DNA of 32,000 nucleotides from Limisalsivibrio acetivorans (lineage in GTDB: Bacteria; Chrysiogenota; Deferribacteres; Deferribacterales; Geovibrionaceae): contig NZ_ATWF01000001.1 of the NCBI RefSeq assembly GCF_000421105.1, forward strand, positions 21,987 to 53,986, given 5' to 3'. This document shows positions 1 to 32,000 of this stretch, in pieces. The notes under the pieces were generated by a model that made no database searches, was not told the DNA's origin, and was given only the letters and a program-made list of their open reading frames with translations. How positions within the stretch are numbered: position 1 is the stretch's first letter; every line of letters starts with the position of its first letter. The translations under genes were made by a program, and so were the position numbers.

Positions 1-335
1 TGACGCGTTTCGCCGTTATATTCGAAGGGTAATGTCTTCCCGTGTATGCCCCGCCCAAGCCTTCCGGTTTTACCTCCGAAAATCTCGTTGATTACCTGCA
101 TGCCGAGGCATATCCCTGTCACTGGTGTGTTTATTTCCTTTATGAACCGATAAACGGGATACTCTTTTGGGTGTCCTGGCCCTGGCGAAATAAAGATATG
201 ATCATATGAAAATATGTCTAATACAGGTATGCGTGAATACTCAGCCACCTCTGTAGTCCCACCTGATACTGCGATTATCAGCTGTTCCAGATTACGGGTG
301 AAGCTGTCGTTATTGTCTATGATCAAAACATCCAT
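1..335 (-). CDS. Type-1 glutamine amidotransferase, anthranilate/aminodeoxychorismate synthase component II (TrpG/PabA-like). Only the N-terminal part is present; the C-terminus lies left of the window.
   Basis: My own reverse-strand translation from ATG 335..333 gives MDVLIIDNNDSFTRNLEQL...ISPGPGHP...PVTGICLGMQVINEIFGG...HGK. The IDNxDSFT, SPGPG and catalytic-Cys GxCLGxQ motifs are present. It is missing from the ORF track because it runs off the edge. No clear Shine-Dalgarno sequence precedes it. Confidence 0.8.
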   Translation of the reverse strand, partial: MDVLIIDNNDSFTRNLEQLIIAVSGGTTEVAEYSRIPVLDIFSYDHIFISPGPGHPKEYPVYRFIKEINTPVTGICLGMQVINEIFGGKTGRLGRGIHGKTLPFEYNGETR

Positions 336-389
336 AATTTTAGTTACTGCACGTACATGATTAAGTCAATTGGCAAATGATTATTTATC

Positions 390-905
390 TTGCTATCGTA
401 TGGAAAAAGGTTTAATAGATTCTGCCCTTTGGATTTGAGGAGAATAAGGCCCTTGGAACTTCCTGTTATCGGTCGTACCGACAAGATAGACCTTCCCGAG
501 CTCGGTTTTATAAATCTGCCCGTTAAGGTGGACACTGGGGCGGATTCATGTTCGCTCCACTGCGAAATGATAGAGTACTTTGTGGAGGAGGATACGGAGT
601 ATGTCCGTTTCTTGCCTTTGGATGACTCATTCCCTCAGTTCAAAGATAAGCCCATAGTTATGGAGTGCCATACGGAGAAGTCGATCCGCAGTTCGAACGG
701 AGAGCTTCAGAACAGATATTTTATCCAGACAACGGTGAAGATCTTCGGAAAACTTTACGAAACTGAGTTTTCCCTTACAAACCGTTCCAAGATGCGCTAC
801 CCTGCACTTCTAGGAAGAAACCTGCTCAACGGCAACTTCCTTGTAGATGTTTCAGTAAAAAACCTCTCATATAAACTCAAGACCGGAAAGAAGAGGAAGC
901 TATGA
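390..905 (+). CDS. RimK-associated retropepsin-like protease (ATP-dependent zinc protease / DUF785 family, RimB-like)
   Basis: The 171-aa ORF carries [17 protein letters not shown]...[13 protein letters not shown], a D-T-G-A aspartic-protease-like motif typical of this family. Its stop overlaps the rimK ATG (ATGA at 902-905). There is no in-frame ATG near the 5' end. In-frame TTG candidates lie at 390, 429, 435 and 453, and 453 is 10 nt after GAGGAG (437-442), so the true start may be 453. Confidence 0.75.
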
Positions 906-1804
906 AGATTTTGACACTTTCAAGGAATGCCGAGCTTTATTCCACCAGAAGAATCTCTGAAGAGGCCGAAGCAAGAGGACACGAGATCCATGTTGCTGAT
1001 TACGTTAAGTCTTACATGATGATAGAGCCCGGCAACCCCTCAATATATAACGACGGCGAGGAGCTGATAGGCTACGATGCTGTAATACCACGTATCGGCG
1101 CATCCAAAACATTCTACGGTGCGTCCGTTGTCCGTCAGTTTGAGATGAGGGGCATTTTCTGTGCTAACCAGTCCATGGCCATCGTTCGCTCACGTGATAA
1201 ACTGCGCACACTGCAGATCCTCTCCCGCAGGAAGGTAAACATCCCCAAAACCGCCTTCGCCTCAACCCCTAACGATATCGACGACGTAATAGACCGTGTT
1301 GGTGGAGCGCCTGTGGTTATCAAGATCCTTGAAGGAACCCAGGGGATAGGTGTTGTCCTTGCGGAAACAAAGAAGGCGGCGAAATCAGTACTCGAGGCTT
1401 TCCTCGGCCTTAGGGTGAATATCCTCGTTCAGGAGTTCATCAAAGAGGCTAAGGGAGCCGATATCCGTGTATTTGTTGTGGATGGCAGAGCTGTTGCCGC
1501 CATGAAAAGGCAGGGTGTGGAGGGTGATTTCCGCTCCAATGTTCACCGTGGCGGAAGCGTTGAGAAAACCAGACTCTCCCGTGAAGAGCGCGCCACAGCC
1601 ATCGCCGCTGCCAAGGCAATGGGTCTGGCCGTTGCCGGTATAGACCTTCTTCGTTCGGAGAGGGGGCCCCTTGTCCTTGAGGTAAACTCATCCCCCGGGC
1701 TGGAGGGAATCGAGAAAGCGAGTGGGGTTAATGTTGCCAGTAAGATCATTGAGTTCCTTGAGAACAAGTATAACAGGGAGCAGAAGGACAGGATTGGGGT
1801 CTGA
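902..1804 (+). CDS. rimK: Ribosomal protein S6--L-glutamate ligase RimK (ATP-grasp)
   Basis: The 300-aa ORF begins MKILTLSRN...LYSTRRI and contains [35 protein letters not shown] and [13 protein letters not shown], the characteristic RimK ATP-grasp pattern. It is coupled to the upstream DUF785 gene. Confidence 0.9.
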
Positions 1805-1881
1805 TTGGTCTTACCACGTTTTTTCTTGTTTTTTTCCCATTTAATTGTAAACTTCTAACCTCTAGAAACCACGGAGGTTGG

Positions 1882-2850
1882 ATGATGAAAAGGCTTTTCA
1901 CAGCACTTCTTGCTGTAATGATTATCCCCGTTTTTGCTTATGCCGCACCCATTAAGGTTGGTATCAGCCAGATAGTTGAACACCCCGCCCTTGATGCAAC
2001 AAGGAAAGGGATCATAGACAAAGCCGCAGAATGCGGATACGCCGAAGGCTCAGACATCGATTACGATGTTCAGATAGCCCAGGGTAATGTTGCCACAGCA
2101 AACCAGATAGCAAAGAAGTTTGCCGGCGACAATAAGGATATCGTTATCGGTATCGCCACCCTTAACACGCAGGCACTCAAACATGTAATAGAGCAGTCCG
2201 GAAAGGACATCCCCCTCATATTCTCTGCGGTTACCGACCCTGTTGGTTCAAAGATTGCAGATTCCATCGAAAAACCGGGTAAAAACATCACAGGCGTTTC
2301 TGACCTTACCCCCGTTAAGGAGCAGATCGCTCTCCTTACGGATATAGGTATTGATGTCAAGAAGCTCGGTATAATCTTCAACCCCGGCGAGCAGAACAGC
2401 CGTGCACTTGCGGACCTCGCCCAGGAAGCGGCGGATGATTTCGGCATGGAGCTCATCGCCGCAACAGCGGCAAACTCCGGTGCTGTATACATGGCGGCTA
2501 AATCCCTCATCGGCAGGGTGGACGCCATATATATCCCCACGGACAACACCGTTGTTTCCGCCCTTGAGTCTGTTATTCAGGTGGCTAACGAGTCCGACAC
2601 ACCCCTTGTTATGGGTGATACCGATTCCGTTGACAGAGGGGCACTTGGAGCAAAAGGCTTCAACTATTACAAGCACGGTCTTCAGACTGGCGAGGTTCTC
2701 TGCCGTATCCTCAAGGGTGAGGAGCCAGGCAGTATTCCGGTACAGTTCCAGAGTGACCTTGAGCTTTTCATAAACCTTAAGGCTGCTAAAGAGATGAACG
2801 TTGAGGTTCCCCAATCTGTTATAGACAAGGCGGACAAGGTTATTAAATGA
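1882..2850 (+). CDS. ABC transporter substrate-binding protein (PF04392-type, BMP/periplasmic-binding fold), secreted
   Basis: The 322-aa ORF has a signal peptide (MMKRLFTALLAVMIIPVFAYA/AP) and the motifs KVGISQIVEHPALDA and IYIPTDNTVVSA typical of the ABC_sub_bind family. GGAGG lies 4-7 nt upstream. It is the first gene of a three-gene operon with 4-nt overlaps. Confidence 0.85.
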   Translation: MMKRLFTALLAVMIIPVFAYAAPIKVGISQIVEHPALDATRKGIIDKAAECGYAEGSDIDYDVQIAQGNVATANQIAKKFAGDNKDIVIGIATLNTQALKHVIEQSGKDIPLIFSAVTDPVGSKIADSIEKPGKNITGVSDLTPVKEQIALLTDIGIDVKKLGIIFNPGEQNSRALADLAQEAADDFGMELIAATAANSGAVYMAAKSLIGRVDAIYIPTDNTVVSALESVIQVANESDTPLVMGDTDSVDRGALGAKGFNYYKHGLQTGEVLCRILKGEEPGSIPVQFQSDLELFINLKAAKEMNVEVPQSVIDKADKVIK

Positions 2851-3740
2851 GCCTCTACGCATTCTTCGGAGCAATAGAGCAGGGGCTTGTATTCGGTATA
2901 ATGGCTCTGGGTGTTTTTATAACATTCAGAGCCCTCGACTTCCCCGACCTTTCGGTGGACGGCTCATTCCCCATGGGGGCGGCCATATCCGCCGTTATGA
3001 TATCCTCGGGCTACAACCCCTGGGTTACGCTTATCGTGGCGGTTGCCGGCGGTGCGGCGGCGGGTTGTGTTACGGCTATGCTGAACACCAAGCTCAAGAT
3101 ACTCAACCTGCTCTCCGGTATTCTGACAATGATCGCTCTTTACTCAGTTAATCTACGCATAATGGGTATGCCGAACATACCCCTTCTCGGTTTTGACACG
3201 ATATATACATCGGTAAACATCTTCGGTCTCCCCAGCTATGCGGCTAATGTTGTGCTTTTGGCCATCATAGTGAGCCTTGTGGCGGGTGTTCTAATATGGT
3301 TTTTTCATACCGAGGTGGGCCTCGCTCTTCGGGCTACGGGGGATAACATGAAGATGGTTCGTGCCCAGGGGGCTAGTACGAGCCGGATGATATTCTTCGG
3401 CGTTGCCCTCTCCAACGGCCTTGTGGCACTCTCCGGCGCACTGGTGGGCCAGGCGCAGGGTTTTGCCGATGTCAATATGGGTATCGGTATCATTGTTGCG
3501 GGGCTGGCATCTGTTATCCTCGGTGAGGCTCTGGTTTCCAGCAACGGGGTAGTGAAGGCGGTTATCGGCGTTATCCTCGGCTCCATAGCCTACAGGCTCG
3601 CCATTGCCGTTGCGCTAACTCTAAAGATAGGGGATTTCAGGCTATCACCCAGCGACCTTAACCTTATTACGGCGATACTCGTTGTAATAGCCCTTATGTT
3701 CCCCGGGCTCAGGAGCAAGATCGGGGCGGTGCGCTCATGA
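2847..3740 (+). CDS. ABC transporter permease (branched-chain/sugar BPD_transp_2-like)
   Basis: The 297-aa polytopic hydrophobic ORF includes EQGLVFGIMALGVFITFR, PDLSVDGSF and RATGDN. It overlaps both neighbours by 4 nt. Confidence 0.85.
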   Translation: MSLYAFFGAIEQGLVFGIMALGVFITFRALDFPDLSVDGSFPMGAAISAVMISSGYNPWVTLIVAVAGGAAAGCVTAMLNTKLKILNLLSGILTMIALYSVNLRIMGMPNIPLLGFDTIYTSVNIFGLPSYAANVVLLAIIVSLVAGVLIWFFHTEVGLALRATGDNMKMVRAQGASTSRMIFFGVALSNGLVALSGALVGQAQGFADVNMGIGIIVAGLASVILGEALVSSNGVVKAVIGVILGSIAYRLAIAVALTLKIGDFRLSPSDLNLITAILVVIALMFPGLRSKIGAVRS

Positions 3741-4528
3741 TACGTGTTGATAATATATGCAAAACCTTCAATCCAGGAACGGTTAATGAGAACAGGGCGA
3801 TAGACGGCGTAAGCCTAGATATAAAGAAGGGTGACTTCATCACCGTTATCGGCGGCAACGGCTCCGGTAAATCAACCCTTCTGAACCTCATTGCGGGATA
3901 TCTCCGCCCCGATACTGGGAGCATATTCATCGATGATGTGGATGTTTCCAACGTAAACGATTATAAGCGTGCGACATATATCGGCATAGTTTTTCAGGAT
4001 CCCCTCAGCGGAACAGCCAAATCCCTCAGCATAGAGGAGAATATGGCCATCGCAATGAAGCGTGGCCAGAAACGCTGGTTCGGTATGGGGGTTAAAAGCC
4101 GTGACAGGGAGTTCTACAAGGAACACCTTGCCATGCTGGATCTGGGGCTTGAGGACAGGCTTAAGGATAAGGCTGGACTCCTCTCCGGTGGACAGCGTCA
4201 GGCGCTGACACTGCTCATGGCAACCCTTGTTCAACCCAAGATTCTGCTACTTGATGAGCATACTGCGGCCCTTGACCCGAAAACTGCGGACAAGATCCTG
4301 AAGCTCACCGAGAAGCTGGTCAGGGAATATAACCTCACCACACTTATGGTTACCCACAACATGAAGCAGGCACTCAGCCTGGGCACAAGAACGGTTATGA
4401 TGCACGGCGGAAGACCTGTTCTTGATATAGAGGGTGAGGAACGCTCCGGACTCACCATAAAGGATCTGCTCGAGATGTTCAGCAGGCAATGGGGCGAGGA
4501 ATCCATCGACGGCCGGATGCTTATATAA
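3737..4528 (+). CDS. ABC transporter ATP-binding protein
   Basis: Walker A is GGNGSGKST, the ABC signature is LSGGQRQAL, Walker B is ILLLDEHTAALD and an H-loop (VTHN) is present. Confidence 0.9.
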   Translation: MIRVDNICKTFNPGTVNENRAIDGVSLDIKKGDFITVIGGNGSGKSTLLNLIAGYLRPDTGSIFIDDVDVSNVNDYKRATYIGIVFQDPLSGTAKSLSIEENMAIAMKRGQKRWFGMGVKSRDREFYKEHLAMLDLGLEDRLKDKAGLLSGGQRQALTLLMATLVQPKILLLDEHTAALDPKTADKILKLTEKLVREYNLTTLMVTHNMKQALSLGTRTVMMHGGRPVLDIEGEERSGLTIKDLLEMFSRQWGEESIDGRMLI

Positions 4529-4558
4529 GAATTTAGATAATCTTTAATCAAATACAGA

Positions 4559-4581
4559 GGCTCCTGCGGGAGCCTTTTTTT
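4559..4581 (+). terminator. Rho-independent terminator of the ABC operon
   Basis: GGCTCC (4559-4564), loop TGCG, GGAGCC (4569-4574), followed by T7 (4575-4581). It lies 30 nt after the stop. Confidence 0.7.
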
Positions 4582-4720
4582 GTGGAGATATTTGTACCTG
4601 TCTAACAGTCTGTAACTGAAGGGAATCACTATCTGAGGATTAAAACACTATAAAAGTCAGTTGTAATAAAGTTTTTAGATACGGTAAAAATTATCTGTTC
4701 TGAACATTTGCTATGAACAC

Positions 4721-4738
4721 TGTGACAACAATCTGACA
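4721..4738 (+). promoter_or_regulatory. Candidate Pho-box-like direct repeat upstream of the alkaline phosphatase gene
   Basis: TGTGACA (4721-4727), ACAA, TCTGACA (4732-4738) are two 7-mers matching at 6 of 7 positions with 11-bp periodicity. They sit 9 nt upstream of a possible -10 TAACAT (4748-4753). The geometry resembles PhoB-type boxes, but the sequence matches CTGTCAT only loosely. Confidence 0.3.
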
Positions 4739-4779
4739 CCGGAGGGGTAACATATGGGCAAAACTCCGGAGGTTTTCAA

Positions 4780-6189
4780 ATGAACAAATTCGCTCTTCGT
4801 ATGCTCACAGCCATTATGCTCGTTGCTGTTTTCACAGCAGGTGCCTGGGCAAAGGCTCCCAAGTATGTTTTCTACTTTATCGGCGACGGCCTCGGTGCAT
4901 CCCAGCGTCAGGTTGCTGAGTACTATGCTCAGCAGGTTAAGGGTGACAAGAACTATAAGCTCATCATGAATACGTTCCCCGTGGCAGGAATAAACACTAC
5001 CAACTCAACGGATTCACTCGTAACAGACTCCGCCGCGGCTGGAACCGCCCTTGCAACAGGGTACAAAACAAACAACGGCGTTATCTCCAAACTCCCCGAC
5101 GGACGTGATGTAAAAAGCCTTATAGAAGTGGCTGAAACCAAGGGCTGGGTTACAGGTATTGCATCCACTACACGCCTTACCCACGCTACTCCCGCTGTTT
5201 TCGCTTCCCACAACGAAAGTAGAGGAAACGAGAACGAAATCGCCGCTGATATGGCTGATGCAGGCGTTGAATACATCGCTGGCGGCGGCTACAGGCACTT
5301 CGTAAGCAAAGACAGCCATCTCAAGTCCAAGAGAAAAAGCGGCGATGTTGTCTCCGTGCTCAAGGATATGGGATATGTGACATACGTTGGCGAAAAGGCC
5401 TCCATGCCCTTCCGCAACTTTAAGCCCAACGGCCAAAAAGTATTTGCAGGCCTTACATACAGCCACATGCCCTACGAAGTGGACAGGATGAACACAAACG
5501 ATATACCCAGCATCGCAGAGCTCACAGCGAAGGGTATCGAGGTTCTCTCACAGCACAACAAGCCCTTCTTCTTTATGATTGAAGGTGGAAGGATCGACCA
5601 CGCCTGCCACGCCAACGATGTTGCAGGGTCTGTACACGATACCCTCGCTTTCAACGCAGCCGTTGAAGAGGCTTACTCATTCTATAAGCAGCACCCTGAG
5701 GAAACCCTCATCGTTGTAGTTGGTGACCATGAAACGGGCGGTCTCGGACTCGGCTTCGCAAAGAACTATTTCCTCAAGACAGAAGCCATCAACGCTCAGA
5801 AGGCTTCCGTGGACGATAAGCTTTCAAAGGCTTATACAGGTGACGAGGATGCTTTCTTCGCATACCTTGAGAAGAACTTCGGTCTTAACGACCTCTCCGA
5901 CAGGGAGAGGATGGATCTCAAGATCGCCATGAAGGTTCAGGATAAGAGCGAAGGCGGAAAATCCGCATACGGCTACACACCCACTCAGATAGCAGTTGCT
6001 CACCTTATGTCCGAAAGGGCAAACGTTCAGTGGACAACCTTCGCCCACACAGCTACCCAGATCCCCATGTCTGCCATAGGTGTTGGTGCTGAAAGGTTCG
6101 GCGGTTTCAAGGATAACACGCAGATCGCCCATTCCATGGCTGAACTGCTCGGTTTCAGGCTTTCCAGCTACAATGTAGCTTCCAAGTAA
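4780..6189 (+). CDS. Alkaline phosphatase (PhoA family, PF00245), secreted
   Basis: The signal peptide is MNKFALRMLTAIMLVAVFTAGAWA/KAP. FIGDGLG and the active-site TDSAAAGTALATGYKT (nucleophilic Ser) are present, with metal ligands in EGGRIDHACHAND and VVGDHETGG. GGAGG lies at 4768-4772. Confidence 0.9.
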   Translation: MNKFALRMLTAIMLVAVFTAGAWAKAPKYVFYFIGDGLGASQRQVAEYYAQQVKGDKNYKLIMNTFPVAGINTTNSTDSLVTDSAAAGTALATGYKTNNGVISKLPDGRDVKSLIEVAETKGWVTGIASTTRLTHATPAVFASHNESRGNENEIAADMADAGVEYIAGGGYRHFVSKDSHLKSKRKSGDVVSVLKDMGYVTYVGEKASMPFRNFKPNGQKVFAGLTYSHMPYEVDRMNTNDIPSIAELTAKGIEVLSQHNKPFFFMIEGGRIDHACHANDVAGSVHDTLAFNAAVEEAYSFYKQHPEETLIVVVGDHETGGLGLGFAKNYFLKTEAINAQKASVDDKLSKAYTGDEDAFFAYLEKNFGLNDLSDRERMDLKIAMKVQDKSEGGKSAYGYTPTQIAVAHLMSERANVQWTTFAHTATQIPMSAIGVGAERFGGFKDNTQIAHSMAELLGFRLSSYNVASK

Positions 6190-6212
6190 AGGTCTCTTTT
6201 AAGCTCTCTTTC

Positions 6213-6245
6213 GGCCGGGCGCAGCCCATGCGTCCGGCCTTTTTT
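6213..6245 (+). terminator. Rho-independent terminator after the alkaline phosphatase gene
   Basis: A 10-bp stem pairs GGCCGGGCGC (6213-6222) with GCGTCCGGCC (6230-6239). It includes one G:T pair that is a legal wobble only on the + strand. The loop is 7 nt and T6 follows (6240-6245). Confidence 0.75.
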
Positions 6246-6258
6246 CTGCGGAGGTATT

Positions 6259-7398
6259 ATGAAAAGGGTTTTTCCCCCTCTCTTTGTTCTGGTTCTCATC
6301 GCTCTATTCACCTTTCTCCTTACAAACACCGATGAGCAGAATGAGAATGTAATCGAGGCAAAGGGTGTTGTTATATCCGTGGATAACTCGGAGGTTGTTA
6401 ATACGGGCATAGGGAGGATAGGCTTCCAGCTTGCAGAGGTTATGCTGACCGGTTCCAGATTCAAGGGTGAGAGGGTTACAGCGATAAACAACCTGCTCGG
6501 TCAGATGGAGATGGATGAGTTCTACGAGCCGGGGGATAAGCTGATTACGGCACTACTCGTTCAAAATGGAGAAATACGTGATGCAAAAACCATCAATCGA
6601 TACAGGCAGGGCTGGGAGCTTGGGCTCTTCGGAGTGTTTGTGGTTCTGCTTATCGTTTATGCCAGGTTTATAGGTCTAAAGGCGCTACTTTCCTTCGTTG
6701 CTTCTCTATATATCCTCTGGAAGATATTCATCCCCGGACTGCTGGGTGGGGGTGAGCCGATATTTTACACCGTTGTGACACTTTCTCTGCTGACCTTTGT
6801 TATCATATTCTCAGTGGCGGGTTTTACAAAGAAAGGTGTGGCAGCGTTTTTAGGTACAATAACGGGGCTTGCAGCGGCTATTGCCGTTACGGTATTCTTT
6901 GGAAGCAGGCTCGGTCTTATGGGGATGACACAGCCCTTCGCCCAGACACTTGTACTGTCCGGGCATATGGATCTAGACATGCTCAGGATCTTTTACGCAT
7001 CGGTTATCATCGGGGCATCCGGCGCGGCAATGGATATTGCCATGGATGTGGCCGCCTCTATGGATGAAATAAAGGCGAAACGTCCCGACATCGCCATGAA
7101 GGAGCTTATTCTGTCTGGATTTAATGTGGGTAGAGCTGTGGTGGGAACCATGACAACAACGCTTCTCCTCGCATATTCCGGCGGATATCTCACCCTGATA
7201 ATGCTTTTCGTATCGAGGGAGACCTCCTTCATGAGAATAATGAATTTCAAGCTCGTGGCCGCTGAGGTGTTCCGCACCCTTACAGGGAGCATCGGACTGG
7301 TTCTGGTGGCACCTGTGACAGCTCTCATAGCGGGGTGGATACTAACAATGGCCGGGGCGGACAAAGAGGAGATTGAGAGTGCTGAAACTGATTCATGA
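6259..7398 (+). CDS. YibE/F family membrane protein
   Basis: The 379-aa ORF has an N-terminal TM segment, a soluble beta-rich segment, then about 7 TM segments. The GASGAAMDIAMDVAASMDE motif is typical of YibE/F proteins. Confidence 0.8.
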   Translation: MKRVFPPLFVLVLIALFTFLLTNTDEQNENVIEAKGVVISVDNSEVVNTGIGRIGFQLAEVMLTGSRFKGERVTAINNLLGQMEMDEFYEPGDKLITALLVQNGEIRDAKTINRYRQGWELGLFGVFVVLLIVYARFIGLKALLSFVASLYILWKIFIPGLLGGGEPIFYTVVTLSLLTFVIIFSVAGFTKKGVAAFLGTITGLAAAIAVTVFFGSRLGLMGMTQPFAQTLVLSGHMDLDMLRIFYASVIIGASGAAMDIAMDVAASMDEIKAKRPDIAMKELILSGFNVGRAVVGTMTTTLLLAYSGGYLTLIMLFVSRETSFMRIMNFKLVAAEVFRTLTGSIGLVLVAPVTALIAGWILTMAGADKEEIESAETDS

Positions 7399-7837
7399 AC
7401 TACTCGGAACCGTTGCCCAATACGCCCTTTACACATCTGTAACTGCGGCTGTGCTGGTTTTTAAGTATAGATACGTCAGGGAGTATTGGGGGAGGCTGTT
7501 GCCTGAAAGATACAAGCCTTCAAGAAAGCTACTGCTTAACGTGCACAGGGGAGGGGCACTGCTTTTTATCATAGCGATGTTCTTTCATTTCTGGCTGGCA
7601 AACCCAGATGACAGAAACGTTCTGCTCATTTCCATTCCGTTCTTTGCAGGGATACTTCTGTTATGGGGCTTCGCATTCAGATTCAAAAAACACTTCGCTT
7701 CCAGATACCAGAGTGCTGTTTATGCAAAGGCCATCGTTATGGCTGTTCTGGCGTGTGTCATATGGATAGGGCACGGCATAGCCGAAAAGAGGATAGAAGA
7801 GCGTGAAGGTACTCGTATTTCAGAGACTGCTGATTAA
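7373..7837 (+). CDS. Hypothetical integral membrane protein (about 4 TM, conserved His residues; possibly DUF4405-like)
   Basis: The ORF overlaps the 3' end of the YibE/F gene. Hydrophobic segments contain NVHRGGALLFIIAMFFHFWL and WIGHG. The start is uncertain: TTG 7373 is only 1 nt after AGGAG (7367-7371), and GTG 7379 has better spacing. The family assignment is a guess. Confidence 0.5.
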   Translation: MRVLKLIHELLGTVAQYALYTSVTAAVLVFKYRYVREYWGRLLPERYKPSRKLLLNVHRGGALLFIIAMFFHFWLANPDDRNVLLISIPFFAGILLLWGFAFRFKKHFASRYQSAVYAKAIVMAVLACVIWIGHGIAEKRIEEREGTRISETAD

Positions 7838-8049
7838 TCTTTAAAGAGGACTTTAAACATTCTTTCAGTTCTCTCATTCACCATGGCGAGCTGTACCACA
7901 GGATGGTCGTGGTCCATTTCATTAAGATCGGCGTTTTTCGCCTTTTCATAGCTCATGGCAAACTGTATTGAGCCAAGGAACACGGTAATTGCCTGTACAA
8001 ACAGCAGAACCCTTTTGAGATGCTTTCCGAATAGACCGTTCTTTCTCAT
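7834..8049 (-). CDS. Small hypothetical protein (71 aa, one hydrophobic helix)
   Basis: I prefer ATG 8049..8047, preceded by GGAAGGTG, over the track's GTG at 8064. The product is MRKNGLFGKHLKRVLLFVQAITVFLGSIQFAM.... Its stop overlaps the convergent gene's stop (TTAA at 7834-7837). I recognise no family. Confidence 0.4.
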   Translation of the reverse strand: MRKNGLFGKHLKRVLLFVQAITVFLGSIQFAMSYEKAKNADLNEMDHDHPVVQLAMVNERTERMFKVLFKD

Positions 8050-8074
8050 GTAATCACCTTCCACATTGCTTGTG

Positions 8075-8102
8075 TCTATAGTTTAATCGGATAGGATTGC
8101 AA
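8075..8102 (-). promoter_or_regulatory. Candidate sigma70 promoter for the small minus-strand gene
   Basis: On the minus strand: -35 TTGCAA (8102..8097), a 16-nt spacer, then -10 TATAGA (8080..8075), about 25 nt upstream of ATG 8049. Confidence 0.3.
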
Positions 8103-8300
8103 AAAGTTTATCGCTTATTGATGGTTATTCAACTGTCTGATGATAAATCATATTTTGGCAGTAAACATATGTATGTAGGGATGGGGTGTTCATGTCTTCC
8201 ATGTTTATGCGTATAGATATAATAAATCCATAAGAAAAATCTATGCTCGAATTCGCATATTGATCTTATTCAGATAGATTAAAATGGGTTTTTGAGGGGT

Positions 8301-8341
8301 GCGGGGAACTTTGTTCCCTAAAAAGTTCCCTGCGATTTTTT
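8301..8341 (+). terminator. Orphan intrinsic-terminator-like hairpin on the + strand
   Basis: GCGGGGAACTTT (8301-8312), a 9-nt loop, AAAGTTCCCTGC (8322-8333), then GA and T6 (8336-8341). The G8303:T8331 pair is a wobble only on the + strand. No + strand CDS lies upstream of it. Confidence 0.55.
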
Positions 8342-8800
8342 CCTTTCATACTCAAATTAGAAATAAGCCACTAATCTCTTTGTCTTGCGCTTTCGCGCCA
8401 CATACTTTTTAGAAAAGTATGCAAAACTATTCCCTCAGGGTTTTTAAGCCGTCATTGTTATCAGTATTTTAATAAAATACTTATAACTGATAACGGTTCC
8501 CTCGCTTCGCACTCCCTTTTCCTGAATATTTCCTGATTCTGAGGAGGTTATTAACTTATCACAGTTAGCCGAAGCAATTATTCATAGATTCATCAATGGT
8601 TATCGTGCGGGAAATATTCCTGGCGGAAAAGTAATCGCTCGCTCGGCTTAAAAACATTCGGGGAAGAGAAGAAAGGGTTTTGGGTGCAATATCTTAGTGA
8701 CGTGAGTAATGGTTACTGGCAAAACAACTCTAGACGGGGCACGTTGTTTTGCTCGCATCGGGCACATGACAGCATGCTTTATAACGATCTACGTCGTCAT

Positions 8801-8957
8801 TAATCTGGGAAATTCATCATCCTGTTTAGTCTATGGAATTTCCCATCCATGGAAATTCCATTGCCGCTCTGCTTGGCAAAGCCTTCGCTTCGCTTACTTC
8901 CGGCTTCGTGAATTGAGCAGAGCCCAATTCAGCTACGCCTTCAGGGCCAACATCTAC
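8801..8957. repeat. Truncated and chimeric module copy (R1 with a 37-nt insertion, R2, and the first half of the next hairpin)
   Basis: 8899-8945 is identical to 9364-9410 (47 nt). 8946-8954 (CCAACATC) matches the left arm of the module A hairpin (9076-9083), not that of module B. TAATCTGGGAAATT recurs at 8801 and 8958. Confidence 0.7.
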
Positions 8958-9238
8958 ATAATCTGGGAAATTTATCATCCTGAGAATTTCCCTGCCGCTA
9001 CGCTCGGCAAAGCCTTCGCTCCGCTTACTTCCGTTACAGAATATGAAGCATAGCTCCATATTATTCACTTCAGAGCCAACATCCGTGTTGGCTTTATTAG
9101 TTTCAACCTCAAACGTATGATTAGTATAAGCTTTCATGGATGAAAGCTCGCTTGCGTAAGTGAGAGGAAAGTTTCTTTCTTCGAACGGCGGAATAATTTC
9201 CATGGACGGGAAATTATTCAGATAGATAAAGGAGTTTT
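8958..9238. repeat. Module A of the tandem array
   Basis: R1 is 8965-9033 (2 mismatches against 9298-9366). A diverged R2-like hairpin lies at 9040-9062 and a second hairpin at 9074-9093. R3 is 9115-9238 (3 mismatches in 124 nt against 9450-9573, no indels). Confidence 0.8.
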
Positions 9239-9248
9239 TAAGGGGTTC

Positions 9249-9284
9249 TTAAGGGGAACTTTTTACATAAAAATTTCCCCTTAG
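9249..9284 (+). other. Inter-module stem-loop, homologous in position to the 8301-8341 terminator hairpin
   Basis: A 15-bp stem pairs TTAAGGGGAACTTTT with AAAATTTCCCCTTAG, with one C:T mismatch and one T:G wobble that is legal only on the + strand. The loop is TACATA. The downstream sequence TCTTAATTC is only a weak U-tract. Confidence 0.5.
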
Positions 9285-9290
9285 TCTTAA

Positions 9291-9573
9291 TTCATCAGGG
9301 AAATTCATCATCCTGAGAATTTCCCTGTCGCTACGCTCGGCAAAGCCTTCGCTCCGCTTACTTCCGGCTTCGTGAATTGAGCAGAGCCCAATTCAGCTAC
9401 GCCTTCAGGGCTTCCATCCTTGGAAGCCTGTTGCATATCAACCTTGATTGTATGATTAGCATAAGCTTTCATGGATGAAAGCGCGCTTGCGTAAGTGAGA
9501 GGAAAGTTTCTTTCTTCGAACGGCAGAATAATTTCCATGGACGGGAAATTATTCAGATAGATAAAGGAGTTTT
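9291..9573. repeat. Module B of the tandem array
   Basis: R1 is 9298-9366, the R2 hairpin 9373-9395, the second hairpin 9409-9428 and R3 9450-9573. It ends 3 nt before the stop codon of the glyoxalase gene. Confidence 0.8.
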
Positions 9574-9576
9574 CCT

Positions 9577-9948
9577 TTACTTATCTGCAGGGATAATCTC
9601 CAGCCAGTATCCGTTGGGATCCTTTATGAAGTAGATTCCCATCTCCATATTCTCGAATACGATACAGTCCATATCCTTGTGCTTCTTATGGGCGGCTTCG
9701 AAATCGTCCACAACGAAGGCTATATGCAGATCATTATCGCCGTGATTATAGGGCTCATTCCGGTCTCTGAGCCATGTAAGCTCTATCTGACAGTCTGACT
9801 TCCCGTCCTCAAGGTAAACAAGGATAAACTTCCCTTCGGGTTGTTCAAACCTTCTGGCCTCTTTCAGGCCGAGTGCTTCTTCGAAGAACTTAACTGACTT
9901 ATCTAGATCTAGAACATTGATATTGGTGTGTACCATTCTGAAATCCAT
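9577..9948 (-). CDS. VOC-family protein / glyoxalase I-like (lactoylglutathione lyase family)
   Basis: MDFRMVHTNINVLDLDKSVKFFEEALGLK...IELTW...HIAF.V.D....H........YFIKDPNGYWLEI is a typical small glyoxalase I pattern. I place the start at ATG 9948, with AGGAGG 6 nt upstream, rather than the track's TTG at 9966. Confidence 0.85.
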   Translation of the reverse strand: MDFRMVHTNINVLDLDKSVKFFEEALGLKEARRFEQPEGKFILVYLEDGKSDCQIELTWLRDRNEPYNHGDNDLHIAFVVDDFEAAHKKHKDMDCIVFENMEMGIYFIKDPNGYWLEIIPADK

Positions 9949-9998
9949 GGAGCTCCTCCTGTTCAATAATAAGTGAATGCTATCACATCGATAGAAAG

Positions 9999-10029
9999 AA
10001 AAAAAGCCCGGACAATAACTGTACCGGGC
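9999..10029 (-). terminator. Rho-independent terminator after tctA (minus strand)
   Basis: On the minus strand: GCCCGG (10029..10024), a 12-nt loop, CCGGGC (10011..10006), then T7 (10005..9999). Confidence 0.65.
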
Positions 10030-10041
10030 CAGGAGGCGTGT

Positions 10042-11529
10042 CTATGAAGTTCCTGTTTTTTTCATTTTTGATAGGTAAATTGGAAGAAATAGAGTCAGAA
10101 GTGTCATTATCAGAATCACAAAGCTGATTGGGCGCATAAAAAGCTTTAATCCTCCAAGCTGGAGAACCCAGAATAGGTTTTTCTCAGCCAGCGGTCCAAG
10201 TATTAGTGCCAGAAGCATTGCTGGTATTGAGTAGCCGTATTTTTTAAGCAGTGCACCAAAAAGCCCGAAGATAACCACAAGCGTCATATCAAATAGAAGC
10301 TCCCGATATGCAAAACCGCCAACAAGGCAGAAGAGTGAAATTATTGGTACTAGTATAACTGTTGGTATTGATGAGAGATGGGGGAGAAATCTAAAAATTA
10401 CTAGCCCTGCGAAAAACATAACTATATTGACAAGTACAATTGATGCAAATATCGCATATGCCTCTGTTTTGAACTCTACAAAGAGGCTAGGGCCAGGCTG
10501 AATTCCATTGATCATCAGTGCTGCCATTATAATCAGGGTTGTCCCTGAGCCGGGTATGCCTAGGGTTAGCGTCGGTATCAGAGCCCCTCCTGTTACCCCG
10601 TTATTACAGGCATCACTTGCTGCGAGCCCCTCGTAGTCACCTGTTCCAAACTTTTCAGGTGTTTTTGACCACTGCTTGGATTGCCCATAGCTTATCCATG
10701 TCGCAATGGCTGCACCGGTACCTGGGATTAAACCTATAATAATCCCGATAACAGAAGATCTGATAAGATTGAGCTTCATGGAAACCGCTTTCTTCATACC
10801 TTCAAACAAAGAGCTGTAACCTTTGAATGATGTTTTGCCCTCTTGTATGATAGATTTTTCGTTTACCATCGTGATCAGTTCTGAGAAACCGAACAGACCA
10901 AGCAGAACAGGTATCAAAGGGAAACCTTCGTAAAGTTCAAATAGCCCGAAGCTTGAACGTGTATAGCCGACTTGGATTTCGGTTCCAACTGTTGCGAGCA
11001 ATAGCCCGAATGCAGACGAAAGCAGACCTTTCGAAACGCTTTTACCTGTTAATGAGCCTACTGCTGTGAGACCAAAAACAGCCACCATAAACATTTCAGC
11101 AGGGCCAAATGATAAGGCGTATACTCCTATGATAGGGGCTATTACGAAACAGACCACGGCGCTTATAAGGCCGCCGATTGTGGATGCTGCAAGGGATGCA
11201 CCCAATGCTTCGCCAGCCATACCTTTTTTTGTCATGGCAAACCCTTCAATGCATGTCGGTGCATTCGAGGGTGTTCCAGGTATGTTCATCAGTATGGCTG
11301 GAACGGATCCTCCTGCCTGTGAACCGCAGAATACAGCCATCATAAACATTACAGCCTGCATGGGGCCTAGATATACTGTGAATGGGAGCACAAGTGCCAG
11401 GACGTTGGTGTCATTGAATCCCGGTATTGCGCCAATGATAAATCCAAACAGGAGGCCAGCTACTAGAAACTGGATTATTCTTGGCTCAAGAACAGTCTTT
11501 ATGCCTTCAAGCATTGATACGTAATCCAT
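10042..11529 (-). CDS. tctA: Tripartite tricarboxylate transporter permease, large subunit TctA
   Basis: The 495-aa ORF has about 12 TM segments. It contains GAIPG, GGSVPAILMNIPGTPS and GLIPGTGAAIATWISY, the TctA family pattern. It is the last gene of the tctCBA order. Confidence 0.9.
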   Translation of the reverse strand: MDYVSMLEGIKTVLEPRIIQFLVAGLLFGFIIGAIPGFNDTNVLALVLPFTVYLGPMQAVMFMMAVFCGSQAGGSVPAILMNIPGTPSNAPTCIEGFAMTKKGMAGEALGASLAASTIGGLISAVVCFVIAPIIGVYALSFGPAEMFMVAVFGLTAVGSLTGKSVSKGLLSSAFGLLLATVGTEIQVGYTRSSFGLFELYEGFPLIPVLLGLFGFSELITMVNEKSIIQEGKTSFKGYSSLFEGMKKAVSMKLNLIRSSVIGIIIGLIPGTGAAIATWISYGQSKQWSKTPEKFGTGDYEGLAASDACNNGVTGGALIPTLTLGIPGSGTTLIIMAALMINGIQPGPSLFVEFKTEAYAIFASIVLVNIVMFFAGLVIFRFLPHLSSIPTVILVPIISLFCLVGGFAYRELLFDMTLVVIFGLFGALLKKYGYSIPAMLLALILGPLAEKNLFWVLQLGGLKLFMRPISFVILIMTLLTLFLPIYLSKMKKTGTS

Positions 11530-11537
11530 GATTCCCC

Positions 11538-12011
11538 CTAGAAAGAAATTCCAAATAGTTCAATGCTGGGCAAGCTTATCTGCATCGCCTTTATCAGGCT
11601 CAGATATAGAAATGCACATATTATTCCAGGTACAAGGATAAGCTGAAATACTGAATGAACGCCTAGAAAGAATAGTACAGATACTAAGTAGATAAAGCTT
11701 GAAAGTGTAAAACCAGCAAATGGAAGTGCTGTTAGATAGACAATAGTCAGAGCTATAAGGATAGCCGGTTTTTTGTAATGCTTTCTCGACTCTTTGCTTC
11801 CAGCAGACGGCAGGAGTTTTTCTCTGTTGTTGAACAGAACAATCATAAGCAGCAGTGATGTAAAACCGATAATAATGTATGGCCAAACCATAGCGACACG
11901 AGGAGCATCTGCTGTCTGGAATAGGTATACGCCTAAAAAACCTGCCATAAGGGCCGGGACGAATAATTCGCCCCGGCTGTTAGTTGATTTCTTTTCTGCC
12001 TTTTCGCTCAT
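11538..12011 (-). CDS. tctB: Tripartite tricarboxylate transporter small membrane subunit TctB
   Basis: The 157-aa protein has 4 TM segments and sits between tctC and tctA, with a 4-nt overlap with tctC. The call rests mainly on size, topology and position. Confidence 0.75.
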   Translation of the reverse strand: MSEKAEKKSTNSRGELFVPALMAGFLGVYLFQTADAPRVAMVWPYIIIGFTSLLLMIVLFNNREKLLPSAGSKESRKHYKKPAILIALTIVYLTALPFAGFTLSSFIYLVSVLFFLGVHSVFQLILVPGIICAFLYLSLIKAMQISLPSIELFGISF

Positions 12012-13021
12012 TTTGTCACTAAATGTCCGTATTTGTTTAGTGTAGACTGAAAGTCTTTAAGGAATGCTTCGCATTCAGAAGGGCTCCAGTAATCCATGAA
12101 GTCACCCATGCCGATGGAAGCCGCCTTTTCACGTGCCTTCTTAGAGAAGTGAGCTTCTTTGAATGTGTCCACAAGTTTTGCATACCTGTCAGGATATTTC
12201 TTCTCTACATCTCTTCTGATATGAAAGGCAAACGGCTCAACGAAGTTGGGAACGGTAACATCAAGCACTTCGTTCACAGGCGGCATTTCCCATATGTGAG
12301 GAGCAGGGTTCTTTGTGTTGAAAATTCCGATACCTTTAATGAATTCTTTAAGATTAGATGCACTAAAGAAGGGTGCTATACATGCATCGACGTGTTTTCC
12401 TGCGAGGGCTTTTCTTGCAGCAGAACCGCCGTCAAAGGGTACGATTTTTGCATTTCCGCCGATAAGCTCAAGAAACACTCTTGCAGCAAAAGTGTTCGAA
12501 GCAATAGGGTGACTAGCACTTATGGTAACAGGCTCTTTAGCATTTCTCACATGGTCAACGAATTCATCAAGATTGTTCCATGGTGAATCTTTATGTATCA
12601 GTACACAATCGGGGTCGCTAATAACATTGCCCACGAATCCGATATCGTTAAAGTCTGCTGCAGGTTTGCCATACTTAACAACCATTGCCTGCATGCTTAT
12701 TGTCATCATAATGGTTGTGTAGCCGTCAGGTTTAGCAGCTCTAATCTTGCCGAAACCTATCTGTCCGCTTGCTCCTGGTGAGAAGGAGAACTTAACAGGT
12801 TGACCAAGCACAGGCTCCCATGCTTCTGCCAGAACACGGCTGGAACGGTCCCATCCGCCTCCGGCTTTTGCAGGAACAATGTGATTGATTGGTTTCGATG
12901 GGAAATCTTCTGCAAAAACTGGGAAACCGCTGCTTGCTGCCATGAGTGCTCCTGCACCCACCAGGCTGTTTCTGAGGAAATTTCTTCTTGAGATTTCAGC
13001 ACCGTTTAATAAATCTTTCAT
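12008..13021 (-). CDS. tctC: Tripartite tricarboxylate transporter substrate-binding protein TctC (Bug family) with a twin-arginine-type signal
   Basis: The N-terminus reads SRRNFLRNSLVGAGALMAASSGFPVFA. The remainder is Bug/TctC-like (VPAKAGGGWD, GASGQIG, PFDGGSAARKALAGKHVDA). Confidence 0.85.
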   Translation of the reverse strand: MKDLLNGAEISRRNFLRNSLVGAGALMAASSGFPVFAEDFPSKPINHIVPAKAGGGWDRSSRVLAEAWEPVLGQPVKFSFSPGASGQIGFGKIRAAKPDGYTTIMMTISMQAMVVKYGKPAADFNDIGFVGNVISDPDCVLIHKDSPWNNLDEFVDHVRNAKEPVTISASHPIASNTFAARVFLELIGGNAKIVPFDGGSAARKALAGKHVDACIAPFFSASNLKEFIKGIGIFNTKNPAPHIWEMPPVNEVLDVTVPNFVEPFAFHIRRDVEKKYPDRYAKLVDTFKEAHFSKKAREKAASIGMGDFMDYWSPSECEAFLKDFQSTLNKYGHLVTK

Positions 13022-13034
13022 CTTAGAACCTCCT

Positions 13035-13901
13035 TTAGACAGATAACAGCCTCTGGCAGTTATCTCGCCACATTATTTCTATATCTCTCTTGGGTATTCC
13101 TTTATCTGAAAGACACTGTCCATAGATACGAAGAATTTCGGATGGCCAGGGTTTTCGCCACTGTCCACCATCGCTTGAGATTATGAAATTTTCCGGACCG
13201 TGCTTTTTGATCATTTCAATGTGGTTTTCAAAAGAACCCATTCCGGGGATGGGGTACAAGTTGCCTGCACAGATCTCTATCACAGCACCTTGAGAAATCA
13301 GCCTCTCAATGTCTTCGTCATTTAAGTTAGGAGGTTCAAAATCTGGATGGGTTATCAGTAGCTTTTTGAACTCCATTCTCTTTGCGAGATCGCCAAGGGC
13401 AAGGACTTCCTCTCTGGATATGTGTGCAGTTCCAACTATGGCATCATGATTTTTAGCAATGGCCATTACTTCCTCGGCTTGCTGTATAAGGTTTCCTTCT
13501 GAATCTAAGATAGAAATGGGCTCATATGATGTTTCTAATACAGAACCATGAGCCCCATGTTGTCCTGGGCTGCCATATCTTTTTGAATGGGCTGCTGAAT
13601 CCATGGTAGGCATCCATATCTGTTTGCCCCCCATTTTTACAGCTGTTTCAGTGGCTACGGGGTTAATCCCTCCAACAGCTCTGTTAAGGACAATGCCTCC
13701 GTATACCTCTATGTCATAAAGCTTGTTAGCGTGGTAAGCTCCTATTGTGCTCGGAGCTAGATGTTTTTTAAGCATGATACCGGCTAGGCCGTCTTTCATA
13801 CATCGTTCGGCCATCTCCAGATCATCCGCCATCCGGTTGAAAAGAGATGGATCTGTGTGAATATGCAGATCGTAAGCCCCTGAGATACTGATAATTTCCA
13901 T
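13035..13901 (-). CDS. Putative metal-dependent hydrolase (amidohydrolase/TIM-barrel-like; exact family uncertain)
   Basis: The 288-aa ORF has an N-terminal DLHIHTD (HxH metal motif), with later GTAHIS, ITHPDF and SSDGGQ as candidate metal ligands. It is co-operonic with gntR and tctCBA. I cannot name the family with confidence. Confidence 0.55.
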   Translation of the reverse strand: MEIISISGAYDLHIHTDPSLFNRMADDLEMAERCMKDGLAGIMLKKHLAPSTIGAYHANKLYDIEVYGGIVLNRAVGGINPVATETAVKMGGKQIWMPTMDSAAHSKRYGSPGQHGAHGSVLETSYEPISILDSEGNLIQQAEEVMAIAKNHDAIVGTAHISREEVLALGDLAKRMEFKKLLITHPDFEPPNLNDEDIERLISQGAVIEICAGNLYPIPGMGSFENHIEMIKKHGPENFIISSDGGQWRKPWPSEILRIYGQCLSDKGIPKRDIEIMWRDNCQRLLSV

Positions 13902-13906
13902 TTTAT

Positions 13907-14617
13907 CTACCTTATGCGTACATGATATCGGAAACGATCCCCACGGCCGAAGCTTCTTCTATACTCCACTGGTTCTTCTCCGAATGTTCTTGCTATTCTC
14001 GTTATTTCGATAAGGGGGGAACATTCCCCTATGCCAAGATATTGTGCTTGCTCCTCGTTGGCTGTTGCCGCATTGAGATACTCGTCTGCACTAACCACAA
14101 GAACCTTGAATTCCTGCTCGTAGATAGGATAGAGAAGTTTTTCAGAGATATCTTTCTTCTCCATGCCCTCAAACAGCTCGTGAGGCAGATAAAGATCTTC
14201 GTAAACTAAAGGTATTTCATCAAAAAGACGTACCCTTCTTATGTGGACAACCAAGGAACCTTTTTCAATCATGAGGTGTTTACAGACATCTTCGGGTGCT
14301 TCAATAACCTCAGATATCAGAACCTTTGACCTTGGAACTGGCCTGGATTTGTCCTTGCCCACATCATAACGGAAGAACCTGTATAGGCTGTTTTCAAAAT
14401 TCGGTCTTGCTACAAAACTCCCTATCCCCTGTCTTCTGTACAGGTATCCTTCATTTACCAGTTCCTGGAGTGCTCTTTTTACTGTTCCGGGTGATACATC
14501 GAAAATTCTGCATAATTCAGCCTCCGATGGAATGGGCTTTCTGAATTCCCACATGCCCGAGGCGATCTTCTCTTTGATCGAGTCCTTAATCATCGAGTAA
14601 AGAGGTGTAGTATCCAA
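13907..14617 (-). CDS. GntR-family transcriptional regulator, HutC/UTRA subfamily
   Basis: The N-terminal winged HTH reads LPSEAELCRIFDVSPGTVKRALQELVNEGYLYRRQGIGSFV, followed by a C-terminal UTRA-like effector domain. The start is TTG, with AGGAG 6 nt upstream. Confidence 0.9.
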   Translation of the reverse strand: MDTTPLYSMIKDSIKEKIASGMWEFRKPIPSEAELCRIFDVSPGTVKRALQELVNEGYLYRRQGIGSFVARPNFENSLYRFFRYDVGKDKSRPVPRSKVLISEVIEAPEDVCKHLMIEKGSLVVHIRRVRLFDEIPLVYEDLYLPHELFEGMEKKDISEKLLYPIYEQEFKVLVVSADEYLNAATANEEQAQYLGIGECSPLIEITRIARTFGEEPVEYRRSFGRGDRFRYHVRIR

Positions 14618-14643
14618 AGTTAACTCCTTATATATGGTTTAAA

Positions 14644-14690
14644 TGTATAACTTATATAACTTATATAACTAAGTTGGATATGTTTCGCAA
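14644..14690 (-). promoter_or_regulatory. Candidate promoter plus operator of the gntR-hydrolase-tctCBA operon
   Basis: On the minus strand: -35 TTGCGA (14690..14685), a 17-nt spacer, then -10 TATATA (14667..14662). Three tandem 9-bp units TATAACTTA (14646-14654, 14655-14663, 14664-14672; the last has 1 mismatch) overlap and follow the -10. They contain GT..AC cores of the kind GntR regulators bind. Confidence 0.4.
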
Positions 14691-14834
14691 GTATAATTAT
14701 TTTATATTTTGAACATTCATGGTAAGTGTCTGGTGATAATGTTGTAAAAAAAACTATTAGCGAATGTTTTAGGGGGATGCAATGTGTAGGTTGGTGAAAC
14801 AGTATGGTATTTTAAAACAATAGCAAAGAGTGTT

Positions 14835-15401
14835 CTATATTTCCAGTTCTCTGACCTCGGCAAACCTGTTCTCTTCACCCTGAAGCTTGAAGGTTGCTGT
14901 GAGGGCGTCGAAGGAGCGATCAAGAATTGTAAGCCCCTCCTTTTCAATGAGGTATTCAAGGGGCTGTATCCTGTCGTAGGGGACTGTTATGCTTTCCGTG
15001 TAGAGAGAGTCCATGGATATAAGCTGTGCAGAGCCTATAACACTCTGTGCAGCATCGTTGTATGCACGAACCAATCCTCCCGTGCCAAGCTTTATGCCGC
15101 CGAAGTAGCGCACTGTGATAATGGCACATTCTATGAGTGAATGCCCTTCCATCGCCTTAAGAGTTGGTTTGCCCGACGTATTTTTAGGTTCGCCGTCGTC
15201 GCTGGAATTTTCTTCAATCTGGCCGTTATCGTTTATTGTGCGGTACGCCCAGACGTAGTGCCGCCCTTTGGGATGTTTTCCCCGTATATTCTCCATTGCC
15301 TCATTGAAAGAAGCGTAAGGGAAGAGGTAGGCGATGAACTGGGATTTTTTGATCTCAACGCAAGCCTCGCTGGCTTTGGATACGGTGTAGAGTCCCTTCA
15401 T
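14835..15401 (-). CDS. YigZ / IMPACT-family protein (UPF0029)
   Basis: IKKSQFIAYLFP, HPKGRHYVWAY, DDGEP..TSGKP and VTRYFGGIKLGTGGLVRAY are YigZ hallmark motifs. Confidence 0.85.
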   Translation of the reverse strand: MKGLYTVSKASEACVEIKKSQFIAYLFPYASFNEAMENIRGKHPKGRHYVWAYRTINDNGQIEENSSDDGEPKNTSGKPTLKAMEGHSLIECAIITVRYFGGIKLGTGGLVRAYNDAAQSVIGSAQLISMDSLYTESITVPYDRIQPLEYLIEKEGLTILDRSFDALTATFKLQGEENRFAEVRELEI

Positions 15402-16165
15402 CAGCTCTGTATCCGGAACTCTTCTTTTATATCAGTAATCTTACCGTCCGGAGTAAAGGTTCTTTCATGGAAGTGCACATTATTGTCGTAGTCTATGAGG
15501 ATTACCGTTGAGGCTCTTGTTCCATATTCACCTGCACGAATGAACATGGGGGAGAGAGAGCGTTCCCAGTCCTTCGGGACACCTGTTTCGGGTAGCTCCT
15601 CATCCGGTGGCTTAACCTCATCTTTCAGCATAAGCATGAGCTGTTCGGCAGTGATGCTTTCCTGTTGGAGAATCTTTGCCATTCCAACCTTACCCCTCAT
15701 AACCTTAGGCCACGGGTCGTTGAGCAGAGCGTTGCTAAGACCGTGCAGTCCTTCGGGGATTGCGGCGGGTGTTTTCCCCCTGTTGGAGAAATAATGAAGG
15801 TGATCAATATCACCGTATATAAGGTTGTAACCGTTGAATTCCTTTGCTTCCGCTTCAAGTTTGTCAGTATACTCTTCCACGCTGACATCGCATGTTAGAA
15901 ACTCCTTGGTGAGCATACCCCTTGAGCGCATATTCTCTTTCTTTTCATCGGGACTGCGGAAGTTGGTGAGGGCTGCAAAACGCCCTGTACGGGTTATTCC
16001 TAGCCATGTCCCTCCGGCTTCTATGTCGATTCCGCCGAGGATGTCTCTTCCGGGTTCCCACCATCCCGCCTCTTTGGTAAGGCGGTAGTGGAACTCATCC
16101 CTGTTCGCCGCAAAGACCAGCTTATACTGCGGGTGCTGTTTGTAGGAGAAAATAATCAGGCACAT
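15401..16165 (-). CDS. NRDE-family protein (DUF833 / TANGO2-like)
   Basis: The N-terminal MCLIIF...FAANRDEF (nucleophile Cys2 plus the NRDE motif) and GGTWLGI are present. Its stop overlaps the yigZ start by 1 nt (TGATG). Confidence 0.85.
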   Translation of the reverse strand: MCLIIFSYKQHPQYKLVFAANRDEFHYRLTKEAGWWEPGRDILGGIDIEAGGTWLGITRTGRFAALTNFRSPDEKKENMRSRGMLTKEFLTCDVSVEEYTDKLEAEAKEFNGYNLIYGDIDHLHYFSNRGKTPAAIPEGLHGLSNALLNDPWPKVMRGKVGMAKILQQESITAEQLMLMLKDEVKPPDEELPETGVPKDWERSLSPMFIRAGEYGTRASTVILIDYDNNVHFHERTFTPDGKITDIKEEFRIQS

Positions 16166-16310
16166 CAGTTATTGTTATCACCTGAGCATTTTAAAATAAA
16201 GCATAAAATTCTTATTAAGCATATTGAGAACTATGGATCTTTTATAATACGGAAGTTATAATAGTTTATAAACACAGCGGAATTCGTTTCAATAATACAC
16301 TTGTTACAGG

Positions 16311-19300
16311 ATGGTCTTTGTGAATTTAAATGTAAAGAAGCTGGTGCTGTACTCATTAGTACTTTTTCTCCTATTGGCCGCCGCCGATGCACTTACCCAG
16401 GGGGCATACTACGAAAAGCAGAAATCCACCCAGCTTGCCGATATGCAGACAGAGCTCTCCTCTATCAGAGCCAAGCTTGAAACCACTGTAACGTCGAATC
16501 TATTACTTATACATTCTATGGCCTCATACATACGGGTTAATCCCGATATAACGGGTGAGGAGTTCTCAGAGTACGCCGAGGCTCTCACAGAGAAGCCGAA
16601 CAGCCTGCTTAACATCGCCATTGCACCCTCGCTGGTTTTAACCCACGTATACCCCCTTGAGGGTAATGAGGCCATCATTGGCGTGGATTACCGTAACCTT
16701 CCCGATCAATGGCCAAAGGTTCGCCTCGCCGCAGAAACCGGTGAGATGGTTATTGCTGGTCCCGTAAACCTCATTCAGGGGGGAAGAGGGCTAGTGGGAA
16801 GGGCGCCTGTTTTCATTGAGAAAGGCAGGGCAAAGGAGTTCTGGGGTATCGTATCCTCTGTTGTGGATTTCGATAAAATGATATCAGGTGTGGATGCTTT
16901 GGCAGAAAGCTTTCGAATCGAGTATGCCCTTGTAAACCCCGATGCACAGCCGGGTAGTGAGCTTATTTACGGTGATGGAGCGATCGTCGATGATCCTTCT
17001 GCCGTTGATATGAGCGTCAATTTCCCCAACGGGAGCTGGCGGATGCATGCGAGGCCCGAGCAGGGCTGGGTCAGTATGGGCAATGCTTCATTATATATCC
17101 ACATAACTTTCCTTTTGATTTTCGCTCTGCTGTTTATGATCCTTTATCAAAAGCTCAGAAAGGATTACGCACTTTCGCTCAGCGAAAAGCGCTTTCGTGA
17201 TTTTACTGAAAGCTCCTCAGACTGGGTGTGGGAGGTTAATTCCGCCGGTCAGTATACCTTTGCCTCCGGTAATGTGTCGGATATCCTTGGATACACTCCA
17301 TTGGAGTTTATCGGCAAAACCCCCTTTGACTTTATGAGCGAAGCGGAAGCCGAAAGGGTTGGAGAGATCTTCAGTCGTATCATAAAGAATCAAGAACCCA
17401 TAGTAGATTTGGAGAACTGGCATATTTCAAGAAGTGGCAGGGATATATGTGTGCTTACCAACGGAGTACCTGTTTTTGATGAAAAGGGTTCTCTCGCCGG
17501 CTACAGGGGTGTGGATAAGGATATAACAGAGCGGAAGCTTTGGGAGGAGATGCTCAAGGAAGAGAAGGAGCACACCCTGCAGATTATTGAGGGAACAACG
17601 GATGCCTTCTTTGAGGTCGATGAAGATTTTAACATTATCTATCTGAATCGAAGAGCCGAGCTTCAGCTTGGTGTGAAAGCCTCTGAATCTATGGGGAAAA
17701 ACCTTTGGGAACTATTTCCCCAGGCAAGAGATTCTATTTTTCATCGCGAGTATAAGAGAGCGATGCAAGAGCAGGTTGTGGTGGATTTTGAGGAGTACTT
17801 TGAGCCCTTCGATACATGGTATGAGGTACACGCATACCCCTCTAATAAAAGGCTTTCGGTTTATTTCAACAATATAACTCCTCGAAAAAAACTGCAGGCA
17901 AGGCTTGAGAGTGCGAAAAACGAGATGGAGATCATCTTCGGCACCACAAGGGACGGCATTGCAATAATGGATCTGGAAACAAACTTCCTCCAGTGCAACC
18001 CTGCGTATCTTCAGATGACCGGCTACAACTATGAAGAGATTATGAAAACCTCCTGTAGGGAGATGAGCATTCCGGAGGATATCCCTCGCTCGGAGCAGGC
18101 GATACGCCATGTAATCGAACACGGCTACATCGAGAAGTTTGAGAAAACCTGCGTAGCCAAGGACGGCCGGCGCATAAATGTTCAGATGTCTATCTCCCTG
18201 ATGCCGGATGGCAGGAGACTCCTTGCAGCTACTAGAGATATTACTGATCTTGTCCGCATACAAAACGACCTGCGTGAAAGCAAGGAGCTTCTTGATCTTT
18301 TCTTTGCCCAGTCCCTTGCCGGCTTTTTCTTCATGATGCTTGATGAACCTGTATTCTGGGATGACAATGCGGATAAGGAGAAGCTTCTGAACTATATCTT
18401 CGAGAACCAGAGGATTACGAAGATCAATGAAGCTATGCTCCAGCAGTATAGAGCAGAAGAGAAGGATTTTATCGGTCTACGCCCTAAGGATTTCTTTGAG
18501 CACGACATCGAAAGCGGAAGAGATATCTGGAGGGAGTTCTTCGATAATGGAAGGATGCACATAGATACTGTGGAGAAACGTTTCGACGGCACTGAGATGG
18601 TCGTTGAAGGGGATTACATATGCCTGTACGACTGTGATGGAAGGATTACCGGCCATTTCGGAGTGCAGCGTGATGTTACAAAACAGCGTGAGGATGAGGC
18701 GAAGCTGGAGCGCTACATCAATATAGTTGATGAGTATGTGATCACCTCACAGACGGATCTGGAGGGTAATATCACCTATGCGAGCAAGGCTTTCTGCGAT
18801 ATATCCGTTTACGAAAGGGATGAGCTCATAGGGCAGAACCACAACATAATCCGTCATCCCGACATGCCCGATCATGTTTTTGAGGAGATGTGGGATACGA
18901 TACAGAAGGGCAAGAACTGGTATGGCGAAATCAAAAACCTCAAGAGTGACGGTGGATTTTACTGGGTTGATACCTTTATCTCCCCCCTCTATAACCGTTC
19001 CGGGGATATATACGGCTATATGGCGGTACGTCAGGATATAACAGCCAAGAAGGAGATCGAAACCATCTCTGTGACGGACAGGCTCACGGGTATCTTCAAC
19101 AGGGTTAAGCTGGATGACGTTATCCAGAGTGAGCATGAGCGGTTCCTCCGCTATAAGGAGCCGTATTCGGTTATCCTCTTCGATATAGACCATTTTAAGC
19201 GTGTGAATGACACCTACGGCCACCTTGTGGGGGATTATGTGCTCAAGGAGCTTTCAGACCTTGCAGGTGATACTGTTCGTAAGACAGATATACTTGGCCG

Positions 19301-19550
19301 CTGGGGGGGAGAGGAGTTTATGGTTGTTTGCCCCTCCACGGAAGAAGAGGGGGCGGCAACCCTTGCGGAGCATATGAGAAAGGCCATTGAAGAGCATAGC
19401 TTCGATGAGGTGGGGAATATAACCTCCAGCTTCGGAGCCGCCTGCATAACGGATTACGATAATCACGATGCGCTCCTGAAGGGTGTGGACGATGCCCTTT
19501 ATGAGGCGAAGAGGGGAGGGCGCAACAGGGTTCATACGCCGAAAATCTAG
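16311..19550 (+). CDS. Sensor diguanylate cyclase: TM - CHASE-like periplasmic domain - TM - about 5 PAS domains - GGDEF
   Basis: Two TM segments (about residues 10-30 and 262-282) bracket an extracytoplasmic domain of roughly 230 aa. Repeated PAS-like segments follow. The C-terminal domain carries GGEEF (19305-19319) preceded by an RxxD I-site (RKTD, 19278-19289). Confidence 0.9.
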   Translation: MVFVNLNVKKLVLYSLVLFLLLAAADALTQGAYYEKQKSTQLADMQTELSSIRAKLETTVTSNLLLIHSMASYIRVNPDITGEEFSEYAEALTEKPNSLLNIAIAPSLVLTHVYPLEGNEAIIGVDYRNLPDQWPKVRLAAETGEMVIAGPVNLIQGGRGLVGRAPVFIEKGRAKEFWGIVSSVVDFDKMISGVDALAESFRIEYALVNPDAQPGSELIYGDGAIVDDPSAVDMSVNFPNGSWRMHARPEQGWVSMGNASLYIHITFLLIFALLFMILYQKLRKDYALSLSEKRFRDFTESSSDWVWEVNSAGQYTFASGNVSDILGYTPLEFIGKTPFDFMSEAEAERVGEIFSRIIKNQEPIVDLENWHISRSGRDICVLTNGVPVFDEKGSLAGYRGVDKDITERKLWEEMLKEEKEHTLQIIEGTTDAFFEVDEDFNIIYLNRRAELQLGVKASESMGKNLWELFPQARDSIFHREYKRAMQEQVVVDFEEYFEPFDTWYEVHAYPSNKRLSVYFNNITPRKKLQARLESAKNEMEIIFGTTRDGIAIMDLETNFLQCNPAYLQMTGYNYEEIMKTSCREMSIPEDIPRSEQAIRHVIEHGYIEKFEKTCVAKDGRRINVQMSISLMPDGRRLLAATRDITDLVRIQNDLRESKELLDLFFAQSLAGFFFMMLDEPVFWDDNADKEKLLNYIFENQRITKINEAMLQQYRAEEKDFIGLRPKDFFEHDIESGRDIWREFFDNGRMHIDTVEKRFDGTEMVVEGDYICLYDCDGRITGHFGVQRDVTKQREDEAKLERYINIVDEYVITSQTDLEGNITYASKAFCDISVYERDELIGQNHNIIRHPDMPDHVFEEMWDTIQKGKNWYGEIKNLKSDGGFYWVDTFISPLYNRSGDIYGYMAVRQDITAKKEIETISVTDRLTGIFNRVKLDDVIQSEHERFLRYKEPYSVILFDIDHFKRVNDTYGHLVGDYVLKELSDLAGDTVRKTDILGRWGGEEFMVVCPSTEEEGAATLAEHMRKAIEEHSFDEVGNITSSFGAACITDYDNHDALLKGVDDALYEAKRGGRNRVHTPKI

Positions 19551-20140
19551 GGGTTTAGTTTACCCATTATCTCCAGCAGTTTTCTGTAGTCTTCCTCGGT
19601 GTCTGTATCCAGCGACTGGCAGTTATCCCCGCAATCGACTTTGCGAACTATGCCTCTGTTATCCTCGATAACTACCCTTCCACCTGAATCATCCGAAAGG
19701 TTTTGCAAAGGTTCGTAGCACTCCGGCGGAAATATCACGGGGTTACCCTCGTTTCCGCAATACACAGGTATAACGATGCTATTCGGGTTTTCAGTGTATT
19801 CCCTGCAAAGGGCTGAGACTGTTTCAGGGCTTATAAGGGGTTGGTCCGCCACCAGAAACATGATGCCCGATGCCCCCTCGAGAGCCTTTGTTCCGAGCCT
19901 TATCGTTTCACTCTTCCCTTTCTCCGGTGCACGGTTGAAGATAACCTCGATCCCCATGTTCTCGAAGATATCTGCCACATCCTTTGATGAGACTACTGCA
20001 ATAGCCCTTTCAAACTCATCCAAGGGGAGGCTTCTGAGCATATATCCCAATATGGTGGAGTCCTCCAGCGGGAGGAGGAGCTTCTCTCTTCCCATCCTGC
20101 GTGAGAGGCCGGCGGCCATTATAAGGCATGAGGGCTTCAT
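19547..20140 (-). CDS. MobA-like NTP transferase, probable molybdenum cofactor cytidylyltransferase (MocA/YgfJ-like)
   Basis: The N-terminal LIMAAGLSRRMGREKLLLPL motif is present, the protein is 197 aa, and it sits in the molybdenum hydroxylase accessory context. It overlaps yqeC by 4 nt. Confidence 0.8.
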   Translation of the reverse strand: MKPSCLIMAAGLSRRMGREKLLLPLEDSTILGYMLRSLPLDEFERAIAVVSSKDVADIFENMGIEVIFNRAPEKGKSETIRLGTKALEGASGIMFLVADQPLISPETVSALCREYTENPNSIVIPVYCGNEGNPVIFPPECYEPLQNLSDDSGGRVVIEDNRGIVRKVDCGDNCQSLDTDTEEDYRKLLEIMGKLNP

Positions 20141-20841
20141 TCAAACAGCTCCGCCTTTGAGCTGTGGATACTCCCGCCGCAGAGTGTGTATTCAGGAGGG
20201 AGGAGGCCTCTTAGTTTAATGGTGTTGAGACGGTCGTTTTCACTCTCCATCTTGCTGGCAAAGACACACTTTTTGCCCGAAGAGCAGCGGAAGTAACCCT
20301 CATCGCTCATTATGAGCTCTGCGAGGTGTTCCACCCCGAAGGTCTCCCCCTCTTTAAGCTTTGTGAGCTTTGAGAAGATCTCAAACCTGTGTACGTTTAA
20401 GGGGGATACGGGTTTACCCACCGCCGTTATATCAGCCACTGCTATGGTTATGTTTGAACATTCGGGGATCACAGGCTCGTAGCTCTCCCACCCTTTGAGG
20501 GGCTTCCTTGCGGAGCCGTCCGCCTCTATAAGAACAAGGTCGAAGCGCCCTGCGATGCGGCATATCTCATCGGGGTCGGGCCCTATACCCTTTTCTCCTG
20601 CAACCTTTGCACTGGCGTACACGCCGGGATTTTTGAGGTCCTTGTCTGCAAAGAGCCTTCCAGTGGTATCCTTGTTCTCAAAATCATCAAGCTCCTCTGC
20701 GGCAATCCGGGTGGAGGTTGTAACAAGAACCTTACCCGCTGCCTCCTCCGCAAGTTTCTTCATCAGGGAGCTTTTCCCCCCCCCGCCGGTGATGCTTATA
20801 ATATCTCCGGTTGATATCCCGAAGGCATCCGAAAACCTCAT
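20137..20841 (-). CDS. yqeC: Selenium-dependent molybdenum hydroxylase accessory protein YqeC family (P-loop)
   Basis: ITGGGGKSSLM, VLVTTSTRI and LIEADGSARKPLKGWESYEPVIP...IAV....VGKPV....VHR align motif for motif with E. coli YqeC as I recall it (VGAGGKTSTM, VLMTTTTHM, LVEADGARGMPLKAPDEHEPCIP...VHR). Confidence 0.85.
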   Translation of the reverse strand: MRFSDAFGISTGDIISITGGGGKSSLMKKLAEEAAGKVLVTTSTRIAAEELDDFENKDTTGRLFADKDLKNPGVYASAKVAGEKGIGPDPDEICRIAGRFDLVLIEADGSARKPLKGWESYEPVIPECSNITIAVADITAVGKPVSPLNVHRFEIFSKLTKLKEGETFGVEHLAELIMSDEGYFRCSSGKKCVFASKMESENDRLNTIKLRGLLPPEYTLCGGSIHSSKAELFE

Positions 20842-21476
20842 TTCCTGTATTCCTTTATGTTTTTGAGAATAACGTCCGGGGTGGCGGCAAGGAAATCCGC
20901 ATCCGCAATCTCTCCTCTGGTTCCGTAACCCCAGAGAACACCTACACTCCGCATTCCCGTCTCCTTAGCCCCTTTTATATCAAAATCCCTGTCTCCAACC
21001 ATGATGCATGCATTGGCATTCAGGGAATGTTCATCAAGGATCTTCCTGAGGAGCTCCGTTTTGTCCATGGTTCCCCCTCCAGCGTATATGCCGTCGAAAA
21101 GGTGGCCGATGCCGAAATGTTCAATGACGCTCTCTGCAAGAGCCTGAGACTTGGTGGTTGCCAGAAACAGCTTGTGCCCTTCACGCTTGAGCTCGTTCAA
21201 TGCCTTCTCAATCCCGGTGTACATCCTGCTTAATTTATGACCGCTATTTGTGTGATCCTGCCTAAATTTTGCCACCGCCTCGTCAATAACTTCCTGAGCA
21301 TCTGTTTTGAGGAGTTGAGCGAAGGTCTCCTGGAGTGGAGGTCCTATGTATCTATTAATATCGGTTTCCGCAACGGGTTCAGCCCCCATCTCTGTAAGGG
21401 CAAAATTGAGCGACTGGCGCACCCCTTCGGCGGAATTGCTTATGGTTCCGTCTAAATCAAATATAATGTTTTGCAT
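20838..21476 (-). CDS. HAD-superfamily hydrolase (phosphoglycolate-phosphatase-like subfamily IA)
   Basis: Motif I is FDLDGTISNS, motif II is LATTKS and motif III/IV is VGDRDFDIKGA. GGAGG lies 6 nt upstream. It is the first gene of the HAD-yqeC-mocA-like operon. Confidence 0.85.
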   Translation of the reverse strand: MQNIIFDLDGTISNSAEGVRQSLNFALTEMGAEPVAETDINRYIGPPLQETFAQLLKTDAQEVIDEAVAKFRQDHTNSGHKLSRMYTGIEKALNELKREGHKLFLATTKSQALAESVIEHFGIGHLFDGIYAGGGTMDKTELLRKILDEHSLNANACIMVGDRDFDIKGAKETGMRSVGVLWGYGTRGEIADADFLAATPDVILKNIKEYRK

Positions 21477-21589
21477 AGAAAACCTCCATGTGCTAAATAA
21501 TCCTTAAATATAGTTACCCTAACTCTTTCCATTATCGTACTAAAAAAAGATAATGCAATGAAAAGAAAGGGGCTGTATACGCAAATTTG

Positions 21590-21618
21590 TTGACGCTATA
21601 CAATTTATTTTATATTAT
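21590..21618 (+). promoter_or_regulatory. Candidate sigma70 promoter of the permease/XdhC-like operon
   Basis: -35 TTGACG (21590-21595), a 17-nt spacer, then -10 TATTAT (21613-21618). This leaves a leader of roughly 85 nt. Confidence 0.5.
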
Positions 21619-21711
21619 CAAATGTATTGTAAGCGGCACAGATCTTGCGAGGAGAACCAAGCATTATGTTTTAAGACTTGAAAATATTTTATTTTCAGCA
21701 GGAGGAACACT

Positions 21712-23127
21712 TTGTCTAACGAAAATGCTAATGTTCCCAAGGCGGAGATTATCTACGGCTTGGAAGACCGTCCCCCGGTTGGCGAATCGATCTACGCAGC
21801 AATTCAGCACCTTCTGGCGATCATCGTCGGAATAATGACACCCCCCCTTATCATCGGAAACGTCCTCGGGCTTGAGCCCCAGACCAAGGCTTATCTCATA
21901 AGCATGTCTCTCTTTGTTTCAGGTGTGGCAACGTTTATACAGTGCCGGAAGTTCGGGCCCATAGGCTCTGGCCTTCTGAGTATCCAGGGAACGAGCTTTG
22001 CTTTCCTTGGCTCTGTAATATCCGTTGGCTTTATGGTTAAAGGTCAGGGTGGCGGAGACGCCGAGATTCTGCGTATGATCTTCGGAGTGGCCTTTGTGGG
22101 CGCATTCATCGAGATTATCATCAGCCGTTTTCTTCCGGCTGTACGCAAGGTTATAACACCCCTTGTGAGCGGAATTGTGGTTACGCTTATCGGCCTTTCA
22201 CTTATTAAGGTGGCTGTGATCGACTTCGGTGGCGGTATGTACATATACCAGAATAAGCCCGAACTCTTTGCCCAGCCCGCAAACCTCGGTTTCGGTTTCC
22301 TTGTACTCATAACTATCATTATACTTAACCGAAGCTCAAACCGCTTTATCCGCATGGGTGCCATCGTTATGGCTCTCGCCGTGGGATATGTCATCGCCGC
22401 ATTCATGGGCTTAATCGACTTCAGCAAGCTTGAGGGTGCTTCACTCTTCGCAGCTCCCATTCCCTTCAAGTACGGCTTCTTCGATTTCAGCCTTAGCGCA
22501 TTCATACCCATAGCCCTCATATACCTTATCACCGCTGTGGAATCTATTGGCGACCTTACAGCAACCTCTATGGTTTCAAACCAGCCTATTAAGGGTGACA
22601 AGTATATCAAGACGATCTCCGGCGGTGTCCTTGGTGATGGTGTAAACTCAGCAATTGCGGCTGTTTTTAACTCCTTCCCCAACACAACATTCAGCCAGAA
22701 CAACGGTGTAATCCAGCTTACCGGTGTTGCAAGCCGTTATGTGGGATATTTTATCGCCCTTCTCCTTGTTGTTGCAGGGCTTTTCCCCATTCTCGCAACC
22801 CTGTTCAGCCTTATACCGAACTCCGTTCTCGGCGGTGCTACTGTTCTTATGTTCGGAACCGTTGCTGCGGCCGGTATCAAGATTATCGCCTCAAGCACCA
22901 TTAACCGCAGGGGTATGCTTATCATAGCCATATCCATGGGTCTTGGTCTTGGCGTAACATTTGTACCCGAAGTGCTTAACAGCCTTCCCCCCGTACTTAA
23001 GAACATCTTCTCCTCATCCATTACCACAGGCGGACTCACTGCTATCATATGCAACGTGGTTCTCCCCAGAGGTAAAGAGGCGGAAAAAGAAGTATCTGAG
23101 AAACCTTCCATAGTGGAAGGCCCCTAA
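21712..23127 (+). CDS. NCS2/NAT-family nucleobase:cation symporter, xanthine permease-like (XanQ-like)
   Basis: The 471-aa polytopic ORF carries the NAT signature QNNGVIQLTG (22696-22725), followed by VASRYVG as in xanthine/uric-acid permeases. The start is TTG, with GGAGG 6 nt upstream. Confidence 0.9.
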   Translation: MSNENANVPKAEIIYGLEDRPPVGESIYAAIQHLLAIIVGIMTPPLIIGNVLGLEPQTKAYLISMSLFVSGVATFIQCRKFGPIGSGLLSIQGTSFAFLGSVISVGFMVKGQGGGDAEILRMIFGVAFVGAFIEIIISRFLPAVRKVITPLVSGIVVTLIGLSLIKVAVIDFGGGMYIYQNKPELFAQPANLGFGFLVLITIIILNRSSNRFIRMGAIVMALAVGYVIAAFMGLIDFSKLEGASLFAAPIPFKYGFFDFSLSAFIPIALIYLITAVESIGDLTATSMVSNQPIKGDKYIKTISGGVLGDGVNSAIAAVFNSFPNTTFSQNNGVIQLTGVASRYVGYFIALLLVVAGLFPILATLFSLIPNSVLGGATVLMFGTVAAAGIKIIASSTINRRGMLIIAISMGLGLGVTFVPEVLNSLPPVLKNIFSSSITTGGLTAIICNVVLPRGKEAEKEVSEKPSIVEGP

Positions 23128-23140
23128 CATATTCTCTATT

Positions 23141-23172
23141 GCACCCCGCAGAACCTGCGGGGTGCTTTTTTT
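23141..23172 (+). terminator. Rho-independent terminator-like hairpin between the permease and the XdhC-like gene
   Basis: GCACCCCGCAG (23141-23151), loop AAC, CTGCGGGGTGC (23155-23165), then T7 (23166-23172). It may act as a partial terminator or attenuator, because the next + strand gene starts 38 nt later. Confidence 0.75.
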
Positions 23173-23209
23173 GTCCGTTCTGTTATACTCCGAAACTCAG
23201 GAGACTGCC

Positions 23210-24205
23210 ATGAAGATAGAAGCCAGAGCTCTCCAGCTCATCGATAATAAAAAAAGCTTTGTATTAGCAACTGTCTATTCCGCCACCGGCTCCACACCGA
23301 GACAACCGGGGGCTGGTATGATCATAACCGAAGCGGGGGAAACCTTCTCCACCATCGGGGGTGGTCTTGTGGAGGGCAAGGTATTGGCCGAGGCTGAGGA
23401 TATGTTCAAAGGGAGCACCTCCTCCAAGATCCTTGAGTACACCCTCACCCCCGGGAACACCGATGTTAACGTGGATATGATATGCGGCGGAAGCATCGGC
23501 ATTATCCTTGAGCTTTTCACGCCGGACAGTCCACAGAGTGGTGTCCTCAAGGAGTATTCATCCTCTCCGTCCGGTTCGGTCTGGCTTTTAGAGATGGGTG
23601 ATGATTCGGTTATACGTTCGATAATCCAAAGGGGGAGCTCCCACCCTCTAGAGGAAAGGATCTTCATAGGGGGGCTTACACCCGATTCTCCGCTGATGCT
23701 CATGGAAAAGGGGGCAAAGTTTTTTGTCAACCCCTTCAGCGACAGTGGAACCCTTATCATCTTCGGCGGCGGTCACGTGGGCGTTGAGGTGTGCAGGCTG
23801 GCCTCCATTGCAGATTTCGATGTTATTGTTGTGGAGGATCGCCCGGGCTTTGCTGATGAGGGGCGTTTTCCCGATGCGAAGGAGGTGCTCACCCCCGCTG
23901 AGCTTACCGATGCCTTCGATACCCTTGAAGTCGGACGTAAAACATGTATAGCCATAATAACCCGCGGCCACAGGCTGGATGAGGCTGTGCTTGAAAGATC
24001 CCTTGGTAGCGGTGCTGCCTATATCGGAATGATCGGAAGCCGGAGGAAGAGGGATATCATATATCGGAACCTCATGGAGAAGGGCTTCTCCGAGTTGGAA
24101 CTGAGGAACGTTAGATGCCCCATCGGCGTGCAGATAAACGCTGAATCCCCCGTGGAGATAGCGTTCAGCATAGTTGCCGAGCTTATCGATTTCAGAGGCC
24201 GCTAA
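23210..24205 (+). CDS. XdhC/CoxI-family molybdenum hydroxylase maturation factor
   Basis: The start is ATG 23210 with AGGAG 6 nt upstream; the track's GTG at 23162 lies inside the terminator. The N-terminal XdhC_CoxI motif is ATVYSATGSTPRQPGAGM...IGGG..E. The C-terminal Rossmann-like part reads LIIFGGGHVGVEV.....DFDVIVVEDRP and GMIGSRRK. Confidence 0.85.
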   Translation: MKIEARALQLIDNKKSFVLATVYSATGSTPRQPGAGMIITEAGETFSTIGGGLVEGKVLAEAEDMFKGSTSSKILEYTLTPGNTDVNVDMICGGSIGIILELFTPDSPQSGVLKEYSSSPSGSVWLLEMGDDSVIRSIIQRGSSHPLEERIFIGGLTPDSPLMLMEKGAKFFVNPFSDSGTLIIFGGGHVGVEVCRLASIADFDVIVVEDRPGFADEGRFPDAKEVLTPAELTDAFDTLEVGRKTCIAIITRGHRLDEAVLERSLGSGAAYIGMIGSRRKRDIIYRNLMEKGFSELELRNVRCPIGVQINAESPVEIAFSIVAELIDFRGR

Positions 24206-25536
24206 AGGCTGCCTATAACCTTCATGCAGTCCTCGCTGACCTTTTCCGCAGAGCTCAGAACCTGAGCTGTATCTATGGATGTCAGCTTCCTGTCCCGCAT
24301 AAGTATCCTTCCGTTTACAATGGTATGCAGTACATCGGAGGCCCTCACAGAATAGACAAGCTGTGATACTATATCCCGGCCGAAGTTGGGGGCGTTGTGC
24401 ACCGTATTGAGGTTTACCACAGCCACATCCGCCAGCTTACCCTCCTCGAGGCTTCCCAGCTCATCCGATTTACCGAGAGCCTTTGCACCGCCTAGGGTTG
24501 CCATCTCGAACACCTGCAATGCGGGGAGGGCGGTGGAGTCCATACGGCTTATCTTCTGCTTAAGGGTTGCGTGGCGCATCTCGGTGAACATGTCTAGGTT
24601 ATTGGAACATGGTGCGCCGTCTGCGGATATGGAAACGTTGCACCCCATCTCCAGAAGCTCCTGAACGGGTGATATCCCCGAGGCTAGGTTAAGGTTGCTA
24701 CTGGGGCAGTGGCTTACCATGGTTCCGCTGTCTGCAAGGATCCGTTTTTCCTCCTCGTCCAGCCATATGCAATGGGCGAGGATAAGGTTTTCTCCTGTGA
24801 GGCCGAGCTGCTGGAGATACTGTATATTGCGCATCCCCCGCTCCTTCTCCACGATGGCTATCTCTCCGCGGTTTTCAGAGGCGTGGGTGTGTACCTTGAG
24901 GTTCATATCCCTTGCAATATCCTGCACCTTGAGAAGAAGCTCCTCGGTGCAGGAGACCACGAAGCGTGGTGCGAAGGCGTATTCTATCCTTCCCCCCTCG
25001 GAGCCGTGCCATTTCTCGGCAAGCTTCACCGATTCCGCCACCGATTCGGCGGTGTCCTCCATGAGACCGTCTGGAACATCGTTTCCGTGATCCATCATGC
25101 ACTTGCCACCCATAAAACGTATTCCTGCACCCTTTACCGCTTCGAAAACCGCATCGGTGTGGTTCACTGTGCCCATGTCTATGAGGGATGTGGTTCCCCC
25201 CGATATTAGTTCAGAGATGCCCAGCAGGGCAGAGATATGGTTGCTCTCGTAGGTGTGGGCTGCCTCAAGGGGCCATATGCGTTTCTTAAGCCAGTCCAGA
25301 AGCTCAAGATCATCCGCCAGACCACGGAAGAGTGTCTGGGTAAGGTGTATGTGGGTCTGGATCAGTCCCGGAATAACAGCGCAGCCTTCCGCCTCGATCA
25401 CTTCGTCTGCGACGTAGGGGATCTCCGGTGCAATCTGCTTTATCCGGTTACCCTCTATGAGGAGGTCGCCCTTGATGATCCCCCTCTCCTTGTTCATAGT
25501 CACTATGTTTCCGTTTCTGATCAGCACCGATTTCAT
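24202..25536 (-). CDS. Amidohydrolase of the ATZ/TRZ - MtaD-like deaminase family (candidate guanine/aminopurine-type deaminase)
   Basis: PGLIQTHIHLTQTLFRGLADDLELLDWL, HTHASEN, AHCIWL and SISADGA are metal-binding motifs of this deaminase family. It is the last gene of the xdh operon. Substrate cannot be read from the sequence. Confidence 0.8.
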   Translation of the reverse strand: MKSVLIRNGNIVTMNKERGIIKGDLLIEGNRIKQIAPEIPYVADEVIEAEGCAVIPGLIQTHIHLTQTLFRGLADDLELLDWLKKRIWPLEAAHTYESNHISALLGISELISGGTTSLIDMGTVNHTDAVFEAVKGAGIRFMGGKCMMDHGNDVPDGLMEDTAESVAESVKLAEKWHGSEGGRIEYAFAPRFVVSCTEELLLKVQDIARDMNLKVHTHASENRGEIAIVEKERGMRNIQYLQQLGLTGENLILAHCIWLDEEEKRILADSGTMVSHCPSSNLNLASGISPVQELLEMGCNVSISADGAPCSNNLDMFTEMRHATLKQKISRMDSTALPALQVFEMATLGGAKALGKSDELGSLEEGKLADVAVVNLNTVHNAPNFGRDIVSQLVYSVRASDVLHTIVNGRILMRDRKLTSIDTAQVLSSAEKVSEDCMKVIGSL

Positions 25537-25539
25537 TAA

Positions 25540-26010
25540 CTATTCCTTATCGTTGAGGCACGCCTCAACGGCGCAGATTATCGTCTCGTATCCTGTGCAG
25601 CGGCAGAGATTCCCTGCATGCTCACGTCTTATCGTTTCACGGTCCACTTCCTCACCCTTATGCTTCTCCACAAAGGCTGTGCTGGTCATGATAAAGCCGG
25701 GGGTGCAGTAACCGCACTGAACGGCGCCTGCGTCGATATACGCCTGCTGTACTCTGGAGAGCTTCCCTTCGCTCCCCTCACCCTCGGATGTACGGATCTC
25801 TTTACCATCCGCCCATACGGCGAGATACATGCATGCATCGGTGGGGACTTGGTCTATGAGAACGGTGCACGCCCCGCATTCGCCAACTCCGCATCCCTGT
25901 TTTACGCTGGTGTATCCCTCATCTCTGAGAAGATCGAGGAGTGAGAGGCGGATGTCCACATCGATGGTGACTTCCTCACCGTTTATTCTAAGGTTTATCT
26001 CTTTTGTCAT
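25540..26010 (-). CDS. Xanthine dehydrogenase family (2Fe-2S)-binding small subunit
   Basis: GCGVGECGACTV (plant-type [2Fe-2S]) and CGYCTPGF....C.C.GY (second [2Fe-2S]) are present. The protein is 156 aa. Confidence 0.9.
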   Translation of the reverse strand: MTKEINLRINGEEVTIDVDIRLSLLDLLRDEGYTSVKQGCGVGECGACTVLIDQVPTDACMYLAVWADGKEIRTSEGEGSEGKLSRVQQAYIDAGAVQCGYCTPGFIMTSTAFVEKHKGEEVDRETIRREHAGNLCRCTGYETIICAVEACLNDKE

Positions 26011-26882
26011 AGCTCTGCTCCCGCATCCTCCATCGCCTTCATGGCGACACGTTTTGCAAGGGTCTGTATTATATGTGTTCTAAAGGCTTTGGATGCCCTC
26101 CATGAATCTCTAGGGTTAAGACTGGACATAACCTTCTTTGCGATCTCCTCAGCCGTTTCCTCGGAGGGGGTCTGACCGACTGCAAATTCCTCAGCCTCCA
26201 GAGCCCTGGTGGGCTTCGGCGCTGCAACGGTGAAGACTATGCGGAAGTCCTCTATCTTGCCGTTATTGATAGAGCAGGAGGCTCCGCATCCTATGGTGGC
26301 TATATCCATGGCGTCCCGCATGGCGTACTTGTAGTAGTACGCACCACGGTTTTCGTAGTTCTCCCTCTTTATTAGTATGTTCTTAAGGACTTCGGTTTCG
26401 CCCAGAACCGTTTTCCCGGGTCCGAGATAGAACTGATCCATCGGTATCTCACGTGCTCCGTCGATGCTTTCGGTCTCGAGAACGGCATCCAGAACAACAA
26501 GGCCGCAGATGGAATCCGCACTGATCGCCCCGTTGCAGAGGTTCCCCCCTATGGTGGCAACGTTGCGAACCTGTGGCCCGCCGATGGAGAGGGAGCACTG
26601 GGCAACAACGGGTATGTTCTCTTTGATCACAGGGTGCTCGATGATGCTCGTGAAATCCATGGCTGAGCCGATTCGTATGTCTCCGTTTGAGTCCTTGTCG
26701 ATGAAGCGCAGTTCTTCAAGGTTGTGGATATCCACAAGGCTTGAGAACTCCTCATCCCCCTCACGCAGTTTTATGAGCACATCCGTACCCCCTGCTATGA
26801 GCCTTGCCCCTTCGTTCTCCGAAAGGAGCCTGACGGCATCCTTTATCGACTCCGCCTTTACGTAGTTCTGTATATCAAACAT
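26007..26882 (-). CDS. Xanthine dehydrogenase family FAD-binding subunit
   Basis: The FAD_binding_5 pattern is IAGGTDVLIKLREG with ATIGGNLCNG, followed by a CO-dehydrogenase flavoprotein C-terminal-like tail. The protein is 291 aa. Confidence 0.9.
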   Translation of the reverse strand: MFDIQNYVKAESIKDAVRLLSENEGARLIAGGTDVLIKLREGDEEFSSLVDIHNLEELRFIDKDSNGDIRIGSAMDFTSIIEHPVIKENIPVVAQCSLSIGGPQVRNVATIGGNLCNGAISADSICGLVVLDAVLETESIDGAREIPMDQFYLGPGKTVLGETEVLKNILIKRENYENRGAYYYKYAMRDAMDIATIGCGASCSINNGKIEDFRIVFTVAAPKPTRALEAEEFAVGQTPSEETAEEIAKKVMSSLNPRDSWRASKAFRTHIIQTLAKRVAMKAMEDAGAEL

Positions 26883-26894
26883 GGCATAAACCTC

Positions 26895-29180
26895 TTATAT
26901 TAATCCTGCTTTTGTGAATTCCACATAAAGCGACTTCGGCGACATGGGGAGTGAGGAAACAGCAACCCCTGTGGCATCCAGTATGGCGTTGCGCAGTGCG
27001 GGAGCTGGTGAGATTATCGGCGGCTCACCGAGGGATTTGTTGCCGTAACCCGCTGTGGGCTCCTCTGTCTCCACGAATCCGCATCTCATATCGGGTATAT
27101 CCATCATTGTGGGTATCTTGTAGTCGAGGAGGCTGTTGTTGTAAACACGGCCGCTTTTCTCGTCTATGAGAAGCTCCTCGGAGAGTGCCGCACCGATACT
27201 CATCGCCATTCCGCCGTGGACCTGTCCCTCCGCAAGCAGGGGGTTAATTATCCGTCCTGAATCGTGGATGTTTATGATGTCGTTTATCTTCACCTTGCAC
27301 AGCTCGATGTCTATGTCGATATCCACGAAGGTGCACCCGAAGGAGAGGGCGTTTGTCCTTGTTTTATAGGAGACCTCTGCGCTTATCTGTCCGCCGAGAT
27401 CCTTGTGGTAATAGGAGTGTATGGCGAGCTCCTTCATGGTTACCACGGTGACATCGGGGCGGGTGGTGTAGACGATCCTGTCGCCGTCTATCATAAGCCT
27501 GCTTTCGATGACTCCGGTTAAGTCCTCGGCGTAATTGAGGATCTTTCCGCGGAATTCAAGGGCCGCCTTGTGCACAGCCTGCCCTGTTACGTAGGTCTGG
27601 CGGGAGGCGTAGGCCCCTGTGTCGAAGGGTGAGAAGTCCGTATCCTGGGTGGAGATAACCTTGATCATACCAACATCTATGCCGGAGCTCTCTGCGGCCA
27701 TCTGTGCAAAGGCTGTGTCCGAGCCCTGGCCTATCTCCGTTGCGCCCACCTGTATGTGAACCGAGCCGTCCTGATTAAGAACCGCCCTTGCGCCTGCTAT
27801 CTCAACGTTGCCGGGGTATGTTCCCGATGCGTAACTGAAGCATGCAACACCTATACCCTTGCGCACGCTTCCTTTTTTATATGCTTTGTATTCCTTTCTT
27901 TTTCTGTCCCAGTCAAAGAGCTCACGCCCCTTTTCGAGGCATTCCTTCAGACCGTGGCTCAGCATGGGGGATTTCTTGAGAGGGTTTATATCACCCGGAA
28001 CGCCTACATTCTTGAGCCTGAACTCAAGGGGGTCTATCCCCGCATTTGCCGCAAGCTCCTCCACTGCGTTTTCAACCATGAATACGATCTGCGGAGTTCC
28101 GTATGCCCTCATAGCTCCCGCCACGGGCATGTTGGAGTAAACGGTCTTTGCGTTCACCTTGATTACCGATCTGGGGTACATGGCGCAGGATTTGGCGGAA
28201 CCAGCGGATATGATGGCGTGGCCGTGGGAGGCGTATGCGCCGGTGAGTGAAACCGCATCCACATCAAGGAAGGTGAGTCTACCATCCTTATCTGCACCGG
28301 CACGGACATGGCCGTAGAATGGGTGCCTTGTCCTTGAGCAGGAGAGGCATTCCTCACGGGTGAGGTTCATCTGAACAGGCTTGCCCCCGAGCTTTGTTGT
28401 TAGGAAGGCAACCATCGGCTCCAGTACAGTATCCTGCTTGCTTCCGAAGCCTCCGCCTATGTATGGTTTAACCACCTTGACCCTGCCGAGGGGGAATTCC
28501 AGCGCCTCGCTTATAATCCGCCTTGCGATGTGGGGGATCTGTGTGGAGGAGACCACTGTTATCGTATCGTTGTCCTCCATATATGCGTATGCCACATGGT
28601 TTTCTAGGTGGCAGTGCTGTACCATGGCGGTTTTGTAATCACCCTCTGCTATATAGTCCGAAGAATCAGTCGCATCATCCAGCGAACCGCCGACCTCAAA
28701 GCTGTGGGCTCCTACAATGTTGCCCGTATCATGTATCTTGGGGGCATCCTCACGGAGGATGTTTTCCGGTGTTATGAGCGGCTCAAGCTCCTCGTATTCA
28801 ACCTCAACAAGGCGGGCGGCCTTGCGTGCGATCATCTCCGAATCCGCAACGATAACCGCTATCTCGTCCCCTTCGAAGCGGACGTGCTTTGTCAGCAGGA
28901 GCCTGTCTTCAACATCCTTCTGCTCTCTGTTATATGCGTATGGGTGACCGGCCGTGGCGTGGAATATATCGGGGACGTCTTCATATGTAAATACCGCCCG
29001 AACCCCTTTAACGCCCTTTGCTTTGTCGAAATTAATGCTTTTTACTATGCCGTGGGCGATGGTGCTTCGAACGTATACCGCATGCTTCATCCCGCTCATG
29101 GGGAGATCTTCGGTATATCTCGCTCTGCCTGTCACCTTCGCAACGGCATCCTGTCTCTGTACATTTTTACCTACAGACAT
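26895..29180 (-). CDS. Xanthine dehydrogenase family molybdopterin-binding large subunit
   Basis: The 761-aa ORF contains KVTGRARYTEDL, YIGGGFGSK, AMRAYGTPQ and the catalytic-Glu region GNKSLGEPPI. Confidence 0.9.
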   Translation of the reverse strand: MSVGKNVQRQDAVAKVTGRARYTEDLPMSGMKHAVYVRSTIAHGIVKSINFDKAKGVKGVRAVFTYEDVPDIFHATAGHPYAYNREQKDVEDRLLLTKHVRFEGDEIAVIVADSEMIARKAARLVEVEYEELEPLITPENILREDAPKIHDTGNIVGAHSFEVGGSLDDATDSSDYIAEGDYKTAMVQHCHLENHVAYAYMEDNDTITVVSSTQIPHIARRIISEALEFPLGRVKVVKPYIGGGFGSKQDTVLEPMVAFLTTKLGGKPVQMNLTREECLSCSRTRHPFYGHVRAGADKDGRLTFLDVDAVSLTGAYASHGHAIISAGSAKSCAMYPRSVIKVNAKTVYSNMPVAGAMRAYGTPQIVFMVENAVEELAANAGIDPLEFRLKNVGVPGDINPLKKSPMLSHGLKECLEKGRELFDWDRKRKEYKAYKKGSVRKGIGVACFSYASGTYPGNVEIAGARAVLNQDGSVHIQVGATEIGQGSDTAFAQMAAESSGIDVGMIKVISTQDTDFSPFDTGAYASRQTYVTGQAVHKAALEFRGKILNYAEDLTGVIESRLMIDGDRIVYTTRPDVTVVTMKELAIHSYYHKDLGGQISAEVSYKTRTNALSFGCTFVDIDIDIELCKVKINDIINIHDSGRIINPLLAEGQVHGGMAMSIGAALSEELLIDEKSGRVYNNSLLDYKIPTMMDIPDMRCGFVETEEPTAGYGNKSLGEPPIISPAPALRNAILDATGVAVSSLPMSPKSLYVEFTKAGLI

Positions 29181-30016
29181 CTGCGCTTCTCCTGCTGTTG
29201 TGCTGTATAGCTTCCTAGAACAGCCTCCAGAACGCCTCCCCCTATGGCGAGGGATTTCTCGGAGACGAACCCGCAGTATGCGGCATCATCCCTCGGGTCT
29301 ATGTCGGCTATTTTGGTTCCTTTATTTATCCTGGTGCCGCCGGGGAGAAGTCCCCTCAGCACCCCTTTAATCTCTGTTGTTACGATATTATTGTCAAGTG
29401 TGCCGATACTTTCTCCGGCTTCAACGTGATCGCCGATGGCTTTATCCGTATGGAAGGTGCCAGAAGCCTCAGCCCAGACAACCCTCTCAACGGTGTACCC
29501 CTTAACAGCACCCGGTGCACCTGTGTTAGCCTGTGCACTGCCATCCCAGAGCACACGGGCAAGGTAGTGCCCTCTGTTCGTTTCGATCACGCAGTGCACA
29601 TCGACACCAGCGGTGAACCCGGGGCCAAGCCCTATCACAAGGGGTGCCTCATCCATCGTGGTGCCAAGGTTGCGTTTTGCCAGTATGGCATCGATTACTA
29701 CGTCCGGCTTGAGGCTTTTGAGGCTCTTCCACTCCGGATCCCGCAGTACTGGGATCTTTGCCTCAGCCAGAACAGCCTCCGCATCGTTCACATCATCGAT
29801 GCGCACAGATGTAATATCCTCCACAGTATGGCTTCCTGCGTTCACCGCCTCGCTGAGGCACACCGTTCGACGTACCGCAAGGGGCTGATCCGCCTCAAGG
29901 ATAACTATGCGCTTGAGACCGGAATGGTAAAGCCGGAGGGCAACGCCTGTTGCGAGGTCTCCGCCCCCTTTGAGGCAGATTGTCAGCTCTGTCAGATTTT
30001 TATCCTTCATTATCAT
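29171..30016 (-). CDS. yqeB: Selenium-dependent molybdenum hydroxylase system protein, YqeB family (short, EF2563-like form)
   Basis: The 281-aa ORF contains LKGGGDLATGVALRLYHSGLKRIVILEADQPLAVRRTVCLSEAV, the pattern I associate with this family. It overlaps ygfK by ATGA (30013-30016) and the Mo subunit gene by 10 nt. Confidence 0.8.
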   Translation of the reverse strand: MIMKDKNLTELTICLKGGGDLATGVALRLYHSGLKRIVILEADQPLAVRRTVCLSEAVNAGSHTVEDITSVRIDDVNDAEAVLAEAKIPVLRDPEWKSLKSLKPDVVIDAILAKRNLGTTMDEAPLVIGLGPGFTAGVDVHCVIETNRGHYLARVLWDGSAQANTGAPGAVKGYTVERVVWAEASGTFHTDKAIGDHVEAGESIGTLDNNIVTTEIKGVLRGLLPGGTRINKGTKIADIDPRDDAAYCGFVSEKSLAIGGGVLEAVLGSYTAQQQEKRRCL

Positions 30017-32000
30017 ACACCTGTAAAGGGTGTCCTACTCCTTAATCCTTTATAAAGAGTAATATAGTCCGTTATTGCGCTCAGGTCGATACTTTCTATA
30101 TCCTTTTCCAGTATCTCAGCTTTTTTGCACTCCATAGTGTCTGCATCAAACTCTGCCCTGAAGAGGGGGCTTTCATACTGAAAGCGGTTCCCGTCATGGG
30201 AGAGTTTTGAGGTGAAGTCGGAATATTTGATAAGCATGGAAGAGGGGGAATCGAAATGGAAACCGAAGTCCGCCTGTTCGAAGCTCTCCTCGTTTATGTG
30301 GAACTTGGGCTTATCCATGTACGGCCTGCCAGAGGTGGGGCAGAATGTGGTGCAGTTGCCGCACTCGTTGCAGTAATCGCCGATGTTTATGATCTGGTAG
30401 GGTTGCTCGATCCTCTTTGTGCCGGCACTTTCTATTGTTCCGTCACCATGTAGCACTTGAACGGGGAGAAGCGTTTCCTCCAGAGGATAATACATGTTGC
30501 TCCGGTTGGGGCAAACGGTGGTGCAGATGTTGCAGATGAGGTCGCATTGCAGGCACCGTTCCGCCTCACGTTCAGCCTCATCTTTTGTTAGCGTGCTTAC
30601 AAAAAGGTTGAAATTCTTTCTTTCATCCGCTGGTAGTTCAGGTGTTCCTTCTCCGAAGTCCCTTATCGCCTGCTTTATCTGGGTTTCAATAAGATCGGGC
30701 TTACGTTCATCCATAGGTGAGAGATCGTGCCCGTCTCTGCCCGCCTTTGCTATGATTGCGGCGGCGGCCTTCTGTCCGTCACCGATGGCGTTAATCAGGC
30801 TGGAGGCTCCTCTGTGGGCATCTCCGCCGGCGTATACGTTCTCGATGGATGTTGCAAAGGTTCTCTGGTCCACCTCAAGTACATCCTCCGGGTAGAAGTC
30901 CAGCTCCACCTGCTGACCGATGGCGGGCACTATGTTGTCCGCTTCTATAATGTATTCCGAACCTTCAATCTTAACGGGGCGTCTGCGTCCGCTTGAATCC
31001 TTTTCGCCGAGCTCCATACGGCTAACTTCAAGACCGGTGACATGTCCGTTCTTTACGATAACACGCTCCGGCGAGGCGAGCTCGACCAGCTTAACACCCT
31101 CCTCAAGCGCTCCTCTGATCTCTTCTGGATCGCAGGGCATCTCCTTCCTTGTGCGGCGGTATACGATGGTTACCTCGCCGTTATTTCCAACCATCCGGAT
31201 GGCGGTTCGGGCGGCGTCCATGGCGGAGTTTCCTGCGCCGATTATTATCACTTTTCTCCCTATATCGAGTTCATTCTCACGCAGTTTTCTAACCTTGCTG
31301 AGGAAGGCGAGCTGATCGTATACACCCTCTGCGCCGATGCCTTCGATATCCAGCGGGAGGCTTTTCTGAGCGCCGACGCCTATGAATACATAATCCATTT
31401 TATTCCTGAGTTCTTCGAACTTAGAGGATGTTATGTAGGTGTTGGGGTGAATCCTTACACCGAGGGCCTTGATATTATCGATATCCTTGTTGAGGCTTTC
31501 ATCATCGAGCCTGAAAACGGGGATGCCGTCCGACGCCATACCTCCAAGGGATTCCTTGGCTTCGTAGAGATCGATCTCAAAGCCCATGAGAGCAAGGAAG
31601 TAGGCACATGACAGCCCTGCGGGGCCGCCTCCGATGACAGCTACGCTGAGCCCGTTTGAAGGTGCTGGTTTGAGGGGTTCTGAAGCTACAGAATCCGCCA
31701 CATAACGCTTAAGCTCACGTATGAGGAGTGGGGTGTCGTAGTTTATCCTTGTGCACTTGGATTGGCAGACATGATCGCATACCTTCCCCTGTACATTGGG
31801 GAAGGGGTTTGTGGCGAGGATTGTCCTCTGTGCCTTATCCAGTTCCCCTTCGGCGATGTGTTCTATATATTTAGGTATGTTCTGTCCGGCTGCGCATTTT
31901 GTTATGCATGGAGCCGCCGCACAGTCGAAGAAGCCGAGGCTTCTTTCGGTCTTTATATCTTCGTATGGCCTGCTTTCCTTCTTATATAGAGGGTTTGTCA
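30013..32000 (-). CDS. ygfK: YgfK-like Fe-S flavoprotein oxidoreductase (family annotated as putative selenate reductase subunit YgfK). The N-terminus lies beyond the right window edge.
   Basis: The FAD/NAD(P) motifs are VAVIGGGPAGLSCAY and VIIIGAGNSAMDAA. Two ferredoxin-type clusters are CLQCDLICNICTTVCP and CNECGNCTTFCP. The frame stays open upstream of the track's GTG at 31701. My translation of 31702-31998 reads ...FDCAAAPCITKCAAGQNIPKYIEHIAEGELDKAQRTILATNPFPNVQGKVCDHVCQSKCTR..., a GltD-like N-terminal Fe-S domain, so the gene is truncated by the window. Confidence 0.8.
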   Translation of the reverse strand, partial: TNPLYKKESRPYEDIKTERSLGFFDCAAAPCITKCAAGQNIPKYIEHIAEGELDKAQRTILATNPFPNVQGKVCDHVCQSKCTRINYDTPLLIRELKRYVADSVASEPLKPAPSNGLSVAVIGGGPAGLSCAYFLALMGFEIDLYEAKESLGGMASDGIPVFRLDDESLNKDIDNIKALGVRIHPNTYITSSKFEELRNKMDYVFIGVGAQKSLPLDIEGIGAEGVYDQLAFLSKVRKLRENELDIGRKVIIIGAGNSAMDAARTAIRMVGNNGEVTIVYRRTRKEMPCDPEEIRGALEEGVKLVELASPERVIVKNGHVTGLEVSRMELGEKDSSGRRRPVKIEGSEYIIEADNIVPAIGQQVELDFYPEDVLEVDQRTFATSIENVYAGGDAHRGASSLINAIGDGQKAAAAIIAKAGRDGHDLSPMDERKPDLIETQIKQAIRDFGEGTPELPADERKNFNLFVSTLTKDEAEREAERCLQCDLICNICTTVCPNRSNMYYPLEETLLPVQVLHGDGTIESAGTKRIEQPYQIINIGDYCNECGNCTTFCPTSGRPYMDKPKFHINEESFEQADFGFHFDSPSSMLIKYSDFTSKLSHDGNRFQYESPLFRAEFDADTMECKKAEILEKDIESIDLSAITDYITLYKGLRSRTPFTGV

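Follow-up and report, generated by a model that had tools for sequence, protein, structure and literature searches.

In Limisalsivibrio acetivorans, a stretch of about 1.5 kb within the 32-kb window of DNA analysed here (positions count from its first letter) has so far been without explanation. The question is what this stretch consists of, and where else the same material occurs. The gap at 8266-9575 is probably a cluster of non-coding structured interspersed repeats, belonging to a new family common to Limisalsivibrio and Geovibrio (Geovibrionaceae). The family is apparently undescribed, and is broadly like REP/BIME or BOX elements; no description of it was found in the literature searched, and it is absent from Rfam.

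Tandem modules without coding capacity

Tandem Repeats Finder reports a period of 335 over 8961-9573, with 1.8 copies and 85% matches, and the right end of this duplication lies 3 nt short of the stop codon of a VOC/glyoxalase gene at 9577. In blastn alignments, modules A and B agree at 84% over 287 nt, and a truncated copy agrees with module B at 88% over 114 nt. The two modules agree best in their outer blocks (96–98% identical), while the middle ~85 nt have diverged. In the first block, R1, 3 of 73 positions differ (96% identical), and in the last, R3 (9115-9238 and 9450-9573), there are exactly three mismatches (9125, 9148 and 9190) and no indels. The differences between the middle hairpins of modules A and B are compensatory changes. 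A 28-mer in the tail of R1 occurs three times in the window and never in shuffles, and the 14-mer TTATTCAGATAGAT is found at 8266, 9214 and 9549. Around the first of these, 8266-8330 is related to 9214-9279, with blastn homology that runs on through a hairpin containing GGGGAAC. Counting perfect hairpins with stems of at least 7 bp gives about 14 distinct ones in the gap, against a shuffle mean of 1.0 and 0-6 in other tiles of the window, and the modules fold with z about −4 on either strand. The original prediction of a tandem array of hairpin-dense modules with a truncated third copy, bounded on the left by an older module end, is thereby borne out, down to the position of every feature it described.

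It had also been claimed that the gap has no convincing coding sequence. Biologically this holds, but NCBI and UniParc do list ORFs here: WP_022849626.1 (103 aa, 8829-9137, minus strand) and a 76-aa ORF (9311-9538, minus strand). ATG-initiated ORFs of 76 and 125 aa are indeed present on the minus strand, and the databases carry the ORFs as hypothetical proteins, which is what would be seen if the modules were decayed tandem duplicates of a small minus-strand protein gene. We regard that origin as scarcely credible. All three substitutions in R3 fall at codon positions 1 or 2 and are non-synonymous, the reverse of the synonymous-biased divergence that had been named as a sign of coding. The shared DNA is read in frame 0 in one ORF and in frame 2 in the other, and none of the repeat periods (94, 112 and 335) is a multiple of 3. 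Residues encoded in the stems are altered by stem covariation, no Shine-Dalgarno sequence precedes either ATG when the sequence is read directly, and Pfam gives no match. When the 76-aa ORF was compared by phmmer with 1.84 billion representative proteins, the only matches were orphan ORFs of L. acetivorans itself, proteins lacking any further homologues, that lie over other copies of the repeat; three of them are encoded at other loci. The modules are non-coding, and the "hypothetical proteins" WP_022849626.1, WP_022851564.1 and WP_022849887.1 of this organism are likely artefacts.

A unit of about 105 nucleotides with three hairpins

The natural unit of the repeat is an element of about 105 nt made up of a leader, hairpin 1, a linker, hairpin 2, a second linker and hairpin 3. 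The leader is AT-rich (ATCTATCTGAATAA or ATAATCC), and the 14-mer mentioned above is its reverse complement. The linker after hairpin 1 is of the type ACACGCTCGC and that after hairpin 2 of the type TTCGCTACGCACGGCG. Hairpin 2 has an AAA loop, the pattern C-R-TCC-W-K is kept in the hairpin 1 and hairpin 3 loops, and the stems vary freely via compensatory changes. R3 corresponds to one such unit in minus-strand orientation; R1, R2 and an 8-bp stem jointly form a diverged one in plus-strand orientation. A module therefore consists of two convergent units and a spacer hairpin. The ~0.3-kb modules are thus real and non-coding, as proposed, but they are composites, and the basic entity is the ~105-nt unit. 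The parts of the window are as follows, with scores in bits from the covariance model described below.

8266-8341, plus strand: leader relic (8266-8282) and an older copy of the spacer hairpin; 80% identity to 9214-9279, nhmmer E = 3.8e-6
8453-8553, plus strand: degenerate older unit, a hairpin at 8457-8487 followed by CCCTCGCTTCGCAC (the counterpart of linker 2); weak
8801-8957, plus strand: truncated unit T, with a type-I hairpin 1 at 8833-8861, ATGGAATTTCC-CATCCAT-GGAAATTCCAT, most similar to the Geovibrio units; 28.5 bits, E = 4e-5
8958-9095, plus strand: diverged unit of module A, with hairpin 1 at 8965-8992, a mini hairpin 2 at 9006-9014, an extra hairpin at 9040-9062 and hairpin 3 at 9074-9093, AGCCAACA-TCCG-TGTTGGCT; 13.1 bits, E = 0.22 over all loci and 0.004 locally
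8961-9573, no strand assigned: tandem duplication of 335 bp (module A, spacer, module B), by Tandem Repeats Finder, blastn and alignment
9123-9228, minus strand: complete unit, R3 of module A, with its leader at 9214-9228 and hairpins 1, 2 and 3 at 9191-9219, 9167-9179 and 9129-9148; 40.9 bits, E = 4e-8, fold z = −4.3
9249-9284, no strand assigned: spacer palindrome between the modules, TAAGGGGAAC...TTTCCCCTTA; inverted repeat, 94% complementary
9291-9434, plus strand: diverged unit of module B (R1, R2 and the 8-bp stem), with hairpin 1 at 9296-9327 (loop CATCATCCTGAG), a mini hairpin 2 at 9339-9347 (GGC-AAA-GCC), a second hairpin 2 with linker at 9373-9408 and hairpin 3 at 9409-9428 (GCTTCCA-TCCT-TGGAAGC); 22.1 bits, E = 1.5e-3
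9458-9563, minus strand: complete unit, R3 of module B, with its leader at 9549-9563, hairpin 1 at 9526-9554, GAATAATTTCC-CGTCCAT-GGAAATTATTC, hairpin 2 at 9502-9514 (GAAAG-AAA-CTTTC on the minus strand) and hairpin 3 at 9465-9482 (loop ATCCAT); 42.5 bits, E = 1.7e-8

The covariance model was built solely from Geovibrio units and then run on the window, where it finds both complete minus-strand units with E about 1e-8 and unit T (at 8824-8914, plus strand) with E = 4e-5. With the filters of the model off, the diverged unit of module B gives two matches (9289-9351 and 9354-9434), and the degenerate unit at 8453-8553 gives a weak one (12 bits, E = 0.0076 for a search of 3.6 kb). A search of 8342-8800 by nhmmer with the module profile found no further decayed units, and an R1-like remnant picked by eye at 8606-8650 was dropped, being without statistical support. 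In the alignment of unit stems, pairing holds in 95.7% of the cells, double (compensatory) changes occur in 21 of the 23 stem pairs, and compensatory cells number 74 against 19.9 in shuffles, a signal that collapses once the register is slid. Pairs of G and U are found in 1 of 280 cells. The hairpins, which span 18-29 nt, are the conserved feature of the family, and the linkers are more conserved than the stems.

As the modules hold units on both strands, the earlier description of the strand as unresolved does not stand as worded. The hints it gave for the plus strand hold for the older spacer hairpin and its tail (8301-8341) but not beyond. This hairpin (8301-8333) has a 12-bp stem with one G-T pair and folds at −20.9 kcal/mol on the plus strand (z = −3.45) against −14.1 on the minus strand (z = −1.84); since a T6 tract follows it at 8336-8341, it looks like a plus-strand terminator. 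The spacer palindrome also adjoins a T-type unit at another L. acetivorans locus, under the ghost ORF UPI0003B58001. In the window, a diverged plus unit faces a complete minus unit and makes up with it and the spacer hairpin the 335-bp composite. This composite underwent a recent tandem duplication, judging from the 96–98% identity of the R1 and R3 blocks, and to its left there are older, decayed copies.

Arrays in Geovibrio and other loci of L. acetivorans

An initial DNA pattern, GGCAAAGCCTTCGCTNCGCTTAC, had no match in any of the DNA collections searched, which do not include the L. acetivorans genome. The core 21-mer AATTTCCCNTCCATGGAAATT, which lies inside unit T, retrieved arrays in one Deferribacterales metagenome-assembled genome and in three metagenome contigs; the number of chance matches to be expected in 596 Gb is by our own estimate about 1. 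The retrieved arrays are assigned to Geovibrio sp. because the ExbB protein there matches at 100%. They stand at five or more intergenic sites, namely between DAO and DJ-1, between an ABC gene and ModA and between a TPR gene and ExbB (these three within 20 kb), at a NikR locus and at one further locus (L011). All of the units (at least 18) are arranged head-to-tail on one strand, in a single orientation relative to the flanking genes, whereas the window has convergent pairs. The arrays occupy gaps inside operons, from the stop codon of one gene to the ribosome-binding site of the next. In L. acetivorans there are four or more loci including the window, the others (at least three) being known from annotated spurious ORFs. 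Every locus of the family is intergenic.

Comparison with relatives shows that some of these sites are empty elsewhere. Between TPR and ExbB, Geovibrio has a gap of 281-633 nt where four other Deferribacterales have one of 10-49 nt, and between ABC and ModA it has 123-269 nt where other Deferribacterales have 2 nt. Array size also differs between strains, with 3 or 4 units at the NikR locus and 2, 3 and at least 4 units upstream of ExbB. The element is therefore dispersed both inside the genome and between genera, with insertions at some intergenic sites where relatives have none, and it forms arrays that gain and lose units between strains. Two Geovibrio species have three array sites in common, so movement of the element is not recent. 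In the nearest available genome the genes for alkaline phosphatase and YibE/F are still together, synteny breaks there, and no units are present. A search for further loci by way of TctA homologues gave no Geovibrio matches.

It had been anticipated that copies elsewhere, if bounded by terminal inverted repeats and target-site duplications, would point to an ordinary MITE. Copies do exist elsewhere, but neither of these features is found at the junctions of filled and empty sites in the two gaps just compared, and within the window one end of a module is no inverted copy of the other. A MITE was rejected on these grounds. Rfam 15 yields no match at the gathering threshold in the window or at the Geovibrio loci, only noise at E ≤ 10. 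A plasmid or phage origin was likewise set aside (no match by blastn in its distant mode, and empty scans of viral contigs), as was an integron attC site, with no integrase in the window and no GTTRRRY core seen at the hairpin bases. The original statement that the unit matches no known ncRNA, attC or MITE family thus stands. A candidate sigma-54 promoter in R1, CGGCAA-N5-TCGCT, was rejected because its score is no better than that of many sites within genes, and because its 'GG' and 'GC' fall in hairpin 2, which is variable in Geovibrio.

Relation to known repeats and possible function

Among known systems, the REP/BIME elements and REPINs of Enterobacteria and Pseudomonas are alike in being extragenic, high-copy and hairpin-forming, with stems kept by compensatory change. 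They too form mosaic arrays with other motifs and convergent pairs, as in the window, show long vertical inheritance and are often co-transcribed in operon gaps. A short extragenic palindrome at many loci, as expected of a REP, is present here at four or more L. acetivorans and five or more Geovibrio loci. However, a REP is a single palindrome of 20-40 nt, whereas the unit of this family has three hairpins and conserved single-stranded linkers. REPs are defined by an unpaired GTAG or CGTC tag at the foot of the stem (PMC3733652), while this family conserves the loop and has no such foot tag. The bases flanking the unit stems are not conserved (GTAT, GTGT, GTCT, TTAT), and CGTC occurs in the units only inside some loops. 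The strict head-to-tail order of the Geovibrio arrays is rare for REPs, whose dimers are predominantly inverted (head-to-head or tail-to-tail), and no RAYT (Y1 transposase) gene was found in the window or in the gene tables of the loci of Geovibrio and relatives examined. The BOX elements of pneumococci consist of boxA-boxB(n)-boxC, with distinct terminal modules. They are alike in being modular, intergenic, strongly structured and close to gene starts, with an internal module amplified head-to-tail and copy numbers that vary between strains; they differ in having distinct terminal modules and another host phylum, and no sequence relationship is known. The PATEs derived from IS200/IS605 share hairpins of the same type at both unit ends on one strand, strictly Watson-Crick stems, as expected of single-stranded DNA hairpins, and a single orientation of all copies in a chromosomal region. 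Unlike in PATEs, no TnpA or TnpB gene is seen, no conserved cleavage or target tetranucleotide can be defined at the junctions, and the arrays are better explained by local amplification.

It is therefore as a non-autonomous repeat, behaving much as REP/BIME or BOX elements do, that we would picture the family. A trans-acting protein encoded away from the locus would recognise the hairpins and their conserved loops, most likely a DNA-level enzyme acting on single-stranded hairpins, because the stems are strictly Watson-Crick. The element would spread to new intergenic sites and then expand or contract locally by unequal recombination or replication slippage, and with read-through from neighbouring genes it would fold into stable hairpins in mRNA. 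No transposase or recombinase is present in the 32-kb window or among the called genes at the Geovibrio loci. It is worth noting that the single orientation of the arrays, the greater conservation of linkers than of stems, and the RNA-motif-like loops also fit a selected RNA function.

One such function would be the binding of CsrA, whose consensus RUACARGGAUGU presents GGA in a hairpin loop (PMC8668096). On the reverse strand, the loops of hairpins 1 and 3 carry A(N)GGA in all 16 distinct intact hairpins; they read AUGGAUG, AUGGACG, AUGGAAG, ACAGGAUGUA, GCAGGACGCU, ACAGGACG, CUCAGGAUGAUA, CACGGAUGU and CAAGGAUGG, and only GGA with its flanking A and G is invariant, in agreement with A(N)GGA(N)G. 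CsrA occurs together with FliW in members of Deferribacteres (PMC4682653). In 5 of 5 Geovibrio loci a flanking gene has the strand with GGA as its sense strand, and three arrays (DJ-1, ModA, ExbB) end close upstream of a GGAGG ribosome-binding site, about 27-47 nt after the last GGA loop. It is possible, though unlikely, that the units act in RNA as modules that bind or titrate CsrA when transcribed with their neighbours or alone, and equally tentative that in Geovibrio they place CsrA beside the ribosome-binding site of the downstream gene. Would-be G-U cells number 24 on the GGA strand against 8 on the other, but these events are not independent, and the stems are almost purely Watson-Crick, with few G-U pairs for an RNA family. 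Scoring by the 12-mer consensus fails to separate the strands (7-9 against 5-8 of 12), GGA is absent from hairpin 2 and the GC-rich linkers although these are conserved, the units of the window point both ways and have no downstream gene in register, and replication-linked insertion could equally produce the orientation bias. The regulatory RNAs CsrB, CsrC and RsmX-Z are alike in their repeated short hairpins with A(N)GGA(N)G loops, variable stems and tandem duplication. They are one or few dedicated genes, though, whereas the family sits at many loci inside operons, has extra conserved GC-rich linkers and a GGA-less hairpin, shows no promoter or terminator recognised as its own, and matches neither the CsrB nor the Rsm models of Rfam, even at E ≤ 10. 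For the FliW-type systems of Deferribacteres, no sRNA is known to antagonise CsrA (PMC4682653).

Tandem plus-strand sRNA genes, each transcribed from a promoter of its own up to the GGGGAAC spacer hairpin, and working by base-pairing or some mechanism unrelated to CsrA, would agree with the terminator-like hairpin and T6 tract at 8301-8341, with the stable folding of the modules, and with a middle that varies within conserved flanks as a seed region could. This is very unlikely, given that the promoter scan gives 3 sites where chance alone would give 4.6, there is no T-run at the second spacer hairpin (9249-9284), and the units lie on both strands; the Geovibrio arrays moreover fill operon-internal gaps, and the family is spread over many loci, with presence and absence varying among relatives. 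The 11+7+11 palindromes (AATTTCC-N7-GGAAATT) resemble the core sites of tyrosine recombinases in their arm-and-spacer geometry, and inverted repeats of 21 nt (95%) and 33 nt (82%) flank 337-648 bp, so that the segment between 8837-8857 and 9195-9215 (or 9530-9550) might be thought an invertible switch. This was rejected, as extremely improbable: no recombinase is encoded in the window, the 'inverted' copy is explained by the opposite orientation of entire units, and in the family the arms vary freely while the spacer (the hairpin loop) is conserved, the reverse of what is expected for a binding site in double-stranded DNA.

At its boldest, and this we consider quite unlikely, the CsrA reading would make the family a portable CsrA-binding module, a dispersed and amplifiable RNA element inserting A(N)GGA(N)G hairpins in pairs into 3' UTRs and operon gaps; the neighbours (ExbB/ExbD, ModA and DJ-1 in Geovibrio) would be under CsrA control, and the copies would collectively form a CsrA sponge. 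The protein FliW is the only CsrA antagonist known in this phylum. If the CsrA reading is true, it would give the first known RNA-level partner of CsrA outside Gammaproteobacteria, and a case of regulatory sites spread by a repeat element.

As a family of structured interspersed repeats, the finding explains the 1.5-kb stretch, accounts for breaks and N-gaps in the assemblies of Geovibrio genomes, and yields a covariance model and a defined unit. Such repeats have mostly been studied in Proteobacteria and Firmicutes. Here is a family from Deferribacterota with a conserved loop instead of a foot tag, clean filled and empty orthologous sites, and copy numbers that change between strains, so that the spread and persistence of such repeats can usefully be studied in it.

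Tandem modules in the intergenic gap

The ORF-poor gap at 8266-9575, left of the VOC/glyoxalase stop at 9577, contains a tandem array with a period of 335 bp (1.8 copies, 85% matches over 8961-9573 by Tandem Repeats Finder). When the gap is compared with the window by blastn, module A (8958-9238) and module B (9291-9573) are 84% identical over 287 nt, and the truncated copy matches module B at 88% over 8835-8947. The 124-nt block R3 differs between A and B only at 9125, 9148 and 9190 and has no indels, exactly as counted in the original prediction, while R1, the first block of each module, differs at 3 of 73 positions. The flanks of the two modules are 96-98% identical; their middle hairpins are different stems, each internally complementary. 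The left border had been read as an older module end, and 8266-8330 does match 9214-9279 (80% by blastn; nhmmer E = 3.8e-6 for the 8266-8330 piece). The 14-mer TTATTCAGATAGAT, noted earlier at 8266-8279, is found there and at 9214 and 9549. Hairpin density, also claimed from the start, holds up: the gap has about 14 different perfect hairpins of at least 7 bp in the stem, against about one in shuffles and 0-6 in other tiles of the window, and a module folds with z of about -4 on each strand. The observation is real and was well described. No further repeat copies occur outside the gap in the 32-kb window.

The gap lies among ordinary genes, in the order alkaline phosphatase and YibE/F, then two small membrane ORFs, the gap itself, VOC/glyoxalase, TctABC and further metabolic genes; neither a transposase nor a recombinase occurs anywhere in the window. 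YibE/F, TctA and the VOC protein each match an L. acetivorans protein (Deferribacterota, Geovibrionaceae) at 100% identity. On the plus strand, 8301-8341 resembles an intrinsic terminator: a 12-bp stem that includes one G-T pair, a 9-nt loop and then GATTTTTTCC. Its predicted fold there is -20.9 kcal/mol (z = -3.45), whereas the minus strand reaches -14.1. Upstream of it, at a distance of about 460 nt, is a 154-aa membrane-like ORF (7373-7837, plus); the terminator scan missed the hairpin because its loop exceeds 8 nt. The end of this ORF meets the 3' end of the opposite-strand WP_022849625.1 (7837-8049, minus), a 71-aa hypothetical protein whose N-terminus is hydrophobic and whose ribosome-binding site, AAGGTGA, is a good one; Pfam gives no match for either. 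G+C is 0.40-0.45 at 8001-15000 and about 0.50 on both sides, TctA has its best homologues (65%) in other phyla, and synteny with the nearest relative is lost directly after YibE/F. The glyoxalase-TctABC block, which the repeat cluster borders, may be horizontally acquired. Further on, just upstream of a GntR/UTRA regulator gene (13907-14617, minus), a 9-bp unit is perfectly repeated in tandem (TATAACTTA x 2.8, 14646-14670), possibly an operator or a promoter element.

A three-hairpin unit shared with Geovibrio

The only element that the truncated copy has in common with R3 is the palindrome AATTTCC-C(A/G)TCCAT-GGAAATT, on the plus strand in the former and on the minus strand in the latter. When 596 Gb of genomes were scanned with AATTTCCCNTCCATGGAAATT, four loci matched. 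Single matches in unrelated phyla account for three, two of them within apparent coding sequence, and we take all three as chance. The fourth, in a Deferribacterales metagenome-assembled genome, has three matches at 94-nt spacing. A metagenome scan added three contigs with arrays, and the ExbB of one array contig is 100% identical to that of Geovibrio sp. ADMFC3, with 94% identity to the G. ferrireducens protein and 74% to that of L. acetivorans. Ideonella margarita, a high-GC betaproteobacterium, has the 21-nt palindrome AATTTCCATGGATGGGAAATT once as an exact match (locus L008, 6703-6723), in apparently intergenic DNA; there the covariance model matches the hairpin only (E = 0.04), and the copy is probably chance. 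Reading the Geovibrio arrays on one strand defines a unit of about 105 nt.

Parts of the unit, in order
Leader: ATAATCC or TATCTATTC
Hairpin 1: follows the leader
Linker 1, between hairpins 1 and 2: ATACACGCTCGC
Hairpin 2: AAA loop, variable stem
Linker 2, between hairpins 2 and 3: TTCGCTACGCACGGCGCA
Hairpin 3: last part, ATCCAT loop

Aligned to this unit, R3 is one complete unit on the minus strand, and TTATTCAGATAGAT is the reverse complement of the leader (Geovibrio counterpart ACTATCTATTCAAAAAA). R1, the R2 hairpin and the 8-bp stem together form a diverged plus-strand unit, in which hairpin 3 corresponds by alignment to the 8-bp stem, and R2 to an additional hairpin 2. Each 335-bp module thus consists of two convergent units and a spacer hairpin: the blocks originally described are real, but the supposed module of about 0.3 kb is a composite. 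A covariance model built from six Geovibrio units, and from none in the window, recovers the window units, although nucleotide identity between the two sets is only 42-55%.

Model matches and ORFs in the gap
8824-8914, plus: model match, 28.5 bits, E = 4e-5
8829-9137, minus: WP_022849626.1, annotated 103-aa hypothetical protein
9123-9228, minus: model match, 40.9 bits, E = 4e-8
9287-9434, plus: model match, 22.1 bits, E = 1.5e-3
9311-9538, minus: UPI0003B53086 (UniParc), 76-aa ORF over the repeat
9458-9563, minus: model match, 42.5 bits, E = 1.7e-8

In a model-guided alignment of 15 units, where fitting to the model somewhat inflates the pairing statistics, 95.7% of cells are paired, both sides have changed in 21 of 23 pairs, and compensatory cells number 74 against 19.9 in shuffles (0 of 500 reach 74). 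Shifting the partner by one column lowers pairing to 55-60%, and G-U pairs occupy one of 280 cells. Despite the fitting, the distinct stems are unambiguous, among them AAATTTCC, AAAAAAC, AAAATCCG and GGGAAATT in hairpin 1, and GGATTGC, ACCCTGC, CCGCAC, GGACGGA and GAAAG in hairpin 2.

The gap had been said to hold no convincing CDS, and this agrees with what was found. The 76-aa and 125-aa minus-strand ORFs over the modules have no Pfam match, and they use different reading frames (0 and 2) for the same R1 DNA. All three R3 substitutions fall at codon positions 1 or 2 and alter the amino acid. Among 1.84 billion representative proteins, phmmer finds only four partial matches to the 76-aa ORF, all L. 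acetivorans orphans without other homologues, which appear to be spurious "ghost" ORFs over repeat copies. One is WP_022849626.1 in this gap; the other three are encoded elsewhere (WP_022851564.1, WP_022849887.1 and UPI0003B58001; 76-84% amino-acid identity to the window repeat), placing the repeat at at least three further L. acetivorans loci. One spans the junction of a minus unit and the adjacent plus-unit hairpin, as in the window, and another that of a spacer hairpin and a unit of the truncated-copy type. Judged from these comparisons, the modules do not encode protein, and WP_022849626.1, UPI0003B53086, WP_022851564.1 and WP_022849887.1 are probably annotation artefacts.

Arrays across genomes

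One 20-kb Geovibrio region carries arrays in three intergenic gaps (DAO/DJ-1, ABC-ATPase/ModA and TPR/ExbB), and others lie beside nikR and on contig L011. The nikR array has three or four units depending on the assembly; upstream of exbB there are two, three or at least four, with mosaic hairpin-1 types. In G. ferrireducens the same sites carry diverged arrays, the one at ABC/ModA being a decayed remnant; the arrays are old in Geovibrio. In four other Deferribacterales the TPR/ExbB gap is only 10-49 nt and the orthologous site is empty; in one of these the ABC/ModA gap is 2 nt. The covariance model finds no units in 103 kb from five other genomes, and on this sampling the distribution is patchy. 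In G. ferrireducens (L013, 9519-10000, TPR/ExbB) other repeated hairpin modules stand beside the units, such as ATTGCGAACTCTTTAAGAGTGAAGCAAT and a CCCCC-TTTTTAAAA-GGGGG hairpin, and module types outside the model's reach may also belong to the family.

Geovibrio contigs break or carry N-runs inside arrays (L012 at about 9560-9660, L018 at about 7400-7490 and 880-920, the start of L009, the end of L011). As the breaks fall exactly there, the family is a practical cause of fragmented Geovibrio assemblies.

Nature of the element

Copies elsewhere bounded by terminal inverted repeats and target-site duplications had been named as the mark of an ordinary MITE. Copies exist, neither feature is visible at array junctions, and a MITE is rejected; no transposase appears in the gene tables of the Geovibrio and other Deferribacterales loci examined. 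By analogy, the element most likely behaves as a bacterial structured interspersed repeat such as REP/BIME or BOX, with which it shares a non-coding, intergenic presence at many loci, maintained hairpins, local expansion and contraction, and long persistence in a lineage. Membership of the tagged REP super-families (PMC3733652) is ruled out by the missing GTAG or CGTC foot tag, the much larger unit and the head-to-tail Geovibrio arrays.

The main rival, which we consider unlikely, is that the units are CsrA-binding RNA elements. CsrB carries repeats of CAGGA(U/C/A)G. In the loops of hairpins 1 and 3 TCC is the sole invariant, so that the opposite strand reads A(N)GGA(N)G (AUGGAUG, AUGGACG, ACAGGAUGUA, GCAGGACGCU, CUCAGGAUGAUA, CACGGAUGU, CAAGGAUGG). 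These loops fit the published CsrA motif, RUACARGGAUGU with GGA in a hairpin loop (PMC8668096), and Deferribacteres possess CsrA together with FliW (PMC4682653). At five of five Geovibrio loci a flanking gene has the GGA strand as its sense strand, a bias that replication-linked insertion could also produce, and three arrays end upstream of and near a GGAGG ribosome-binding site, the last GGA loop being about 27-47 nt away. Against this, G-U pairs are almost missing, hairpin 2 and the linkers are conserved without GGA, the two strands cannot be told apart by a 12-mer consensus score, and the window has units on both. Tandem sRNA genes we consider improbable: the 8301-8341 hairpin is a good plus-strand terminator, but promoter counts are at chance level. 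An invertible switch is very improbable, and a decayed coding gene scarcely credible. A sigma-54 promoter was rejected.

For the preferred interspersed repeat, strictly Watson-Crick stems with a conserved loop suggest that a protein recognises the extruded hairpin. Spread and amplification are evident from the copies compared, and a DNA-level process is favoured, in which a single-stranded-DNA enzyme would carry units into new gaps (we infer both the enzyme and the strand used) and unequal recombination or slippage would then change them locally. Stable hairpins in read-through transcripts would be a by-product. We found no earlier description of the family. The gap is a locally duplicated cluster of a dispersed Geovibrionaceae repeat family and not a unique structure; the CsrA-type loops are a specific, testable lead, and the importance of the finding would rise if they were confirmed.

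Follow-up and report, generated by a model that had tools for sequence, protein, structure and literature searches.

The paired modules at positions 8961-9573 of the window, the 32,000-nt stretch of Limisalsivibrio acetivorans DNA that was analysed, are most probably two adjacent units (A and B) of a lineage-specific, non-coding, mosaic intergenic repeat family. Each unit is an ordered chain of hairpin cassettes, several of which exist as a few alternative alleles, and according to this explanation recombination or gene conversion among the ~130 units of the genome would shuffle these alleles. Unit A has the H2A-H1A combination and unit B the H2B-H1B combination, each placed between a conserved R3 module and a conserved R1 module. 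The arrays formed by such units appear to be concentrated where genes end, and they probably become part of 3' untranslated regions.

To define the family, the organism's own 2.97 Mb genome was searched by BLAST with an 801-nt query around the two cores, and 149 matches were obtained. Transitive BLAST closure converged on 90 loci comprising 59.9 kb, or ~2% of the genome, with a longest array of 1.77 kb. It was found that 96% of the repeat sequence lay outside crude ORFs, and the 2.6 kb of overlap consisted of ORFs inside the repeats. Of the loci, 42 lay between convergent genes, 33 between co-directional genes and 9 between divergent genes. At the junctions with gene 3' ends, the distance from the stop codon to the array was less than 15 nt in 45 of 99 cases, and arrays sometimes provided the stop codon of the adjacent gene. 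Neither a preferred module nor a preferred orientation was found beside stop codons, and the orientation of the arrays relative to the flanking genes was approximately random. Arrays were frequently bounded by the ordinary terminators of these genes. The copies of the family were 80-96% alike, and very recent bursts are therefore not apparent. Units A and B are not unique to the locus in the window.

The order of modules within a unit was fixed on the minus strand of the window, which is taken as the forward strand of the repeat: [SP]-R3-H2-H1-R1. A unit is ~330 nt long and contains 7-8 hairpins. Units were arranged head to tail and were frequently partial, giving a tiling of modules to which M5 and the SP variants contributed further elements. 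R3 was represented in the genome by 34 near-full copies. The H2 cassette has a length of 47 nt and occurs with three or four stem types (GGCTTCC, AGCCAAC and GGCTCCC, plus one GGCTTTC), and the H1 cassette has a length of 34-36 nt and occurs as five types. For R1, two internal and two terminal hairpin types were found. The table of H2, H1, R1-internal and R1-terminal alleles was almost fully populated; units with H2A, for example, carried H1A in 6 cases, H1B in 18, H1C in 1 and H1D in 10. The end of R3a and the tA-type terminal hairpin of R1 were 82-95% complementary over 21-33 nt, each arm also being palindromic itself, and the commoner R1 type fitted less well. The array in the window has the following composition.

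8266..9575, minus strand: whole repeat array, delimited by transitive BLAST closure (C1:30252-31561 in the genome)
9577..9948, minus strand: gene of the glyoxalase/VOC family that flanks the array and ends, with its stop codon, 2 nt short of it (R3)
9450..9573, minus strand: R3 module of unit B, with hairpins R3a (GAATAATTTCC-CGTCCAT-GGAAATTATTC) and R3c (GCTTTCAT-CC-ATGAAAGC), each of which has CAUGGA[CU]G on the opposite (plus) strand
9403..9449, minus strand: H2 cassette of unit B, allele B, with the hairpin at 9409-9428, stem GGCTTCC/GGAAGCC and minus-strand loop A-A-GGA-U
9367..9402, minus strand: H1 cassette of unit B, allele B, with a 10-bp stem (TGAATTGGGC/GCTCAATTCA) in which G.U at pair 8 pairs only on the minus strand
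9294..9366, minus strand: R1 module of unit B, internal type i1, with the terminal hairpin CAGGGAAATTC-TCAGGATGAT-GAATTTCCCTG and CAGGAUG in its loop
9239..9293, minus strand: SP module between units A and B, with the hairpin GGGGAAATTTTTA-TG-TAAAAAGTTCCCC
9115..9238, minus strand: R3 module of unit A
9068..9114, minus strand: H2 cassette of unit A, allele A, with the hairpin at 9074-9093, stem AGCCAAC/GTTGGCT and minus-strand loop A-C-GGA-U
9034..9067, minus strand: H1 cassette of unit A, allele A, with an 11-bp stem (GAATATGGAGC/GCTTCATATTC) and a minus-strand G.U at pair 8; the 5' G of the stem, at position 9068, is shared with H2
8961..9033, minus strand: R1 module of unit A
8830..8954, minus strand: extra partial unit, consisting of an H1B-like piece (8903-8954) and then a copy of R1 that has the other type of terminal hairpin (ATGGAATTTCC-ATGGATGG-GAAATTCCAT), which forms an inverted repeat with the end of R3a
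8266..8450, minus strand: distal modules of the same family, namely M5 (the CATACTTTT...AAAAGTATG hairpin and GGCGCGAAAGCGCC), an SP-type hairpin at 8301-8341 and a truncated R3 start

Because the stop codon of the glyoxalase-family gene precedes the array by only 2 nt, the transcript of this gene should enter the array in the forward sense.

The initial annotation had described near-identical flanks around a strongly diverged core with two hairpins kept by compensatory changes, and this description was reproduced. The R3 modules (9115-9238 and 9450-9573) were 97.6% identical, with 3 mismatches in 124 positions, and the R1 modules (8961-9033 and 9294-9366) were 96% identical, with 3 mismatches in 73; the earlier count of 2 in 69 had been made with slightly narrower bounds. 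The cores between R1 and R3 were strongly diverged, and both carried two hairpins at matching positions. Hairpin 2 was AGCCAACA-TCCG-TGTTGGCT in unit A (9074-9093) and GGCTTCCA-TCCT-TGGAAGCC in unit B (9409-9428). The two versions aligned without gaps, and 4 of the 8 pairs differed, all with compensation; in both units this hairpin started 41 nt before R3. Hairpin 1 was found at 9040-9062 and 9373-9395. On either strand, the folding of both cores was better than that of dinucleotide shuffles (z = -2.3 to -4.5).

The similarity of the flanks is nothing unusual within the family, since copies of R3 and R1 across the genome had a median identity of 93-94.5% and reached 97-98.6%. Core A had 96% identical copies at two other loci and core B had 95-96% identical copies elsewhere; in general, each core allele recurred elsewhere at 93-96% identity. 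The cores are consequently not fast-evolving, and the turnover of core sequence claimed previously was not upheld. Near-identical flanks surround a diverged core because neighbouring units carry different alleles and not because the core changes rapidly. Thus, units A and B differ by allele rather than by turnover.

The maintenance of stems was studied in the genomic copies of the cassettes. For H2, 120 complete hairpins were found, and its four stem types were perfectly Watson-Crick, with scattered single mismatches only. Pair statistics were obtained from a model-fitted alignment of 47 distinct copies and from 500 shuffles. In this alignment, 99.2% of the cells were paired, compared with 87.3% in the shuffles, and 38 cells were doubly changed, compared with 7.3 +/- 2.3 in the shuffles, none of the 500 reaching the observed value. 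The covariation score was 0.340 and that of the control was 0.116; when the partners were slid by 1-3 columns as a further control, only 23-57% of the cells were paired. The internal hairpin of the R1v variant had the form G[AG]GC[AG][AG][AG]G-TTT-complement, with 586 of 608 pairs being Watson-Crick. Four of its pairs were dimorphic (G-C/A-T) and fully compensated, forming at least six stem haplotypes. The H1 alleles had the central AGC-TNT-GCT in common, and their outer stems were different from each other and self-complementary. Several hairpin stems in the family retained bulges.

These results demonstrate that in each cassette the loop and the flanks are kept and the stem changes only in complementary pairs. 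The compensated hairpins are real and statistically solid, although copies within one genome are related and independent compensatory events are few, H2 accounting for ~5-6 of them and R1v for at least 4. It is reasonable to suppose that a folded single strand is constrained.

The strand that folds was considered next to these data. Single-mismatch intermediates were strand-symmetric, with 7 G.U and 9 A.C in H2 and 5 and 6, respectively, in R1v, and by themselves they therefore indicate no preference for RNA over DNA. Likewise, whole units folded better than shuffles on both the minus strand (z = -5.4) and the plus strand (z = -5.8). In the H1A and H1B stems, 63 G.U and 3 A.C were counted on the minus strand of the window, the G.U being at pair 8; in H1B this pair also sampled G-C, A-T and T-A. 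The helices of the cores were uninterrupted on the minus strand. The H1 G.U pairs, which are the only strand-specific signal, hint without proving that the minus strand is the one that folds.

The distribution of the repeat in other genomes was also analysed. The H2 cassette was absent from 15 other genomes of the same family in DNA and covariance-model searches, and the repeat was absent from 40 related genomes apart from weak matches. Exact-pattern scans of GTDB representatives and metagenomes gave no match to the repeat, and phage and plasmid collections contained no match to its DNA. One of the weak matches was a diverged R1-like module in a genome of another genus (G005), where it belongs to that genome's own repeat family of 48 matches. 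This module aligned with R1 and had the linker ...CCGCT.CGC.TCGG.AAA...CGCTTAC in common with it. Its hairpin loop kept TCC (GGA on the other strand), and its stems differed from those of R1 and were complementary in every copy. Since a homologue of R1 is present in another genus, the module is older than the genus. The same rule holds in G005: the loop is kept, and the stem is free to change but stays paired.

Protein recognition of the conserved CANGGAYG loops is the most specific hypothesis of a function in the host. Five hairpin types of the repeat had C-A-N-GGA-Y-G or CAGGAUG in the loop. The forward-strand loop of H2 was C-A-N-GGA-U-G, where N is any base, and GGA was present in 108 of 120 copies, covering all stem types. 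The terminal loops of R1 were CAGGAUG or CAUGGAUG, and R3a and R3c had CAUGGA[CU]G on the reverse strand. These loops match the SELEX consensus of CsrA, RUACARGGAUGU, and the CsrB repeats, CAGGA(U/A/C)G (PMC7652899). The genome contains one fliW-csrA pair, and a stretch of 11 nt without a terminator separates the stop codon of csrA from an array. Among six matches to flagellin domains, the four top-scoring had in their leader a hairpin whose loop contained CAAGGA[ACU]G, together with a second site, CANGGANG, 20-30 nt downstream, which overlapped the ribosome-binding site in three of them. This double site in the flagellin leaders of the genome is a hag-type arrangement. Of the 1455 genomic occurrences of CANGGAYG, 302 fell within the repeats, which make up 2% of the genome. 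GGA motifs in the arrays numbered 245 on the forward and 120 on the reverse strand. Just after stop codons, an antisense bias of these motifs was found (87 versus 45); it results from the inverted-repeat layout of unit ends, and nothing was drawn from it.

On this basis, it is possible, although tentative, that the hairpins are candidate CsrA-binding sites and that arrays transcribed as 3' UTRs or by read-through titrate or recruit CsrA of the FliW-partnered type, forming a dispersed decoy or wiring system. Such a reading would add a function to the mosaic-repeat explanation and would not replace it. It is favoured by the retention of the GGA loop on three different stems of H2 and, again on different stems, in the module of the other genus, by the similarity of the loops both to the SELEX/CsrB motifs (PMC7652899) and to the likely CsrA sites in the organism's own flagellin leaders, and by the concentration of CANGGAYG in repeats of a genome that has a fliW-csrA pair with an array directly behind csrA. 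However, the motifs are present on both strands of each unit, the arrays are oriented almost at random relative to genes, and the stems, at 7-11 bp, are more stable than those of typical high-affinity CsrA hairpins. In addition, the hairpins with GGA loops seem to descend, as paralogues, from a single ancestral TTTCCATGGATGGAAA hairpin, so that the sharing of the motif is partly due to common descent. No CsrB/Rsm-type match was obtained in Rfam even at E up to 10, and an array beside csrA would be expected by chance for ~4% of genes. A stronger version, in which the repeat has spread several hundred CsrA-type GGA-loop hairpins over the lineage's intergenic DNA, the 3' flank of csrA included, and read-through transcripts would buffer or redirect FliW-partnered CsrA, is rather doubtful. 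We know of no sponge RNA in the host group.

Compensation could also arise with no selection on folding if, during replication, template switching within quasi-palindromes carried a mutation over to the opposite arm; in that case, the family would be neutral junk in harmless 3' intergenic DNA. This is not a likely explanation, but it agrees with the equal frequency of G.U and A.C intermediates in H2 and R1v, which is expected if the two strands are equivalent, with function, promoter or terminator signals that were not above chance, and with the ordinary terminators of the flanking genes that often bound the arrays. It does not account for the loops and inter-hairpin linkers, which are kept as well, and across genera. 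Nor does it fit the G.T found in 56 of 84 copies of H1A/H1B, the rest being mostly Watson-Crick, since correction is expected to remove G.T, or the bulges retained by several stems; the fixed order of modules and the long persistence of the family likewise suggest constraint. The earlier proposal of selection on a folded single strand stands in part: the stems are kept despite sequence change throughout the ~120 copies of hairpin 2, and the same is true of further hairpins of the family and of another genus, where the homologous module is complementary too, but mutational correction of palindromes is also possible. The constraint may act on RNA, for which CsrA binding is the best specific idea, or on single-stranded DNA during spread, or it may partly reflect replication errors that correct palindromes.

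The remaining alternatives concern the nature of a unit or of its core. It is improbable that the units are separate small-RNA genes, each equipped with a promoter and a terminator, which together form a multicopy sRNA family. The folding of whole units, far better than that of shuffles on either strand, is what this would predict, and a weak promoter-like element, TTAAAA-17-AATAAT, was found on the minus strand at the SP/R3 junction. Nevertheless, promoter- and terminator-like sites occurred at or below the shuffle expectation, units were often truncated or recombined with removal of either end, and Rfam, searched with gathering thresholds and with E as high as 10, gave nothing beyond chance matches. 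To our knowledge, no sRNA family approaches ~130 units. It is extremely unlikely that the variable core confers specificity or acts as a guide by pairing with a target nucleic acid, as had been suggested from the constant-variable-constant layout of the modules. The cores proved to be few discrete alleles, reused and combinatorially shuffled, and their variable bases are mostly in stems and hence not free to pair. Complements of the cores were absent outside the family: the best match in the rest of the genome was 15 nt (E = 0.16), and phage and plasmid collections gave none. The reuse of alleles and the absence of complementary targets largely refute the guide-like reading. Equally little probability is given to the minus-strand ORFs 9538-9308 (76 aa) and 9203-8826 (125 aa) being small proteins with a variable middle. 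Both units do have an ATG and an open frame. However, the 2-nt difference in length between H1A and H1B puts R1 in different frames in the two ORFs, and in 24 copies the ORFs that start from the same R3 ATG were between 22 and 138 aa long. Substitutions were spread evenly over codon positions (33/38/37), and neither of the two minus-strand ORFs matched Pfam. A coding reading was rejected because the frame is not conserved, codon positions show no bias and there is no Pfam match.

Possible agents of spread were sought in the genome. The only multi-copy proteins were two IS30-family transposases. The ends of the corresponding elements, ISa and ISb, are unrelated to the repeat modules; the repeats serve as insertion targets. 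Of five copies of ISb, four lay in the loop of the M5 hairpin, and modules of the kinds present at 8266-8450 are the targets of ISa and ISb elsewhere. A six-frame search of the 99.99%-complete genome for the Y1/RAYT transposase (PF01797) gave no match, and the controls matched as expected. A REP/RAYT system was rejected, as the Y1 transposase is absent from the genome. Among the multi-copy proteins of the genome, no autonomous partner with the same ends was found. Together, the Y1/RAYT and autonomous-partner searches of the genome yielded no candidate for the mechanism of spread.

Compared with known systems, the repeat is of a BIME- or BOX-like dispersed mosaic kind, and its cassette-allele organisation and its sequence are new. 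BIMEs of E. coli and relatives are mosaics of REP/PU palindromic units and linker motifs, located mostly at gene 3' ends, and IS1397 inserts specifically in their hairpin loops. The present repeat resembles them in being extragenic and located at gene 3' ends, in combining few palindrome types in a set order at many loci, often in tandem, and in accepting an IS into a hairpin loop, with ISb in M5 as the counterpart of IS1397. It differs from BIMEs in sequence and in the absence of a REP-associated Y1 transposase from the genome; in addition, its units are longer (~330 nt), their CANGGAYG loops are conserved and their two ends appear to be inverted repeats of each other. The BOX elements of Streptococcus pneumoniae have the structure boxA-boxB(n)-boxC. 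As in BOX, ordered modular sub-elements occur between genes in ~100 or more copies that vary in the number of their internal modules, the terminal modules are mutually complementary, the predicted folds are stable and the distribution is lineage-restricted. Unlike BOX, to which it is unrelated in sequence, the repeat has recombining alternative alleles at several positions and forms arrays of up to 1.7 kb. MITEs, such as the Correia elements of Neisseria and RUP of S. pneumoniae, are small, non-coding, intergenic elements with terminal inverted repeats. Like them, the repeat occasionally supplies stop codons to adjacent genes, and it may have terminal inverted repeats, the candidates being the R3a end and the R1-terminal hairpin (~39 nt). 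It has, however, no matching autonomous element, and it is found chiefly as head-to-tail arrays and partial units, not as single complete insertions.

The CsrB/CsrC and RsmX/Y/Z RNAs contain many GGA-loop hairpins with CAGGA(U/A/C)G or CANGGANG (PMC7652899), and the repeat is similar to them in having many hairpins with GGA in the loop. Whereas these sponges are single genes of Gammaproteobacteria with defined promoters and terminators, the motif is found here on a dispersed DNA repeat and on both strands. The present case further differs from the CsrB/Rsm systems in that CsrA is paired with FliW and in the lack of an Rfam match.

The family provides a natural example of stems that change by paired substitutions, with more than 100 copies per hairpin in one genome and a diverged counterpart in another genus, and it is suitable material for telling selection on folding apart from mutation that corrects palindromes. 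The family also illustrates that conserved arms around a variable core can come from shuffled cassette alleles and not from a targeting function. If the hairpins do bind CsrA, mobile or recombining repeats can distribute the binding sites of a global RNA regulator, and an RNA-based layer of CsrA control would exist in FliW-using bacteria. If the arrays act as sponges, they would be the equivalent of the CsrB/RsmZ sponges, borne by repeats and spread over the whole chromosome.

The initial annotation had described the hairpin at window positions 8301-8341 as an orphan terminator. This hairpin was found again, with identical flanks, at many array ends of the mosaic repeat; it is an SP-type module of the repeat in reverse orientation.

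Two IS30-family elements had copies inside the mosaic repeat. The first, ISa (1073 bp), was present in 11 copies in the genome, six of which lay within mosaic repeat arrays. Several of these array-borne copies were located in or next to SP-type GGGGAAC...GTTCCCC hairpins, with duplications of 2-3 bp. The second, ISb (approximately 1.1 kb), was present in five copies, and the insertion point was identical in four of them, namely, the loop of the hairpin CATACTTTT...AAAAGTATG of M5, a further module of the repeat. BIMEs are subject to similar insertion, IS1397 targeting their hairpin loops as ISb targets the M5 loop.

Copies of the two elements outside the window
C1:96768-97839, ISa
C1:280408-281477, ISa
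C1:460606-461674, ISa
C1:1360913-1361979, ISa
C1:2355541-2356612, ISa
C2:538453-539513, ISa
C1:1822996-1824070, ISb
C1:2356730-2357804, ISb
C1:2372854-2373928, ISb
C1:575658-576732, ISb

The first 639 nt of contig C1, in reverse complement, recurred with 100% identity where C2 ends and where C3 starts. These shared ends were made up of the mosaic repeat family.

Shared contig ends
C1:1-639
C2:584897-585535
C3:1-639

The assembly is broken at mosaic repeats, so C2, on which the flagellin genes lie, is not necessarily a replicon of its own. Two mosaic repeat loci also flanked a CRISPR array at C1:1373116-1374885, in which the 28-nt repeat TTTCTAAGCTGCCTGTGCGGCAGTGAAC occurred 30 times with a spacing of 60 nt; this array also reads as an ORF of 172 aa, which is spurious. 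The genome G005, which is from a different genus within the same family, had its own dispersed intergenic repeat family (48 matches; L125, L128 and L130). This repeat family contained, among others, hairpin modules, e.g., TTGCTTCGTCAC...CATTGCGAG...GCAATCTC, which were not found in the genome of the window.

A reverse-oriented repeat array of 1 kb started 11 nt past the csrA stop codon, and there was no terminator in this 11-nt gap. The sense strand of the array bore the CAUGGA[CU]G hairpins R3c and R3a of the R3 module.

csrA locus
C1:1683490-1684100, fliW-csrA operon
C1:1684112-1685158, repeat array

For four flagellin genes on C2, CAAGGA[ACU]G was located in the loop of a short leader hairpin.

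Flagellin genes with the leader hairpin upstream
C2:462035
C2:417351
C2:414090
C2:574926

A second CANGGANG site lay 20-30 nt downstream of the hairpin in all four leaders and overlapped the Shine-Dalgarno sequence in three of them. These predicted sites, a hairpin followed by a downstream CANGGANG, correspond to the classical two-site CsrA arrangement.
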